A stretch of 64,000 nucleotides of DNA from Clostridiales bacterium. Its GTDB lineage: Bacteria > Bacillota > Clostridia > Saccharofermentanales > DTU023. This document shows, piece by piece, positions 1-64,000 of this stretch (positions within the stretch are counted from its first letter, which is position 1; each line of letters opens with the position of its first letter). The position numbers and the translations under genes were made by a program. Location of the stretch: contig JAQYCV010000028.1 of assembly GCA_028724525.1 (NCBI GenBank), positions 2,309 through 66,308 on the forward strand. Reading direction: 5' to 3'. Under the pieces are notes generated by a model. It worked only from the letters and a program-made list of their open reading frames with translations, had not been told where the DNA came from and did no database searches.

Positions 1-368
1 AGGCCAAAGTGGCCAATGACCGCTTGCCCCCCTTCTGCGCCGCCCTTATATTTCTCGACATAGTCCACAAGTCCAGAGTAGGCAATTTGGTTGATATAGC
101 GGTCTAGCTCCTCCGCGGTCATGCCGATACCCGTGTCACTAATGGTCAGGGTGTGGGTCTCTGTGTCGAGTTTAACCTCGATTTGCATGCTCTGGTCTGT
201 CGCCGGAGCCTCACCTAGAAGGATAAGGTGCTTGCGCTTGCTAATCGCATCTACAGCATTTGAAACGAGCTCTCGCAAGAAGATTTCTTCTTCGGCATAG
301 AGCCACTGTTTAATAATTGGAAAGATATTTTCAGATTCTACAGATAATTTACCAGACTTAATTTCCAT
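1..368 (-). CDS. htpG: Hsp90-family chaperone HtpG, N-terminal ~122 codons (gene continues past the left edge)
   Basis: Reverse-strand translation from ATG 368-366 reads MEIKSGKLSVESENIFPIIKQWLYAEEEIFLRELVSNAVDAISKRKHL...TLTISDTGIGMTAEEL. This is the GHKL ATPase N-box (ELxSNAxDA) and DxGxG box of bacterial HtpG. It is absent from the ORF track because it is cut by the window edge. Confidence 0.85.
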   Translation of the reverse strand, partial: MEIKSGKLSVESENIFPIIKQWLYAEEEIFLRELVSNAVDAISKRKHLILLGEAPATDQSMQIEVKLDTETHTLTISDTGIGMTAEELDRYINQIAYSGLVDYVEKYKGGAEGGQAVIGHFG

Positions 369-504
369 CACTTTACCCTCGCTTGAGTTCATGCCATAAT
401 AAGGCAATATAAGTGGTAGACCAGTCATGTCTGGTCTACTTTTCTAAGATAACATAGTTTAGCTAGCTTCTGCACGACTAGCTTTGAATAAGAGGTAAGA
501 GTGA

Positions 505-1668
505 ATGAACCAATATCGCCAAAATGATCCGTTTGCACCCCAAGGTCCCCAAGCAAGCAGGTCACAGGCAGGATCCGGACGTCCTCAAGGTCATGGGCAA
601 AGACCTGTCCGGCCACAAAACCCTGGGCCCCGTGGGCCTCAAATGGGAGGCCACAGGCCTTATCCAGGACCCGGACAAGGCCAAGCTAGACCGGCCATGC
701 CGCCGCGTTCTGGCCCAGGTCAACGCCCCCAGCCTGGCCCTAGACCGCAAGCTGGCCCTAGGCCCCAAGGTCCTGGTGGCTCCCAAAGGCCCCTTAGTGC
801 AAACGATCGTCCTCTGCCTCCTCCTAGAATGCAGGGTCGTCCTGCCCCTCCCCCTTATCCTGGTCCCCAGGTTCGGCGTGGGGCTGGGAAAAATGCTAAT
901 GCAGCGCGAAAAAAAGCAAGCTCTAAACAAAGGCCTCAGAATAGGCAAGGCGGCGTACCCCGCTGGGTCTTGATCTCTCTGGATATTGTGATTGTGGCCT
1001 TGGTGGCTGTTGGTCTCTTTTTCTTCTTAAAGCCCAAGTTTGATGAGCGCAATGCAGAAAAGTTGTCCAAAGAAATCCTCGACAATATGGAGGCCCAAAA
1101 TTCTCCCATTGAGGTAGAGGTTGCGAAAAACTTTGCCCCAGTCCAGGGTGAGCGCAATGAGGGCATGGGTGTGGATTTCATAGACAATAGTCTGGACAAT
1201 ACCAGCTCTGATGTGGTCTCCCTCACCTATGTGGGTAAATTAGTGATTCCCAAAATCCAAGTCACCACCCCTCTATCGGAAGAGCAAGGCAATGACCTTC
1301 TTGTTTCCCTCCGCTTTGGCTCTGGCATCCACTCTGGTGTAGGTACACCTTTAGGTCAGCCGGGCTTGACCACGATTTGGGGGCACCGTTTCCTCACTTC
1401 CGGCCGTGACTTTAACCGGCTCGATGAAATCGTCCCAGGTGACCAGTTTTACATAGACTACCTGCCTACCAACACCCGCTATTATTACAATGTGTATAAG
1501 CAGGATATCATTCCCCACACAGAGTTGACGGAAAGGGTTTATGAGCATTTTGATGACGATACAGTTGTCCTCATTACCTGCCACCCCTTAATCTATAACG
1601 AGCAGACCGAGAGGCTCTTGGTTTATGCCAAGCCAGACCCCGACCGCACAGGTCCGATCCCTAAATAG
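505..1668 (+). CDS. Sortase-family transpeptidase with ~150-aa Pro/Gly/Gln-rich N-terminal extension and one TM helix
   Basis: The C-terminal ~200 aa carry the sortase triad context: His (TIWGHRF), Cys (VVLITCHP, TLxTC-like) and Arg (ERLLVYAKP). The TM segment is VLISLDIVIVALVAVGLFFFL. The RBS GAGGTAAGAG lies just upstream of the ATG. Confidence 0.8.
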   Translation: MNQYRQNDPFAPQGPQASRSQAGSGRPQGHGQRPVRPQNPGPRGPQMGGHRPYPGPGQGQARPAMPPRSGPGQRPQPGPRPQAGPRPQGPGGSQRPLSANDRPLPPPRMQGRPAPPPYPGPQVRRGAGKNANAARKKASSKQRPQNRQGGVPRWVLISLDIVIVALVAVGLFFFLKPKFDERNAEKLSKEILDNMEAQNSPIEVEVAKNFAPVQGERNEGMGVDFIDNSLDNTSSDVVSLTYVGKLVIPKIQVTTPLSEEQGNDLLVSLRFGSGIHSGVGTPLGQPGLTTIWGHRFLTSGRDFNRLDEIVPGDQFYIDYLPTNTRYYYNVYKQDIIPHTELTERVYEHFDDDTVVLITCHPLIYNEQTERLLVYAKPDPDRTGPIPK

Positions 1669-1702
1669 CAAATAGAGGGATACGCAAAAACGCTAGAACA
1701 GG

Positions 1703-1730
1703 AAAGGGGAGCTCAGCTGAGCTCCCCTTT
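1703..1730. terminator. Bidirectional intrinsic terminator between the convergent sortase and ydbC-like genes
   Basis: Perfect palindrome AAAGGGGAGCTCAG/CTGAGCTCCCCTTT, with A-run and T-run flanks usable in both directions. Confidence 0.7.
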
Positions 1731-1761
1731 AATTTGCTTATTTTATAAAAACAGATGGGGC

Positions 1762-1998
1762 TTAGGCAAAGAGTTCATCCAGGTTAATTTCATTTAAGAT
1801 CTCCCGCAGAATGGCCGCTTCCTCATGAGAGAGGGAGACACCCTTGCTCATTTTGGCATGCTCAGGAGCCCAGTCCCGGATGTCCAATTTAGCCTTATTG
1901 TCATTCCAAGAGACCATATTGAGCTCTCTTTGCCAGCCAGATTTACTGGAGCTCAAGACGCCTAATTCTTTAGTAAGTTCATATTTAAATTCTGCCAT
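1762..1998 (-). CDS. ydbC: PC4/YdbC-like single-stranded DNA-binding protein (78 aa)
   Basis: MAEFKYELTKELGVLSSSKSGWQRELNMVSWNDNKAKLDIRDWAPEHAKMSKGVSLSHEE closely follows the bacterial YdbC (PC4-fold) pattern GW.KE.N.VSWN....K.DIR.W.P.H.KMGKGI.L. The RBS AGGAGGAA lies upstream. Confidence 0.8.
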   Translation of the reverse strand: MAEFKYELTKELGVLSSSKSGWQRELNMVSWNDNKAKLDIRDWAPEHAKMSKGVSLSHEEAAILREILNEINLDELFA

Positions 1999-2096
1999 AT
2001 CTTATTCCTCCTTAGGTGATGGGTGCCAAGCTCTAGAGTGAGCCGCATTGCCGATATTGTCAGAGCCGGTTCGTCTTGTCAAGGTCAGGATCCTCG

Positions 2097-4508
2097 TTAA
2101 GACAGCCTTTGTTTGTCCACATGCCAAATTTCGTCTACATAATCTTGGATGGTTCGGTCGGAACTAAAGCGGCCAGAATTGCAGATATTAATCCAGGATT
2201 TTTCCAGCCAGCTGGCTTGGTCCTTGAAGGCCTCGTGGGCATCATAGCGCCGGTTACGATAATCTTTGAAATCTCCTAAGACATAGTAAACATCAGCTCT
2301 TTCGGAGGGGCTACCCTTGAGCAAAGACCGATAGAGCTCTGCAAACATGCCGGAATTGGCATCATCAAAGCTCCCGTCGACGAGACTGTCGACTACTGTC
2401 TTCAAGCCCTCAATATGGGTGTACTGCCATTGAGAATTGTAGTAATCCAAGGTGGCCGGGAAATCTTTCAGCTTGGTGCCAAACATGAAGGCATTGTCTT
2501 CTCCCACGGCATCGGCAATTTCCAGGTTTGCCCCGTCCCAGGTACCTAGAGTTAGGGCACCATTCATCATAAATTTCATGTTGCCTGTGCCCGAAGCTTC
2601 CTTACCTACGGTGGAGATCTGCTCAGAGATATTGGAGGCTGGGAAAATCAGCTCTGCCTTAGAGACGTTATAGTTGGGGATAAAATAGACTCCCATGAGC
2701 TTGTTGACCTCCGGGTCTTGGTTAACCTTTTTGGCCAGTTCATTAATGAACTTGATAATCGCCTTGGCCCGGAAATAAGACGGGGCAGACTTAGCACCAA
2801 AAATGTAGGCCACGGGGGTATCTGATACCTTGTCCCCTGCCTTGATCCGGTTATAGCGGTCTAAGATTTCAAAAGCATTAAGTAGCTGGCGTTTGTATTC
2901 ATGCAAGCGCTTGACCTGGACATCAAAGAGGGCCTCAGGATCCAGCTGCATGTCAAAACTTTTATGGAGATAGGAAGCCAGGCGTTTCTTATTCTCCTGT
3001 TTAATTTTGTGTAGTTGGTCCAAGAGCTGGGGATCGGACTTATATTTCTCCAGCTTTTTAAGCTGGTCTAGGTCCGTGACCCAGGCATTAGATCCGGCCA
3101 GGTCTGTTATAAGATCTGATAGGCTTTGGTTAGAGTTGTAAAGCCAGCGGCGGGGAGTTACCCCGTTGGTCTTGTTGGTGAAGCGCTGGGGCCAGAGCTC
3201 ATAGTAGTCGTGAAGGGTTTCGTCCTTTAAGATTTGGCTGTGGAGCTTGGCCACCCCATTGATTTTAAAGGCGGTATAGACAGCCAAGGGAGCCATGTGG
3301 ATTCGATTATCATGGACCGGGGCCATGGTTTCTATTTGGTAAGCAGGTAAGCCCAAAGCTCTAACCTCATCCCGGAACTGCTGGTCGATCTGCCTAATAA
3401 TTTCAAGGATCCGGGGGAAGAGGAATTGGGCAATAGAAATTTCCCATTTTTCTAAGGCTTCCGCCAGGATCGTATGGTTGGTATAGGCAAAGCATCGCTG
3501 GCAGATCTTCCAGGCCTGGTCCCAGGGCAGGCCATGCTCGTCCATTAAGAGCCGCATGAGTTCAGGGATAGCAAAGACCGGGTGGGTATCATTGAGTTGG
3601 AAGACATGGTAGTCTGCAAATTTGCTAAAGTCCTTGCCGTGATATTGCTGGTATTCCTGAATGACGCTCTGCAGGGAGGCAGAGACAAAGAAATACTGCT
3701 GGCGGACCCGCAGGACCTTGCCGTCATAGGAAGAATCGTTGGGATAGAGAACCCGGTTGATATCCTGGACGCGGTTGCGCTCAATGACCGCATCATCAAA
3801 GCGTTGGGAATTGAAAAGATTATAGTCGAACTCCTGCAGAGGCTCTGGCTTCCACAGGCGCAGGACATTGATATTCTTCGTGGCAAAGCCGGTAATGGGC
3901 AAGTCGTAGGGCACGGCATAGACGTCTAAGTCTTGGTAGGAAACCGTGCAGGCCAGCTCCTCCCGCCGGCTAATAAAAGGATAGGCTTTTTCCATCCAGG
4001 AGTCTGGATATTCTTTTTGGAAGCCATCCTCAAAATCCTGTTTGAAAAGTCCATAGCGATAGAGAATACCATAACCATTCACTGGATAATCTAAAGTAGT
4101 CGAAGAGTCCAGGAAGCAGGCAGCTAAACGCCCCAGGCCTCCGTTGCCCAGGCCAGGATCGGTCTCCTCTTCTTCAATATCGGCCAAATCGTAGCCCAGC
4201 TCAGCGCAGACTTCTTTGGCAGCATCATAGATACCCAGGTTCAAGAGATTATTCGTAAGACTGCGGCCGACTAAAAACTCTGCCGACAGATAGTGGGCTT
4301 GGCGGGTGGAGGCATAGGCCTTGCGGCTCTGCTCCCAGCGGGGAGCAATAATCTCCATGACCGCTTTAGCCAGGGCAATCCAAATTTCCTCTTGCTTGGC
4401 TTCGTTCAACTCTTTGCCATACTCAGCGCGGACATGGGCAATAATGGCTTCTTTTAAGAAAGCAGCTTGGTCAGCCTGAGTTGTTAAATTCCGGGGATCT
4501 CTCGTCAT
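2097..4508 (-). CDS. glgP: Glycogen/maltodextrin phosphorylase (GT35)
   Basis: 803 aa with the PLP-site signature EASGTGNMKFMMNGALTLGTWDGANLEI and the GLGNGGLGRLAACFLDS motif. Confidence 0.95.
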   Translation of the reverse strand: MTRDPRNLTTQADQAAFLKEAIIAHVRAEYGKELNEAKQEEIWIALAKAVMEIIAPRWEQSRKAYASTRQAHYLSAEFLVGRSLTNNLLNLGIYDAAKEVCAELGYDLADIEEEETDPGLGNGGLGRLAACFLDSSTTLDYPVNGYGILYRYGLFKQDFEDGFQKEYPDSWMEKAYPFISRREELACTVSYQDLDVYAVPYDLPITGFATKNINVLRLWKPEPLQEFDYNLFNSQRFDDAVIERNRVQDINRVLYPNDSSYDGKVLRVRQQYFFVSASLQSVIQEYQQYHGKDFSKFADYHVFQLNDTHPVFAIPELMRLLMDEHGLPWDQAWKICQRCFAYTNHTILAEALEKWEISIAQFLFPRILEIIRQIDQQFRDEVRALGLPAYQIETMAPVHDNRIHMAPLAVYTAFKINGVAKLHSQILKDETLHDYYELWPQRFTNKTNGVTPRRWLYNSNQSLSDLITDLAGSNAWVTDLDQLKKLEKYKSDPQLLDQLHKIKQENKKRLASYLHKSFDMQLDPEALFDVQVKRLHEYKRQLLNAFEILDRYNRIKAGDKVSDTPVAYIFGAKSAPSYFRAKAIIKFINELAKKVNQDPEVNKLMGVYFIPNYNVSKAELIFPASNISEQISTVGKEASGTGNMKFMMNGALTLGTWDGANLEIADAVGEDNAFMFGTKLKDFPATLDYYNSQWQYTHIEGLKTVVDSLVDGSFDDANSGMFAELYRSLLKGSPSERADVYYVLGDFKDYRNRRYDAHEAFKDQASWLEKSWINICNSGRFSSDRTIQDYVDEIWHVDKQRLS

Positions 4509-4675
4509 ATTCTGTGCTCCTTTACGTGCGTAGCAGAAGTATTATAGCCAAGCCCAGCTTCTAGGGTCAAACAAGACCCTCAAAACGACAATTGACGGCT
4601 ACTTGGACCTATTGTGAGGCGAAAAGAGACTATTAACCCCAGCTTGTGGGCACACTAGAGTAAAGGAGTTAAAAG

Positions 4676-5161
4676 ATGCTCGCCCAAACCCTTAATTTTC
4701 TCAGCTTTCTTTTGCTGGTCAGTCTGGCTATAGAAGACCTTTATAACCGCCAGGTCAGTCTCTATAAAATCCTCGCTTTGGGTCTCTCTTCCTGGCTCCA
4801 GGCCTGGAGCCAGGCAAGACCTGCCTGGTTTCCGCTCCGCGCCTTAGCCAGCAGTGGGTTATTCTGCGCCTTAGTCCTCTTCCTGCACTTGCTAGAGAAA
4901 ATTCGAGGACGCTTTTATCTGGGTCCGGCCGACCTCTTAGTTCTGGCCGCGCTTGCTCCCCAGGAGGGTGGCGGGGCCTGCCTCCTGATAGCTGCCTTAG
5001 CTTCCTGCTTCTGCCTAATGAGCATGGGACTCTTGGCCCTCCTTCGCATCTTACCTTTTCCTTGGAAATCTCTGCGCAAAAAGCAGGGGCAAGGCCACAT
5101 GGCCTTGCCCCTCTTACCCTTCTATTGTGTAACTTGGCTTATCTTGCCCCTGGTCCACTAG
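4676..5161 (+). CDS. Small polytopic membrane protein, A24 prepilin-peptidase-like (CpaA/TadV size)
   Basis: 161 aa with 4-5 predicted TM helices. IEDLYNRQV and LGPADLLVLAALA resemble the two catalytic-Asp motifs of type IV prepilin peptidases. The RBS AAAGGAG lies 7 nt upstream. Its 3' end overlaps the mltG stop by 4 nt (convergent). Confidence 0.5.
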   Translation: MLAQTLNFLSFLLLVSLAIEDLYNRQVSLYKILALGLSSWLQAWSQARPAWFPLRALASSGLFCALVLFLHLLEKIRGRFYLGPADLLVLAALAPQEGGGACLLIAALASCFCLMSMGLLALLRILPFPWKSLRKKQGQGHMALPLLPFYCVTWLILPLVH

Positions 5162-6357
5162 CTTTGGTCATCAGGCTGATCGCCATCAGCAAAATCAGGA
5201 ACTTCTTTGCCTTCTTCGGCATACCACTGGGCTGAGTAGTGGGCAATATTGGCCTCATGCTCTTGGAGGCTGGTGGCAAAGACGTTGTCCCCTTCACCGG
5301 TCGCGCAGAAATAGAGGTAGCTGTCAGCCCCGGGCCAGGAATCATTATTAGCCGGCCAAAGCACCCCTTCAATGGCCAGGGTGCCTGGATTATTAATGGG
5401 GCCGGGGGGGAGGCCAGCAAAGCTGTAGGTATTGTAGGGATTCGTCCTGTATTTGACCAGGTCGGAATTCAAAGCCCAGGGAATGGGATCTAAACCCTCT
5501 TCCCCGCGGAGGTAGTTGATGGTGGCACAGGATTCCATGGGCATGTCTTGGGCATAACGATTGAGGAAGACCTTGCCTATCTTGGACATCTCTTCAATAT
5601 TGCCCTCTTTTTGGACAATAGAGGCCAAGTTCATCACCTCATCCAAGGTCATACCCATGCTAGCGGCTTTTTCTTCATACTTGCCCGCCTGCAACTTCTG
5701 CTCCGTATTATCCAGGAAGAGACGCAAAATAGAGACTTCATCGAGGTTGGGGTCAAACCAGTAGGTATCAGGCCATAGGTAACCTTGCAAGATCCATTCC
5801 CGAGTGGAGGAAGCAGAAAGTTTGCGGACAAAATCGTAATCCAAGAACTCGTTAGGATTGCGGACCAGGCTATCCATGCGCTGGACATCAATGTTGAGGC
5901 CTGATTCCACCATCTTTTTCCGCATTTCCAGGTAGGTCTCGCCCTCCACAAAGGTTATCTTCAGAGGCTTAGGCTGCCGGGTCAAGGCAAACATGATGGC
6001 ATCATAGGACATATCGGCCAGGAGATAGTGGGTCCCGGCCTGGTAGTTGCCGTTATAGCCGTTAAATTTGGACATGACCTTGAAGATCAGGGGATTGCTT
6101 ACAAATCCCGCCTCCTGCAAGATGCGGGTAATATCGTCAATATCTGAGGAGCGGGGGATAAAAATGGGAATAGCCCCGGGGGTATCTTCTGTTACAAGGT
6201 TGCCATCATTGGCCTCTGCCTCTTCAGACATTCTCCGGTAGTCCGCATCCTGCGAACGCACGTAGTTATAGCCAAATAAAAAGCTCGTGAAGAGGACGGC
6301 CATTAGGCCTGCGATGATCAGGAGGACAATTAAAGTTTTGCTAATTTTACCTGCCAC
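5158..6357 (-). CDS. mltG: Endolytic murein transglycosylase MltG (YceG-like)
   Basis: N-terminal TM anchor followed by a YceG domain with LASIVQKEG (catalytic Glu context) and YNTYSFAGLPPGPINNPG. Confidence 0.9.
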   Translation of the reverse strand: MAGKISKTLIVLLIIAGLMAVLFTSFLFGYNYVRSQDADYRRMSEEAEANDGNLVTEDTPGAIPIFIPRSSDIDDITRILQEAGFVSNPLIFKVMSKFNGYNGNYQAGTHYLLADMSYDAIMFALTRQPKPLKITFVEGETYLEMRKKMVESGLNIDVQRMDSLVRNPNEFLDYDFVRKLSASSTREWILQGYLWPDTYWFDPNLDEVSILRLFLDNTEQKLQAGKYEEKAASMGMTLDEVMNLASIVQKEGNIEEMSKIGKVFLNRYAQDMPMESCATINYLRGEEGLDPIPWALNSDLVKYRTNPYNTYSFAGLPPGPINNPGTLAIEGVLWPANNDSWPGADSYLYFCATGEGDNVFATSLQEHEANIAHYSAQWYAEEGKEVPDFADGDQPDDQS

Positions 6358-6448
6358 AAAAGACTCCTTATCTGAGCACGCGATTTCCAGGTCTTATTAT
6401 ACAAGCCCGAGCGGGACCTGTCCTCATGCTTGAGCGAAAGATCGGGCC

Positions 6449-8287
6449 TTATTTTTTGGAGCTATCTTTTAACCTTTGCTTGGTGTCCAGGATTTTCTTT
6501 CTTAGGCGAATGCTCGTCGGGGTGAGTTCAATCATCTCTTCATCAGAAATAAACTCCATGCTCTGCTCCAAGCTCAAGTCGATCGGCGGAGAAAGTCTGA
6601 GGGCATCATCGGAACCCGCTGCCCGCATGTTGGTTAGCTGCTTCTTCTTGCACACATTAACCTGGACGTCCTCGGTCTGCATGGTGGTCCCAATAATCAT
6701 GCCTTCATAGACGGGGGTGCCGGGGCCGATAAAGAGCTCTCCCCGGTCTTGGGCATTGTGGAGGCCATACTGGGTAGCCTCGCCATTTTCGAAGGCCACA
6801 ATTACCCCATGATTACGGCCAACACTTTCGCCCTTGACGGGAATATAGCCATCCAGGACAGAAGACATAAGACCATTGCCCCGGGTATCATTCATGAATT
6901 GAGACCGGTAACCAATCAACTGACGGGAAGGCACACGGAACTCCAGGCGAACGGAAGACTTGAAGGGTGGGTGCATGGCCAGGATTTCCGCCTTGCGCCG
7001 GCCCAGGCCCTCGATAACAGCACCTGCATATTCTTCGGCTACGGTTACACTCAGCAGTTCTTGGGGCTCCATGAGGACGCCGTCAATTTCTTTATTGATA
7101 ATATAGGGGCGAGACACTTGGAATTCATAGCCTTCCCGCCGCATGTTTTCAATCAAGATCGAGATATGGAGCTCTCCCCTACCCTTGACAATAAAACTGT
7201 CCTCCCGATCTGTATATTCCAGTCTCATGGCAACATTGCGGAGCATTTCTTTCTCCAGGCGGTCACGCAGGTGGCGGGAAGTGACATAGTTGCCTTCACG
7301 GCCCGCAAAGGGGCTGTCGTTGACTTGGAAGACCATGGCAATCGTGGGCTCTTCAATTTCCACAAAATCCAGGGCTTCCAAGTGGTCTGGTTGACAAATG
7401 GTATCCCCGATCTGGACTTCCTCAATTCCGCCCAGGCAGACAATCTCGCCACTGCCTGCGGACTCCACAGGCTGGCGACCTAGGCCTTGGAAGACAAAGA
7501 CCTTGGTAATCTTTTCCGTATGCACTTCACCATCTGCAGATGAGATCAAGCTGACCTGGTCTCCTGCTTTCAGCGTTCCCCGCTGGATTCGCCCAGTAGC
7601 CAATCTACCCAAGTAGTTGTCATAATCAATATTGGAAACCAGCATCTGCAAGGGGGCTTGGTCGTCCCCCCTGGCATCGGGAATGGTGGAGACAATGGTA
7701 TCCAGGATAGGCCTCATATCGGCTTCCTTTAAGCTTGCCTCATCCAGGCTCTCCGGCAGCTCTCTAAAGGAGGCCGCTTTTTTTGCAGAGGCATAGAGAA
7801 TGGGGAATTCAATTTGCTCGTCGCTTGCCCCTAAGTCCATATAGAGCTCCAGGATCATATCAGCCACTTCCTGGGGCCTCGCATCTGGCCGGTCAATCTT
7901 ATTTATGATGACAATCGTCTTGAGGTTCATAGCCAGAGCCTTAGCCAGAACAAAGCGGGTTTGGGGCATGGGGCCATCAAAGGCATCGACCAGAAGCAGG
8001 ACACCATCCACCATCTTAAGGACCCGCTCCACCTCGCCTGAGAAGTCGGCGTGGCCTGGGGTGTCGACTATATTAATCCGGATATTTCCGTAATCAATAG
8101 CCGTGTTTTTGGCGAGGATGGTGATCCCTCTTTCCCTCTCGATGGCATCGGAGTCCATGACCTGGTCAGGCAAAACCTCGTCAGCCCTAAAGAGGCCTGA
8201 GGATTTCAGCAGGCCGTCCACCAGGGTAGTCTTACCATGGTCAACGTGTGCGACAATGGCGATGTTTCGTAATTCTTTATTTTTCAT
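6449..8287 (-). CDS. typA: Translational GTPase TypA/BipA
   Basis: 612 aa with [15 protein letters not shown] and DTPGHADF G-motifs and EF-G-like domains colinear with BipA. Confidence 0.95.
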
Positions 8288-8292
8288 GTAAT

Positions 8293-9669
8293 TTATTCCT
8301 CTTCTCTTGACCTATCTCTACTTTGCTTGCCATCTACCTTGAGGTAGTCATCCCGCTTGCGTTCCCGCCAACTAATATAAATGGGGGAGCCCCGGAAGCC
8401 GAAGGCTTCTCGCAAGCGGTTTTCCAAGTAACGTTCGTAAGAGAAGTGTACAAGTTTTTTATCGTTGATAAAGAAGATGAAGTGGGGTGGCCGGCTAGAC
8501 ACCTGGCTGCCATAGAAAATCTTTAGGGCCCGGCCCTTATCACTAGGCGGCCGGTGCATGGCTAGGGCCTCGGCCAGAACTTCATTGACCACAGCTGTAG
8601 ACAAGCGTTTGGCGGATTCTGCATAGGCATCCAAAATCATCTGATAAAGGCCATCTACCCTTTGCCCGGTCAGGGCTGAGATAGCGGTCATATCCGCATA
8701 GGGCATGAAAGCAAAGCGGAGCTTGACTTGGTCGGCCCAAGTCTGAAATTTCTGATCCCGATTCTCCAGCAAGTCCCATTTATTAAGGACAAAGATCGAG
8801 GCCTTGCCCGCGTTATGGGCTAAACCCGCGATTTTCGTATCTTGTTCAGAAATTTCATCTGTAGCATCTAGAAGTATAAGACAAACATCCGCCCGCTCGA
8901 CAGCAGCCTGTGTACGTAAGATGCTGTACTTTTCTATAGCTTCTTTTACCTTAGCCTTGCGCCGGAGGCCGGCCGTATCAATAAAGCGAAAAGATCCATA
9001 GCTATTGTCGACATTCACATCTAAAGAATCCCGGGTTGTACCCGGTATGTCCGAAACAATGGCCCGGTCTTCTGCCAAGAGATTATTGAGCAGGGAGGAC
9101 TTGCCAACATTAGGCTTGCCAATAATAGCCACAGAAATGCGCTCCTGTGTCTCTTCCCTAAAGGAGGCTTGAGGAAGTTGGTCCAGGAGGGCAGAGATCA
9201 TATCGCCCAAGCCCAGCCTATGGAGGGCCGAAACGCAGATGGGCTCACCAAAGCCTAGTTCAAAAAACTCATAGGCTTCAGCTGGCATAGTCCCAACCTG
9301 GTCAGCCTTATTCAGGGCCAGGACAAGGGGCTTGTCAGACTTGCGCAGAAAAGAAGCAATCTCCCGGTCTGTATGGGTCAAACCGTCCTTCAAGTCACAG
9401 AGGAACAAGATAGCATCAGCCGCTTCCAGAGCGAAGCCGACTTGTCGGGTCATCTGCTGGTGTATGGGATCGTCAGAACCAGGCTCAAGGCCTCCGGTAT
9501 CAATCAAGACAAAGGGACGGCCGAACCATTCCGGTTCCGCGTAAATTCGGTCCCGGGTAACCCCTGGACTGTCATGCACAATAGAAATACGCTCCCCTGC
9601 CAGGGCATTAAAAATGCTGGACTTACCCACATTGGGGCGACCAACGATAGCAATTACGGGCTTGGACAT
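8293..9669 (-). CDS. der: Ribosome-assembly GTPase Der/EngA (two G-domains plus KH-like domain)
   Basis: Tandem P-loops GRPNVGKSS and GKPNVGKSS, NKAD/NKWD G4 boxes, and a basic C-terminal tail. Confidence 0.95.
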   Translation of the reverse strand: MSKPVIAIVGRPNVGKSSIFNALAGERISIVHDSPGVTRDRIYAEPEWFGRPFVLIDTGGLEPGSDDPIHQQMTRQVGFALEAADAILFLCDLKDGLTHTDREIASFLRKSDKPLVLALNKADQVGTMPAEAYEFFELGFGEPICVSALHRLGLGDMISALLDQLPQASFREETQERISVAIIGKPNVGKSSLLNNLLAEDRAIVSDIPGTTRDSLDVNVDNSYGSFRFIDTAGLRRKAKVKEAIEKYSILRTQAAVERADVCLILLDATDEISEQDTKIAGLAHNAGKASIFVLNKWDLLENRDQKFQTWADQVKLRFAFMPYADMTAISALTGQRVDGLYQMILDAYAESAKRLSTAVVNEVLAEALAMHRPPSDKGRALKIFYGSQVSSRPPHFIFFINDKKLVHFSYERYLENRLREAFGFRGSPIYISWRERKRDDYLKVDGKQSRDRSREEE

Positions 9670-9745
9670 GCTTTACCTCATCACGTAAAAAAGCAGCCGG
9701 ACAAGTCGCCCCGCTGCTCATGCTCACTTAAAAAGACCTGGAGGC

Positions 9746-9931
9746 CTAGGCCTCTTTGTCAATGGCTACGACTTCTCTTCCCTTGTAGTAACCACAGTTT
9801 TTGCAGACTACGTGGGGGAGCTTAAGTTCGTGGCATTGAGGGCATTCGGAAAGATTAACCGAGCTAAGCTTTTCCTGGGCGCGAGACATCCGAGATCTGC
9901 GTTTTGACCATTTTCTCTTAGGTACTGCCAT
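9746..9931 (-). CDS. rpmF: 50S ribosomal protein L32 (zinc-ribbon C+ form)
   Basis: MAVPKRKWSKRRSRMSRAQ... followed by CPQC...CKNCG. Confidence 0.95.
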   Translation of the reverse strand: MAVPKRKWSKRRSRMSRAQEKLSSVNLSECPQCHELKLPHVVCKNCGYYKGREVVAIDKEA

Positions 9932-10140
9932 GTTTCTGCCTCCCTTTATCTAAATATGCTTATTGCACTTCGCTAAACAGCGTCTCTCTTTACTAGAGTG
10001 TTACTAAAACAGCGTTAGTGATTATCTCACGGCCATTCCAGCCTGTCAAGGGCCTCAGGGTCGAGCTGACGCATTTGGTTAAAGTGAGACCTATATAAGG
10101 TATACTAAGTTCACATTTGTGAAAGCTATAGGAGTACCCC

Positions 10141-12039
10141 GTGCTAGACTTTGCCAGAATGCATACCCAGGCCTTTAATGATCAATATGCCTACCAGGGG
10201 CCTTTGGGCATGTGCTACAGCCCAGACCATACCACATTTCGTCTGTGGTCACCTACTGCAAGCCGCGTCCAAGTGAGTCTAGGTCAAGGACAAAAGTGGC
10301 TCCTTGACTTGCAGGCCGATAGTCAACATCCTGGACTTTGGTTTTTAGATCTCCAGGGTAATTTTTATTTACATGATTATAACTATCTTCTGACCTTCCC
10401 AGATGGAAGCGTACATGAAACGCCCGACCCCTATGCAGTCGCCGCCAGGGCTAATGGTAAGCCCTCCGTCATTCTTGACCCCCTAGCCATTAGTCCTCCA
10501 GGCTGGTCTGAAGAAGATTGGCCGGCTCCGCTAGACCAGGGCCGGCTAGCAATTTGCGAAATTCACATCCGAGACCTGACCATTGGCCCTGACAACGGTA
10601 TTTTCCACAAGGGCAAGTTTTTAGGCTTGACGGAGCCGGATACCCAGACAGATCAAGGGCACTTGTCTGGTCTGGCTTATTTAAAATCCCTAGGAGTCAG
10701 CCATATTCAGCTTATGCCCTGTTTTGACTTTGCTTCTGTGGACGAGGCTGGCGATCTCAGCTTTAATGCCCAGTACAACTGGGGCTATGATCCAGAAAAC
10801 TATAATGTTGTAGAAGGCTCCTATGCCAGCCAGCCAGATGATCCTTCCTGCCGAATTCTAGAATTTAAGACCCTGGTGCAAACTCTGCACCAAGCAGGCT
10901 TCCAAGTCATCATGGATGTGGTCTACAACCATGTTTACAAGCTCGAGGAGTCCCCCCTCCATTTGACAGTCCCGGGTTACTACTTTCGCGTCCAAGACAA
11001 TGGCGTGTTTTATGACGGTACGGGTTGCGGCAACGAAACTGCATCTGAGCAAATCATGTTCCGCAAGTATATGATTGATTCCCTTTGCTACTGGGCTCAG
11101 ACCTATCATATTGACGGCTTCCGTTTTGACTTGATGGGCATCCATGATGTAGAGACCATGCAGGCTGTACGGCAAGCACTGGAAGCAATCAATCCTCATA
11201 TCCTCCTGCTAGGCGAAGGCTGGCAGATGGGCCACCATCCCTCAGGCGTTTTAGGGGCTAACCAAAGCCAGGCCAAGAAGCTCCCCGGCTTTCGTTTCTT
11301 TAATGACCAAATGCGGGATGCCTTACGGGGATCCAATTTTGGTCACCAGGCCAAAGGCTGGATCAATGGGGACACAAGCTTGGAAAAAACTCAGCAGGTC
11401 TACCACAATATTCTTGGTCAGCCGGACCATGGCTCCTACCTAGACGCCAGCCAATCTGTCATTTATACCGAGTGCCATGACAATGCCACCCTCTATGATA
11501 AGCTGGTCCAGACCTTGCCTGGTATCAGCCAAGAAGAAGCGGTCAAGCGGCAGGCTCTGGCCTTGTCTATCCAATGTTTTTCCTTCGGGACCCTCTTTTT
11601 CCATGCTGGCCAAGAAATGATGCGGACAAAGGGAGGAGACAGCAATAGTTATCAGTCTCCCGACAGCATCAATGCTTTGGACTATGACCGGGCTGGGCAA
11701 TATCCAGCATTAGGCCAGCTCTTCCGCCGCCTTTTAGAAATGCGGAGCGCCATGGGCGTTTTTTCCCTCACGTCCTACCAAGAGATCGCCCAAGCAGTGG
11801 AGCTTTATCGGCTTGAAGAGGGGTGTATTGCCTACAAGCTCAAATATGGAGGACAAGTTTATCTGGTCGCCCAAAATGCCTGCACTAGCCCCTGGCAACT
11901 TGACCTGCCAGCAGGAGAATGGCAGCCCCTCCTCACCCAATGGACTTTGCCGGAAGAGCCAGGCCAAGCCTTCTCCCCTGTTAGGGATCAATTGGCAGTA
12001 GAGGGATTAGAATCTATCCTGGTCCAGCAAATCGCTTGA
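10141..12039 (+). CDS. pulA: Type I pullulanase / debranching enzyme (GH13 with N-terminal CBM48-like region)
   Basis: GH13 regions VIMDVVYNH, DGFRFDLMG, LLGEGW and YTECHDN. GTG start with AGGAG 6 nt upstream. An in-frame ATG at 10159 is an alternative start. Confidence 0.85.
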   Translation: MLDFARMHTQAFNDQYAYQGPLGMCYSPDHTTFRLWSPTASRVQVSLGQGQKWLLDLQADSQHPGLWFLDLQGNFYLHDYNYLLTFPDGSVHETPDPYAVAARANGKPSVILDPLAISPPGWSEEDWPAPLDQGRLAICEIHIRDLTIGPDNGIFHKGKFLGLTEPDTQTDQGHLSGLAYLKSLGVSHIQLMPCFDFASVDEAGDLSFNAQYNWGYDPENYNVVEGSYASQPDDPSCRILEFKTLVQTLHQAGFQVIMDVVYNHVYKLEESPLHLTVPGYYFRVQDNGVFYDGTGCGNETASEQIMFRKYMIDSLCYWAQTYHIDGFRFDLMGIHDVETMQAVRQALEAINPHILLLGEGWQMGHHPSGVLGANQSQAKKLPGFRFFNDQMRDALRGSNFGHQAKGWINGDTSLEKTQQVYHNILGQPDHGSYLDASQSVIYTECHDNATLYDKLVQTLPGISQEEAVKRQALALSIQCFSFGTLFFHAGQEMMRTKGGDSNSYQSPDSINALDYDRAGQYPALGQLFRRLLEMRSAMGVFSLTSYQEIAQAVELYRLEEGCIAYKLKYGGQVYLVAQNACTSPWQLDLPAGEWQPLLTQWTLPEEPGQAFSPVRDQLAVEGLESILVQQIA

Positions 12040-12104
12040 GGCCTAGCTTATGTTAAAATGAGCCCCAGACAAGTTCATTTTGAGGCAAGGGAGTAAGAGC
12101 AAAG

Positions 12105-13238
12105 ATGAAAACCGTGAGCAGCCAGGCTAAACAGCGGCGCACTCTGAGGAAATATTTCTTATCTTTTACGGCCCTGCTTGTCATCTTGTATGGCACTTTT
12201 CGACTCATTCTCAAGGACACTTCCCTGGAAGAGATCAGAGCCTCACTCCGGGGTGCAGATCTCGCTTGGGTAGGTTTGGGTTTTGCCCTTATGATCAGCT
12301 ATCAGCTTATCTGGGCAGAAATTATCCGATCTCTTCTCTATCACTTAAATGCTGGCCGCGCCCCCTTCCGTATAGCAGTTAATACGGCCTTTACAGGCTT
12401 CTATTTCAACAACATCACCCCTTCTTCCTCCGGCGGCCAACCCATGCAAATGCTCTACCTGCATCGCTGCGGCATCGACTTAGCGGGATCCAGCATTATT
12501 TTTCTGTCCAATACTATTTTTAATAACCTTGTCATGATCAGCTATGCCACGGTCCTTCTGATTGTTCAGCATGATTTCATCACGCAGAACCTCTATGCCA
12601 TGCGCTATGCCCTGATCGTAGGTTATATATTTAATGGTTTTCTGCTTTTTTTGAATATATTTCTTCTCTTTTTTCCCAAACAGCTCCGGGCCTTATCCTA
12701 CAAGATCCTGGCTTGGGTGACCCGGGGGAAGTTAAAGCCCAAGGCTAAGAAGCTCCAGCGCAGCCTCGATAAGTTTTTAGGCTCTTACAGCGCGGGCGCC
12801 TTTTCCCTCTTAAAAGCACCTGGCTTGTTGCTTAAACTTTTCCTTCTTCATGTGATACAGTTCGCACTTTATAACCTTATTCCTTATACGGCAGCGAGGG
12901 CTCTGGGAGCTTCTCCCGACATCTTAATCCAATCATTTTCCCTGCAGGCCGTCCTCACTCTAGCTGTGTCTGGCTTTCCTACACCTGGCGCCGTGGGCAT
13001 CACCGAAGGGGGATTTGTAGCCATGTTCTCAGGGCTCTTCCCTCCTGGCAAGGTTGAGTCAACCATGATTTTGACCCGGGTGATTAATTTCTATGCCTTC
13101 CTCTTGCTTTCAGCCCTGATCACGATTTTTGCCTTTGCCACTGCCCGGCAGGACCACGCGCGCATGCAAAAGCTCCACCATATTAATTTAATAGAGTCAG
13201 CGCCAAATGAATCCGGGACAGAAATAGATAAGCTATAG
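12105..13238 (+). CDS. Flippase-like membrane protein (lysylphosphatidylglycerol-synthase TM-region / UPF0104 family)
   Basis: 377 aa with ~8 TM helices and no soluble domain. The NNITPSSSGGQPMQ and TPGAVGITEGG loops are typical of the LPG_synthase_TM family. Confidence 0.6.
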   Translation: MKTVSSQAKQRRTLRKYFLSFTALLVILYGTFRLILKDTSLEEIRASLRGADLAWVGLGFALMISYQLIWAEIIRSLLYHLNAGRAPFRIAVNTAFTGFYFNNITPSSSGGQPMQMLYLHRCGIDLAGSSIIFLSNTIFNNLVMISYATVLLIVQHDFITQNLYAMRYALIVGYIFNGFLLFLNIFLLFFPKQLRALSYKILAWVTRGKLKPKAKKLQRSLDKFLGSYSAGAFSLLKAPGLLLKLFLLHVIQFALYNLIPYTAARALGASPDILIQSFSLQAVLTLAVSGFPTPGAVGITEGGFVAMFSGLFPPGKVESTMILTRVINFYAFLLLSALITIFAFATARQDHARMQKLHHINLIESAPNESGTEIDKL

Positions 13239-13334
13239 CGAAAAGTAAATTCCACAGCAAAGGGAGCAAAGCGGAATTTAGTCTTACACTCTGCAAAGTT
13301 TTTGAGCCCACTGAGGGCCTGTCCATGTGCCTCC

Positions 13335-13656
13335 AAATTTGCAAGTAGTGGGTTGCCAGAGGGCTATGCTACTTTGGATTTCCGGATTCTCCGGCATTAT
13401 TGCAACTAATGGATGGGTCCCCCAGGCAAATTTGCAAGAAGTGGATGGTAATGATAGCAAATCTGCAGCTAATGGGTGCTTTGCCCGCTGGAACCCACCC
13501 ATTACTTGCAAATTTGTCTGAATTCCAAGAAATCCGAAATAGAAAGGCCTAGCCTAAAGGGTCTGAAGAAGATTGGTTAGGCCGCCAGGCGGTAGAAAGG
13601 TCGAGATACTTTCAACATTCCGGATTTTCTTACAAGTTTGCAAGTATTCTACCGCC
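13335..13656. repeat. Cluster of TTGCAA-cored ~20-45-nt repeats in both orientations in a non-coding gap
   Basis: Copies lie at 13335-13357, 13399-13419, 13428-13450, 13462-13479 and 13632-13656 (+) and at 13493-13515 (inverted), with a weaker copy at 13797-13810. Three copies carry an upstream TTYCGGATTYT box. Core spacings of 32 and 31 nt are not multiples of three. Confidence 0.7.
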
Positions 13657-13830
13657 CCTCTTACTTGTTTCCCTCCCAGCATGTATAAACCTCGACGCGA
13701 AATATGTATATGTGTATAAAATCCAGGTTTTAAGGGCTATCTAGCAGGAATAAGCCCATGAACCTAGCTTTAAAGAGATTTCAATGTACAAAAGCTGCAA
13801 ACTTGCAAGAAAAAATGAAGTCATAAAATT

Positions 13831-13859
13831 AAGAGGTGCCTCGATATGAGACACCTCTT
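13831..13859 (-). terminator. Intrinsic terminator downstream of proS
   Basis: AAGAGGTG-N13-CACCTCTT stem. On the minus strand it is followed by AATTTTATGACTTCATTTTTT. Confidence 0.6.
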
Positions 13860-13942
13860 GCGAGCTAACATGCTTTGATTAAGAATACGAGGGATTTATC
13901 TGTCCGGTGAGGCTGTTCCAACTCGAACAGATGAGGCGAGGT

Positions 13943-15379
13943 CTAATAGGCTTTACCCCAGTAGACCAGGTGTTTAGCGGGCTTGCCGCAGATAGCGCAG
14001 ACTGCGCCTTCTTCCAACTCCTGGTCAATAATGCAGCGCGACGTGGCTTGGAGGTCTGCCTTGACCTTTTCTTCACAGGCAGGATCACCGCACCAGTGGG
14101 CTTTCACAAAGCCAGGCTTGGTCTGGAGGATATCGGCGAGTTCCGCCCATGTTTTAGCCTCATAGATGCGGTCATGCATGGACTGCTCAGCCCGAGCTAG
14201 CATATCCCCATGCATCTGGTCCAGGATCTCTTGCAGTTTGTCTTCCAGGCCTTCCAGGGGCAGGAAGTATTTTTCCCGGTTATCTCTCCGCACTGCGACG
14301 ACCTGGCCTTTTTCAATATCCTTGGGGCCATATTCCAAGCGTAGGGGTACACCCTTCATCTCATATTCGGAGAACTTCCAGCCGGGCATGCGGTCAGAGA
14401 AGTCAGATGTCATGCGGAAACGACCTTCCAGACGGGCTAAAAGTTGCTCGTTAGCTTCTTTTACCCCCTCCTTTTGCAAGGCAATAGGAATGAGGACGAT
14501 TTGGTGAGGTGCTACGCGCGGAGGCAGGACCAGGCCATCATCATCGCCATGGACCATAATCAGGCCACCGATAGACCGGGTGGAAACACCCCAAGAGGTC
14601 TGGTAGACATACTGGAGTTCATTATTTTCGTCCGCATATTGGATACCAAAGGCCTTGGCGAAACCGTTGCCAAAGTAGTGGGTTGTGCCCGCCTGCAAGG
14701 CTTTGCCATCGTGCATCATGGCCTCTACCGTATAGGTCTGTTCGGCTCCAGCAAATTTTTCTTTGTCCGTCTTGAGGCCGGAGATGACAGGAATTGCTAA
14801 GCAATCTCTATAGAAGTCAATATAGACCTGGAGCATGCGGAGGGTTTCTTCCAGGGCCTCTTCTGCAGTGGCATGGGCCGTATGGCCTTCCTGCCAGTAA
14901 AACTCTGAGGTTCGCAGGAAGGGCCGGGTCGTCTTCTCCCAGCGCACGACAGATACCCATTGGTTATAGAGTTTAGGGAGGTCTCGCCAGGACTGAATGA
15001 TATCCGCATAGTGATCGCAGAATAAAGCTTCAGAGGTAGGGCGGATGCAGAGGCGTTCTTGCAATTTATTATTGCCGCCTTCGGTCACCCAGGCCACTTC
15101 GGGTGCAAAGCCCTCGACATGGTCTTTTTCTTTCTCCAGAAGAGATTCTGGGATCAGCATGGGCATGGCAACATTTTGATGGCCTGTGGCTTTAAAGCGC
15201 CGATCCAGGTCGTGCTGGATATTTTCCCAAATGGCATAGCCATAAGGCCGGAGGATCATGCAACCCCGAACATGGGAGTAGGAGGTGAGCTCAGCCTTTT
15301 TGACTACATCTGTATACCATTGGGCAAAGTCTTCGTCCCTTGGAGTAATTTCTTTAACTAATTTTTCGTCTTTAGCCAT
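13943..15379 (-). CDS. proS: Prolyl-tRNA synthetase, archaeal/eukaryote-like type (no INS editing domain, C-terminal Zn-binding domain)
   Basis: 478 aa with class II motifs and a C-terminal CGDPACEEK...[18 protein letters not shown]. The length and absence of the large insertion domain distinguish it from the ~570-aa bacterial type. Confidence 0.9.
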
Positions 15380-15394
15380 AATGAACTTGAGTTT

Positions 15395-16597
15395 CTAGAG
15401 AGACTTGACGATTGCTTCAGTGTCTCTGGCAATCATTAGTTCTTCATTGGTGGGGATAACCACTACAGTAACCTTAGAGTCATCAGCAGAAATAATGGCT
15501 TCCTTACCACGTAAACCATCATTCTTAGCAGGATCAATTTTGATGCCAAAGGCTTCCAAGCCGGAACAAATGGAGGCCCGGGTCTTGCTGTCGTTTTCGC
15601 CAATGCCGGCAGTGAAAACTAAGACATCTACTCCGCCCAAGGCGAAGACGTAGGAGCCTAAAATCTTCTTGCACTGATAGCTAAACATATCCAAGGCCAG
15701 CTGGGCGCGGGCATTGCCAGCATTGGCGGCCTCTTCCAGGTCACGGAAGTCGGAAGAGACACCCGAAATACCCAGAACACCAGACTCCTTGTTCATCAAG
15801 TGGTCCATTTCTTGAGGGTTAAGCTTTTCCCGATCCATGATATTCACCACAATGGCAGGATCAATAGAACCGCAACGTGTGCCCATAAGAGGGCCTTCCA
15901 GAGGGGTTAGTCCCATAGAGGTGTCCTGGCACTTGCCATCCTTGACAGCAGAAATAGAGGAGCCATTGCCCAGATGCAGGGTGATCATGCGCAAGCCCTT
16001 CTGGTCTTTGCCCAAGAACTCGGCTGCTCTTTGGCTGACATAGTGGTGGGAGGTCCCATGGGCCCCATAGCGCCGGATGTGCTGGTCTTCATAATAGCGG
16101 TAAGGCAGGCCGTACATGTAAGCCTGGGGAGGCATACTTTGGTGGAAGCTAGTGTCAAAAGCGGCAACCATAGGGATATCAGGCATGATTTCCTGGCAAG
16201 CTTCTACACCCATGAGGTTGGCTGGGTTATGCAAGGGAGCAAAGCTAAAGCACTTGCGGATAGTCTCTTTGACATCATCATCAATCAAGACGGACTGGGT
16301 GTAGTAGTCAGCGCAGTTTAGGATGCGGTGGCCCACGGCATCAATTTCCTTCATGGATTTAATTACACCGTGTTCAGGAGATACGAGCGCATCTAAGACA
16401 AGCTGGACCGCGGTCTGGTGGGTAGGCATGGGGGTTTCTACCAAGTATTTGTCTTTACCCGCCGGTTCATGCTTGAGGCGGGAGCCATCAATGCCAATTC
16501 TTTCACAGAGGCCTTTGGCCAGGACATGGCCGTCTTGGGTATTGAGGAGTTGGTACTTGAGCGAGGAAGACCCGGCGTTAATTACTAATACGATCAT
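15395..16597 (-). CDS. ackA: Acetate kinase
   Basis: MIVLVINAGSSSLKYQL start motif. I prefer ATG 16597 (AAAGGA 7 nt upstream) over the TTG-extended ORF-track start at 16612. Confidence 0.95.
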   Translation of the reverse strand: MIVLVINAGSSSLKYQLLNTQDGHVLAKGLCERIGIDGSRLKHEPAGKDKYLVETPMPTHQTAVQLVLDALVSPEHGVIKSMKEIDAVGHRILNCADYYTQSVLIDDDVKETIRKCFSFAPLHNPANLMGVEACQEIMPDIPMVAAFDTSFHQSMPPQAYMYGLPYRYYEDQHIRRYGAHGTSHHYVSQRAAEFLGKDQKGLRMITLHLGNGSSISAVKDGKCQDTSMGLTPLEGPLMGTRCGSIDPAIVVNIMDREKLNPQEMDHLMNKESGVLGISGVSSDFRDLEEAANAGNARAQLALDMFSYQCKKILGSYVFALGGVDVLVFTAGIGENDSKTRASICSGLEAFGIKIDPAKNDGLRGKEAIISADDSKVTVVVIPTNEELMIARDTEAIVKSL

Positions 16598-16621
16598 CTT
16601 GTATCCTTTCAATCTTGCAAA

Positions 16622-17623
16622 TTATTTGCTTTTACCGCCGGCAGCTTGCACGGCAGTCAGGGCAACTACACCAATAATATCTTCGGTTGAGCAACCACGG
16701 GAGAGGTCATTAACAGGCTTGGAAATACCCTGGAGGAGGGGGCCGTAGGCCTTGGCGCCGCCTAGGTATTGGACTAACTTGTAGCCAATATTGCCGGCAT
16801 TGAGGTCGGGGAAGACGAGGACATTGGCTTGACCCGCAATTTTATTGCCGGGAGCCTTGCGCTCAGAGGTGGCCGGTACGAGGGCGGTGTCCACTTGGGC
16901 CTCCCCGTCCAGTCTGAGTTCAGGAGCCTTTTCTTTAGCCAGTCTTGTCGCTTCTATCACTTTTTCGGTGAGGTCAGAATGGGCAGACCCAAAAGAGGAG
17001 TAAGACAGCATAGCCACCACTGGATCTTGGCCGGTAAAGAAGCGGAAAGATTCCGCAGAGGCCAGGGCAATTTCGGAGAGCTGGTCTGCATTGGGATTCT
17101 CATTTAAGGCACAGTCCGCAAAAACAAAGATCCCGTCAGAGCCCAAGTCTTTGAACTGGGTATCCATGACAAAGAAAGCAGAAACGAGTTTCGTGCCAGC
17201 CTTGGTTTTAAGGATTTGCAGGGCAGGCCTCAAAGTATCGGCAGTAGAGTGGGCCGCGCCAGAAACCAGGCCATCTGCCTGATCATTTTTCATGAGCATC
17301 ATGCCAAAAGCAGTTTTATCTCTTACGGTGGCCTGGGCTTTTTCCAGGTCTACCCCCTTATGCTTGCGCAATTCATAATACTGCTGGGCATATTCGTCCA
17401 AAGATGGATAATCGGCAGGGTTGATAAACTCTATACCAGTGTAGTCTAAGTCTGGGCATATGGCCTCGGACTCTGCCTGGGTGCCAATCAGAATAATCTT
17501 CGCCAGCTTTTCCTTAGTGACAGCCACGGCAGCCTTTAACACGCGCGGGTCTTCATTTTCTACTAAGATCACAGTCTGCTGAAGGGCTTTAGCCTGTGCC
17601 TTAACCTTGTCAATGAAAGTCAT
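16622..17623 (-). CDS. pta: Phosphate acetyltransferase
   Basis: 333 aa in the PTA_PTB family (SGAAHSTADTLRPALQI, DCALNENP), immediately upstream of ackA. Confidence 0.95.
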   Translation of the reverse strand: MTFIDKVKAQAKALQQTVILVENEDPRVLKAAVAVTKEKLAKIILIGTQAESEAICPDLDYTGIEFINPADYPSLDEYAQQYYELRKHKGVDLEKAQATVRDKTAFGMMLMKNDQADGLVSGAAHSTADTLRPALQILKTKAGTKLVSAFFVMDTQFKDLGSDGIFVFADCALNENPNADQLSEIALASAESFRFFTGQDPVVAMLSYSSFGSAHSDLTEKVIEATRLAKEKAPELRLDGEAQVDTALVPATSERKAPGNKIAGQANVLVFPDLNAGNIGYKLVQYLGGAKAYGPLLQGISKPVNDLSRGCSTEDIIGVVALTAVQAAGGKSK

Positions 17624-17659
17624 AGTCTTCCTCCCATAATAATAAAAATAACCTCAGCC

Positions 17660-17688
17660 AGTATAGATGATTTGAGGCAGGGCTTCAA
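17660..17688 (-). promoter_or_regulatory. Candidate sigma-A promoter for pta-ackA-proS
   Basis: Minus strand reads TTGAAG-17 nt-TATACT, about 35 nt upstream of the pta RBS GGGAGGAAG. Confidence 0.45.
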
Positions 17689-17712
17689 CGGCAATAAGAC
17701 GGCAAAGTCGGC

Positions 17713-19164
17713 CTAAGGGGTGGATTTTAAGCTTTGCTCCCAGGCAAGAAGCAGGATGTTTTGATAATTATCTTGGAAATAATAGCGGTCTGCCTGGCCA
17801 GGCCTGAAGAGGAAGCCCTGACCTGCTGGCAGGGAGTCCCCTCGAGTCAGGAGTTTGAGGCTCTGATTGGCAAGAGACAAGCTGAGACTTTGTCCCGACA
17901 GGAGGCTGATCTCTTTGTAAACAAGAAGGGCAGGCAAAGAAGGCGTTTCTACACTGGGGGTGAGATTGATGGGATTATAGGCGGCATAAAGTTGGCCAGA
18001 AGCCATCAGCAGCTGGTTAAAAATGACCAGGTCATCGGGTCTTCCCGCCCCCACTTCCCAGAGAGAACGAATTTGGATCAAGCTGGCCAGGCTATCCGCT
18101 TGAAAGCCGCCACCGGCAGACGGGACATAGGACTGGGTCTCGGGCTCCCAGGCATAGGCATAGAAGCCAGAATCCAAGCGGGCTTCCTGGGCAATGCTGA
18201 GCCACTTGTCCGCGATGGCTTGCCAGGCGGAGTCGCGGGAGGCAAGAGCCCTTAGCACCCAAAGGTCTAATTTTTGCAAGCTGACCACCTCTAGCCTACG
18301 GTCTGGGGAGGCGGTTTCCTGGTCGTTGGAAGATACCAGGCTAGGAATAACTTCCTCAAAATTCTCGTGCTGGGCCAGGGCTAGGTCTTGGTCAAAGAGG
18401 GGAAGCAGGTCTTTGCTGACGCGGTCAATTTCTATAAAGAAAGCATCCTCTGGCCAGACTTGGCAAGCCAAAAATAAAAGGCGAAGGTAGGATAATTGTT
18501 CAGGCCAACTTTCAGGGCCTGCCTCAGGGCCTAGCTGGTCGGGGAAGGCTGTGCAGATCTGGTCTTGCGCTTGGGTAAAGGCTTTTTTATCCTTTTGGGC
18601 CAAAAGGATTTTGAGATGCAAGAGACCATCCTCTAGGCTGAGGGGAGCCTGGGGGTTCGCTTGGAAGACTAAGGCACTTCCGGGCTGGTCTGGCTGGGCA
18701 TGGCCCAGGTAGGCCTGGTCCGCATAGGCATCAAAAACGAGGCCAGCCTCAGGGCTTTCCAGCTGAAAAGCCCTGTTCAGCCGGTCTAGTAAAGCCTCTT
18801 CCCCACTCAGGAGCTGGTAAGAACTTTTTTGCAGCTGGGGGATAAAAAGTGGTCGCCAAGTGAGCGTATCGCCCGCCTCTTGGGGCCGCAAGAAAAAGAA
18901 AGAGGCTAGAAGCAAGGCGATAATAAGCAAAAAGAGTGGAAGGATAAGGCGCAGGCATTTGCCATGCAAGGGGCCAGCCAGGCGAGAGAGCCAAGCGAAA
19001 AAGTTTTCTCCAAATTTTCGGTCCACTTTTTCTAAAAGAGGCTTTCTTGCGACTTGGCCAGGCATGGGGGGAATGGGATAGTCCTTGAGCTTATCCGGGG
19101 CCGGAGGGCTAGACTCCTCTGCTATAGGGCTCGATTTGCCGTGTTCGCTAGCTTCTTGTGTCAT
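17713..19164 (-). CDS. Hypothetical membrane-anchored protein (cytoplasmic Pro-rich N-terminus, one TM, ~390-aa extracytoplasmic domain)
   Basis: 483-aa ORF with codon and amino-acid usage like its neighbours. The TM segment is CLRLILPLFLLIIALLLASFFFL. I recognise no catalytic motif. Confidence 0.6.
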   Translation of the reverse strand: MTQEASEHGKSSPIAEESSPPAPDKLKDYPIPPMPGQVARKPLLEKVDRKFGENFFAWLSRLAGPLHGKCLRLILPLFLLIIALLLASFFFLRPQEAGDTLTWRPLFIPQLQKSSYQLLSGEEALLDRLNRAFQLESPEAGLVFDAYADQAYLGHAQPDQPGSALVFQANPQAPLSLEDGLLHLKILLAQKDKKAFTQAQDQICTAFPDQLGPEAGPESWPEQLSYLRLLFLACQVWPEDAFFIEIDRVSKDLLPLFDQDLALAQHENFEEVIPSLVSSNDQETASPDRRLEVVSLQKLDLWVLRALASRDSAWQAIADKWLSIAQEARLDSGFYAYAWEPETQSYVPSAGGGFQADSLASLIQIRSLWEVGAGRPDDLVIFNQLLMASGQLYAAYNPINLTPSVETPSLPALLVYKEISLLSGQSLSLSLANQSLKLLTRGDSLPAGQGFLFRPGQADRYYFQDNYQNILLLAWEQSLKSTP

Positions 19165-19214
19165 GAATGCATGCAGTCCTTTGCTGGCTAAAAGCCTATG
19201 AATACTTGAGCTTC

Positions 19215-19223
19215 TGCTATAAT
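19215..19223 (+). promoter_or_regulatory. Extended -10 promoter element upstream of tmcAL
   Basis: TGCTATAAT (TGn-TATAAT) lies 28 nt upstream of the ATG, with the RBS AAGGAG in between. There is no good -35. Confidence 0.4.
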
Positions 19224-19250
19224 AGCCGGGCTAAGGAGATTTAAGCAAGT

Positions 19251-20534
19251 ATGCATATTGTGGGAATCATTGCCGAATACAATCCCTTCCATCGGGGGCA
19301 CTTGAGCCAGTTCAGCTGGATCAAGGATAAGCTGGGACCGGACACAAGAATTGTGGTGGCCCTGGCCTCCTATTTTTGCCAAAGAGGCTGTCCTGGCCTA
19401 CAAAGCCCCCGGCAACGGGCCAAGGCAGCTATCCAGGCCGGGGCAGACTTGGTCCTACTTCTGCCGCAATATTTTTCCAATACCGCGGCTGCATGCTATG
19501 CCCAGGCAGGGGTCAGTCTCTTAGCGGCCACAGGCATGGTCAGAACCCAAGCGGCCTCGGCCGAAATCAAGGACAAGGATTTAATCCAAGAAGCCGCCAA
19601 GCTTATTTCTCCTGAAAGTCCAGAACTACAAACCGCCATCCGTCAGCTGATTCGAGAGGGTTTAAGCCCCCATCAGGCAAGGGGGACAGCCCTCTTGCAA
19701 CTAGGGGCAGACCCCCAGGTCGTTCGGGTCTTTGACCAGGCTAATGCCCGGCTCTGCGCCGAATATTTGTCCGCCCGAGCCCACTTGCCTGCTGGGTGGT
19801 CAAAGCCTGGTATTTTCCTCTGTCCCAGGGAAGAGGGCACTCTGGGCGCCAGCCAGCTGCGGTCCATGATTGAGCTAGCCGCCCTCCAAGCCCAAGCAAA
19901 AAAGACCTGGCAGGCCCCCTGGGCCCAAGAGCAAGAATCAAAGATCACCGGGCCAGCCCAGCTGGTGAACTTTCCTCTGATCAGTCAGCTGGCAGAGAGT
20001 ATGCCCCCAGAGAGTCTCAGCCTCCTAGCCCAGGACTTAAGTGAGGGTAATTTCGCTTTATATACCAGCCTGCTCACTCTGGCGCGGCTTTCCCTTAGTC
20101 GGATCAATAGGGCTGAAGACTTAGCCTCTTACCGCGATATGCAGGCCGGTCTGGCAGACCGTCTCTTGGCAAATCTACGCGACCAGGATTACCTTACTGC
20201 AGTGACGGCCAAAAACTTTCCTGCGGGACGCGTCACGAGAGCTTTGACCTCCTATCTCCTGGGTATAGATCAGAACATGATGGGCCAGGCGGGCGACTAT
20301 CCTGCCTATCTCTTCCCCCTAGCCTTCAACCGGGATGGCCGCTATATCCTGCGCAAGATGCAGGAAAGGGCTAAGCTTCCCGTCTTTGCTCGTTTTTCAG
20401 AGACAGCCCAGTCCCAGGATCCTGCCGTCCAGGCCCAGGCCCTAGTCGAACGAAGAGCCGCTGCACTCTGGGCCTATTTGGCGAATAAGCCAGAGTTGGA
20501 AGCAGACTTACTCGAGCCCCCTATTCAACTTTAA
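19251..20534 (+). CDS. tmcAL: tRNA(Met) cytidine acetate ligase TmcAL (YlbM/UPF0348 nucleotidyltransferase)
   Basis: MHIVGIIAEYNPFHRGHLSQ is the HxGH nucleotidyltransferase N-terminus typical of YlbM/TmcAL. The ~400-aa length fits the family. Confidence 0.8.
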   Translation: MHIVGIIAEYNPFHRGHLSQFSWIKDKLGPDTRIVVALASYFCQRGCPGLQSPRQRAKAAIQAGADLVLLLPQYFSNTAAACYAQAGVSLLAATGMVRTQAASAEIKDKDLIQEAAKLISPESPELQTAIRQLIREGLSPHQARGTALLQLGADPQVVRVFDQANARLCAEYLSARAHLPAGWSKPGIFLCPREEGTLGASQLRSMIELAALQAQAKKTWQAPWAQEQESKITGPAQLVNFPLISQLAESMPPESLSLLAQDLSEGNFALYTSLLTLARLSLSRINRAEDLASYRDMQAGLADRLLANLRDQDYLTAVTAKNFPAGRVTRALTSYLLGIDQNMMGQAGDYPAYLFPLAFNRDGRYILRKMQERAKLPVFARFSETAQSQDPAVQAQALVERRAAALWAYLANKPELEADLLEPPIQL

Positions 20535-20566
20535 CAGCTCTAAAGCAGCTCATTCTAAAGCCGCCC

Positions 20567-20604
20567 ATAAAAAAGCTCTAAGCTGACTCCAGCTGGCTTA
20601 GAGC
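20567..20604. terminator. Bidirectional terminator between the convergent tmcAL and tyrS genes
   Basis: GCTCTAAGC-N12-GCTTAGAGC stem preceded by AAAAAA. On the minus strand this gives the stem followed by TTTTTTAT. Confidence 0.65.
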
Positions 20605-20645
20605 ATAATTCCTTGGGTGTTGGAAAGGGCGTAGGCCCCGGATTT

Positions 20646-21875
20646 TTAGTTTTTAAAATTCAGGGCAAAGTAATTTTTCTTGCCCCGGCGTACCACTGCT
20701 GTGCCCTCATCCAGGTCTGATTTTTCCAGAGTCCGATTAAAATCGTCCACGACGACATCATTGAGCCTGAGACCCTTCTGCTGGATTAGGCGGCGGCCTT
20801 CAGATTTTGAGGGGATAAAGCCACAGTCCAGCAAGATCTCTAGGAGGGGTCTGCCAAAGTCTTCTGCCTCCAAGTCTTGGCCGGGCATGTCTGCAGCTCT
20901 CCCCACCCCCTGGCCAAAAATTTCCTCGGCCTGGGCTTCCGCTTTCTTTGCCTTATCCTCGCCATGAACCAGACTGGTGACTTCTAAGGCCAGGCGCTTC
21001 TTAGCCGTGTTGATATCGGAACCTTCCAGCTGGGCATATTGGGCGATTTCTTCCAGGGGCATGTAAGTCAAGAGCTTCATGCATTTGATGACATCTCGGT
21101 CATCAATATTCCGCCAGTATTGGTAGAAGTCATAGACTGGCAGTTTGTCTTCGTCCAACCAGAGGGCGCCAGAAGCGGTTTTCCCCATCTTCTCCCCGTC
21201 TGCCTTGGTCAGCAAGGTAAAGGTTAAGGCATAGGCTGGGCCTAAACCCTTTCTCCGGATGAGATCAGTACCTGCTAAAATATTCGACCACTGGTCATCC
21301 CCGCCCAATTGCAACTTACAGCCCTCTGCTTGATAGAGGTGGAGGAAGTCGTTGGCCTGGAGAAGCATATAGTTGAATTCAAGGAAAGTGAGGCCTTGGT
21401 CTAAGCGGTTCTTATAGCATTCAGCTGCTAACATGCGGTTGACTGAAAAGTGAGGCCCGACATTCCGCAGGAAGTCAATATAATTCAGGGGTAAAATCCA
21501 GTCCGCATTATCTACGAAGATGGCCTTGCCCTCAGAAAAATCAATAAAGCGGCTCATCTGCTTGCGGAAGCTATCCACATTATGCTGGACCCGTTCAGGC
21601 GTGAGCAGCTGGCGCATATCCGTGCGGCCAGAGGGGTCACCGATCATCCCCGTACCACCGCCCAAAAGGACAACAGGCCGGTGACCAGCTTTCTGCAAAT
21701 GCGACATGGCCATGAGCTGGAGAAGGTGGCCTACATGCAGACTATCCGCGGTGGGATCATAACCCGTATAGAAACTAATCGGCTCTCTTCCGAGCAAATC
21801 ACGCAACTCATCGGCGTGGGAAACCTGGGCGATATAGCCGCGTTCTTCTAAAACATCATATACGTTCTTGGTCAT
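20646..21875 (-). CDS. tyrS: Tyrosyl-tRNA synthetase
   Basis: HIGH-type HVGHL, KMSKS-type KMGKT, and a C-terminal S4-like domain. Confidence 0.95.
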   Translation of the reverse strand: MTKNVYDVLEERGYIAQVSHADELRDLLGREPISFYTGYDPTADSLHVGHLLQLMAMSHLQKAGHRPVVLLGGGTGMIGDPSGRTDMRQLLTPERVQHNVDSFRKQMSRFIDFSEGKAIFVDNADWILPLNYIDFLRNVGPHFSVNRMLAAECYKNRLDQGLTFLEFNYMLLQANDFLHLYQAEGCKLQLGGDDQWSNILAGTDLIRRKGLGPAYALTFTLLTKADGEKMGKTASGALWLDEDKLPVYDFYQYWRNIDDRDVIKCMKLLTYMPLEEIAQYAQLEGSDINTAKKRLALEVTSLVHGEDKAKKAEAQAEEIFGQGVGRAADMPGQDLEAEDFGRPLLEILLDCGFIPSKSEGRRLIQQKGLRLNDVVVDDFNRTLEKSDLDEGTAVVRRGKKNYFALNFKN

Positions 21876-21984
21876 GCTGCCTCCTTCATGCAGGTCAAGT
21901 CACAGCTCATAAAAATTAACTGGACTGAGATATTTTCCTATTCTAGTCCAGACGCACGGCCGGGGTCAAAAGTTTTTATAGCCT

Positions 21985-22758
21985 TTATAGCTGAAGTTTT
22001 GCCTGGTCTTTGTCCTCACGGCTGAGGACCATTCTCAGCGTGCCCTGATCTAGCTGAAGCCTAAGCGGCTGACCACTTGCCGGCTGGTTAGAAATGCCCA
22101 GATTGATACCCTGGAAAAGCTTCCGCTGGTCCAAGGGCCAAAGGCTACCCTGAAGGCTCAGACCTTTGACCTCCGGGCTCACAGCGAGAAGAGAAATATA
22201 AGTATCTTGCTGGTTCTCCCCAGGCACATGGATCTCTGCCTGGCAGGGGCCCTTGAAGGTCCAGACTTCGGTGAGACCATCCGTCATGAGAAAGGCTAGG
22301 TCAGGCTGGACATAGCGGCTGGCTAAGTCCAGATTAGCCAAGACATGGTCCACCCGAGAGCCCAGGCCGGCTAGAAAAATCAGGCCAGATCCAGCAAAGT
22401 TTAGGAGGGACTTGGAGCTTGGATAAGATCCAGCTTGGGGAGATGGTTGCCGAGAAAGCAAGTCTCCCCTCCGCCAAGCATATTCTGCCTCCAGCATGTA
22501 ATGCAGGGCTAAGGCAGAGTCTGGCTCGTCCTTTTTTTCAGGAAACTTGATTCGGGGAATATCCTGGTCGCGTAGATAGGCCAGTCCCTGGGGGCTGAGG
22601 GAGTCATTATCCCCCACATGCATATCTGGTTGGAAATCCAACATCCGGGCCCGATCCAGTCCCCCGTCCGCCGTCCAGATGCGGTCGCAGTGTTTTGCCA
22701 GGTCCTGGATACGGTCCGGGTCGCCCAGGTTTCCGCTTAAAAAGAGGGCTTGCCACAT
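21985..22758 (-). CDS. thiN: Thiamine pyrophosphokinase
   Basis: GDNDS (GDFDS box), KDEPD and GSRVDH motifs colinear with B. subtilis ThiN/YloS, and the same synteny (downstream of rpe). It is ~40 aa longer than usual because of an internal insertion. Confidence 0.8.
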   Translation of the reverse strand: MWQALFLSGNLGDPDRIQDLAKHCDRIWTADGGLDRARMLDFQPDMHVGDNDSLSPQGLAYLRDQDIPRIKFPEKKDEPDSALALHYMLEAEYAWRRGDLLSRQPSPQAGSYPSSKSLLNFAGSGLIFLAGLGSRVDHVLANLDLASRYVQPDLAFLMTDGLTEVWTFKGPCQAEIHVPGENQQDTYISLLAVSPEVKGLSLQGSLWPLDQRKLFQGINLGISNQPASGQPLRLQLDQGTLRMVLSREDKDQAKLQL

Positions 22759-22772
22759 GGAAGAGCGATCCT

Positions 22773-23507
22773 TTAGAGACTAAGGGCAGGGGTAGGATGC
22801 TGTCCCTCCCAGGCAGTAGCGGCTAACTTCCTGAGGCAAGAGATTTCTTCCGCCGGACTTTCGGCCTTAAAAACCGCTGTACCGGCAACAAAAAAGTTGG
22901 CACCGGCGGTGGCAGCCTGGCCGATGGTTTGCCTATTAATGCCGCCGTCCACCTGCAATAAGATCGGGCGGCCGCTCTCCGCGATGAGCTTCCTGGCCTG
23001 AGCCATTTTACTTGCCATCTCAGGGATGTAGGCTTGGCCACCAAAGCCAGGGTTGACCGTCATTAAGAGGATCTGGTCTAGGAAAGGTAGGAGAGGCTCC
23101 AAAAGGGAGACCGGTGTACCGGGATTGAGGGAGATCCCAGCCAGGCAACCTAAGCGGTGGATTTCTTGTAGGAGGCGATGGGCATGGCGGGCAGCTTCAA
23201 GGTGGAATACGATGATATCTGCCTCCGCCTGGGCAAAGGGTTCTAGCCAATCCTCTGGTCTGTCTACCATGAGGTGGACATCCATGACTTTGGCCCAGTG
23301 GGGTCGTAGCTGTTTGACCAGGCCAGGACCAAAGGTGATATTTGGAACAAAATGCCCGTCCATGATATCCAGATGGAGGGCATCCGCCGTAGAAATGCTG
23401 TCTAACTGCTCTTTCAATTGGCTAAAATCTGCTGCGAGCAGTGAGGGAGCTAGAAGGGGGGCCTGGCTGGTAAAAAGTTCTTGGACTAAGTTGCTAGGTG
23501 TGTACAT
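22773..23507 (-). CDS. rpe: Ribulose-phosphate 3-epimerase
   Basis: APSLLAADF...HLDIMDGHFVPNITFG...MTVNPGFGGQ. Confidence 0.95.
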   Translation of the reverse strand: MYTPSNLVQELFTSQAPLLAPSLLAADFSQLKEQLDSISTADALHLDIMDGHFVPNITFGPGLVKQLRPHWAKVMDVHLMVDRPEDWLEPFAQAEADIIVFHLEAARHAHRLLQEIHRLGCLAGISLNPGTPVSLLEPLLPFLDQILLMTVNPGFGGQAYIPEMASKMAQARKLIAESGRPILLQVDGGINRQTIGQAATAGANFFVAGTAVFKAESPAEEISCLRKLAATAWEGQHPTPALSL

Positions 23508-23527
23508 AGGATCTCCCTTGTGATGGT

Positions 23528-24427
23528 TTAATACAATTTTTGTTCTTCTAAGGCCTGGCGGAGACTGATATAAGTGGCTAAACGATCCGGACTTATTTTA
23601 GCCTGGTCTATGGCGCAGCCCAAGTCCCCCAGATGCTTACAGTCAGCAAAACGACAGTAGGGGGCAATGGCTTGCAATTCGGGATAGGCCGCTAACAGGT
23701 CCCTGGGTTCCAGGTCCATGTTTTGAATATCTATTGATTGAAAACCGGGTGTATCCGCAAGAAAGGCGGGGCCAAAAGCATAAATTTCCACAGACCGGGT
23801 CGTTTGTCTGCCCCGGCCCGCCTTATCGGATAAGGCACCTGTTTCCAGGATCTGATCTCCTAAAAGCCGGTTCATCAGGGTGGACTTCCCTACCCCAGAT
23901 TGGCCTGCCAGAGCCGTAAACTGATCTGCCAAAACATCGGTAAACTGATCCAGGCTGGCAGGGTCTTCCAAGCCTGTGAAATAGAGGGGAAAGCCTGAGG
24001 CGGCAAAATAAGCGCTAAACTCCGCGCGAGCCTGGTCTGCCTGGGGCAGGTCGCATTTGGTCAAGACCAGAAGGGGGCGGATATTATTATTGACCGCATA
24101 ACAAATCATGCGGTCCAAATAATGGTAGTCAACCCGGGGCAAGACCGCAGATGAGACCAACATTAATTGGTCCAAATTAGCTAAGGGAGGACGGCGTAAC
24201 TTATTCCGACGGGGTAGGATTTCGGTAATCAGCCAAGGGATATCCGGGTCTGCGGAGGAAGTGTAGTGGACAAGGTCCCCCGGGAGGGGTTTGGTCGCCG
24301 TTTTGCGAAAAAGGCCACGGGCTACCGCCTGACCGCGAAAACCTGTCCGCGGGTTGGAGAGCAGGTAAACCCCCGCAACCCCCCGCAATATCCTGGCCTG
24401 ATTGGTCTCCACATCCACCTCACTCAA
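23528..24427 (-). CDS. rsgA: Ribosome small-subunit biogenesis GTPase RsgA (CpgA)
   Basis: Circularly permuted GTPase with TKCDL and GQSGVGKSTLMNRL, and a C-terminal Zn cluster CRFADCKHLGDLGC. Confidence 0.95.
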   Translation of the reverse strand: MSEVDVETNQARILRGVAGVYLLSNPRTGFRGQAVARGLFRKTATKPLPGDLVHYTSSADPDIPWLITEILPRRNKLRRPPLANLDQLMLVSSAVLPRVDYHYLDRMICYAVNNNIRPLLVLTKCDLPQADQARAEFSAYFAASGFPLYFTGLEDPASLDQFTDVLADQFTALAGQSGVGKSTLMNRLLGDQILETGALSDKAGRGRQTTRSVEIYAFGPAFLADTPGFQSIDIQNMDLEPRDLLAAYPELQAIAPYCRFADCKHLGDLGCAIDQAKISPDRLATYISLRQALEEQKLY

Positions 24428-24439
24428 ATAAAACTTTAC

Positions 24440-26461
24440 TTACTTTAAGTCAAAGGACACGATCAAAGAATCTTCAAAGGGATCAAAGAGTTGGCCTGGA
24501 GGAGTCGATTGATTAACCACAACCGCACCTGGATCACTGACATCAGTCAAGTTGGCAGACCGCGAGAGATAGTAACGGGGAGCGCCCGCCGGCCACATAG
24601 GATCTAAGATCGCCTGAACCTCTGCCGCTGTCTTGCCGTTTAAGTCAGGCATCAAGACTAAGCCAAGAGCTTGGGGGGAGCCCGGTTGGCCCAGGTCTAT
24701 CCCCTGCTTTACCTTTTCATAATCGTCGGCAGTTCCGTAGTTGACCCGGAGGCTAGATCCCCGCTGGACGATGGTATTCGCATCGGTAAACTGCTTGAGA
24801 ATAATCCGCTGATAATCAGGGACCTCTTCTTTCTGACCTTGGGCATTGTAGTGATAAGACTCTCCATAGAGACGCAAATCTAAGTCGCCTAGGGCTTTTT
24901 TGGCCTGGTCCCAGGTCAGGCCCACCAAGGGCGGGACGGAGACTTGCTCGCTACCACGCGAGGCATAGAGGGCGATCCTGGCCCCTTCGTTCACAAGAGT
25001 GTCAGCGGCAGGTTCGGTCCGAATGATTTTCCCTTTTTCTAAGCTCTCAGAAAATTCTTGATAGATCACAACGTTAAAGCCATCTTTTTCCAAGAGCCGT
25101 CTGGCTTCTTCGCTGTCCAGCTGGGTCACATCCCGTAGCTTGAGTTCAGCTTTGCCCACAGAATATTTTAATTTGATATGGGCAGAGGCCTTCGATAATT
25201 TGGTCCCATAGTTGGGTTCCTGCTCAAAGATAATCCCCTTTTCCTGAGTTTCCGATTGAACAGCAATCAACTCGAACTTGTCTCCGTAGAGCTCTTTCAG
25301 CTCAGCTTCCACCTCTGACACTTGCCGGCCCACATAGCGGTCAACCACCAGCAAGTCTTCTGCTTGCTGCTGGCGGCTGTGAATGTTGAAGCGCTGGACA
25401 GCCGAGCTGAGCAGATAGATTAAGGCCCCACTTGCCAGGGCAATCAAGAGAAGGACCAGGAGGGTAACCCGCAGGCGAGACTTGCGCCTGCTATCAATGG
25501 TCCGCTCGAGTTCTTCAATCTTGTTGTAATTGGCATCGGTTTTATCTGTGGTAAGAGCCGCCGAAGAGGAGGACCAATTTTGAGTTTGTGCTGGATAAGA
25601 GGCTTGAAAAGCTCGGGGGTTGACCATGAAGCGGTCCAGCTCATTAACAAATTCACGAGCGGATTGGTAACGGCGTTCGGGGCTTTTTTGGATGGCTTTA
25701 AAGATAATAGCCTCCAAGCCGGCCGGGATTGCCGGATTGAGTTTGCTGGGCCGGGCTGGCATTTCTTGCAATTGCTTGATAGCCACAGCCACAGAAGATT
25801 CGCCATCAAAGGGCAGGCAACCTGTCAGCATTTCGTAGAGCATGAGGCCCAAGGAATAAAGGTCCGAAGCCTCAGTCACCTTGCCGCCCCTGGCCTGTTC
25901 AGGTGAAAAATAATGTACCGAACCAAAGGCCATACCACCCGTCAAGGTAATTGTATTGGCAATGGCAGCTCGAGCGATACCAAAGTCGGTTACCTTGGCC
26001 GTCATGTCCGGGGTAATCAGCACATTTTGGGGCTTCATATCTCGGTGGATAATGCCGCGGCGGTGGGCATGCTCTAGGCCTAGTCCAATTTGTATCATGA
26101 GGGGAACCGCCACTTCCCAGGTCAGAGGGCCATTATCCAGGATCAACTCCTTAAGATTGGTGCCTTCTACGAATTCTTGGACGATATAGCGGACTTCGCC
26201 ATCTTGGCCATAATCCAGGACTTGAACAATATTAGGATGGTCGAGGCTGGCAGCAGCCCTGGCCTCTGTAGCAAAACGGCGAATAAATTCCTGGTCTCCT
26301 GAAAGTTCATCCCGCATTAGCTTGAGAGCAACCTTGCGGCCTGTCCTTAAATCTTGGGCCAGATAAACATAAGCCATGCCCCCCTGGCCCAAGGCCTCGA
26401 GGACTTCATAGCGTTCATCCAGGATAAAGCCCTTAGATATATTTTGCTGGGCAGATTGCAT
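24440..26461 (-). CDS. prkC: Ser/Thr protein kinase with extracellular PASTA repeats (PrkC/PknB)
   Basis: Hanks kinase motifs (GQGGMAYVY, HRDMKPQN, DFGIA), a TM segment, then about four PASTA-like repeats. ATG 26461 (GAGAGGA 7 nt upstream) is preferred over the TTG at 26476. Confidence 0.9.
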   Translation of the reverse strand: MQSAQQNISKGFILDERYEVLEALGQGGMAYVYLAQDLRTGRKVALKLMRDELSGDQEFIRRFATEARAAASLDHPNIVQVLDYGQDGEVRYIVQEFVEGTNLKELILDNGPLTWEVAVPLMIQIGLGLEHAHRRGIIHRDMKPQNVLITPDMTAKVTDFGIARAAIANTITLTGGMAFGSVHYFSPEQARGGKVTEASDLYSLGLMLYEMLTGCLPFDGESSVAVAIKQLQEMPARPSKLNPAIPAGLEAIIFKAIQKSPERRYQSAREFVNELDRFMVNPRAFQASYPAQTQNWSSSSAALTTDKTDANYNKIEELERTIDSRRKSRLRVTLLVLLLIALASGALIYLLSSAVQRFNIHSRQQQAEDLLVVDRYVGRQVSEVEAELKELYGDKFELIAVQSETQEKGIIFEQEPNYGTKLSKASAHIKLKYSVGKAELKLRDVTQLDSEEARRLLEKDGFNVVIYQEFSESLEKGKIIRTEPAADTLVNEGARIALYASRGSEQVSVPPLVGLTWDQAKKALGDLDLRLYGESYHYNAQGQKEEVPDYQRIILKQFTDANTIVQRGSSLRVNYGTADDYEKVKQGIDLGQPGSPQALGLVLMPDLNGKTAAEVQAILDPMWPAGAPRYYLSRSANLTDVSDPGAVVVNQSTPPGQLFDPFEDSLIVSFDLK

Positions 26462-26472
26462 GGTTAGTCCTC

Positions 26473-27225
26473 TCAAACAAAGATGGCTATAGCAGTAACG
26501 TTGTCATATCCGCCTGACGTCAGAGCCAGTTCTACGAAATCGTTCACACAGGCTTCGGCACTTTTTGCCTTGCGCAAAGTCTCTTCAATCACCTGGTCAG
26601 AGAGGTAGCCGTGCAGTCCGTCACTGCACAGGAGATAACGGTCATTCTTCTTAATTTCTAGGCGAAGGATCTCCGGTTTGAGATATTCCGGAACGCCCAG
26701 GGCCTGGGTCAGTATATGCCGCTGGGGATGGCTGGCTCCCTCCTCTGCTGTGAGGGTACCAGCATCTTGCATTTCTTGAACCAGGGTATGGTCGCGGGAA
26801 ATTTTCTCTAAGATACCCTTGCGCATAATATAGCAGCGGGAGTCGCCCACATGAGCCAAGTAAAGAGACTCTGGATAGAGGACCGCTAAAGTCAGGGTTG
26901 TCCCCATACCTGAGGTCCCTTGTTTTTCTAAAGACTGGAGGTAGACCTGAACATTAGCCTTTTGAATGGTATCCGACAGGAGCATTTCGGTGCGGTCAGC
27001 TTGGTCTTGGCCATTTAAATCACGCGCTAAGCGGTCCTTACAATAGTCAGTCGCTATTTTGCTGGCCACCTCTCCTCCGGAATGCCCGCCCATGCCGTCT
27101 GCTACGGCAAAAGCACAGGGCCAATTTTCAGGTGCGAAGTAAGCAAAATACGAGTCCTCATTTTTTGCTCGAACCAGGCCACGGTCAGTTTTGATGGCAA
27201 ATTCTACGCGCTGTTTCACTGACAA
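26473..27225 (-). CDS. stp: PP2C-family Ser/Thr phosphatase (Stp/PrpC)
   Basis: RAKNEDS, DGMGGH and SDGL motifs, directly upstream of prkC. Confidence 0.95.
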   Translation of the reverse strand: MSVKQRVEFAIKTDRGLVRAKNEDSYFAYFAPENWPCAFAVADGMGGHSGGEVASKIATDYCKDRLARDLNGQDQADRTEMLLSDTIQKANVQVYLQSLEKQGTSGMGTTLTLAVLYPESLYLAHVGDSRCYIMRKGILEKISRDHTLVQEMQDAGTLTAEEGASHPQRHILTQALGVPEYLKPEILRLEIKKNDRYLLCSDGLHGYLSDQVIEETLRKAKSAEACVNDFVELALTSGGYDNVTAIAIFV

Positions 27226-27287
27226 CCCCTTTATCTCTCATGAGCACAAATAAGCTCTATATAGCGAAAATACTCATAATTATTCTA

Positions 27288-28337
27288 TCATTTGCCTGCA
27301 GGGCCAGCAAGCAAGTTGCGACGTCGCAACTGACCACAGGCGGCATCAATGTCTTGTCCCAGAGACCTTCGCACTGTAGCATTAATGCCCTGTCTTTCGA
27401 GCATCTTCGCAAAGGCTTGGACCTGGGCAGGAGTCGTGGCCTGGAAAGGGCTATGCTCAACTGCATTAGCCGGTATCAGATTGACATGGCACTTGCGCCC
27501 AGTTAGGAGCTTAGCCAAGGCTTTAGCTTGGTCCAGGCTGTCATTGATACCGGCAAAAAGAGCATATTCATAGGAAACCCGGCGGCCTGTTTGTTCAAAG
27601 TAAAAGTCAGCCGCTTCCAGGAGGTCTGGCAAAGGATTGTTCTTGGCGACGGGCATAATCGCTTCACGCAGGGCTTGATCAGGAGCATGAAGGGAGATAG
27701 CTAGGGTTAGGCCTAAGCCCTCAGCAGCCAAAGCATAGATTTTATCAATGAGCCCACAGGTCGACAGGCTAATCCTGCGGACAGAGAAGTTTCTGAAGTC
27801 GGGCGCAAGGAGGCGGCGAATAAAGGCCAAAACCTCTGTATAGTTGTCCAGGGGCTCCCCAATACCCATGAGGTCCAGGTTGCTGATCGCTTGGCCTGCG
27901 TGGTCCTCGAGGGCTAAAAATTGCCCCAGGAGGTCTCCCCTGCTGAGATTACGCTTAAGAGCGAGGCCCGTGGAAGCACAAAAGCGGCAGGCCATACGGC
28001 AGCCAATTTGGCTGGAGAGGCAGGCAGACATACCATAATGGTGAAACATGAGGACGGCCTCTATGGTCTCGCCATCTGGGTAAGCAAAAAGATACTTCTG
28101 CGATTCACTCAGTTTAGATCTTTGGACCTGGCGAATTTTGGGCAGGCCGGGCCAGAAGGTCTCAGATAGTTTGGTCCTCAGATCCAGAGGGAGATTAGCC
28201 AGGGCAGAAAAATCATCCAGGCCCTTACTCTGCCATTGGTAAAGTTGTTTGGCCCGGAACTTGGGAAGACCCTGGTCTTGGCACCAGGCCTCCAAGTCAG
28301 TTTTTTCTAGATCTAAGAAATTTTTAGCTGATTGCAT
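27288..28337 (-). CDS. rlmN: 23S rRNA/tRNA A2503/A37 C2-methyltransferase RlmN (radical SAM)
   Basis: The CRMACRFCAS CxxxCxxC cluster and a C-terminal DIDAACGQL. Confidence 0.95.
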   Translation of the reverse strand: MQSAKNFLDLEKTDLEAWCQDQGLPKFRAKQLYQWQSKGLDDFSALANLPLDLRTKLSETFWPGLPKIRQVQRSKLSESQKYLFAYPDGETIEAVLMFHHYGMSACLSSQIGCRMACRFCASTGLALKRNLSRGDLLGQFLALEDHAGQAISNLDLMGIGEPLDNYTEVLAFIRRLLAPDFRNFSVRRISLSTCGLIDKIYALAAEGLGLTLAISLHAPDQALREAIMPVAKNNPLPDLLEAADFYFEQTGRRVSYEYALFAGINDSLDQAKALAKLLTGRKCHVNLIPANAVEHSPFQATTPAQVQAFAKMLERQGINATVRRSLGQDIDAACGQLRRRNLLAGPAGK

Positions 28338-28348
28338 TGATTTCCCTC

Positions 28349-29749
28349 CTAGCCTTTTTTACGCAAGAGGCAGAGAAAAAAGCCATCCGTCTGGGTCAGG
28401 TCAGGCCGGAAGAGTAAGAAGCCCTGGTCCAGCAAAGCCTGGCTGGGCGGATCTTGAACCAGGACCTGGGCCAAGCGCTCAGGCAGCCGGCCACGCAAGT
28501 CTTCTAGGCTAAAGTCTTGGCCTGCTTCACTGGCCAAGAAGGCTTGGACAAGGTCCTGATTTTCTGCAGGGTTGAGGGTACAGGTAGAATAAATCACCCT
28601 TCCTCCGGGCCGACAAAGCCTATGGGCATTCATCAGCATAGCCATTTGCAGAGGGGGAAAGCGTTTGAGATCCTCATAACCCACCCGCAAGCGCAATTCT
28701 GGCTTTCTGGCCAAAAGCCCTAGGCCCGAGCAGGGAACGTCTAATAGTATCAGGTCCGCCTGGCCAGGGAAGTCCGGGAAAGCCTCTTGAATACGTTGAC
28801 CCAAGTGGGGATCAGTGGCATCCCCTTGCCAAAAGTGCAGGGGAAGGCCCAGACGTTGGGCATTAATTCTTGCCGTTTCCAGACGGTCTGCTAAAAGGTC
28901 TAGGCCCAAAACAAAAGTTCCAGGCTGGCTTCTTTCCGCTAGGTCACAGGTCTTGCCTCCTGGCGCCGCACAGAGGTCTAAAATGCTCCTAGCCTCTTCT
29001 GCGCCAGATAGGGCCCCCACCATCTGGGCAGGTTCGGACTGGACCATAAAATGACCGGCTTGAAAAGACGGAAGCTGGTCTAAGCGGCAGGAGCCAACAT
29101 CCAAACGGAGGGCAGAATCCAGATAGAGGCCGGGACTCACCTGATAGCCCTCCTGGCCTAACTTTGCCGTCAATCGTTCAGGGCTACTTTTCCGGGGGTT
29201 GACCCGAACCGTCAAGGGGAAGTCAGAGCTTAAGAAATAGTTCCCCAAGTCCAGGGCAGTCTCCTCCCCATACCAGGTCCGGAAAAGGCCAAAGAGTTCA
29301 TTGCCCAGCCCCAGGGCAAGCCCCTGGTCTTTCTTCTTCCATTGAATTTTATCTGGGTCAATTTTCCTCAAGATAGCATTAACAAAGCCTTTTGCCCTGT
29401 TCATACCAAAAAACTGGCAAAGTTTTACGGACTCATCCACGGCTGCAAAAGCAGGCACAGAGTAGGCATACAGGATCTGCCAAAGGCCCATACGCAAAAT
29501 CGTCAAAACCCTGCCTTCTATTTTATCTAGGGGCCTGGCACTATGCATAGCCAGTAGCTTATCGAGCGCCCGAACCCGACCCAAGCAACCATAGACCAAG
29601 GCCGTAGCAAAGGACCGGTCTTGGCTCCCCAAGTTGCTGGTCTGTAGGCCCTGGTCCAAGGCTTCATTAGAGAAAGCGCCTTCCTCTAAAACCTGGTAAA
29701 GGACCTGGCAGGCAAGTATGCGGGCGGGATCTGGACTAGACGTGGCCAT
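28349..29749 (-). CDS. rsmB: 16S rRNA m5C967 methyltransferase RsmB (Sun)
   Basis: N-terminal NusB-like domain, DLCAAPGGKT SAM box, and DVPCSG/YSTCT catalytic Cys motifs. Confidence 0.9.
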   Translation of the reverse strand: MATSSPDPARILACQVLYQVLEEGAFSNEALDQGLQTSNLGSQDRSFATALVYGCLGRVRALDKLLAMHSARPLDKIEGRVLTILRMGLWQILYAYSVPAFAAVDESVKLCQFFGMNRAKGFVNAILRKIDPDKIQWKKKDQGLALGLGNELFGLFRTWYGEETALDLGNYFLSSDFPLTVRVNPRKSSPERLTAKLGQEGYQVSPGLYLDSALRLDVGSCRLDQLPSFQAGHFMVQSEPAQMVGALSGAEEARSILDLCAAPGGKTCDLAERSQPGTFVLGLDLLADRLETARINAQRLGLPLHFWQGDATDPHLGQRIQEAFPDFPGQADLILLDVPCSGLGLLARKPELRLRVGYEDLKRFPPLQMAMLMNAHRLCRPGGRVIYSTCTLNPAENQDLVQAFLASEAGQDFSLEDLRGRLPERLAQVLVQDPPSQALLDQGFLLFRPDLTQTDGFFLCLLRKKG

Positions 29750-30462
29750 TAACGCTCTTGATCATTATGCAGGAGGATGAGGCGGAGCATAGAGGCAAAG
29801 GCTGTAGCTGCAGCTGCCACATAAGTCAGAGCCGCCGCGCCTAGGACGGCACGTGCTCCCTTAACTTCCTCGACCGTTAAATAATTACCCGTCTCCAGAA
29901 CCTGGAGGGCACGGCGCGAGGCGTCAATTTCCACCGGGAGAGTGAAGAGATAAAAGAGAACCGCAGCCGCATAAAAGATAATGCCCAGATTAAAGAGCAG
30001 GTTATTTTGAAGCATGAGTCCAAAAATTGCTAAATAAGGGCCAGCACCCGACCCAATGCGGGCAACAGGATAAATCACGTTACGCAGCTGGACAGGAAAA
30101 TAAGCTGCGGCATATTGCAAAGCGTGGCCAGACTCGTGGGCTGCCACTCCCAGGGCAGCAATAGAGCTAGAGTTGTAAACAGGCTCCGAAAGGCGCAAGA
30201 CCTCTTCTTTAGGGCTGTAGTGGTCAGTCAAGCTACCTCGAACCCTTTCCACACCGATATGATTCAGGCCGCCAGACTGGAGGATATCCCGAGCTACAGA
30301 CGAACCGGTAAGGCCACGTTGGGAATTGATCTTACTGTAGCGAGCAAAGGTAGACTTGACCTTAAATTGGGCAAACAGAGACAAGAGGAAGCAGGGTAAG
30401 ACTAAGATGAAATACCACTTATCCATAGGGAAGTAAAAATAGGCAAAGACTAAAAAGTTCAT
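29749..30462 (-). CDS. YugP-like membrane zinc metallopeptidase (Zn_peptidase_2)
   Basis: HESGHALQ (HExxH) between TM helices. The stop overlaps the rsmB ATG by 1 nt (TAATG). Confidence 0.8.
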   Translation of the reverse strand: MNFLVFAYFYFPMDKWYFILVLPCFLLSLFAQFKVKSTFARYSKINSQRGLTGSSVARDILQSGGLNHIGVERVRGSLTDHYSPKEEVLRLSEPVYNSSSIAALGVAAHESGHALQYAAAYFPVQLRNVIYPVARIGSGAGPYLAIFGLMLQNNLLFNLGIIFYAAAVLFYLFTLPVEIDASRRALQVLETGNYLTVEEVKGARAVLGAAALTYVAAAATAFASMLRLILLHNDQER

Positions 30463-30506
30463 AAATCGCTCCTTTGAGGAAAATATAGACGATCCAGATT
30501 TTCGAG

Positions 30507-31529
30507 CTAGATGCCAAAGTAACTGCCCTCGGCAAAATTGTGGAAGCAGTCACTCGCCTCTACCCGCTTGCCATTAGGGCCCTGGAGACTTTCAACACGT
30601 AAGCAGGCGTCTTGGCAGGCCAGCCAAAGCTCACGCTCATGCCGGACCACTTGGCCTGGTTGCAGGCTACAGGGGGCAGCTACAGAGGCTTGCAGAATCT
30701 TATAACGTTTACCGTCGTAAAAAGTATAGGAACCCGGCCAGGGCGTGAGGGCACGTATCTTGTTGACGTTAGCCTGGGCCGTTTGGCTAAAGTCCAAGAG
30801 CCCATCTGCTTTTTCCAGCTTCTTCGCGTAAGTAGACTGGCTATCATCCTGGGGGCGCAAGTCAATGAGGCCGCGATACCAGGCTGGCAGAATTTTGGGC
30901 AAAAGGATAGCCGAGAGGTCGGCGAGTTTGCAGCTGAGGCTGGGGGTATCATCCTCGGCGAGAATAGGCAGGCGGCAAGAGGCCAGGAGGTCTCCATCGT
31001 CTAAGCCAGGACCCATTTCCATTATAGAAAGAGCAGTCTCCTGGTCACCCGCCATGATGGCGGATGCCACCGGGGAGGCTCCGCGCCAGCGTGGAAGCAA
31101 GGAGGGATGGACATTCAAGCAACCATAGGGGGGCAGATCTAAGATCTCGGGCGGCAGGATATTGCCATAGGCCGAGGTGATGATCAGGTCCGGCTGCAAA
31201 GTGTCCAAGTCATCGCCTATGTGGGCGGGGTCTAGTTTGGGCCATGTGTACACAGGTAAGCCTAGGCTTTCCGCCAAAAGTTTGGCGGGGGTGGGCATTA
31301 ATTGCTGCTTGCGGCCTACAGGCCTGTCCGGCTGGGTTGCCACTGCTAGCAGGTTAAAGCCCTGGTCAGCAAGGCTTTGCAAGAGGGGCAAAGAAAAGTC
31401 CGGGCTACCCATGTAAAGGATAGACTTGCTTTTGTCTTGGGCTGTCAGGGGCAAAAAATCGCCGGCTGTTAAGTCCTCATAAGAAGTAAAAAAATACTGA
31501 TGAAGCTTTTCCTGCGCCGCTTTAGTCAT
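30507..31529 (-). CDS. fmt: Methionyl-tRNA formyltransferase
   Basis: YMGSPDFSLPLL and HPSLLPRWRGASP motifs. I prefer ATG 31529, which overlaps the def stop (ATGACTAA). The ORF-track start at 31568 adds 13 codons inside def. Either start leaves an unusual ~40-aa N-terminal extension. Confidence 0.85.
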   Translation of the reverse strand: MTKAAQEKLHQYFFTSYEDLTAGDFLPLTAQDKSKSILYMGSPDFSLPLLQSLADQGFNLLAVATQPDRPVGRKQQLMPTPAKLLAESLGLPVYTWPKLDPAHIGDDLDTLQPDLIITSAYGNILPPEILDLPPYGCLNVHPSLLPRWRGASPVASAIMAGDQETALSIMEMGPGLDDGDLLASCRLPILAEDDTPSLSCKLADLSAILLPKILPAWYRGLIDLRPQDDSQSTYAKKLEKADGLLDFSQTAQANVNKIRALTPWPGSYTFYDGKRYKILQASVAAPCSLQPGQVVRHERELWLACQDACLRVESLQGPNGKRVEASDCFHNFAEGSYFGI

Positions 31530-32055
31530 GCTGAATGAGTTCCACCTCTTCTCCCGTTTTGACATCAATGGCTTTGCCGTCTTTGTTATAGCGGAAAAGA
31601 TTGCCTACAATCTTGTCCGAAAAAAGGATACCTTCCAGATGGTCCGACTCATGGCAGATGCAGCGGGCCATTAAGCCATCAGCGGTGAGCTCTTGCGTTT
31701 GACCGGTCCGGTCCTGATAGCGGATGGTCACTTGGGCCGGTCGATCCACATAGCCATAGAGGCCTGGCAAGGAGAGGCAACCTTCAACCTCATGCTGGGT
31801 CGCCTCCTGGGCCAGAAATTCCGGATTAATGATGACCATGTCATGGGCAGGATCGCCTTCTTCATGGACATTCATCACAAAAATCCGCCTGAGAACTCCC
31901 ACTTGAGGGGCTGCTAAGCCCACGCCATTTTCTTCCCGCATGGTTTCCAAAAGATCGTCAACCAGGTCTTGTAGGCGGTCGTCAAATTTCTCCACGCGTC
32001 GGGATTTTTTGCGGAGCACGGGGTCTCCATCATGAAAAACTTTTCTTAAAGCCAT
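31522..32055 (-). CDS. def: Peptide deformylase
   Basis: GVGLAAPQ, EGCLS and HESDHLEG motifs. ATG 32055 (GGAAGG 4 nt upstream) is preferred over GTG 32067. Confidence 0.95.
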   Translation of the reverse strand: MALRKVFHDGDPVLRKKSRRVEKFDDRLQDLVDDLLETMREENGVGLAAPQVGVLRRIFVMNVHEEGDPAHDMVIINPEFLAQEATQHEVEGCLSLPGLYGYVDRPAQVTIRYQDRTGQTQELTADGLMARCICHESDHLEGILFSDKIVGNLFRYNKDGKAIDVKTGEEVELIQHD

Positions 32056-32141
32056 AGGACCTTCCACTTTCTTGTATAAAAGCCAGTCTAGCTATAGACT
32101 GGCTTCTTTATTCTAACACATGGGCCCTATGGTCACGTAAG

Positions 32142-34484
32142 CTAGGTTAAACGGAGGGGATTGATATCACAGGTCACACTAACCCCCTCTTCCCTGGGCA
32201 AATCGCTGACATAGCTGAGGACCTGGGTCAAGAGGTCACGCCTGGCAGACTTGAGGATAATGCGGAAGCGCCAGCGCCGGCGGATGCGGGCTATAGGCGC
32301 AGCCTGAGCAGGATACAAGAAGATCTGATCCCCTAATTGGTTTTGTTTTAAAAGGAAGTTCAGCTCCGCAAAAAGTTGGTGGGCTCGGTCTTGCGCCTTG
32401 GCCAGGCTGAGTGAGGAGATGAGGACTAGGCCTAAATCCTGATAGGGAGGGTATTGCAAGATCTTGCGGGTAACAATCTCGCTGGCATAAAAAGCAGAAT
32501 AATCCTGCTGGGCCGCCGCGATCAGCGCCGGATTGTCAGCTTGGAAAGTTTGAATGAGGACCTGGCCTGCTAAGTCCCGCCGTCCAGCCCGGCCGGCCGC
32601 CTGGCAGATGAGCTGAAAGGCCTTCTCCTGGGCTTGATAATCATCCATGCCCAACAAAGTATCAGCCGACATGATGCCTACGGTAGTCACCCTGGCAAAG
32701 TCATGGCCTTTGGCAATCATCTGGGTTCCTACCAGGCAGTCGGCTTCTCCCTGGGCAAATTGAGCCAAGATTTTGGCATGTCCCTGGCGGCTGGCCGTGG
32801 TATCAAAATCCATACGAAGGAAACGCTGCTGCGGGAAAGCCTCCTGCAAAATCTCTACCGCCTGCTGGGTCCCTATGCCAAAGGGGGCCAGACGGTCTGA
32901 GCTACATTCAGGACAATGGGCAGGTAGAGGGTCTATTCGGCCACAATAGTGGCAAATTAAGGCTTCCTGCTGGGGCTGACGAGGATTTCGGTGGACCGTC
33001 ATGGTGATATCACAGTCCGGGCATTTAGCCGTATAGCCACACTCGGGGCACAGAAGGAAGGAGGCATGGCCCCGGCGATTGAGGAGGACCATGGCTTGTT
33101 CTCCCCGCGCAAAAGTTTCCTCTAAAGCCTGGCGGAGGGCTCGACTCAAGAAACGCTGCTGGCCTAAAGTCTCCTCTGCTCGCATGTCTACCAAGTGGGT
33201 CTGGGGCAGGCTAGCCTTCCCTGCCCGCCTAGGCAGGCTTAAAAGAGTTGACTTGCCTGTTTCTGCCCTGTAATAGGAGACAACAGAGGGAGTGGCGGAA
33301 CTTAAAAGCAACTTGGCTCCATGCATAGTCGCCCGGATACGAGCGATGTCCAGAGCGTCATAGCGGGGCGTCTGGTCCGATTTATAGGAACTTTCCTGCT
33401 CCTCATCAACCACAATGAGGCCAATATTTTCCAAAGGGGCAAAAATAGCCGACCGAGCACCTGCGACCAGGCGTTTTTCACCCGACCGAATGGACCGCCA
33501 CTGCTCATAGCGTTCTGCCGGCGTGAGCCGGCTGTGTAAAACAGCGGCAGACTTGCCAAAGCGGGCTTGGATGCGGTTGCAAATTAAGGGCGTTAGGGAT
33601 ATTTCCGGGACCAGGATTAGGACATCACGGCCAGCCTGTAAGACGGCCTCGGCAGCCCGGAGGTAGAGCTCTGTTTTACCAGAGCCGGTCACGCCAAAAA
33701 GCAAGTATTCTTCCAGAGAGGAAGCGTTGGACGTCGGGCGGTCTAGAAGCTGACCAGAGTCCGACCTAGCTTCCAAGGATTCCAAGCCCTCCAGTTCTTC
33801 TGGGCTTAAGACTTGTCTGGCCCATGCCGGTCCTAACAGGCCGGAGAGAGCCTTAGCCTGGTCAGGATTGAGGCTGTGGTGCTGGGCTTCTTCAAGGGGC
33901 GGGAGATCTGCTAGGTCCCGGGTCACTTCTTGCTTAAAGAAGGTCAAGAAGCCGTTTTTCCTTAGGGTTGTGAGGATAGCGCGGGACACTTGGCAGGTAG
34001 CCATGATTTCCTCAAGGCTGGCCTCCCCTACATCAAGGAGAAACTCCAGGACCCGGACATGGTTGAGAGACCTCAGGCTACCTTCTTCCAAGACATCCTG
34101 GGCCTCGTCAGGATCTACTAGGCGGGCAAAACTTCTGGTCTTGGCCCCTGTGGTGAGAAGAAGCTGGGGGGCCATCAGGCGCAAGGCCTGGGAGATAGAG
34201 CAAAAGTAGCGTCTCCGCATTTCCTTGGCCAATTGGAACTGGTCTGGCCGCAAAAGTGATGAGGACTCTACGGCGAGAACCCGTTTGAGGGGGTAGGCAA
34301 ACTCCTCGTCAGTCTCTCTTATCTGCCAAACCCAGCCCTGGCGGACACTGTCACCCCGGCCAAAGGGGACTGTGACCACAGCTCCAACCTCCAAGGCATC
34401 CGAGCCTTGCTCGGGGGGCAGGTAGGTATAGGGCTGGTCAAAGGCCCTGGTCGTCTGGCGAAGGTAAATATCTAGGACCTGCAT
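32142..34484 (-). CDS. priA: Primosomal replication-restart helicase PriA
   Basis: GVTGSGKTE Walker A, VVDEEQESSYK, and Cys-rich Zn module CPECGYTAKCPDCD...CHYCG...CPEC. Confidence 0.95.
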   Translation of the reverse strand: MQVLDIYLRQTTRAFDQPYTYLPPEQGSDALEVGAVVTVPFGRGDSVRQGWVWQIRETDEEFAYPLKRVLAVESSSLLRPDQFQLAKEMRRRYFCSISQALRLMAPQLLLTTGAKTRSFARLVDPDEAQDVLEEGSLRSLNHVRVLEFLLDVGEASLEEIMATCQVSRAILTTLRKNGFLTFFKQEVTRDLADLPPLEEAQHHSLNPDQAKALSGLLGPAWARQVLSPEELEGLESLEARSDSGQLLDRPTSNASSLEEYLLFGVTGSGKTELYLRAAEAVLQAGRDVLILVPEISLTPLICNRIQARFGKSAAVLHSRLTPAERYEQWRSIRSGEKRLVAGARSAIFAPLENIGLIVVDEEQESSYKSDQTPRYDALDIARIRATMHGAKLLLSSATPSVVSYYRAETGKSTLLSLPRRAGKASLPQTHLVDMRAEETLGQQRFLSRALRQALEETFARGEQAMVLLNRRGHASFLLCPECGYTAKCPDCDITMTVHRNPRQPQQEALICHYCGRIDPLPAHCPECSSDRLAPFGIGTQQAVEILQEAFPQQRFLRMDFDTTASRQGHAKILAQFAQGEADCLVGTQMIAKGHDFARVTTVGIMSADTLLGMDDYQAQEKAFQLICQAAGRAGRRDLAGQVLIQTFQADNPALIAAAQQDYSAFYASEIVTRKILQYPPYQDLGLVLISSLSLAKAQDRAHQLFAELNFLLKQNQLGDQIFLYPAQAAPIARIRRRWRFRIILKSARRDLLTQVLSYVSDLPREEGVSVTCDINPLRLT

Positions 34485-34499
34485 GCGAAGGCACCCGAC

Positions 34500-37400
34500 C
34501 TACAGGCTAGGCCCTGGCCCTGTCAGGTCAAAAAGACTGAGCTGGGAACTTTCTGGCAGGCCATCCAAGATGCCCGTGACCCGCAAGTTCTCAACAGCTG
34601 CCGGGCCAATCCCCGCCCGGCTCTCCAGGTCCTCAATGGTTTGAAAGGGGCCCCCCTGCTTTCTAGCCTTAACAATTTCTTGAGCCATGCCCGTAGAAAT
34701 ACCCGTAATAATATCTAGAGGAGGACGAATTTGCCCCGGCCCAGGGCTAGTAAATTCATGGGCTGCGGATTCCACCAGGTCCAGAGGCAAGAAATTGATG
34801 CCTCTAGCCTGCATTTCCTCTACCAGTTCCAAGATGTAAAAGGCTTTTTCGTCTTTCTTTTCGATACGGCTGAAATTTTCCCGCGCCTTCCGCCGGTTCT
34901 CTTTAATAATATCGGGCGGCAGAAGATGCATATCTCGAGAAAAATCACCCGCCCTCACGGTAAACCAGGCACAATAGAAGGCCTCCGGGTAGTAGACCTT
35001 AAAATAGGCAACTCTTTGGGTAGAAATAGAGTAGGCAGCTGCATGCGCTTTAGGGAATAAGTACTGGATTTTGCGGCAGGATTCAATGTACCATTCAGGC
35101 ACCTCATGGTCCCGCATGAGTTGGATTTGTTCTTCCTTGAGTGGCCTACCCTTCCGCACAGTTTCCATGATGGTAAAGGCATCCTTGGAGGCCAGGCCAG
35201 AATAAATCAACCGGGTCATAATAGAGTCACGGCAACCAATGACCTCGTTAATCGTACAGGTCCCCTCCCGGATGAGGTCCTGGGCATTGCCCTTCCAAAC
35301 CCCAGTTCCGTGTGAGAGGCCAGACAGCTGAACGAGGTCATAGAAAGACTGGGGCTGGGTCTCCTTAATCATGTCGCGGGCCAGCATGGTGCCAACCTCG
35401 GGCAGGCCAATCGTGGCGGACCCAATTGTGGAATCTTCTGGCTTGATACCAATGGCAGCGGTAGACCGGAAGAGCTCCATGACCCTTTCATCTGGTATGG
35501 GGATATCGTTGATGTCCACACCCGTAAGGTCAGAGAGCATCTTGAGCATAGTGGGGTCATCATGGCCCAGAGCATCGATCTTTAAGATCGTCTCATCCAG
35601 GGCATGGAAGTCAAAGTGAGTGGTAATGATCCCCTTGTCCTGCTTGTTGGCAGGATACTGGATGGGGGTAAAGTCATAAATCTCCCGGTCTTCAGGGAGC
35701 ACAACAATACCGCCTGGGTGCTGGCCTGTAGAAACCTTAACGCCTTCAATCCCTTTTGCCAGTTGCTTCATATTATTAAGGCCTAGGTTTAAACCACTTT
35801 GTTCACAATAATTTCGGACCAGGGCCAGGGATTGCTTGCTGGCATAAGCGGAGGTTGTACCTGCCCGGTAGGTGTGGTCTTGGCCAAACATTTCTTCCAG
35901 GTAGGCGTGGGCTTCCGCCTGGTATTCGCCGGAAAAGTTCAAGTCAATATCGGGCTGTTTGTCCCCTTCAAAGCCTAAGAAGGTGGCAAAGGGAATGTCC
36001 TGTCCATCCCGGTTGAGGGGACTACCACATTCGGGGCAGAGCTTGGCTGGCAGGTCAAAGCCAGATCCATAGTTCCCTGTAGAATCCGGCTCATAGTAGT
36101 GGCAATGGGGGCAGATATAGTGAGGGGGCAGAGGGTTGACCTCGGAGATGCCACAAAAGGTTGCCAAGAGTGAGGAACCTACAGAACCCCGAGAGCCCAC
36201 AATATAACCGTCTGCATTGGATTTTTTAACAAGTTTATGGGCAATGTAATACATCACGGCATAACCGTTTGAAATGACAGAGTTAAGTTCCTTATCCAGG
36301 CGGTCAGCAATATCTGGCGGCAGGACACCCTCGCGGCCATATAAAGCTTGAGCCTGAGTTTCGGCCAAATTTTTCAATTCTTCTTCACTCGTATGGATAA
36401 CGGGAGGGTAGTTGCCAGCTGGGAAGGGCCGCATCCCCTCTTCTACCCTGGCCGCTACAGCCTGGGTATTCTCGACCACAACTTGCCTGGCTGTTTCCTC
36501 GCCCAAGTAGGAGAATTCTTCCAGCATTTCTTCCGTCGTGCGGAAATAAAGAGGAGCTGGGATTTCATCTTCAAAACCCATATCAGACATCACAATTTCT
36601 CTATAGATGTCGTCTTCGGGATCGAGGAAGTGAGAGTCACAGGTGGCACAAACCGGAACGCTCGCAGCATCTGCCCATTGCAAAACTAGGCGGTTGAGAT
36701 TCTGTAAATCTTCTCGGGACCGGATAGCCGTATTATCTCCCCGCAGTAAGAACTGGTTATTGTCTAGGGGCTGAATTTCCAGGTAATCATAAAATCTCGC
36801 CAGATCTAGAGAGGCCGGTTTAGCAAGATCTCGTCCAGCCGCTTCTAGGTCTCCGTGGCAGTCGGTGTAGGCCCCGATCACCTCAGAAAAGATTTCTCCG
36901 GCTACGCAGGCCGAACCCAGACTGAGGCCAGCCCGAAAATACTTAAGCTTAGATCGCGGGATACGGGGCTTAAAGTAGAAGTACTCCAGATGGGAGAGGG
37001 AAACCAGGCGGTAGAGATGGTAGAGGCCCAGGTCGTCATTAGCCAGGAGGATAATATGATAGCGCCTGGCCTTATTGGCCTTTAACTGGTCTTGATCCAG
37101 GTGTCCACAGGCGGCATTAAAGTCTGACCAGGAAGAAGCGCCAGAAGCGGCATAATAGGCTTTAAACAAGTCGATCTGTGCCTTTAAGTCCTGGCGGAGT
37201 TGCTCCTGATTGTCTAAGAGATCTTGCTCCCGATAAGTGCGCTGCTTGCGGAAATCCTGGCCTGCCTGGTCTAGATCTTGGCTGGGGCAGATAAAATTTT
37301 CCTGCCAGGCCAGATCTAAGGTCTGGAGCAAGGCCATATCCAGGTAGCAGGGATTAAACTTGAGATGGGCCGCCGTCTTCTCGCCCCTAAAGCCTTGGTA

Positions 37401-39062
37401 ACGCAGACTTTGCAAGTCAGTAAGGCCTTGGGTCGTCAAGAGAGCAGTAGATTTAAGAAAATCCGCTAGCTCGTGGAGGCCGGTGTGGGCATCCACCCAA
37501 TCTCTCTCAGCTATCTGGGGAAAGCGGTCTCTTAAGGCCTGGGCCTGGTCAGGGTCCTGAGGGGTCAAGAGGCGGAAGAGGCTTTGTCCCGCTCCTGCTG
37601 GACCTTGGTCAGCAAGCCCTTCGGCTCTAGCTTGGGGTTGGAAGGCCTCTTTGTAGGCTAAAAAGCCATAGATCTCTCGGTCTTGAGGCTTTTTATCTAG
37701 GTCATCATAAAGCAACGCCAGACTAGCTAAAGCCTGGCAGGAGTCTTCTATCTTTTGCTCAGGCGCCAAGAAGACTGTGGGCCCATCCTCAACCAAATAG
37801 CCCTCCATGCCGTAGATTAATTTGATCTCGGTTCCTGCCTTGGCAAGCTTTTGCTGGGCATCAAAGGCTTCTGGAAAGCCCTGGACCACTCCGTGGTCAG
37901 TCAGAGCAATTGCTTGTTGGCCAAACTCTGCCGCCTTTTTCACGATATCCGCAGGGTTGGAGCAGGCATCCTTGGCAGATAACTTTGAGTGAATATGCAA
38001 TTCCACCCTTTTATCCTCTGCCAGATCCTGGCGGCTGGGCAAGGGACAAGCCAAGGGTTCAATCGTTTGGACCTTAGCCTGAAAGTCTTGTTCAAAGCGC
38101 TCGTTCCATTCGATGTAAGCAGAAATCTCCACATATTGGCCTTTGAGCTGGCCAGTTAAGATCAGGGCTTCTTCCTCTTGCAGATAGAGTACACAGCATA
38201 GGGCATGGTGGCCATTGGCCAGAATAAAACGCAGGATATAGGAGCCCGATTTAAGGGCCTTGCTTTCCAGGTCTTGCACCCAGCCCTGGCAACGCACATG
38301 GTCAGTCTCCATGCTGAGGTCTTTCAGACTCACCAGGGGTAGTTTATCTTGGCGTTTTTTGCCATAGAGGAGGCCCTCCCCTGGCTTAGTCGACCTGGAG
38401 CTCCGCCGCCGATAATAAGATCCTGGACCAGGCTCAAACCCAGGCAAGTCTCCGGGGCCGGGCTCAACAGGACCTGGAAGGAAGGTCACAGGATTATGTG
38501 TCGCCTGGGCTTCATTCTCATTGGATTCCAGCTTTTCGCGAACCCGGTCGCTTAAACTGTCCGAAGACATATCCGCTACAAGACTAGGGGCAATACCAGG
38601 CAAACCGGCCTCTTGCCAGAAGTCTACAAACCAGGAATTTTCTTGGGCCTGTAGAATTGCCAAAGAAGACTGGGGAAGCTGCCAAACCAACTTTTGGTCA
38701 TCTATGGTCTCTAAAGAACCGCGGGCCCAGAGCTTTTCTTCCAGGCTACCCACCCTGACCGCATGCCGGCGCAGCCAATTTTGTAGCTTGTCTTTTTGTG
38801 ATGACCAGTCAATCTTCGCCTGGGGTCCTGGTTGCAGGCCAAGGACAACGTGGGGATAGTCCAAGGCATTCTCCAAGCTGATCTCAGCATCCTGCACTTG
38901 TTGGTAGTCAATAGGACCCGGGCAGTAGACAGCAAAGCAGAGACAATCTCCTGGCAACTGCTGGGGACAGATACTCAGTAAAAAGGCCTCCAGAGGGGGG
39001 AATGACCCTGGGCCATCCGCTATGCTGTGATAAAAGTCAGATAAGGCAATCAATTGGGACAT
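34500..39062 (-). CDS. polC: DNA polymerase III alpha subunit, PolC type (PHP domain split by an exonuclease-like insert)
   Basis: 1520 aa with PHP VELHIHSKLSAKDA...LTDHG, polymerase core GSRGSVGSS, Zn module CPHCHY...CPECG, and a C-terminal HhH. The insert at residues ~425-670 is alignable to the PolC exonuclease but lacks the DEDDh signatures (see findings). Confidence 0.95.
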   Translation of the reverse strand: MSQLIALSDFYHSIADGPGSFPPLEAFLLSICPQQLPGDCLCFAVYCPGPIDYQQVQDAEISLENALDYPHVVLGLQPGPQAKIDWSSQKDKLQNWLRRHAVRVGSLEEKLWARGSLETIDDQKLVWQLPQSSLAILQAQENSWFVDFWQEAGLPGIAPSLVADMSSDSLSDRVREKLESNENEAQATHNPVTFLPGPVEPGPGDLPGFEPGPGSYYRRRSSRSTKPGEGLLYGKKRQDKLPLVSLKDLSMETDHVRCQGWVQDLESKALKSGSYILRFILANGHHALCCVLYLQEEEALILTGQLKGQYVEISAYIEWNERFEQDFQAKVQTIEPLACPLPSRQDLAEDKRVELHIHSKLSAKDACSNPADIVKKAAEFGQQAIALTDHGVVQGFPEAFDAQQKLAKAGTEIKLIYGMEGYLVEDGPTVFLAPEQKIEDSCQALASLALLYDDLDKKPQDREIYGFLAYKEAFQPQARAEGLADQGPAGAGQSLFRLLTPQDPDQAQALRDRFPQIAERDWVDAHTGLHELADFLKSTALLTTQGLTDLQSLRYQGFRGEKTAAHLKFNPCYLDMALLQTLDLAWQENFICPSQDLDQAGQDFRKQRTYREQDLLDNQEQLRQDLKAQIDLFKAYYAASGASSWSDFNAACGHLDQDQLKANKARRYHIILLANDDLGLYHLYRLVSLSHLEYFYFKPRIPRSKLKYFRAGLSLGSACVAGEIFSEVIGAYTDCHGDLEAAGRDLAKPASLDLARFYDYLEIQPLDNNQFLLRGDNTAIRSREDLQNLNRLVLQWADAASVPVCATCDSHFLDPEDDIYREIVMSDMGFEDEIPAPLYFRTTEEMLEEFSYLGEETARQVVVENTQAVAARVEEGMRPFPAGNYPPVIHTSEEELKNLAETQAQALYGREGVLPPDIADRLDKELNSVISNGYAVMYYIAHKLVKKSNADGYIVGSRGSVGSSLLATFCGISEVNPLPPHYICPHCHYYEPDSTGNYGSGFDLPAKLCPECGSPLNRDGQDIPFATFLGFEGDKQPDIDLNFSGEYQAEAHAYLEEMFGQDHTYRAGTTSAYASKQSLALVRNYCEQSGLNLGLNNMKQLAKGIEGVKVSTGQHPGGIVVLPEDREIYDFTPIQYPANKQDKGIITTHFDFHALDETILKIDALGHDDPTMLKMLSDLTGVDINDIPIPDERVMELFRSTAAIGIKPEDSTIGSATIGLPEVGTMLARDMIKETQPQSFYDLVQLSGLSHGTGVWKGNAQDLIREGTCTINEVIGCRDSIMTRLIYSGLASKDAFTIMETVRKGRPLKEEQIQLMRDHEVPEWYIESCRKIQYLFPKAHAAAYSISTQRVAYFKVYYPEAFYCAWFTVRAGDFSRDMHLLPPDIIKENRRKARENFSRIEKKDEKAFYILELVEEMQARGINFLPLDLVESAAHEFTSPGPGQIRPPLDIITGISTGMAQEIVKARKQGGPFQTIEDLESRAGIGPAAVENLRVTGILDGLPESSQLSLFDLTGPGPSL

Positions 39063-39064
39063 GA

Positions 39065-40138
39065 CTATTTTTTCTCAAGGAGTTTGGCAATTTCTTGCTT
39101 TAGACAGGCTAAAGCTTGATCTTCTGGCACTTTGTAGAGGGGACGGCCCTTGGCAAAAAGCAGGTATTCACCCTGCCCTCCTGCCAGGCCCAGGTCCGCT
39201 TCTCTCGCTTCGCCCGGTCCATTCACGGCACAGCCCATAACAGCAATAGTCAAGGGCTGATTGAGGTCTTCTAGATATTGGTCAACCGCTTGGGCCAATG
39301 GCCGGATATCCACTGCGGTCCGACCGCAACCTGGGCAGGAAATTAGCTGGGCAGACCGCTGGCGCAAGCCCAAGCTTTCGAGGATAGTCCAGGCTGCCTT
39401 AACCTCCTCCACAGGGTCTGCTGTCAGAGACACCCGAATCGTATCACCAATCCCCGCAAGCAAGAGAGGGGCTAAGGCCGTAGCGGACTTAATGGCCCCC
39501 CGTTTTGGAGTACCAGCCTCGGTCAGGCCAAGATGGAGGGGGTAGTCACAGGCCTGGGCCAACAGTTGGTTAGCCTCGATCATCAAGGGGGCATGAGAGG
39601 CCTTAACGGAAAGACAGATGTCGTCAAAGCCTTCAGCCTCGAGAAGATTGGCCGCCTCGAGGGCAGAGTATTTCAAGGCCTCTGCTGTGGGGCGGCCAAA
39701 GCGGTTCAGGATCTCAGGAGATAGAGAGCCAGCATTGACCCCCACCCGAATGGGGATCCCCTGGGCCTTGGCCTCCCTAGCTACCTGGCGCAAGCCAGAC
39801 TTGTCCCGAATGTTGCCAGGATTGAGCCGGAGGGCGGCAGCACCTGCTTCTATGGCACCCAGGGCGAGCTTCCAGTCAAAATGGATATCTGCCACCAGGG
39901 GCATGGGAGATTGGTCGGCAATGGCCTTAAAGGCAGGGAGACTATCTGCACTAGGCACAGCTAGGCGTGAAAGCTCACAACCGGCTTCTGCCAGGCGCTT
40001 TAATTCTTCTAGATTGCCTTCCACATCTCGGGCAGGCCGGGAGTTCATCGATTGAACTAAGACGGGGTAGGCCCCGCCCATATGGAGCTTGCCAATTTTA
40101 AGCCTGCGGGTTGCCCGCCTCTCCACCTGCAAAGACAT
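39065..40138 (-). CDS. ispG: 4-hydroxy-3-methylbut-2-enyl diphosphate synthase IspG (GcpE)
   Basis: VQSMN, the TIM-barrel domain, and the C-terminal 4Fe-4S ligands CPGCGRT...GCAVNGPGE. ATG 40138 is preferred over TTG 40153. Confidence 0.9.
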   Translation of the reverse strand: MSLQVERRATRRLKIGKLHMGGAYPVLVQSMNSRPARDVEGNLEELKRLAEAGCELSRLAVPSADSLPAFKAIADQSPMPLVADIHFDWKLALGAIEAGAAALRLNPGNIRDKSGLRQVAREAKAQGIPIRVGVNAGSLSPEILNRFGRPTAEALKYSALEAANLLEAEGFDDICLSVKASHAPLMIEANQLLAQACDYPLHLGLTEAGTPKRGAIKSATALAPLLLAGIGDTIRVSLTADPVEEVKAAWTILESLGLRQRSAQLISCPGCGRTAVDIRPLAQAVDQYLEDLNQPLTIAVMGCAVNGPGEAREADLGLAGGQGEYLLFAKGRPLYKVPEDQALACLKQEIAKLLEKK

Positions 40139-40142
40139 GGAA

Positions 40143-41498
40143 CTACCTTGCAAAGAGTTTGCTCAGGTCTAAGTAGAAGACATAAACCACGAGCAAGAGG
40201 ACCAAAGCCAGGCCCAGCATGGAAAAGCCTTCCTTCACTTTATCCGGCAGGTTGCGCCTTATTGTGCCCTCAATCGCAATGATCAAAAGATGGAAGCCAT
40301 CAAAGGGGGGAATAGGCAATAGGTTGGTAAAGCCTACCGCCACAGAAATGTAGGCAAAATACAGGAGGAGTTGAGAAACCTTTTCCGCGACCTGGGCGTC
40401 GCCCTCAACCACATCGCCTACCATCGTCACAATGCCAACGGGGCCACTGAGGCCATCTTTGGCGGCAATTTCGCCAGAGAAAATCATACCCAGCCCCTGG
40501 ATAGTAGAGCGGACAACAGATACGGGGTAGGCCAAGGCTTGTTGCAAGCTGGGGATAAAGTTCTTGGTGAAGGCCAACTGCAAGTTGCCCAAGGGCTCCA
40601 ACTCCCTGAAATGCGACAGGGTCATATCCAGGGTTTGCTTTTGGCCATCTCGGATAATTTCTAGATCAAACTGATTCCCCGCCTGCTTGGCTATAAAGGC
40701 ATCAAAGGCTGACTTGTCTTTTACAGATACACCACCTGCACTCAGAATTTCATCACCTGCCCGCAAAAGTGGAGATCCTTCATGAGATCGAGGATCCACC
40801 TGGGAGACAATCATGCGACCATCTGGGCGAGGGGTATAGGAAATACCCATCCGGTAGCTATCCACAAATTTTCTTTCAATCCTCAGGCTTCGGAGCTCGC
40901 CATCAGCGCCTCGAACTTTAAAAGTTTGACCTTCCTGGGGCTTGAAGTTCTCTACCATGGTGTAGTCTAAAATGGTGGAAATTTTGGCATCGTTGACTTG
41001 GACAATCCGGTCTCCCGCCCGCAAGCCAGCCTTTTCTGCTAGCGAGTTAGCTTCTACGCCCTCAATCACAGGGAGGGATACGCCAAAACTGACAAAGAGG
41101 ATGAGAAAGGCTAAAAAGGCAGTAAAAAAGTTGACCAGGGGGCCCATGGCAATGACAATGGCTCGTGCCCAGCGGGGGCGGTTATAGAAGAGGCCTGGAT
41201 CGTCTGGAGAGATGGGCTCTAGCGTTTGGGTGCCCTCGCCCTCTCCTTCTTCCGGCAATTCATTGATCCCTGAATCTTCGCCCGCAAATTCTACAGAGGC
41301 CCCCATGGGGATCAGGCGGATGGTAAAGACGACACCGTCTTTACAAGTTCTCTTATAAAGGATAGGCCCCATGAAGAGGTTAAAGGAAATAATCTTGAAG
41401 CCCAGGGCTTTACCAGCTAAAAAGTGGCCCAGCTCATGGACAAGCATCATAATGCTCAGGATGAGTAGACCCACTAGAATTCCGAATACAGTAGACAT
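40143..41498 (-). CDS. rseP: Site-2 intramembrane zinc metalloprotease RseP/RasP (M50 with PDZ domains)
   Basis: HELGHF in TM1, two PDZ-like segments, and an NLLPIPPFDG motif. ATG 41498 (AAAGGGGA upstream) is preferred over TTG 41519. Confidence 0.9.
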   Translation of the reverse strand: MSTVFGILVGLLILSIMMLVHELGHFLAGKALGFKIISFNLFMGPILYKRTCKDGVVFTIRLIPMGASVEFAGEDSGINELPEEGEGEGTQTLEPISPDDPGLFYNRPRWARAIVIAMGPLVNFFTAFLAFLILFVSFGVSLPVIEGVEANSLAEKAGLRAGDRIVQVNDAKISTILDYTMVENFKPQEGQTFKVRGADGELRSLRIERKFVDSYRMGISYTPRPDGRMIVSQVDPRSHEGSPLLRAGDEILSAGGVSVKDKSAFDAFIAKQAGNQFDLEIIRDGQKQTLDMTLSHFRELEPLGNLQLAFTKNFIPSLQQALAYPVSVVRSTIQGLGMIFSGEIAAKDGLSGPVGIVTMVGDVVEGDAQVAEKVSQLLLYFAYISVAVGFTNLLPIPPFDGFHLLIIAIEGTIRRNLPDKVKEGFSMLGLALVLLLVVYVFYLDLSKLFAR

Positions 41499-41558
41499 GA
41501 ATTCCCCTTTATTTATCAAATTGACCCGAGTAAAAAAAATCTAATTTTACTGAATTCT

Positions 41559-42746
41559 CTAGGTTTGTGCGCCTAAAGTAGAAACTTGGTCACGGCAGTA
41601 AGCTTTTACTAATTTATCGTGGTCTATCATACCATTCAAGCTAAAATCTGTCAGTCTAGGTCCCGCTAGAAAATGATCTAAAGCGAGAGCGACCAAATCT
41701 GTAATGCCTGTAAACTTAACTTGTCCGGCTAAAAAAGCAGATACAGCAACTTCGTTGGCGGCATTCAAGATAAGGGGGGCTTCCTTACCCTCTCGAGCTG
41801 CCAGACGGGCCAGAGCCAAGGCGGGGAAACGCTGGTCATCTGGCTGGTAGAAATTCAGAGACCGATCGCTTGCCAGGGCAAAAAAGTCAAAAGCAGGCAA
41901 GTCTGTATCTATCCGGTCTGGCCAGGTCAAGGCCAACTGGATAGGCAGGCGCATATCGGGCATACCCAGTTGCCCCAAGATAGCTCCATCTTTAAATTCC
42001 ACCAGGGAATGAACAATACCCTCCGGGTGAATGAGAACCTGAACTTGACTTTCATCCACTCGAAAGAGCTGGCAGGCTTCAAGGATCTCAAGGCCCTTGT
42101 TCATCATGCTGGCTGAATCGATGCTAATCTTTGCGCCCATGGACCAAACCGGATGGGCCAGGGCTTCTTGAGGGCTTACCGCAGCCATCTGGTCTCGCGT
42201 CCAAGTCCGGAAGGGACCGCCAGAAGCGGTCAGATAAAGCTTGCGGCAAGAGCCTTGCGGCGCAGCGGCCAGGCATTGCCAGATGGCGGAATGCTCTGAA
42301 TCCACCGGATAAATCATGACGCCTTTTTCCCTGGCTAAAGGCAGGAGCAAGTCGCCTGCCACCACCACAGCTTCTTTATTGGCCAAGGCCAGGTCGTGGC
42401 CGGCTTGGATCGCCACATAGGAGGGGGCCAAGGCAGCAAAACCACTAATGGCCATTAGGACACGATCAACGGGTTCCTGAGCAAGGTTAAGGAGGTCAGC
42501 CTCGCCCCGGTAGATAGCAGTCCTCTGGCGGTCTCTAGGGCTCATGAAGGTCTGGAGGCGGTCAGCCGCCTCCTCATCGGTCACGGCGACCGCTTGAGGT
42601 TTAAACTCTCTTATCTGCTCTGCCAAAAGCTCCACCTGACTATGACAGGAAAAGAAGCGGGGAAAAATCCCTAGTCGCCGGCAAACATCCAGGCTTTGCC
42701 GGCCAATAGAGCCCGTACAGCCGAAAATAGCAATATTTTGCAACAT
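41559..42746 (-). CDS. dxr: 1-deoxy-D-xylulose 5-phosphate reductoisomerase
   Basis: IFGCTGSIG NADPH fold, LANKEA, and PVDSEHSAIWQC. Confidence 0.95.
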   Translation of the reverse strand: MLQNIAIFGCTGSIGRQSLDVCRRLGIFPRFFSCHSQVELLAEQIREFKPQAVAVTDEEAADRLQTFMSPRDRQRTAIYRGEADLLNLAQEPVDRVLMAISGFAALAPSYVAIQAGHDLALANKEAVVVAGDLLLPLAREKGVMIYPVDSEHSAIWQCLAAAPQGSCRKLYLTASGGPFRTWTRDQMAAVSPQEALAHPVWSMGAKISIDSASMMNKGLEILEACQLFRVDESQVQVLIHPEGIVHSLVEFKDGAILGQLGMPDMRLPIQLALTWPDRIDTDLPAFDFFALASDRSLNFYQPDDQRFPALALARLAAREGKEAPLILNAANEVAVSAFLAGQVKFTGITDLVALALDHFLAGPRLTDFSLNGMIDHDKLVKAYCRDQVSTLGAQT

Positions 42747-42750
42747 AGAT

Positions 42751-43626
42751 CTATGGCAACCAAGCCAAGCTCAGAAGGATGGCAAAGAGAGGGAGAACAA
42801 ATAAGCTAGAGTCAAAACGGTCCAGGAGTCCACCATGACCGGGAATGAGCTGACCCGAGTCCTTGACGCCCGCCGCTCGCTTGAGGGAGGATTCAAAGAG
42901 ATCTCCCAGCTGGGCAACTAAGCCCGCCAAGAGGCCAAAGAGGAAGAAGGCTAAAATATGGTAGAAAGCAAGCCCAAGCTCAGCTCTCACCCGCAAAAAA
43001 ATGAGGATATAGAAGATGCCTGGGCCGATGAGGCCAGCAAAAAAGCCTTCCAGTGTTTTATTTGGTGAGATGGGAGTCAGGGCATGTTTGCCATACAGGG
43101 ACCCGACCAGCCAGGCAAGACTGTCGGTCACCCAGGGGGTAAGTAGGGCCCAGAGCAAGGAGTGCCAGCCATAGGGCAGGCAGAAAAGCAGATAGGTCGC
43201 GGAGAAAAAGCCAAGGCTGAGATAAAAATTACGGCTAAAGGCCGATAGACTGGCATCTAAGCTAGAGATGCCCTCCCGGTGCAGGTAAAAAAAGCATTGA
43301 ACAATAGCGACCACTAGTTGCCAAGTTAAAAAGTACAAGAAAGCCTTGAAGGCCGTTGCCGCGCTCTGGATAGGATCCCCAGGGGTGTAGGGGAAAAAAG
43401 CTGGCAGGATCAGGGCTAGATTTTGCCAGAGGCAGAAAAACAGGCTGGGCTTGGGATCAGAGGCAGGCACCAGGGTTTGAAGCTCGCGGCCAGCCTGAAA
43501 AGCAAGGGCCAGCCAGAAAACTAGCATGAGCACTGGTTGCCAGGCGCCCAAAGCAAGAAAAGCTATAAAAATCGCCCCGTAAACCAGGGCACTAAGGATG
43601 CGTGTTGTCACTCTTCTCTCCTCCAT
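42751..43626 (-). CDS. cdsA: Phosphatidate cytidylyltransferase
   Basis: Polytopic membrane protein with the C-terminal CTP-transferase signature SLKRAAGVKDSGQLIPGHGGLLDRFDS. Confidence 0.9.
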   Translation of the reverse strand: MEERRVTTRILSALVYGAIFIAFLALGAWQPVLMLVFWLALAFQAGRELQTLVPASDPKPSLFFCLWQNLALILPAFFPYTPGDPIQSAATAFKAFLYFLTWQLVVAIVQCFFYLHREGISSLDASLSAFSRNFYLSLGFFSATYLLFCLPYGWHSLLWALLTPWVTDSLAWLVGSLYGKHALTPISPNKTLEGFFAGLIGPGIFYILIFLRVRAELGLAFYHILAFFLFGLLAGLVAQLGDLFESSLKRAAGVKDSGQLIPGHGGLLDRFDSSLFVLPLFAILLSLAWLP

Positions 43627-44326
43627 AGCGGCGTTGCCTAAGGCTATAGGCGTCTAAGGCTTGAGCCAAATCAGCTTGGCCAAAGTCCGGCCAATAGACA
43701 GGGCTAAAATACAACTCGGCATAGGCTGCCTGCCATAGCCAAAAATTAGATAATCTCTGCTCGCCTGCCGTACGGACAATCAGGTCGGGATCAGGCATTT
43801 GGGGCTGGTAAAGGAAATTTCTAAAGCTGTCCTCATCAAGCTGATCGGCCAGGGCCAGGGGATCTGGACTGCGCAAGGCCTTCTGGACCGCGCGCACAAT
43901 TTCCCTTCTTCCGCCATAATTCAGGCAAATATACAAGTCTAGCTTATGCGTTTCTGGCGGGTTAGCCTGGATTTGACCAATAATCTTTTGTGTCGCGGCC
44001 GGTAGCTGATCCAAGTCACCCACAAAATGAATGCGTGCCCCCTGATCCCGCATCTCAGCGGCATAGCGGTGGAAGAAGTCTGGAATAAGCCGCATCAAAC
44101 CATTCACTTCTTGGGTAGACCGGCGCCAGTTCTCCGTTGAAAAAGCATAAACCGACATGTGGCAAATACCATAGTCTAAAACCCAATAGCAAACATCACG
44201 CAGACGCTCTGCACCTGCGCGATGTCCTGCCGACCGGCTTAATCCTCGGTCTTGGGCCCAACGGCCATTGCCATCCATGATAAAGGCAAGGTGCTGGGGT
44301 AAAGGTTTATCGTGTGCCTGGATCAC
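43592..44326 (-). CDS. uppS: Undecaprenyl diphosphate synthase
   Basis: HLAFIMDGNGRWA and FSTENWRR motifs. Confidence 0.95.
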   Translation of the reverse strand: MIQAHDKPLPQHLAFIMDGNGRWAQDRGLSRSAGHRAGAERLRDVCYWVLDYGICHMSVYAFSTENWRRSTQEVNGLMRLIPDFFHRYAAEMRDQGARIHFVGDLDQLPAATQKIIGQIQANPPETHKLDLYICLNYGGRREIVRAVQKALRSPDPLALADQLDEDSFRNFLYQPQMPDPDLIVRTAGEQRLSNFWLWQAAYAELYFSPVYWPDFGQADLAQALDAYSLRQRRYGGEKSDNTHP

Positions 44327-44334
44327 AGGAAAAA

Positions 44335-44904
44335 CTAAAGCTCCATGAGCTCCTTATTCTTTTCCTCTACCGCCTGGTCGACTTTTTCTACATACTTATC
44401 GGTCAGCTTTTGCATCTCAACCTCAAAGGAGTAGAGATCGTCCTCACGGATTTCCCCATTTTTCTCATAATTGCGGAAGGTATCAATAGCTTCTCTACGG
44501 ATGTTACGGATCGCCACTTTACCCTCCTCACCTAACTTATTGACATCTTTGGTGAGTTCACGCCGGCGATCTTCGGTAAGTTGCGGGAAAACCAAACGGA
44601 TGCATTTGCCGTCATTCATGGGATTGATACCCAAATCAGAAGCCTGTAAGGCACGCTCGATCTCCTTCAGGGTCTTGGCATCCCAAGGCGTGATGGTAAT
44701 CATGCGGGCTTCCGGCACTTGTATGTTAGCAACCTGTTGTAGGGGTGAAAGCACACCATAATACTCAACCGTGATGGCATCCAGCAGGCGGGGGTTGGCC
44801 CGACCAGCCCGAATGGTATTAAATTGTTCTTCTAAAAAACGGATGCTTGCTTGCATCTTTTCTTCGTAGGGCTTATAGGTCCCTGCGTTCAGTTCAATAG
44901 CCAT
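44335..44904 (-). CDS. frr: Ribosome recycling factor
   Basis: 189 aa with IRAGRANPRLLD...ITPWD. Confidence 0.95.
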   Translation of the reverse strand: MAIELNAGTYKPYEEKMQASIRFLEEQFNTIRAGRANPRLLDAITVEYYGVLSPLQQVANIQVPEARMITITPWDAKTLKEIERALQASDLGINPMNDGKCIRLVFPQLTEDRRRELTKDVNKLGEEGKVAIRNIRREAIDTFRNYEKNGEIREDDLYSFEVEMQKLTDKYVEKVDQAVEEKNKELMEL

Positions 44905-44995
44905 GAAAACCTCCTATTACTAGGTATTATTTTAACTATTATAGCTTAGGCCCTGCTTTACTCCAAGACAGGGTGCCAGACTGGACAGGATGGGG

Positions 44996-45700
44996 CTAGG
45001 AACCCCTTACAAGTGTTCCGACCTCTTCTCCCCTTGCCGCCTTGAGGATATTGCCAGGCCTTGTCATGTTAAAGACCCTGAGGGGCAATTGATTATCTCG
45101 ACAAAGAGCAGCGGCTGTGGCATCTATTACCTTGAGATTTTGGTCTAACACTTGGCTGAAGCTGAGTTCTTTATAAAGCTGGGCGTCCGGATACTTGTGA
45201 GGATCCTTATCATAGACCCCGTCCACTAGAGTGGCCTTTAAAATCATATCTACCTCAAGCTCGGCTCCACGGAGAGCAGCCGTTGAATCTGTAGAGAAGA
45301 AAGGATTGCCCGTTCCACCTGCTAGAATGACCACTTTCCCCTCCTGCCAAGCGGCCAGAGCCCGGTCCTTACGAAAGATCTCATGAATTTTGGGGATAGA
45401 GAGGGCGGACAGAATCACATTGTCTACACCTGCCCGGCTGAGGGCATCCGAGACAGCCAGAGCATTCATCGTAGTGGCCAGCATACCAATGTTATCCGCG
45501 ATGACCCGGTCCATCTCGCCTGAAGATCGGCCTCGCCAGAAATTGCCTCCCCCCAGAACAATGGCGAGGGCAATACCGACGTCTGCTGTGGCTTTGATGG
45601 CCTGGGCCATATCATCTAATACCTGGGCATCTAGGCCTTGGCCAGTTTGACCTCCCAAGGCCTCTCCGCTTAATTTTAAGAGAACTCTTCGTTTGCGCAT
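44996..45700 (-). CDS. pyrH: UMP kinase
   Basis: RVLLKLSGEAL...VLGGGNFWRG...ILAGGTGNPFFSTD. Confidence 0.95.
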   Translation of the reverse strand: MRKRRVLLKLSGEALGGQTGQGLDAQVLDDMAQAIKATADVGIALAIVLGGGNFWRGRSSGEMDRVIADNIGMLATTMNALAVSDALSRAGVDNVILSALSIPKIHEIFRKDRALAAWQEGKVVILAGGTGNPFFSTDSTAALRGAELEVDMILKATLVDGVYDKDPHKYPDAQLYKELSFSQVLDQNLKVIDATAAALCRDNQLPLRVFNMTRPGNILKAARGEEVGTLVRGS

Positions 45701-45745
45701 GGTGGCTCCTTTTCTTGTTTGCAGTCGCTTTGTCTAGATACAAGA

Positions 45746-45778
45746 AGAGACACGCCTAGCGACGTGTCTCTTTTTTTA
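45746..45778 (-). terminator. Terminator-like hairpin between tsf and pyrH
   Basis: AGAGACACG-N8-CGTGTCTCT stem. On the minus strand it is followed by TCTTGTATCT, and on the plus strand by TTTTTTTAA. It probably acts as an attenuating or bidirectional terminator. Confidence 0.5.
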
Positions 45779-45790
45779 ATTTAGATTAGC

Positions 45791-46438
45791 TTATTTATTA
45801 AGCTGGGCCATAACTTCCGCTTGGAAGTCTTCATCTTTCTTCTCTAAGCCCTCGCCAACCTCATAACGAGTAAAGCGGCGAATGCGGATATTTTCTCCGA
45901 TGGTCGCGATGTGTTCCTTGACCAGGTCAGCGATGGTCTTGCTATCATCTTTGATAAAGGCCTGCTCTTCTAGAACATTTGCTGCATAGAACTTATTCAG
46001 GCGACCTTCTACAATATGGTCAACAACCTTTTCGGGCTTACCCTCGTTCAGGGCTTGGGTACGAGCAATTTCTTTCTCCCGCTCAATAACAGCCTCAGGA
46101 ACATCTTCACGGCGAACCCATTGGGGATTCATCGCAGCGATTTGCATCGCAATATCGTGTACCATGGACCGGAAATCTTCATTGGCAGCAGCAAAGTCAG
46201 TCTCAATATTGACTTCAACCAGTACACCGACACGGTCGCCATGGATATAGGAATAAACAATACCTTCAGCAGCAATGCGGGAGGCACGTTTTTCAGCAGA
46301 AGCCATGCCCTTTTCACGTAGCCATTTGACAGCTTCGTCCAAATCGCTGTTGGTTTCTTGCAGGGCTTTTTTGACGTCGACCATACCAGCACCGGTCATC
46401 TCACGCAATTGCTTAATTAATTTAATATCTACAGCCAT
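45791..46438 (-). CDS. tsf: Elongation factor Ts (short form)
   Basis: [19 protein letters not shown]-like N-terminus, 215 aa. Confidence 0.95.
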
Positions 46439-46491
46439 ATCTTCCTCCTAATAAAATTTTTATCTCGGCTTATTTATTGATTTACTCTGGC

Positions 46492-47277
46492 TTACGCTTC
46501 GTCGCCAGAAAGATCTTCCTCTTCATTGACCTTCATGGCCTCAGCATCAGACATCGCAGTATCCTTCATGCCAGCTTCCTGCAGTTCCATCTGAGTGCCT
46601 TGGCGGCCTTCGAGAACAGCATTGGCCATAGTCGCGGTCATCAGTTTGATCGAGCGGATCGCATCATCGTTGCCAGGAATCACGACATCAACTAAGTCAG
46701 GATCACAGTTGGTGTCCACAATGGCCACGACAGGAATGCCCAGGCGGTTGGCTTCAGCTACAGCCAGATGCTCTTTCTTAATATCAACAACAAAGAGGGC
46801 ATCGGGCAGCTGGCGCATCTCCTTAATACCACCGAGGTTGCTTTGGAGCTTTTCCATCTCCAGGTGAAGTTTAGCCACTTCTTTCTTAGGTAAAACATCA
46901 AAAGTGCCGTTTTCAGCCATTTCCTCCAGCTCTTTTAAGCGTTGGATCCGGCTGCGGATGGTCTTGAAGTTGGTCATGGTGCCACCCAACCAGCGGTTAT
47001 TGATGTAGAACATGTTGCAGCGCTCGGCTTCTTCTTTGATTGCATCCTTAGCCTGCTTTTTTGTCCCAACAAAGAGAATATTGCCACCCTTGAGAGAGAT
47101 ATCTCTGATAAAGTTATAGGCATCTTCTACTTTTTTAATGGTTTGTTCCAGGTCAATGATGTAGATCCCATTGCGGTCGGTGAAGATATATTCCTTCATC
47201 TTAGGGTTCCAACGTCTGGTTTGGTGGCCAAAATGTACGCCGCCTTCGAGTAATTGTTTCATGGTAATAATGGACAT
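46492..47277 (-). CDS. rpsB: 30S ribosomal protein S2
   Basis: [22 protein letters not shown], with an acidic C-terminal tail. Confidence 0.95.
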
Positions 47278-47461
47278 AATTTTCCTCCTGTTTCGTCCTC
47301 CGGGAGTTGCTGCCAGCCTTAAGCTGGAACAGGAATAACTCTCGTGTGAATTAACCTTAAGGATTCTAGCATGAAAGGGGGCTAGGCCGCAAGGCCCTCG
47401 CCTGTGGGCCTAGCTAGAGGCGAGGTAGTATTCTCAAAGTATAGTAACGGTGGCAGTTGGC

Positions 47462-47495
47462 TATAAAAGAGGCCAGCTCCTAAGAACTGGCCTCT
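47462..47495 (-). terminator. Intrinsic terminator ending the sugar operon
   Basis: AGAGGCCAG-N10-CTGGCCTCT stem, followed on the minus strand by TTTTATAG. Confidence 0.7.
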
Positions 47496-47521
47496 AGGCA
47501 GACTATAAATGCGCTAGGCCT

Positions 47522-48589
47522 TTAGTCTTCAAATTGGTCAACGTTGTCTTTGGTTACAACGGTAACACCCGTGTCAACCTGGGTTTCTTCAAGCTTTTCG
47601 CCTTCTAGAACCTTAACAGCAGCTTCGATAGATTTTTCGCCCATAATGTTGGGGTTCTGAGCCATGAAAGCCAGGAGCTCGCCATCTTTAATGTGGGCGC
47701 GGTTAGAGCTAGAGTTATCAAAACCAACGGCCAGAATGTTCTTCCCATTCGCATTGGCTTCCTTAACTGCGTTGGCCATACCATTCGTTGCGCCGTCATT
47801 TGCACCATAGAGAGCAACAACACCATCGTTGATCAGAGCGGCGGCCTGGTCTTGAGCCTTAGCAGCATCACCGTCAGAGTATTGGACTTCGCCCAGCTCA
47901 TAGGGGGTTCCGTCAAAGGCCTTAATGAAGCCATCTACACGGTCGATGCAGGATTGTACGCCAGCCTGGGCAGAGACGATCCCGATTTTGCCTTCTTTAA
48001 TTTGCGCAGCCTCAAGCTCTTCCAGCAATTTCTTGCCAGCGGCTTCACCAGCGGCAAAGTTATCAGTAGCAAAAGTGGCGGAAGCTTCAACTGTAGCAGG
48101 AGAGTCAACGTAGATTAACTTGATGCCCTTGTCTAAGGCCTCTTTGAGGACATCATTTGCGGCTGTAGAGTCATTGCAGGAGATAATAATGACATTAGCG
48201 CCATCGTTAATCGCTGTTTCAATCATCTGAATCTGTTGGGCGTTGTCTTTCTTTTCAGGAGCCAGCCATTTGTAGTTAATCTTTTTGCCTGCGGCAGTCA
48301 GTTCATCTACCTTGGCTTTAGCAGCTTTTTCTAGCTTTACCCAGTGCACATCCATCTGGTCCATAGTGATAAGATGAATATTCATTTCGGCATCTGCGGC
48401 AGGTTCTTTAGCCTCATCTGCCTTGGATTCTTCAGCTTTCTTTTCTTCTGTTTTTTCTTCCTTCTGTTCTTCTTGCTTTTTTTCAGCAGCAGGTGCTTCT
48501 GTGGCTTTTTCTTTGTTAGCTGCAGGAGCGCAAGCAGCCAGGCTGAACATCAAAGCAGCAACAAGAAGGACAATTGAAAATTTTTTCAT
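47522..48589 (-). CDS. CUT2 (ribose-type) sugar ABC transporter substrate-binding lipoprotein
   Basis: The signal peptide plus lipobox is MKKFSIVLLVAALMFSLAAC, followed by a ~45-aa E/K-rich linker and a type I periplasmic-binding fold (RbsB/AlsB-like). ATG 48589 (AAAGGA 7 nt upstream) is preferred over 48637. Confidence 0.85.
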   Translation of the reverse strand: MKKFSIVLLVAALMFSLAACAPAANKEKATEAPAAEKKQEEQKEEKTEEKKAEESKADEAKEPAADAEMNIHLITMDQMDVHWVKLEKAAKAKVDELTAAGKKINYKWLAPEKKDNAQQIQMIETAINDGANVIIISCNDSTAANDVLKEALDKGIKLIYVDSPATVEASATFATDNFAAGEAAGKKLLEELEAAQIKEGKIGIVSAQAGVQSCIDRVDGFIKAFDGTPYELGEVQYSDGDAAKAQDQAAALINDGVVALYGANDGATNGMANAVKEANANGKNILAVGFDNSSSNRAHIKDGELLAFMAQNPNIMGEKSIEAAVKVLEGEKLEETQVDTGVTVVTKDNVDQFED

Positions 48590-48670
48590 ACTGTTTTCCT
48601 TTCTCAGATGTGGGCTTTTGGCGCCCCTCATCTTCATGAATCGGTTTTCACCGTTTTCACCTTACTTGCC

Positions 48671-48697
48671 GAGTAAAATATATACCATATTTTACTC
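48671..48697 (-). other. AT-rich 11-bp perfect hairpin between the permease and binding-protein genes
   Basis: GAGTAAAATAT-N5-ATATTTTACTC lies immediately after the permease stop. There is no U-tract, so it is probably a processing, stability or partial-termination element. Confidence 0.5.
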
Positions 48698-48702
48698 TAA
48701 AT

Positions 48703-49701
48703 CTAAGATATTTTCTTGGCTTTTGGCGACCTGCGACGCAAGACATCAAAGAGCACACAAGCCACTACAATAATACCAATAATAATATTTCTCAGGGCTA
48801 CAGGTACACCTGCAAAGGTCAGGCCGCTTTGCAGAATGGCCCATACAGAGGCACCCGCAATAACACCTGGCAGAAGTCCGCTACCGCCCAAGGTAGAAAC
48901 ACCGCCGATAACTGCAGCCGCGACTGCGTACATTTCGTAACTCATACCCGCACTCATGTCGCCCATGCCGGACTGGGCCATAGTGATAAGGCCCGTTAAG
49001 CCTGAACAAAGAGCGGATACCAAGTAAACCTTAGAAATTGTCTTAAAAATATCCACGCCTGACAGACGTGCCGCGTCAACGTTGGAGCCTACAGCATAAA
49101 TATGACGGCCACTCCGGGTGTAAGTCAGTATATAGAAAAAGATAAACCAGACCAGAAGAGCCAACCATACCACAGTGTAGATGCCAAGGAATTTACCGTA
49201 ATAAAAAAGGTTTTTAAAGGCTTGGGCAGGGCCTTCTGATCCAATATTATCCGTATTGTAGTTACCATTCACCCACTGGGCGACACCACGTGCAATGGTC
49301 ATAGTTCCTAAGGTTGCAATGAAGGGGGGCAATTTAAATTTTCCAACTAAAACACCGTTAATCACACCTACGATCATACTGGCAATCATAGCCACTAAGG
49401 CAGCTACGATAGGATGAACGCTTTTGGTCATTAAGGTCGCAGAAATCATGGCGCTCATCCCGACAACTGATCCGATGGAAAGATCAATGTTGCCGGTAAT
49501 ACATACATAAGCTTGGCCAATTCCCACTAATAGGAAAGGCACCACACTCCGCATGAGCGTAGTAAGACTAGACCATTTAAAGAAGTTCGGATTGATCACA
49601 CTAAAGATGATCATTAATATCAAAACACCCACATAAGCGGTAATAACCGAGGCCACTCCCGGCTTTGCCAAAATGCTCTTATTGTTACATTTATTTTCCA
49701 T
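48703..49701 (-). CDS. CUT2 sugar ABC transporter permease (RbsC/AlsC-like)
   Basis: 332 aa with ~10 TM helices and a GNIDLSIGS motif. Confidence 0.9.
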   Translation of the reverse strand: MENKCNNKSILAKPGVASVITAYVGVLILMIIFSVINPNFFKWSSLTTLMRSVVPFLLVGIGQAYVCITGNIDLSIGSVVGMSAMISATLMTKSVHPIVAALVAMIASMIVGVINGVLVGKFKLPPFIATLGTMTIARGVAQWVNGNYNTDNIGSEGPAQAFKNLFYYGKFLGIYTVVWLALLVWFIFFYILTYTRSGRHIYAVGSNVDAARLSGVDIFKTISKVYLVSALCSGLTGLITMAQSGMGDMSAGMSYEMYAVAAAVIGGVSTLGGSGLLPGVIAGASVWAILQSGLTFAGVPVALRNIIIGIIVVACVLFDVLRRRSPKAKKIS

Positions 49702-49714
49702 ATGTCACCACTCC

Positions 49715-51220
49715 CTATTCATTTAGGCCAAATTTCGTAGCGTAGGTCATGATTTCTTCCTCAGAGGTCTTTGCCGGATCTACTTCTCCCGTGATGCGAC
49801 CATTACACATAACCAAGATGCGATCCGCTATGCCCATTATTTCTGGTAATTCACTAGAGACAATAATCACTGCAACCCCTGAGCGTTTGAGCTGGTTGAT
49901 GAGTTGATAAATTTCAACTTTAGCCGCGACATCAATGCCACGTGTAGGCTCATCAAAGATGATCACCTGCGAATTGCGTGCCAGCCACTTTGCTACCACA
50001 ACCTTTTGCTGATTACCTCCTGAAAGACTTGACGCAGCCGTATCCGCGCTAGACATACGAATGGACAAGCCGTCTTTACTCTTATCCACCAGTTTTCTTT
50101 CTTTATTCTTACTGACTCGGCCAATGGCCTCAAGCAACAAATCTAAGTTTGGCAGAGCGATATTCTCTCGAATGGAAAGCTTGGTGCATAGGCCATCACG
50201 CTTACGATCTTCCGGCACAAGGACCAAATGGTTATTAATTGCATCCTGGGGAGACTTAAACTCCACAGTTTTGTCATTCAAAATAATTTCGCCAGAATCA
50301 ATAGGATCTGCGCCAAAAATCGCCCGCATAGTTTCCGTTCGGCCAGCGCCGACTAATCCCGCAAAACCCAAGGCTTCACCAGCATAGGCTTTGAAAGAAA
50401 CATCCCGAACTTGGCGGCCAGCCTTTAGATTTTTGACCTCGAGCTTCAGATCTCCACGTTGTCCAGGCTCACGAGGATATTTCTCTTTAATCTCATGACC
50501 TACCATGTTGCGGATGATTTCTTCCATACTAAAGTCCTGGAAAGCACCCTCTGTGATGTAGTGTCCATCCCGCATAATGGTCACCCGGTCCACAATGTGA
50601 TGCAGTTCCTCCAAACGGTGGGAAATATAAATGATGGCTACTCCCTGCTTTCGCAGCTCTTTCACCACCCGAAACATTTCCGTGATTTCAACATCTGAAA
50701 GTGAAGAGGAAGGCTCATCCATCACAAGAATCTTGGCATTTACAAGAAGGGCCTTGGCTATCTCCACCATCTGCTGTCGTCCTACGGATAGGGATCCCAC
50801 TAGCTGATGAGGATTCATATCCGTGATACCAAGCTTGGCAAGCTGCTCCAGGGCAAGGCGATCCATGCTAGCGCGATCAAGCCGTCCATTCTTTGTTATT
50901 TCCCGGGCGAGAAATATATTGTCAGTGACCGAAAGATCCTTACACATGTTGAGTTCTTGGTGAATAATCGCTACCCCAAGATCTTGGGCTTCACGCGTGT
51001 TGAGATCGCCCTCAATTTTTTTGCCTAGGATCTCAAGATCACCGCTGTCTCTCGTATATACGCCGGAGAGAATCTTGACGAGCGTGGATTTACCCGCGCC
51101 ATTTTCTCCCAGCAGGGCCATGACTTCACCGGGACGAACGTGTAGCTGTACATCATCCAGTGCCTTCACCCCAGGAAAGGTCTTATAAATATGATCCATG
51201 GAAACGGCAAATTCACTCAT
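49715..51220 (-). CDS. CUT2 sugar ABC transporter ATPase (fused double NBD, RbsA/AlsA-like)
   Basis: GENGAGKST Walker A, LSVGRQQ/LSGGNQQ signatures, and two NBDs. ATG 51220 (GGAGGG 6 nt upstream) is preferred over 51277, which would overlap the upstream gene. Confidence 0.9.
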   Translation of the reverse strand: MSEFAVSMDHIYKTFPGVKALDDVQLHVRPGEVMALLGENGAGKSTLVKILSGVYTRDSGDLEILGKKIEGDLNTREAQDLGVAIIHQELNMCKDLSVTDNIFLAREITKNGRLDRASMDRLALEQLAKLGITDMNPHQLVGSLSVGRQQMVEIAKALLVNAKILVMDEPSSSLSDVEITEMFRVVKELRKQGVAIIYISHRLEELHHIVDRVTIMRDGHYITEGAFQDFSMEEIIRNMVGHEIKEKYPREPGQRGDLKLEVKNLKAGRQVRDVSFKAYAGEALGFAGLVGAGRTETMRAIFGADPIDSGEIILNDKTVEFKSPQDAINNHLVLVPEDRKRDGLCTKLSIRENIALPNLDLLLEAIGRVSKNKERKLVDKSKDGLSIRMSSADTAASSLSGGNQQKVVVAKWLARNSQVIIFDEPTRGIDVAAKVEIYQLINQLKRSGVAVIIVSSELPEIMGIADRILVMCNGRITGEVDPAKTSEEEIMTYATKFGLNE

Positions 51221-51249
51221 CGTCGTCCCTCCTTCCTCCTCGTCCTTGA

Positions 51250-51930
51250 TTAGTCCGTTTGAGGATACTCGTTGCAAAGCAAACGGTAGGCAGGCTCATC
51301 TTCCTCAATTTTGGGGAAGCGTCCCAGAGGCTTGTAAAAGCGGTTATCATTATTGTCATCATTACACATAGAAACTTCGCCGATAATGGCATAGGAAGAG
51401 CCGGGCGCCACAAAAAACTCATGGTACAGATAAGGATAAAGTGTCAGACTCTCTCCAGGCTTTAGCAGAAGGTCTTTGCCCGAAGGATAAGTAAATTTCC
51501 GTCCATCCTTATAAAGGACAACGTCATCATCTTTAAGTTCACCATCTTTTGTTGCATTCCAGAGACGGAAGATTAAATCACCGCCTCCCCGGTTGATGAT
51601 GTCTTCCATCTTGAGCCAATGAAAATGATTGGGGGAAACTTGTCCTGCCTTGAGCATCATAATTTTTTCTGCATAGGTCTTTTTATACTTGGGGTTGTTA
51701 ACATTCCCATTGCGCAGAGTAATGAGGGCCAAACCAGTGGTCGAAAAATCCCCAAGGCCATAGTCAGTGACATCCCAACCCAAGGCATTATCCCTGATTT
51801 CATCATACTCATGATTCTTTTCTCGCCACTCTTCAGGCGTAAAATGTAAAAAAGGCGGCAGATAGAACTGATGTTTTTCGAGTTTCTCTTCAAAATCTCT
51901 TATAATTGCATTAATTTCTGAACGTTTCAT
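51250..51930 (-). CDS. D-lyxose/D-mannose ketol-isomerase-like cupin
   Basis: 226 aa with KTYAEKIMMLKAGQVSPNHFHWLKMEDIINRGGG and a C-terminal EVSMCNDDNNDNRF, matching the YdaE/Z5688 D-lyxose isomerase family pattern (metal ligands HxH...E...H). Confidence 0.8.
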   Translation of the reverse strand: MKRSEINAIIRDFEEKLEKHQFYLPPFLHFTPEEWREKNHEYDEIRDNALGWDVTDYGLGDFSTTGLALITLRNGNVNNPKYKKTYAEKIMMLKAGQVSPNHFHWLKMEDIINRGGGDLIFRLWNATKDGELKDDDVVLYKDGRKFTYPSGKDLLLKPGESLTLYPYLYHEFFVAPGSSYAIIGEVSMCNDDNNDNRFYKPLGRFPKIEEDEPAYRLLCNEYPQTD

Positions 51931-51947
51931 AATCTTCTCCTTAATTT

Positions 51948-53015
51948 TTATAATGTATCAAGATGTTTTGACAAACATTGATCAATAACAGCACACGTCG
52001 CTTGGAAGTCTTTCGCTCCTTCAAGTACGGTAAAACGTAAGATGTTTTCTTCAGATTGTCCTGGTAAAAGCGTGTGCAAATTCCCAGACTCTATCTCATG
52101 TGCACGTCCATAGGGGCCACTATTTGTTGGCTCAAAAGCTAGAACATAATCTCCCGAGGCCAAAGATTTCCATTGCATAAATTTTGGTAGATTCGTGGCA
52201 GAATAACGGATTTCCAGGCCTAATTCCAGCTCATGATTATAAATAGCACATGTCACCATATTTTGAGGGTCTGCGGCAACTTCATGCAGGAATACATATT
52301 CTGGCTCTCCCGGGCTAGGAGCTTCCATCCTTGACCAATGGGCTTCCGCAAACTTAGTTGTCTCATCGCGCACACGTACAGCATAAGAAGGAATGGCTAT
52401 CTCACATGCCTCATCTAAAAAAGGAAAGCCAAAATTGATGTGGTACAACATCATAAGACCCTCCTCTCGAAAGCCTTGGTTTTCAATTCTATCGTGCAAG
52501 ACAAATGACTTTGACCCATAGACAGTTGTCACAGTCCGTCGCATGACCAAATTTTCTCCAAAGAGACTAGCTTCTCGCATTTGGCCACTGGCCTCTAGAA
52601 TGTAGGCATTATCCTGCCAATAGGCGGCGTAGCTCAAGTTTTCAGCTACTTGATTCCGCATTCTACCATGCATGGGATAAGTCACATCAGCCAGCTGACA
52701 AGGTGGACAAGTATTCGTGAGGCCAGAGGTGAAAAGCAAGCCCCCCATGACGCTACGAACCGCTTCCTGGCCCTTCCCATCTTGGGATTCACGTGCTAGC
52801 AAACCCGGTTTTGCTAGAAAATTAAAATTTTGGCCTTTATAGGAAAAGTCCGCTATATCCAGAGCTTTATCTGCCAGCAGGCTTAAACGCATCGGCCCAT
52901 TAAGCAATTCCAGAGCTCTAAGGCCCCTAGCCGGGCCAGATTCATGGCTTACCAAGCGAAGGGAGGCTAACTGGTCCATATGACCTACACGCGATAAAAG
53001 ATCCGCTTTGTTCAT
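51948..53015 (-). CDS. Aldose 1-epimerase-fold protein (DUF4432-like)
   Basis: 355 aa. The N-terminal segment LASLRLVSHESGPARGLRALELLNGPMRLSLLADKALDIADFSYKGQNF and the overall beta-rich composition resemble the DUF4432 / galactose-mutarotase-like superfamily. The family call is from memory only. Confidence 0.55.
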   Translation of the reverse strand: MNKADLLSRVGHMDQLASLRLVSHESGPARGLRALELLNGPMRLSLLADKALDIADFSYKGQNFNFLAKPGLLARESQDGKGQEAVRSVMGGLLFTSGLTNTCPPCQLADVTYPMHGRMRNQVAENLSYAAYWQDNAYILEASGQMREASLFGENLVMRRTVTTVYGSKSFVLHDRIENQGFREEGLMMLYHINFGFPFLDEACEIAIPSYAVRVRDETTKFAEAHWSRMEAPSPGEPEYVFLHEVAADPQNMVTCAIYNHELELGLEIRYSATNLPKFMQWKSLASGDYVLAFEPTNSGPYGRAHEIESGNLHTLLPGQSEENILRFTVLEGAKDFQATCAVIDQCLSKHLDTL

Positions 53016-53021
53016 GGGCAG

Positions 53022-53594
53022 CTACTCCAGATTGGCGTGATACTGCCAAAGAGATTTCATATCAATTTCGTATTCTTCTAGCAAGAGCTTAGCCAAAATA
53101 TCCCCCAAGAGCAATAAGCATTGTTCAAAGAGTGAGGTCATAGGTTGGATCGAAGCCACCTCATCTGGCAGGTAAAGTTTTGTCTGCACCGGTATCCTCA
53201 GCATCCAATCTGCAAATTCCCTCATGGGGCTATTAGGATTAGACCCAATGTGAATGATCGTGCAGTCTACTGTTTCACGGGCTTTACGCGCGATAGCCAG
53301 GGGAAAAAGCGAGGAACCAGAGCCAGAGCCCACGATGAGGAGATCCTCCTTTTTGATCGCAGGTTCGGTGATATCACCAACACAATGCGCTTGAATGCCC
53401 AGATGGGCTAGACGTTTGCAGACCATTTGCAAGGCCAGCATGACACGTCCAACACCAACAAAGAAGACCTGATCTGCCTCCCGGATAGCTCTGGCCGTTC
53501 TTGCCAGTTGATCAGCATCCACCGCTTGTAAGGCGGTCATGATTTCCTCTAAGACTCTTGCACAAGTAGGTAGATAATTATCTTCTATACTCAT
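53022..53594 (-). CDS. SIS-domain sugar-phosphate isomerase, 6-phospho-3-hexuloisomerase (HxlB/PHI) family
   Basis: 190 aa. FFVGVGRVM...LLIVGSGSGSS and the C-terminal SIQPMTSLFEQCLLLLGD...YHANLE closely parallel B. subtilis HxlB (TIQPMGSLFEQTLLL...HHANLE). Confidence 0.8.
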   Translation of the reverse strand: MSIEDNYLPTCARVLEEIMTALQAVDADQLARTARAIREADQVFFVGVGRVMLALQMVCKRLAHLGIQAHCVGDITEPAIKKEDLLIVGSGSGSSLFPLAIARKARETVDCTIIHIGSNPNSPMREFADWMLRIPVQTKLYLPDEVASIQPMTSLFEQCLLLLGDILAKLLLEEYEIDMKSLWQYHANLE

Positions 53595-54316
53595 TTGCTT
53601 TCCTCAATAATTTTCTTTCTCAAAGCCTGAAGATCCGCCAAACTTTCCCGCAATTCTCCACGGCGCAAGCAGGTACTGCCAACGACAAAGCTATCTACTG
53701 TGCCCGCTCCGTAGCGTCTAATATCTGCTTGAGCAATACGGCCATCTATAGCAATTTCTGTTTTCAAGCCGCGTTCCGTAATCATTTGGCGCAAGTCTAA
53801 AATTTTTCTTTCCGCATACCCGACCTGGGCTTCCCCCCGCATAAAGGCATAACCAGGGTTGATCAGCATTAACAAAACGCTGTCACACATGTCCAAAACA
53901 TAGGATAAGATAGAAAGGTCCGTCGCGGGTTTAAGGGCCAAACCGGCTCTCACACCATGCGCGTGGATGCGTTTTAACATACCATCTATATGTGGTTCAG
54001 TCTCAGCATGGACCACAATCTGCTGAACACCTATATCTAAGAGTTCATCCACAAAATAATCATTGGCAGTCGTCATTACATGGCATTCAAAGGGGAGGTC
54101 AGTCTTAGCCCGCAATTGGCGTACAGCATCTAAGCCCAGAGGCATGCTAGGGCTAAAATGGCCATCTAAAATATCCACATGGATTTGGCCAATCCCCGCC
54201 TCTTCTAGCACGGACACATCCCTTTCCAGGTTGCATAAATCCAGGCAAATTAAAGAAGGCGAAAGACGGCAGGGTTTACTCCACCAATCAGTTTTAGCAG
54301 AAACTAAATCAGCCAT
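53591..54316 (-). CDS. Ribulose-phosphate 3-epimerase-family enzyme, AlsE-like (second RPE paralog in the window)
   Basis: SPSLICLDL...HVDILDGHFSPSMPLG...LMLINPGY...DGRI motifs. It is clearly diverged from the housekeeping rpe at 22773-23507. Confidence 0.8.
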   Translation of the reverse strand: MADLVSAKTDWWSKPCRLSPSLICLDLCNLERDVSVLEEAGIGQIHVDILDGHFSPSMPLGLDAVRQLRAKTDLPFECHVMTTANDYFVDELLDIGVQQIVVHAETEPHIDGMLKRIHAHGVRAGLALKPATDLSILSYVLDMCDSVLLMLINPGYAFMRGEAQVGYAERKILDLRQMITERGLKTEIAIDGRIAQADIRRYGAGTVDSFVVGSTCLRRGELRESLADLQALRKKIIEESK

Positions 54317-55250
54317 TTAAGTTCTCCAAGCTAGCAACAATTTGTGATCGGTCTGGTAAAGCAGAAATAGCGCCCTTTGTTTGCACACATAGCCAGCCAG
54401 AAGCATTGCCATAGGCTAGTGCTTGCTGGATCATCTCTTGGCTAAGATCTTCAGCTTTTCCTAAGCCTTGATCCAATAAAGAAGAGAGAAAAGCCCCCCA
54501 AAAAGCATCGCCCGCAGCTGTAGTATCGACAGGCTTAGCGGGATGACTAGGGGCCTCAATAATGATATCTTTCCAAAAAGCCCTCGCGCCAGCTGCGCCC
54601 AAAGTTTCCACAAGCAGATGTATCCCCTGACGTTTCATCCAGGTAGGAAGGTCCCTTTCCTCGGTGACAAACATAGTCACTTCTTCTTCTGACATCTTTA
54701 CCATATCGACATAGGAGAGCAGGGATTCCACAGCAGAAACACATGCGGCAGGCCTATCCCACATGACATCACGATAATTAACATCAAAGCTAGTCAGCAA
54801 GTGATGTTCACGGCCAAGACGTAAGGCTTTTCTTGTCGCTTCCGCCGCGGGAGAAACCGAAAGGGAGCAAGAGCCGGCATGGACAATACGTGATTGGGCG
54901 ATATCCGCCTCGCGCACATCTGCCTCATCTATATAGCGGTCTGCTCCAGGCTTACGCGCAAAGGTAAAGGAACGCTCGCCATCCTGTAAACTCACAAATG
55001 CCATTGTGGTGGTTGCATGAGAAATTCGCTCAGGCTTAATAATCTGGACTCTATTCTCCTTTAAAGTTCGATGAATAAATTTCCCAAAGGTATCCTCGCC
55101 CACTGCGCAACACATGGCGGCTTCATAACCATTCCGAGATAGCTCAATCGCGACATTAGCAGGAGCTCCACCAGCACTATAAATATAGCTCATGGGTTCA
55201 TGACCAGGTATAAAATCGATCACCATCTCACCTATACAATAGATATCCAT
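54309..55250 (-). CDS. PfkB-family carbohydrate kinase (fructokinase-like)
   Basis: MDIYCIGEMVIDFIP, GGAPANVA, and the C-terminal DTTAAGDAF anion-hole/catalytic Asp motif. Confidence 0.85.
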   Translation of the reverse strand: MDIYCIGEMVIDFIPGHEPMSYIYSAGGAPANVAIELSRNGYEAAMCCAVGEDTFGKFIHRTLKENRVQIIKPERISHATTTMAFVSLQDGERSFTFARKPGADRYIDEADVREADIAQSRIVHAGSCSLSVSPAAEATRKALRLGREHHLLTSFDVNYRDVMWDRPAACVSAVESLLSYVDMVKMSEEEVTMFVTEERDLPTWMKRQGIHLLVETLGAAGARAFWKDIIIEAPSHPAKPVDTTAAGDAFWGAFLSSLLDQGLGKAEDLSQEMIQQALAYGNASGWLCVQTKGAISALPDRSQIVASLENLNG

Positions 55251-55310
55251 ATCTTTTCCACATAGACTTAATATGCTAATTACCGAGTTTTTATCGTTAA
55301 TCGCTTGTAT

Positions 55311-55339
55311 ATTTTAGCGTTTTTAACAAATTGGGTCAA
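55311..55339 (-). promoter_or_regulatory. Strong sigma-A-type promoter of the sugar operon
   Basis: Minus strand reads TTGACC-17 nt-TAAAAT, ~60 nt upstream of the kinase ATG. Confidence 0.55.
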
Positions 55340-55411
55340 CAAATAACGTAGCTTGCTGGTGGCGCGATGGAAATATAAGCAAACTCTAGGGAGGTGACTT
55401 ATTTTTGCAGG

Positions 55412-55444
55412 AGCAAAAGTAAAGGCCGCCCTCTCGGGCGGCCT
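55412..55444 (-). terminator. Intrinsic terminator (distal) after ispH-rpsA
   Basis: AGGCCGCCC-TCTC-GGGCGGCCT stem, followed on the minus strand by TTTACTTTTG. Confidence 0.6.
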
Positions 55445-55460
55445 GAAAGCTTGTAGTCTG

Positions 55461-55525
55461 AAAAACTAATAAAAATCTAAGGTCTGGATGGGGCGAAAAA
55501 GTCTTGTCTCAATCCCCTCATCCAG
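55461..55525 (-). terminator. Terminator-like hairpin (proximal) after ispH-rpsA
   Basis: CTGGATGGGG (55484-55493) pairs with CCCCTCATCCAG (55514-55525) with one bulge. On the minus strand it is followed by TTAGATTTTTATTAGTTTTTC. Confidence 0.5.
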
Positions 55526-55538
55526 GAGACTCAGGGCC

Positions 55539-58178
55539 TTATTCCGTGACTTCTTCTTGGACTTCTGCTTTGATTTCTTCTTTTACCAAGGGCTCAGCTG
55601 TTTCAGCATTGGTTTGGTAAATGGATTCTTCCTCAACTGCTGTCACAACTTCTTCGGTTTTCGTAAGACTGTCGTCCAGATTGTCGGCCGGCTCTGGAGC
55701 TTTAGCGTTTTCGGCGGCAGCAGCAGCTTCCTCTTCTGCTTTGGCCTTGGCACGTTCTTCAGCTTCTGCCTGGGCCTTGGCCTGGGCTTTTGCTGCTTCT
55801 GCAGCTTTGGCAGCCTCTTCTTCCTTTTGTACCTTTTCCATGAACTCAGCGCCAGCTTCAGAGGCGATGGTGACATTGGCTAAGGATGCGAAGGAAGAAC
55901 CAGCAGAGGAATCCACATAGGTGGTAGGCTCAGCAGTCTCGTGGTCTTGGCGGGGTTTTCTGCCAGAACGGTGAGGTCTGCGGCCTTGGCCATCTTCTTC
56001 ACGATTGCCCCGGTCTTGGCGAGGCTCATGCTGTGTATACTCTTCAGGATTAGCAGGATCAATCGCTTCTACTTCCTTAATGGAGATAGAAATTTTACGT
56101 TCTTGATTGCTTACAGCCAGCACTCTCGCGTCAACTTCCATACCGACTTGGAGAACATCCTCAGGATGCTTGAGGTGATAGTTGGAGATTTGAGAAATAT
56201 GGCAGAGGGCATCTACGCCGGGGGCCACTTCTACAAAGGCGCCGAAGGGGAACATGCGGACCACAATACCACGGACGATAGACCCCAGAGGGAAACGCTC
56301 TTCGATATTGTAGTAGGGGTCGTTCTCTTCACGGCGATAGCCTAGAGAAATTCTATCTTTTTCCTGATCGAAATCGAGGACAAAAACCTTGAGGTGGTCA
56401 CCAACAGAGACGACTTCTGAAGGGTGCTTAATCCTGTTCCAAGAGAGTTCGCTTACATGGACCAAACCATCTACGCCACCCAGATCGACAAAGGCGCCGA
56501 AGTTAGTGATATTCCGGACTACGCCTTCATATTCCTTGCCCACTTCGATGGTATCCCATACGGATTTGGCCTTTTCAGCACGTTCTTTTTGGATGAGAGA
56601 ACGGCGGGAACCAGAAACTCTCAGTCTTCTCCGGTTAGGATCGAATTGGGTGATGAGGACTTCCATGGTCTTACCGCGATAGGCCTCGAGGTCGTCTACG
56701 CGGCGCAGGTCGAGTTGTGTGCGATGGATATAAAGGTCTACACCGCCGTAAGAAGCAATCACCCCGTCCTTGACCACATTGGTCACTTTAACGGTAATGG
56801 GGGTTTGATCCTCATAGGCTTGGCGAATAACATCTTTATGCTTTTCAAAGTCAACCTTGGCCTTGGACAGCATAATTTCTTTACCCATGTCGGTATTCTT
56901 GATGCTACGGACATAGACTTCCACTTCATCGTGGTTGGCCACAGCCTGTTCAAGATCAAAGTCCGGATCGTCGACGAATTCGTGACGGGGAACCTTACCC
57001 TCGGACTTGTCCTTGACGTCTACATATACATACTCGTCGTCATAGCGGACGATAGGTCCTGTGACGATGACACCACGCTTAAGCTGGGGAATGCCTTCGA
57101 TATAGTCGGAAAATGAGAAGTCGCTGTCATCCATGGACTCAGCTTCTTGGTCATGGGCTACTTCTGGAGCAGGGCTTGCCTGTGTGTCATTACCGGAGTC
57201 ATGTCCTGCGGTTTGAGGGTCTTGCTCTGTGACTTCCTCAACCACTGGGTTTTCAGCTACTTGCTCGAGCATGTCATTCTCTTGGCTGAAATTGTTTTGT
57301 TCTGTCATTACGTGAATAACCTCCCTGATCATACGTTCCGGTGTTGACGCTCCTGCTGTGATTCCGATTCGCATCTGTCGCAGATCCCTAGCCCTGAGCA
57401 AGGCTTGAACCTGGTCCGGCCGTTGAATTAAATATGTTCGACTGCAGTAGTCACGGCAGATTTGCAAGAGTTTACCCGTATTTGAGCTACGCTCACTACC
57501 CAAGACCAAGACTAGATCTGAGTGGCGGGCTAGGTCAGCGGCCTCTTTTTGCCGTTGGGCAGTCGTCCGACATATTGTATCAAAGATTTCAAGATTTATC
57601 AGTTTATTCTCAAGTATTTTACTAATAGAGGCGAATTTCTCCAGGGAAAAGGTCGTTTGAGCCGCTAAAATCCACGCAGACACAGGCCAGGCAGAGAAAT
57701 TGATGCCTTCCAAGCCTGCAGCATCAGGGATCACCAGGGCGGGTTCACCTGCCCGGGACATGATGCCGCGGACTTCAGGATGGTCGCAGTCTCCACAGAG
57801 GATAAAGCCCTTGCCTTCTGCCCGGGCTCGGCTGGCCAGGTCTTGGACACGCTTGACCCACACGCAGGTACAATCAACAAGACAGCCCGCCCGCGATTGC
57901 AACTGGGCTTCCTCCTCCTCGGTCACGCCGTGGGCACGCACTAAAACAAGATCTTGCTGTTTATCGCTCAACTGCTCAGGGTCAGATAAGGCATTAAAAC
58001 CTGCTTGAGTCAGGTCATCGATTACCTGGCTGTTATGAACGAGGTCGCCATACATGAAAAGTCGCCCCCTGCCTTGATAATCCCGGGCTTCTTGGTAGGC
58101 AGTATCGACCGCTTTTTTGACACCAGGACAAAAACCTGCGGATGGAGCAACTGTAATCTGGAGTTTATGCTTTTTCAT
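55539..58178 (-). CDS. ispH: Bifunctional IspH (HMBPP reductase) / ribosomal protein S1 fusion with Ala/Glu/Lys-rich C-terminal tail
   Basis: The N-terminal LytB domain has GFCPGVKKAV and further Cys ligands. It is followed by four S1 repeats (GxVxxxxxFGAFVxL-type) and a ~150-aa low-complexity tail. ATG 58178 (GGAGGA 5 nt upstream) overlaps the plsC stop. The ORF-track start 58301 is an upstream extension. Confidence 0.9.
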   Translation of the reverse strand: MKKHKLQITVAPSAGFCPGVKKAVDTAYQEARDYQGRGRLFMYGDLVHNSQVIDDLTQAGFNALSDPEQLSDKQQDLVLVRAHGVTEEEEAQLQSRAGCLVDCTCVWVKRVQDLASRARAEGKGFILCGDCDHPEVRGIMSRAGEPALVIPDAAGLEGINFSAWPVSAWILAAQTTFSLEKFASISKILENKLINLEIFDTICRTTAQRQKEAADLARHSDLVLVLGSERSSNTGKLLQICRDYCSRTYLIQRPDQVQALLRARDLRQMRIGITAGASTPERMIREVIHVMTEQNNFSQENDMLEQVAENPVVEEVTEQDPQTAGHDSGNDTQASPAPEVAHDQEAESMDDSDFSFSDYIEGIPQLKRGVIVTGPIVRYDDEYVYVDVKDKSEGKVPRHEFVDDPDFDLEQAVANHDEVEVYVRSIKNTDMGKEIMLSKAKVDFEKHKDVIRQAYEDQTPITVKVTNVVKDGVIASYGGVDLYIHRTQLDLRRVDDLEAYRGKTMEVLITQFDPNRRRLRVSGSRRSLIQKERAEKAKSVWDTIEVGKEYEGVVRNITNFGAFVDLGGVDGLVHVSELSWNRIKHPSEVVSVGDHLKVFVLDFDQEKDRISLGYRREENDPYYNIEERFPLGSIVRGIVVRMFPFGAFVEVAPGVDALCHISQISNYHLKHPEDVLQVGMEVDARVLAVSNQERKISISIKEVEAIDPANPEEYTQHEPRQDRGNREEDGQGRRPHRSGRKPRQDHETAEPTTYVDSSAGSSFASLANVTIASEAGAEFMEKVQKEEEAAKAAEAAKAQAKAQAEAEERAKAKAEEEAAAAAENAKAPEPADNLDDSLTKTEEVVTAVEEESIYQTNAETAEPLVKEEIKAEVQEEVTE

Positions 58179-58869
58179 GCTGGTCCTCCATAGGCATTGA
58201 GTCGGTAAACTTGTCCACTCTATCCTGCAGGGGACCAGGTAGGTCACCCAATAGGCCATAGATCTTGGCCAAAATATAGGCCGCCGCTGCGGTCTCTTCA
58301 CCAGCTTTGACCACAGGCATGTGGAAAGCGGGACCCACCACCACCCGGTGGCGGCGGAAGAGCCGGTAGGGATATTCCAAGCAAATAGGAATTAGAGGAA
58401 CCTTAGCCCGGCTTAAGAGATGAACCAAGCCGGCCTTGGGCAAGATCTCCCCTTGTTTCCCCTCTTTGATCCGGGTTGCTTCAGGAAAAACCGCCAAGAC
58501 GCCTCCATCTTTCAGGAGAGCAAAAATCTGCTTGACCGCAGTGAAGTTACTGGCTTCTCTGTCGATAGGAATGGCGCCAAAGCCCTTGATTACTGGGGCC
58601 ATCAGAGGAGAGTCAAAGAGTTCCTTCTTGCCCAGCCAGATAGGATTAAGGGGGATGGCCGGATTCAGGAGCATGACATCAAAAAAGGATTGGTGATTGG
58701 CCAAGATGATATAGGGACCCTGCTGCGGTAGATTGTCCAAGCCATAATAGCGGGGTCGGTAAAGCAGGCGGCTCAAGGGCTTGAGGATATGGTAAGCCCA
58801 GCGAGACTGCCAGGGCAGGCCGGAGAGGTCCGGCTTCCAAGGGGGGCGTTTGCATCCGAGATCTGACAT
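58165..58869 (-). CDS. plsC: 1-acyl-sn-glycerol-3-phosphate acyltransferase
   Basis: NHQSFFD (HX4D) and FPEATR motifs. Confidence 0.9.
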   Translation of the reverse strand: MSDLGCKRPPWKPDLSGLPWQSRWAYHILKPLSRLLYRPRYYGLDNLPQQGPYIILANHQSFFDVMLLNPAIPLNPIWLGKKELFDSPLMAPVIKGFGAIPIDREASNFTAVKQIFALLKDGGVLAVFPEATRIKEGKQGEILPKAGLVHLLSRAKVPLIPICLEYPYRLFRRHRVVVGPAFHMPVVKAGEETAAAAYILAKIYGLLGDLPGPLQDRVDKFTDSMPMEDQHEKA

Positions 58870-59553
58870 TTAGGGAACAAGCTCCAAGCCTGCAGCTTGT
58901 ATGAGGGTCAGCATCTGGTCAAGGACCTGGTCGAAACTTAGCTCAGAAGAGTCAATGACATGGGCATCATCAGCACATTTCAAGGGAGAGTCTGCCCGGT
59001 GAGAATCCTGATAGTCTCTGGCCTCAATATCCGCTAGCACCTCCTCTAGTCCCAGTCTTTCTCCCCGGGCTTGGAGTTCAGACCAGCGGCGTCTGGCACG
59101 GGTCTCAGGACTGGCCGTTAAGAAAAACTTAATGTCTGCATCTGGCAAAACCACCGTGCCGATGTCTCGGCCATCCAAAATGAAGGATTGACTTTCCGCT
59201 AACTTTCGCTGAATGGCCACCAGATAGGCCCGAACTTGGGAGTAGCGGGAGACATCCGAAGCAGCCCGGGAAACCTGGCTGGTATAGAGATCAGCAGACC
59301 GGTCTATGCCGTTAACCAAGGTATGCTGGTCTGCTCCCTCAAAGTCCACGCTTAAGTCATAGTGGTTGAGATGTGCCAAAACTTGGTCTGGGTCGCTGGG
59401 ATCTAGACCGTCCTGGAGGAGGGCCGCAGCCAAGGCCCGATACATGGCCCCAGTATCCAAATGGGCTAGCTGGAGCCGCTCGGCCAGGGCGCTAGCGCTG
59501 GTGCTCTTACCAGCGCCAGAGGGGCCATCTATAGCAATCGTGATATTTTTCAT
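58870..59553 (-). CDS. cmk: Cytidylate kinase
   Basis: IAIDGPSGAGKST P-loop, DTGAMYR. Confidence 0.95.
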   Translation of the reverse strand: MKNITIAIDGPSGAGKSTSASALAERLQLAHLDTGAMYRALAAALLQDGLDPSDPDQVLAHLNHYDLSVDFEGADQHTLVNGIDRSADLYTSQVSRAASDVSRYSQVRAYLVAIQRKLAESQSFILDGRDIGTVVLPDADIKFFLTASPETRARRRWSELQARGERLGLEEVLADIEARDYQDSHRADSPLKCADDAHVIDSSELSFDQVLDQMLTLIQAAGLELVP

Positions 59554-60122
59554 CGATCTTCCTCTCCTTCTTCACCATCCTCAAGTTTGCGGAGGTTGTC
59601 ATACATTAATAATTCCATGGGTTTGAGCTCTTCAACTGAAGATAGACCTATGTCGAGCATGAATTTTTCTGTGACCCGGAAAAGGCTGGGCCTGCCCACT
59701 TGTTCCAGGACCCCACACTCTTCCAGGAAGCCACGCTCAATCAAACGGGCGATCACCCCATCTGAATTCACGCCCCGCACAGCCTCCACTTGCGCCCGGG
59801 TCACAGGCTGATTATAGAGGACACAAGCCAAGGTTTCATAAGAGGCAGGGCTCAGCGGGGGCAGATAACCAGGCCGGTAGAGTCTTGCCAATAAGTCCTT
59901 AAAGTCTGTTTTAACACTCAGGACATACTTGTCTTCAACCCGGCGCAAATCCATGGCCGACCTAGGATCTTCCTTGTAATGCTTGGCCAAATTATCCAGG
60001 GCGGATTGTGTCTGGTCAGGCTCGAGATCTAAAAGCTCCGAAAGTTCTGCAAGGGTCAGGCCATCTCCTGCCGCAAACAAGAGGGCCTCCAGGCTGGCTA
60101 AATAAGCTTGATCACTATTCAT
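59550..60122 (-). CDS. scpB: Segregation and condensation protein B
   Basis: LEALLFAAGDGLTL N-terminus and tandem winged-helix domains, overlapping the scpA stop. Confidence 0.9.
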   Translation of the reverse strand: MNSDQAYLASLEALLFAAGDGLTLAELSELLDLEPDQTQSALDNLAKHYKEDPRSAMDLRRVEDKYVLSVKTDFKDLLARLYRPGYLPPLSPASYETLACVLYNQPVTRAQVEAVRGVNSDGVIARLIERGFLEECGVLEQVGRPSLFRVTEKFMLDIGLSSVEELKPMELLMYDNLRKLEDGEEGEEDR

Positions 60123-60873
60123 CTATATCCTTCTCCTGCCGGTTGCGTACCAGGGTAATGGGGCCAAAAACCTTGTCTTGCTTAGCCTCCAGCCGATTGC
60201 TATTCACAAGTTCCAGGACGGCTAAAAAACCGCTGACCCTTTCATCTTGCCCACCCTGGGCGGGGAAAAGATCGTGAAAGAAGACTGAGCTCTTATGGCG
60301 GAATTCTTTAAACAAACGGCGTACAGCGTCCTTAATAGTAAAACGCTGGGGTTTGAGCAGGCGCTTGATCCGCAAATTCTGTTGATTATAACGCTGGGCA
60401 TTGATGGCCGCTAAGCGGTCTGCGGCAGCCCAGACCTGGTCTGCCTGCAAGGGATCTTCGACCATCTCAACTTCTAGGCCCAACTGGCTAGGCAATAGAG
60501 CTTCTCTCTGCACCGTTCCGCCATATTGGGCATAAAGATCTTCCAGATCCTCTGCCAGGACCTTCATCCGGCGGTAGGCCATCAGTTGCAGGACTAGCTC
60601 GTCCATGGGCCCTGCTTCTGTCTCCGCTAGGGGCCGCTTGGGCAAGAGTAGGCTGGTCTTGATCTGCATGAGGGTGGATGCCATCACAACAAACTCTGAG
60701 GCCAGGTCCATATCTAGGTCTGCCTGTGAGTCGTCCTCAATAACAGCAAGATATTGTGCGGCAATCTCCGCTATGGGCAGATCAAAAAGATCAGCCTTTT
60801 TATCCCGAATAATATGGTCTAAAAGGGCCAGAGGACTAGCATATTCGCGAATATCATAATGGAATTCCGACAT
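60115..60873 (-). CDS. scpA: Segregation and condensation protein A (kleisin)
   Basis: GPLALLDHIIRDKKADLFDLPIAEI-type N-terminus, 252 aa. Confidence 0.9.
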   Translation of the reverse strand: MSEFHYDIREYASPLALLDHIIRDKKADLFDLPIAEIAAQYLAVIEDDSQADLDMDLASEFVVMASTLMQIKTSLLLPKRPLAETEAGPMDELVLQLMAYRRMKVLAEDLEDLYAQYGGTVQREALLPSQLGLEVEMVEDPLQADQVWAAADRLAAINAQRYNQQNLRIKRLLKPQRFTIKDAVRRLFKEFRHKSSVFFHDLFPAQGGQDERVSGFLAVLELVNSNRLEAKQDKVFGPITLVRNRQEKDIDE

Positions 60874-60882
60874 AGCGTAAGT

Positions 60883-61593
60883 CTACCCTAAGATAAGCTG
60901 GATGAGCCAATCAGCCAAGCTGGTCCAGGGCTTCATGAGGAGGTAGTTAAAAGGAGTGGCCAGCCAAGATAAAATCCCCCCCATATAAGACCCAGCCAAG
61001 AAGAAAACTGCCAGCAGAGCCAAACCAATATAGCGCTCATAACGGGCCAGCCAGGCAAAGGCGCGATCAGGCAGGAAATAGGCAAAAATTTTAGAGCCAT
61101 CTAAAGGGGGCAGGGGGAGAAGATTAAAAACAGCCAAGCCGATATTGGAAAAGTAGAAGGCCAGGAATAAGTCATATATAAATCTAAAAGTCGCCAAGCT
61201 CGTGGGCGCCAAGGCCGGATTATTGACCAGGACAAGGGCCGCTACTACTCGGGTCAGGTTAAATAAAAAGGCCGCCACAAAAGCAATGGCCAGGTTGGAA
61301 AGGGGGCCGGCTAAGCTGACTAAAAGCACGCCCTGCTTAAGGGACTTGGCCTTAGTTAGTTTACTGTAATTGACGGGTACCGGCTTGGCCCATCCAATAC
61401 GCGCGATGAGGAAAGCCAGGCTTCCTAGGGGGTCTAAGTGAGCAAAAGGATTGAGGGTTAAGCGACCTGCTTGAGCAGCTGTGTCATCCCCCAAAGCATA
61501 AGCCACCCGGCCATGCGCATACTCATGGGTAGATAAAGACAAAGTCAATACAAGAACTGTCGATAGGATGCCCGGTATATCCAGGTTGAGCAT
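60883..61593 (-). CDS. Site-2 protease family (M50) membrane metalloprotease, small form
   Basis: HEYAHG (HExxH) in TM and an NLLPLPPLDG motif, with no PDZ domain. Confidence 0.85.
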   Translation of the reverse strand: MLNLDIPGILSTVLVLTLSLSTHEYAHGRVAYALGDDTAAQAGRLTLNPFAHLDPLGSLAFLIARIGWAKPVPVNYSKLTKAKSLKQGVLLVSLAGPLSNLAIAFVAAFLFNLTRVVAALVLVNNPALAPTSLATFRFIYDLFLAFYFSNIGLAVFNLLPLPPLDGSKIFAYFLPDRAFAWLARYERYIGLALLAVFFLAGSYMGGILSWLATPFNYLLMKPWTSLADWLIQLILG

Positions 61594-61654
61594 GGGCTAT
61601 TTCCTCTCCCGCTAAAGTCTAGAGGATTATAACACATGGTCCCCGGGCTCGGCA

Positions 61655-61685
61655 GAAACAGGAATGCCCGGCTAAACAGCCGGGC
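61655..61685 (-). terminator. Terminator-like hairpin after the LPXTG protein gene
   Basis: GCCCGGCT-AAAC-AGCCGGGC stem. On the minus strand it is followed by a weak U-tract, ATTCCTGTTTCT. Confidence 0.5.
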
Positions 61686-61699
61686 CATGAGGATTTGCC

Positions 61700-63826
61700 T
61701 TAGAGCACTTTGACTTGCAACTTACGGAAAAGAAAGCCTAGAAATAAGAGCAAACTGCTATAGATACTGGTATCTGCGGCCCCCGTACGAGGAAGTTGAA
61801 CAGCTAAGTTTGCCGTGTCGGGACGTCTTTCCACATAGGAACCCACTTGAATGGGCGGGGCCTGTCCCGGTGCAGGGTCAGGCAAGACATTATTCACTTT
61901 GACCTCCACCGAGGGGGCAGCATTCTGGATTGGGGGATTGACAATCAAGTCTCTAGGCTCGGGCTGAGGAAGGCTGGGACTACTGGTCTGGATATTCTTT
62001 TCAGGCTCTGGCTTGCGTTGGTTATATAAAGGGAAATTAAGTTTTAAGGCCCGACTTCCATCAGCTAGGGGCAGGCTAGCCTCTAAATTACTGAGATCTA
62101 GGTCTAGGGGGGCCATAGCCTGGTGGTAGGCTCCCGCATTCAGCTCTACAAGGCGGAAATGACCAGGAAAAGGAGGGATTAGCTCTAAGGAGGTCCAAAG
62201 TTCTCCATCTTGAGGTCTTTCACCCAAGACCAAGCTGGAATCAGGCAGGTCTTGCAAAGTTGAGAGGGCAACGAGGCTACCGGCAGGTAAGCGGGTATAA
62301 GCGTTGGCAAAGTCATCTTTGAGCTCTAAGCCAAAGCACATCTGGCTAAGATTGGCTTGTAGGGCCGCCGGTTCGATATTCTGAATCCCTTTGAGAACCT
62401 TATTGGCCTGTAGTCTAAGGGCTATACGGGAATTCCTCACCACAAAGGGCTGGTCTGGGGCCGTTGGGTCTGTATCTTCTACCACGCTAAGCTTGATCGG
62501 GGATGTCTCTAGGGCATAGCCAGCTGGGGCGTCCAGCTCCTGTAAGAGATAATTGACACAGGGTATTTCCTCAAAGTAAGCCTTGCCATCTGAATCTGTC
62601 GTAAATTCCAGGCTAAAATCTCCGGCGGGCAACAAGCCTTCCTCTGTGACCACGTCATCTGTGGCTGTTAGCTTAAAAGTGACCTGGTCCAAGCCCTTTT
62701 CTTCATAGATGGGCTTGTAAAGCGCATGTCCATCACTTAAATCTTGCCTGTCCCAAGCCACGACTTGTGGGGCTAATTTTTGAATAGTCAGACGGGCGGT
62801 CGGGGTGGGAGGCAGCCACTTGACCATAGAATGCAGGCTGAAACTGAAAGAGTTGGGATCCAAATGATATTCGGGAGCGACTACAGCTTGTTCCTCACCA
62901 TTGTCTAAACAATACATGGTGGAAGGACCTCCCCAGGCAATCGTGACCGGAAGCGAGTTAGCAAAATCCTCCGAAGCTTGGAGCTTGAGCGTGTTAGGAT
63001 ACACCCAACTGATGTCCACATAGCCCCGGTCTCCCTCTATTCTTTGAGCTTGGTTTGGGAAATAGCCGGCAGAAAGCATGATGCTCTCTAAAACGCCTTT
63101 ATCATCTGTAAGGATGGTCTCCTTACCAGGCTCTATTTCATAGTCTTGGCCAGCCAAGCTAGGTAAGCCTGCCTTGTAAGCCTCTCTCCGTTTCTCTATT
63201 GCCTCTTTAAATGGCGGATACCAGCTCTGATCGCCTCGCATGCCAAAATAATTGCCTGGACTAATCTCAAAGCCTAATTTTTCCCAGACATACATCTGGG
63301 CAGCCGAATAATCATCATCTGTTGGCGCAGGCAGGCAGCCAAAGCCAAAATACATAGCCTCTCTTACGTCCTCCACGACAGCATCAAGGCTGGAGCCAGA
63401 AAACTGATATTGTTTTGCCAGCAAACCAGGGACAGTGTCGTAATAATGAGGAATATTCAGAGGTTCCTTTTGGAACTTGGTTAAGGGCATGATGCAAAAA
63501 TAAGTTTGATTCTGCGCAGGGTCAGACAAATGTGTGATGAAAAAATGGGTGGAATCTATGCCATTTTCTGTATGGGCCGCTGGGGCGCGGTTCTGGTGTT
63601 TAGTAAAGCAGGAAACCTTAATTAAAGCTCTACTATTCTTGAACTCCTGTAAATTGAGCTGAAAATTTGGCCACGCCGCGCCTGGAGAGTAGGCAGACTG
63701 CGGGGCTGGGGCCTCCTCTGCCACTGTCAAAACACCTAAGCCAGCGAAGAGACTAAAGACGCAGGCTAAAATGAGCAAGAAAGTCATTGTGGCTTTCCTG
63801 AACCTGGGAAAATACTGGATACTCAT
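61700..63826 (-). CDS. LPXTG-anchored cell-wall surface protein with Cna-B/SpaA-type fold domain(s)
   Basis: It has a signal peptide (MTFLLILACVFSLFAGLG) and a C-terminal sorting signal, LPRTG plus a hydrophobic stretch plus RK. The central segment TFKLTATDD...DSDGKAYFEEIPCVNYLLQELDAPAGYAL matches the Cna-B/SpaA prealbumin-like pattern. The RBS AGGAGGA lies 5 nt upstream of ATG 63826. Confidence 0.85.
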   Translation of the reverse strand: MSIQYFPRFRKATMTFLLILACVFSLFAGLGVLTVAEEAPAPQSAYSPGAAWPNFQLNLQEFKNSRALIKVSCFTKHQNRAPAAHTENGIDSTHFFITHLSDPAQNQTYFCIMPLTKFQKEPLNIPHYYDTVPGLLAKQYQFSGSSLDAVVEDVREAMYFGFGCLPAPTDDDYSAAQMYVWEKLGFEISPGNYFGMRGDQSWYPPFKEAIEKRREAYKAGLPSLAGQDYEIEPGKETILTDDKGVLESIMLSAGYFPNQAQRIEGDRGYVDISWVYPNTLKLQASEDFANSLPVTIAWGGPSTMYCLDNGEEQAVVAPEYHLDPNSFSFSLHSMVKWLPPTPTARLTIQKLAPQVVAWDRQDLSDGHALYKPIYEEKGLDQVTFKLTATDDVVTEEGLLPAGDFSLEFTTDSDGKAYFEEIPCVNYLLQELDAPAGYALETSPIKLSVVEDTDPTAPDQPFVVRNSRIALRLQANKVLKGIQNIEPAALQANLSQMCFGLELKDDFANAYTRLPAGSLVALSTLQDLPDSSLVLGERPQDGELWTSLELIPPFPGHFRLVELNAGAYHQAMAPLDLDLSNLEASLPLADGSRALKLNFPLYNQRKPEPEKNIQTSSPSLPQPEPRDLIVNPPIQNAAPSVEVKVNNVLPDPAPGQAPPIQVGSYVERRPDTANLAVQLPRTGAADTSIYSSLLLFLGFLFRKLQVKVL

Positions 63827-63903
63827 AAAAGTCCTCCTGAACTAGTTTTGTCATACGACATCACTATTATTCCAAGCTTTTATGGAGTTCCTTATTAAAA
63901 AGA

Positions 63904-63938
63904 TCGACAATAGCTAGCATTTGCTAGCATTTTGTCGA
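63904..63938. promoter_or_regulatory. 35-bp composite palindrome upstream of the surface-protein gene (candidate operator)
   Basis: TCGACAA-TA-GCTAGCATTT-GCTAGCATTT-TGTCGA. The outer arms are a 7-bp inverted repeat, and the inner part is a tandem pair of GCTAGC palindromes. It lies ~80-110 bp upstream of the ATG. Confidence 0.45.
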
Positions 63939-64000
63939 AACATCGCAGGGCTATAAATGGATGGAAATGGCTTAGCAGTTAAAAGCAAGCCACTTATCTA

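Follow-up and report, generated by a model that had tools for sequence, protein, structure and literature searches.

The window, as the whole stretch of 64,000 nucleotides analyzed here is called, contains an eight-gene sugar operon that is a widely conserved cassette, common to many gut Clostridia and not a one-off. Its combination of enzymes fits no described pathway. As originally predicted, no textbook route uses it; no description of the eight-gene set was found in the literature, and the PGAP names are generic only. Tentatively, and with a chance somewhat short of even, a D-mannose/D-lyxose-type aldose may be imported, anomerized, isomerized and phosphorylated, with the epimerase and the SIS isomerase forming a pentose-phosphate module centered on ribulose-5-P (Ru5P).

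Eight open reading frames, all on the minus strand, run from 55250 to 47522. Pfam and NCBIfam profile annotation confirmed the eight gene identities that had been assigned in the original prediction, and the gene coordinates also stood, except for two start codons. The ATPase most likely begins at ATG 51220, not TTG 51277, and the sugar-binding lipoprotein (SBP) most likely at 48589 (MKKF); both starts were revised because gene callers chose them on identical contigs. Translation from MKKF places an LAAC lipobox in the SBP.

Table 1. Genes and transcription signals of the operon, in the order of transcription.
Feature	Coordinates	Strand	Support
sigma-70-type promoter, TTGACC-17 nt-TAAAAT	55311..55339	-	top promoter-like match in the region, 10/12
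PfkB-family sugar kinase, 313 aa, fructokinase-like	54309..55250	-	Pfam PfkB 162.9 bits
divergent ribulose-phosphate-3-epimerase-family protein, 241 aa	53591..54316	-	Pfam Ribul_P_3_epim 158.2 bits
PHI-like single-SIS-domain isomerase, 190 aa, HxlB paralogue	53022..53594	-	TIGR03127 HxlB 162.1 bits, cut-off 160
DUF4432 protein, 355 aa, galactose-mutarotase-like fold	51948..53015	-	Pfam 279.7 bits
D-lyxose/D-mannose-isomerase-type cupin, 226 aa	51250..51930	-	Pfam Lyx_isomer 320.8 bits, full length
CUT2 ABC transporter ATPase, 501 aa from ATG 51220	49715..51220	-	two ABC_tran domains
CUT2 ABC permease, 332 aa, RbsC/AlsC-like	48703..49701	-	BPD_transp_2 139.6 bits
sugar-binding lipoprotein (SBP), 355 aa, long Lys/Glu/Ala-rich linker	47522..48589	-	Peripla_BP_4 173.2 bits
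intrinsic terminator	47462..47495	-	12-bp GC-rich hairpin then UUUUAU

The eight genes are predicted to be a single operon transcribed from one promoter. There is an 8-nt overlap between the kinase and epimerase genes and a 4-nt overlap between the epimerase gene and that of the SIS protein; the gaps that follow are 6 nt (SIS to DUF4432), 17 nt (DUF4432 to cupin), 29 nt (cupin to ATPase), 13 nt (ATPase to permease) and about 113 nt (permease to SBP). That one promoter and one terminator bracket the genes, as first proposed, was borne out by the promoter match and by folding of the hairpin. Both promoter hexamers are kept in the relative L003 (73% identical), and the adjacent intergenic DNA has diverged. 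The terminator hairpin has a dG of -25.1 kcal/mol (z = -3.73), and none of 200 shuffles folds equally well. This site was read from the sequence by eye and then folded; it is missing from the output of the terminator scan, which permits loops of 3-8 nt, probably because the apical region is long, as read by eye. The flanks are housekeeping genes, an ispH-rpsA fusion upstream and rpsB-tsf-pyrH-frr-uppS-cdsA-dxr downstream.

The ATPase of the importer is RbsA/XylG/AraG/AlsA-like (517-564 bits) and misses every equivalog cut-off. Among solved relatives, 4WUT matches the SBP best (114 bits); the similarity of the SBP to AlsB, to RbsB and to the EcN SBP is weak in each case. The top NCBIfam match of the kinase is fructokinase NF006957, at 198.6 bits and under the cut-off of 450, and its top PDB match is the Vibrio fructokinase 5EY7 (137.9 bits). 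It scores 94 bits with the NCBIfam TagKinase model and is 29% identical to the EcN tagatose kinase.

The cupin is 48% identical to E. coli O157 Z5688 (PDB 3KMH; 228 bits) and keeps the motifs HFHWxKMEDIINRGGG, YHEF and GEVSMCNDD. The known substrates of its family are aldoses with the manno configuration at C2/C3. D-lyxose has been reported as the preferred substrate among characterized members, and the active site in a lyxose isomerase crystal structure contains β-D-mannopyranose and β-D-fructofuranose (PMC8378251). These ring-form sugars provide a rationale for a mutarotase. In Foldseek, an AF2 model of the DUF4432 protein (pLDDT 81) matches 3TY1 with a TM score of 0.80 and GalM mutarotases with about 0.6.

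The epimerase falls under two cut-offs, that of rpe (TIGR01163, 162.9 against 212.6 bits) and that of AlsE (NF007266, 134.5 against 271). Its H/D/D/H/D active-site pattern is intact. Three residues are inserted in the β6 loop of the subfamily (NPGYAFxKGE), and DGR replaces DGG. By score, true RPE is a slightly nearer relative of the protein than AlsE is (PDB, 124.7 against 99.9 bits; K-12 proteins, 118 against 110 bits). The SIS protein matches B. subtilis YckF/HxlB (1M3S) with 95 bits and is 34-38% identical to the canonical HxlB genes that share operons with it in relatives. It carries the subfamily-specific changes GRVM for GRSG, SGSGGS for SGSGET and IPVRTK for VPAPTP, and it retains the C-terminal HANLE.

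The gene arrangement is far beyond chance, since the five-enzyme block is complete in 43 of 80 related genome loci and all eight genes occur in identical order in 21 of the 80. Oscillospiraceae, Lachnospiraceae, Synergistales and Pleomorphomonas bear the cassette. In about 21 orthologous loci a Mlc/NagC-like ROK regulator lies upstream; tblastn found no homologue of it in the whole 64-kb window, and L003 likewise has none upstream. The operon is thus regulator-less in the window, as had been noted, but this is not a general trait.

DUF4432-cupin pairs lacking the kinase, epimerase and SIS genes were found in 19 loci. The pairs examined adjoin GH2 β-mannosidase, GH38 α-mannosidase and oligosaccharide CUT1 ABC genes, and in another group of loci DUF4432 follows a GH125 α-mannosidase. 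Such neighbors link DUF4432 and the cupin to mannose. In a Blautia-type version an XylB-equivalog kinase (448 bits, cut-off 380) lies directly upstream of the block from kinase to cupin. This xylulokinase is rare (two of the 43 five-enzyme loci, plus two metagenome contigs); the window and most relatives have the fructokinase-like PfkB as their only kinase. Together with the D-lyxose preference of the cupin family, the xylulokinase points to a pentulose.

The original prediction had noted that hexulose-phosphate synthase is absent. This is true of the window; canonical HxlA and HxlB do, however, lie in or beside the cassette in eight related loci, which belong to Oscillospiraceae and Pleomorphomonas (two phyla; HxlA 247-258 bits, cut-off 200; HxlB 234 bits, cut-off 160). 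They are additional to the PHI-like gene and do not replace it. A canonical HxlB and the PHI-like gene in the same operons imply that the latter encodes a paralogue with a different job, presumably not the conversion of Hu6P to F6P. The epimerase and SIS genes also form a stand-alone bicistronic operon (orthologues 66% and 68% identical) with its own TTGACA-17-TATAAT promoter and terminator, located after thyA-folA-pyrimidine-nucleoside phosphorylase, and a second stand-alone pair is present at another locus. Because the pair occurs alone, its substrates must be common metabolites. In four loci an E. coli-Nissle-like tagatose cluster, with a TagK-like kinase (37% identity) and/or a class II aldolase (about 40%), a CUT2 ABC and a ROK kinase, lies beside the cassette or its DUF4432 gene.

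The mannosidases, the true xylulokinase and the stand-alone epimerase-SIS operons are the reasons for preferring a role in D-mannose/D-lyxose and pentose-phosphate metabolism. A free aldose of this type would enter through the CUT2 importer and its lipoprotein receptor. DUF4432 would provide the anomer or ring form needed by the cupin, which would convert D-mannose to D-fructose and/or D-lyxose to D-xylulose, and the PfkB kinase would phosphorylate the ketose. The epimerase would interconvert xylulose-5-P and ribulose-5-P, and the SIS enzyme would link ribulose-5-P reversibly to an aldopentose-5-P, of which ribose-5-P would be the most useful. The two would form a portable module that balances the kinase product between the pentose-phosphate and hexose-phosphate pools. 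Ru5P is placed at the hub because HxlA, HxlB, an RPE and a Ru5P isomerase all converge on it, and in relatives with HxlA and HxlB this node would be tied directly to fructose-6-P. In the present genome the operon would be expressed without the ROK repressor gene that precedes it in many relatives. The most likely candidate substrates are D-mannose, the most available in the gut, and D-lyxose, the best fit to the enzyme chemistry. The route first proposed, from aldose to ketose, to ketose-6-P and, by 3-epimerization and/or 2,3-isomerization, to fructose-6-P, had named allose, allulose and talose beside mannose; the genomic contexts point instead to mannose or lyxose.

The PHI reaction shifts the carbonyl one carbon further from the phosphate, which on Ru5P is an aldose-ketose isomerization, and the SIS-family KdsD catalyzes the conversion of Ru5P to arabinose-5-P. 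Against the Ru5P module, canonical PHI stereochemistry would yield arabinose-5-P, not ribose-5-P, and no enzyme of the PHI type is known to act as a ribose-5-P isomerase. The altered cap loop of the epimerase and the Gly-to-Arg change in DGG after the catalytic Asp suggest that its substrate is not simply Ru5P. D-lyxose is scarce in nature, and if D-mannose is the substrate, fructose-6-P needs no extra enzymes and the constant epimerase and SIS genes are weakly explained.

A plain D-mannose operon, leading through fructose to fructose-6-P with the RPE-like and SIS genes as dispensable passengers, would be of a known pathway type (mannose isomerase plus fructokinase) and agrees with the fructokinase-like kinase and the mannosidase neighbors. 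It is improbable nonetheless: the supposed passengers are 57-88% identical across three phyla, retain their catalytic motifs, overlap or abut their neighbors and are present in 43 of 43 five-enzyme cassettes. Very doubtful is an allose-type system, in which D-allose/D-allulose would reach fructose-6-P through allulose-6-P, the RPE-like protein acting as AlsE and the SIS protein replacing RpiB as allose-6-P isomerase. A CUT2 transporter together with an RPE-family gene does recall alsBAC-alsE, the AlsE model gives 134.5 bits, and the window proteins are 41% (AlsA), 32% (AlsC), 29% (AlsB) and 30% (AlsE) identical to the E. coli system. The resemblance to the D-allose system seen earlier is a generic likeness of this kind, however, since the transporter is equally similar to ribose, xylose, Nissle-tagatose and O157 systems. 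AlsE, AlsA, AlsC and AlsB are all far under their equivalog cut-offs, and ROK allokinase, RpiB and RpiR/AlsR are lacking. The cupin, found in all 43 cassettes, would by the known substrates of its family be unable to turn allose into allulose, and a ketose kinase would yield allulose-6-P directly, leaving the SIS enzyme without a role. With every als-specific feature failing, the allose-like substrate first put forward is a weak lead.

The main rival reading, itself unlikely, is that the operon channels tagatose-6-P or allulose-6-P to fructose-6-P via 3-hexulose-6-P. Here the kinase would make a non-fructose ketohexose-6-P, either D-allulose-6-P or D-tagatose-6-P, the latter derived from D-tagatose taken up as such or from D-talose isomerized by the cupin. 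The PHI-like enzyme would shift the carbonyl to C3, the RPE-like enzyme would epimerize C4 of 3-hexulose-6-P, the exact analogue of C3 in ribulose-5-P, and PHI activity, from HxlB or the same PHI-like enzyme, would complete the route; a canonical HxlB adjoining the cassette would perform that final step. If true, tagatose-6-P would have a third outlet, in addition to the routes through tagatose-bisphosphate aldolase and through tagatose-6-P 4-epimerase. DUF4432 occurs together with CUT2 ABC and PfkB kinase genes in the D-tagatose cluster of E. coli Nissle, which has been validated experimentally (PMC9720028), and the DUF4432 gene there is 33% identical to that of the window. This membership and the four loci with Nissle-like neighbors favor a ketohexose. 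The homologous cupin of E. coli O157 is grouped with PfkB kinase and ketose-bisphosphate aldolase genes, and the constant company of the five enzymes suggests that the pathway is linear and that the kinase does not itself produce fructose-6-P. The altered part of the epimerase is the cap loop, whereas AlsE differs elsewhere, its lengthened loop reportedly being the β8 phosphate loop. On the other side, no such enzyme activity is known, D-talose is very rare, and in loci with a tag-like cluster the pathway would duplicate the aldolase route. HxlA and the true xylulokinase of the Blautia version are left unexplained, the fructokinase model gives the kinase a better score than the tagatose-kinase model does (198.6 versus 94 bits), and the lone epimerase-SIS pair near nucleotide and housekeeping genes is hard to square with a rare-sugar intermediate.

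The operon consists of eight genes on the minus strand of the window, all lying within 47522-55339. Profile annotation with Pfam and NCBIfam confirmed the eight gene identities of the original prediction (table). Overlaps of a few bases join the kinase, epimerase and SIS genes, and the gaps that follow are 6-29 nt. The highest-ranked promoter-like site of the region is TTGACC-17-TAAAAT (55339-55311). Both its -35 and -10 hexamers are kept in the closest relative, which is 73% identical and carries the operon at the identical genomic site, while the remaining intergenic DNA has diverged. A terminator 3' of the binding-protein gene has a folding energy of -25.1 kcal/mol (z = -3.7). All flanking genes are housekeeping genes, an ispH-rpsA fusion upstream and rpsB-tsf-pyrH-frr-uppS-cdsA-dxr downstream. 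The ispH-rpsA gene ends in its own GC-rich terminator hairpin, AGGCCGCCC-GAGA-GGGCGGCCT (55423-55444), followed by a 10-nt inverted repeat (55399-55422). The sugar operon thus starts at its own promoter and not by read-through. The sole inverted repeat near that promoter is the one adjoining the upstream terminator. An Rfam scan of the window gave no matches, and so no leader or riboswitch, and a tRNA scan gave none. A cre-like sequence with one mismatch, TGAAAACGGTGAAA, lies on the minus strand between the permease and binding-protein genes (48646-48659); two cre boxes were found window-wide against 2.0 expected, which is not above chance, so this one carries no weight alone. Public annotation gives the window proteins, which come from the metagenome-assembled genome of an uncultured Eubacteriales/Clostridiales bacterium (proteins MDD7401761-68), generic names only.

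Genes of the sugar operon, with their positions in the window
Feature	Position	Strand	Basis
PfkB kinase	54309-55250	-	Pfam/NCBIfam
RPE-family protein	53591-54316	-	Pfam/NCBIfam
PHI-like SIS protein	53022-53594	-	TIGR03127, 162.1 bits vs cut-off 160
DUF4432	51948-53015	-	Pfam
Lyx_isomer cupin	51250-51930	-	Pfam, 320.8 bits
CUT2 ABC ATPase	49715-51220	-	Pfam/NCBIfam
CUT2 permease	48703-49701	-	Pfam/NCBIfam
Binding lipoprotein	47522-48589	-	lipobox LAAC

Related loci were collected by a scan with a DUF4432 alignment, one genome per species, which gave 80 loci. Their gene content was determined by tblastn with the eight window proteins; simple ORF calls gave antisense ORFs in high-GC loci, and the counts are therefore based on tblastn. 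The five enzymes occur together in 43 of the 80 loci and the full set of eight in identical order in 21, and cassette-bearing loci show 47-97% identity to the window proteins. The operon is thus not a singular assembly. It is carried by Oscillospiraceae, Lachnospiraceae, other Clostridia, Synergistales and, with another gene order, the alphaproteobacterium Pleomorphomonas, and is widespread among the Clostridia of gut and rumen. Blautia ammoniilytica, Oscillospiraceae 50-16 and Pleomorphomonas carboxyditropha / sp. NRK KF1 are cultured organisms that carry it. About 21 loci have an upstream ROK-family gene whose product aligns end to end with regulators of the Mlc/NagC type. No homologue of this regulator was found by tblastn in the window, and the closest relative also lacks it. 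As predicted, no regulator lies in or next to the window operon, but "regulator-less" describes this lineage and not the system. The prediction that no known pathway uses this combination of genes held in full-text literature searches, which gave no description of the gene set; a paper on AlsE in the gut (PMC12216980) concerns a different operon. In two loci a LacZ-type GH2 beta-galactosidase gene lies directly 3' of the cassette (L017, 15775-18771; L021, 11977-14982). Another has a second, truncated cupin copy of 58% identity past a tagatose-like cluster (L035, 13939-14223).

The cupin matches the whole Lyx_isomer model (PF07385, positions 1-222 of 222). It is 48% identical (228 bits) to the D-lyxose isomerase Z5688 of E. 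coli O157:H7 (3KMH) and keeps the metal-binding motifs HxH...E and YH. With the Gram-negative equivalog NF051472 it scores 270.9 bits, short of the cut-off of 350. These similarities make it a putative isomerase of the D-lyxose/D-mannose-isomerase family. The AF2 model of the DUF4432 protein (pLDDT 81, pTM 0.85) matched 3TY1 with a TM score of 0.80 (E 2.5e-24) and B. subtilis GalM with 0.60 in Foldseek, predicting a mutarotase-like beta-sandwich fold. The fold is assigned by structure prediction since hhalign of the DUF4432 profile with E. coli GalM gave no alignable similarity. Residues H116, H192 and E295 are invariant in the family alignment.

The DUF4432 and cupin genes also occur as a pair without the kinase, epimerase and SIS genes in 19 loci. 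In those examined, the neighbors are a GH2 beta-mannosidase, a GH38 alpha-mannosidase, a CUT1 oligosaccharide ABC transporter and a histidine kinase/AraC-type response regulator pair. In another group of loci DUF4432 lies 3' of a GH125 alpha-mannosidase. These mannosidase contexts link both DUF4432 and the cupin with free mannose. Cassette and mannosidase-linked cupins differ at two places next to the metal ligands (SPNHFH vs APMHFH and YHEF vs YHDF). The crystal structure of a lyxose isomerase contains beta-D-mannopyranose and beta-D-fructofuranose (PMC8378251), which gives an anomerase a clear use. In several Lachnospiraceae a GH125 mannosidase-DUF4432 pair is inserted immediately 3' of the housekeeping genes rlmN-PP2C-PknB-rsgA-rpe-thiN, with a two-component system and a sugar-binding protein downstream (L081, 2524-11050; also L027, L043 and L073).

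By its profile scores the kinase is fructokinase-like, but below every equivalog cut-off. Its top model, fructokinase NF006957, gives 198.6 bits against a cut-off of 450. On the tagatose kinase model NF049991 (TagKinase, cut-off 420) it scores 94 bits, whereas the kinase of the D-tagatose cluster of E. coli Nissle 1917, to which it is 29% identical, scores 413. In the Blautia-type version of the cassette, a second kinase directly upstream of the five enzyme genes passes the XylB (xylulokinase) equivalog with 448 against a cut-off of 380; kinase-DUF4432 pairs occur on their own in some Blautia. The transporter falls far below the cut-offs of the AlsB (70.6 vs 335), AlsA (517.5 vs 772) and AlsC (168.5 vs 396) models, and ribose and xylose transporter models score at least as high as these als models. 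Comparison of the binding protein with solved structures gave no decisive ligand clue, the top match being 4WUT (114 bits) and the matches to AlsB, RbsB and a tagatose-binding homologue being weak. Its lipobox is followed by a low-complexity linker, rich in Lys, Glu and Ala and about 60 residues long, which accounts for a spurious Pfam "Conotoxin" match. The likely start of the protein, MKKF, lies 16 codons inside the longest ORF (47522-48637).

The epimerase scores 162.9 bits with the rpe equivalog TIGR01163 (cut-off 212.6) and 134.5 with NF007266, the equivalog of AlsE, D-allulose-6-P 3-epimerase (cut-off 271). Its identity to K-12 AlsE (30%) is no higher than that to K-12 Rpe, and a similarity comparison places it slightly nearer Rpe. 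The housekeeping Rpe of relatives scores 264 bits with the Pfam model and the window epimerase 158. Alignment with E. coli Rpe and AlsE showed that the metal-binding and catalytic His/Asp residues are kept (HVDILDGH, CHVM, IDGR). The canonical NPGFGGQ loop is lacking; in the beta6 loop, the active-site cap in RPE structures, three residues are inserted, and the protein has DGR for DGG. The length of the beta8 loop, GSTCL vs GTSGLF and GSAIF, is ambiguous as a mark of AlsE-like or Rpe-like epimerases.

The SIS protein passes the PHI model only marginally, compared with 234 bits for canonical HxlB, and is 34-38% identical to the canonical HxlB encoded in the same operons of relatives. Its subfamily has GRVM for the PHI motif GRSG and SGSG(G/S)S for SGSGET, and VPAPTP is also altered; the C-terminal HANLE and QPMxxLFEQ motifs are kept. 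The low identity to the co-resident HxlB, together with the differing invariant motifs, indicates that the SIS protein is an HxlB paralogue, probably with a different job. The original prediction had noted that hexulose-phosphate synthase (HxlA) is absent. This is true of the window, where tblastn found none, but canonical HxlA (247-258 bits vs 200) and HxlB (234 vs 160) are physically attached to the cassette in eight related loci from two phyla. The HxlA of these relatives brings its own canonical HxlB besides the PHI-like paralogue, and in one locus (L007) the two genes are the final two of a ten-gene operon. HxlA and HxlB are a formaldehyde-linked enzyme pair. Strictly anaerobic Oscillospiraceae as well as Pleomorphomonas have canonical hxlB-hxlA genes of the RuMP pathway attached to the cassette (L007, 15503-16729; L098, 2477-3683; L079, 2954-4329).

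The epimerase and SIS genes also occur as a stand-alone bicistron (66% and 68% identity) with its own promoter, TTGACA-17-TATAAT, and terminator, located after thyA-folA-pyrimidine nucleoside phosphorylase (L090-L093; in L090 the rpe-like gene is at 9297-9995 and sis at 10001-10576). A second stand-alone pair follows a resolvase gene (L099, 6297-7576). A search with the SIS paralogue gave 2,988 clusters of proteins at E <= 1e-10, among which there may be canonical PHIs. Some of the clusters nearest to the query are each present on dozens of contigs, and the best 120 of the 2,988 contain no gene fusions.

Several known systems resemble parts of the operon. The D-tagatose cluster of Nissle (ECOLIN_RS18670-18695) has been validated experimentally, with a CUT2 ABC transporter, a PfkB tagatose kinase and a tagatose-bisphosphate aldolase (PMC9720028). 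Like the window, it has CUT2 ABC, PfkB kinase and DUF4432 genes in one operon, with identities of 33% over 345 residues for DUF4432, 40% for the ATPase and 33% for the permease. Its DUF4432 protein scores 347 bits with the DUF4432 model and is annotated "aldose 1-epimerase family", a putative role (PMC9720028). Unlike the window operon, it uses the aldolase together with the host PfkA, has an adjacent DeoR regulator and lacks cupin, RPE-family and SIS genes; the window has no aldolase. A Nissle-like tag cluster adjoins the cassette or its DUF4432 gene in four loci. The Z5688/ECs_5070 cluster of O157:H7 likewise has a homologous cupin, a PfkB-family kinase and a CUT2 ABC transporter, but it differs in having a ketose-1,6-bisphosphate aldolase (NF005284, 580 bits) and a two-component system and in lacking RPE, SIS and DUF4432 genes. 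To our knowledge the cupin is the sole characterized member of this cluster. When E. coli genomes were searched directly at the DNA level with the cupin-ATPase region, rbsA alone matched, and the O157 and Nissle loci were taken by coordinates.

The K-12 D-allose system, alsRBACEK plus rpiB, has a CUT2 importer, an RPE-family epimerase, a sugar-phosphate isomerase and a kinase. It is like the window operon in logic only, that is import, phosphorylation and isomerization/epimerization to a central sugar phosphate. It has a ROK kinase in place of PfkB, RpiB in place of a PHI-type SIS isomerase and an RpiR-type repressor where the window operon has no regulator, and it lacks the cupin and DUF4432; the als-specific AlsK, RpiB-type isomerase and AlsR were not found in the window operon. 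The RuMP pair HxlA/HxlB includes a relative of the SIS protein with shared C-terminal motifs, but the window has no synthase. The routes from D-lyxose through D-xylulose to Xu5P, and from mannose by mannose isomerase and fructokinase, have a similar front end, a free-aldose isomerase followed by a ketose kinase, but no dedicated mutarotase-fold protein or epimerase/SIS pair. Lyxose isomerases are reported to feed the pentose phosphate pathway (PMC8378251). None of the Nissle, O157, als and RuMP systems holds the gene combination of the window.

Since the operon has no oxidoreductase, aldolase or hydrolase gene, it must convert its substrate to a singly phosphorylated isomer. The sequence-supported parts are an importer, a mutarotase-fold protein, an aldose-ketose isomerase, a kinase and two enzymes of sugar-phosphate isomerase/epimerase type. 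The originally predicted route, from a rare hexose through a C6-phosphorylated ketose to F6P, is one possibility among several and not the best supported. The reading tentatively preferred here, though it falls somewhat short of probable, has a front end that would take a D-mannose/D-lyxose-type aldose and an epimerase-SIS pair that would act as a Ru5P-centered module interconverting Xu5P, Ru5P and an aldopentose-5-P. Only the Ru5P reading explains the stand-alone pairs by nucleoside/nucleotide genes, the xylulokinase and the occurrence of HxlA together with HxlB; Ru5P is where all of these meet. It is also chemically natural, as the PHI reaction on Ru5P is an aldose-ketose isomerization; KdsD, of the SIS family, carries out such an isomerization on Ru5P. 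Its weak points are that we know of no precedent for a PHI-type ribose-5-P isomerase, that D-lyxose is rare, that mannose requires no epimerase-SIS module and that the xylulokinase is found in only a minority of cassettes. The altered cap loop of the epimerase, moreover, hints at a non-standard substrate.

The main alternative, which explains the tagatose-cluster contexts and the HxlB linkage, is a ketohexose-6-P funnel. In it tagatose-6-P or allulose-6-P would have its carbonyl moved to C3 by the SIS protein, the resulting 3-hexulose-6-P would undergo inversion at C4 by the epimerase, and a PHI activity would yield F6P. The C4 of 3-hexulose-6-P is the exact analogue of the C3 of Ru5P. The funnel leaves the stand-alone pairs, HxlA and the xylulokinase unexplained and is judged unlikely. 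An allose-like pathway is very improbable, as every als-specific comparison went against it. It is also quite improbable that this is a plain mannose operon with passenger epimerase and SIS genes, a proposal that is hard to reconcile with the strict conservation of the two. Routes for heptoses, L-sorbose/L-gulose, L-ribose, hamamelose, 1,5-anhydrofructose and Amadori compounds were set aside because oxidoreductase or deglycase genes are absent or because they need C5/C6 inversions beyond these enzyme types.

The operon is of a known kind, binding-protein-dependent and for sugar catabolism, and contains two enzyme subfamilies without assigned specificity and one DUF. It is conceivable, if doubtful, that the RPE-like and SIS proteins form an unrecognized, horizontally mobile two-gene module for sugar-phosphate interconversion, with DUF4432 as a missing mutarotase, in a new catabolic route widespread among gut Clostridia. 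The SIS protein would then represent a new isomerase. It might be a ribose-5-phosphate isomerase of a third, non-homologous type, or it might act on ketohexose-6-P/3-hexulose-6-P and, together with a 3-hexulose-6-P 4-epimerase, turn tagatose-6-P into F6P. DUF4432 would be a mutarotase for mannose/lyxose or for ketohexoses. Assignment of the substrate would give functions to three little-understood protein groups, DUF4432, a divergent RPE subfamily and a PHI paralogue working without HPS, and would show by what means gut anaerobes exploit free mannose-type or rare sugars. The sugars concerned include those freed from host and dietary mannosides as well as D-tagatose and D-allulose, which are food sweeteners. 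If the SIS protein is a new ribose-5-P isomerase type or a partner in 3-hexulose-phosphate epimerization, this would be a new activity in central sugar-phosphate chemistry and could serve rare-sugar biocatalysis. If the operon only converts mannose to F6P, two of its genes are accessory and it is an ordinary operon of sugar catabolism.

Comparison of the E. coli loci showed that the interval between yjcS and yjdP holds the Z5688 cluster in O157 (L083, Sakai 5159700-5168850) and alsK-alsE-alsCAB-alsR-rpiB in K-12 (L084, 4306870-4313799). In the O157 island the genes for the cupin, a PfkB kinase and a ketose-bisphosphate aldolase are accompanied by those for a CUT2 ABC transporter, a response regulator and a histidine kinase. 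The O157 Z5688 and K-12 als islands are alternative occupants of one site.
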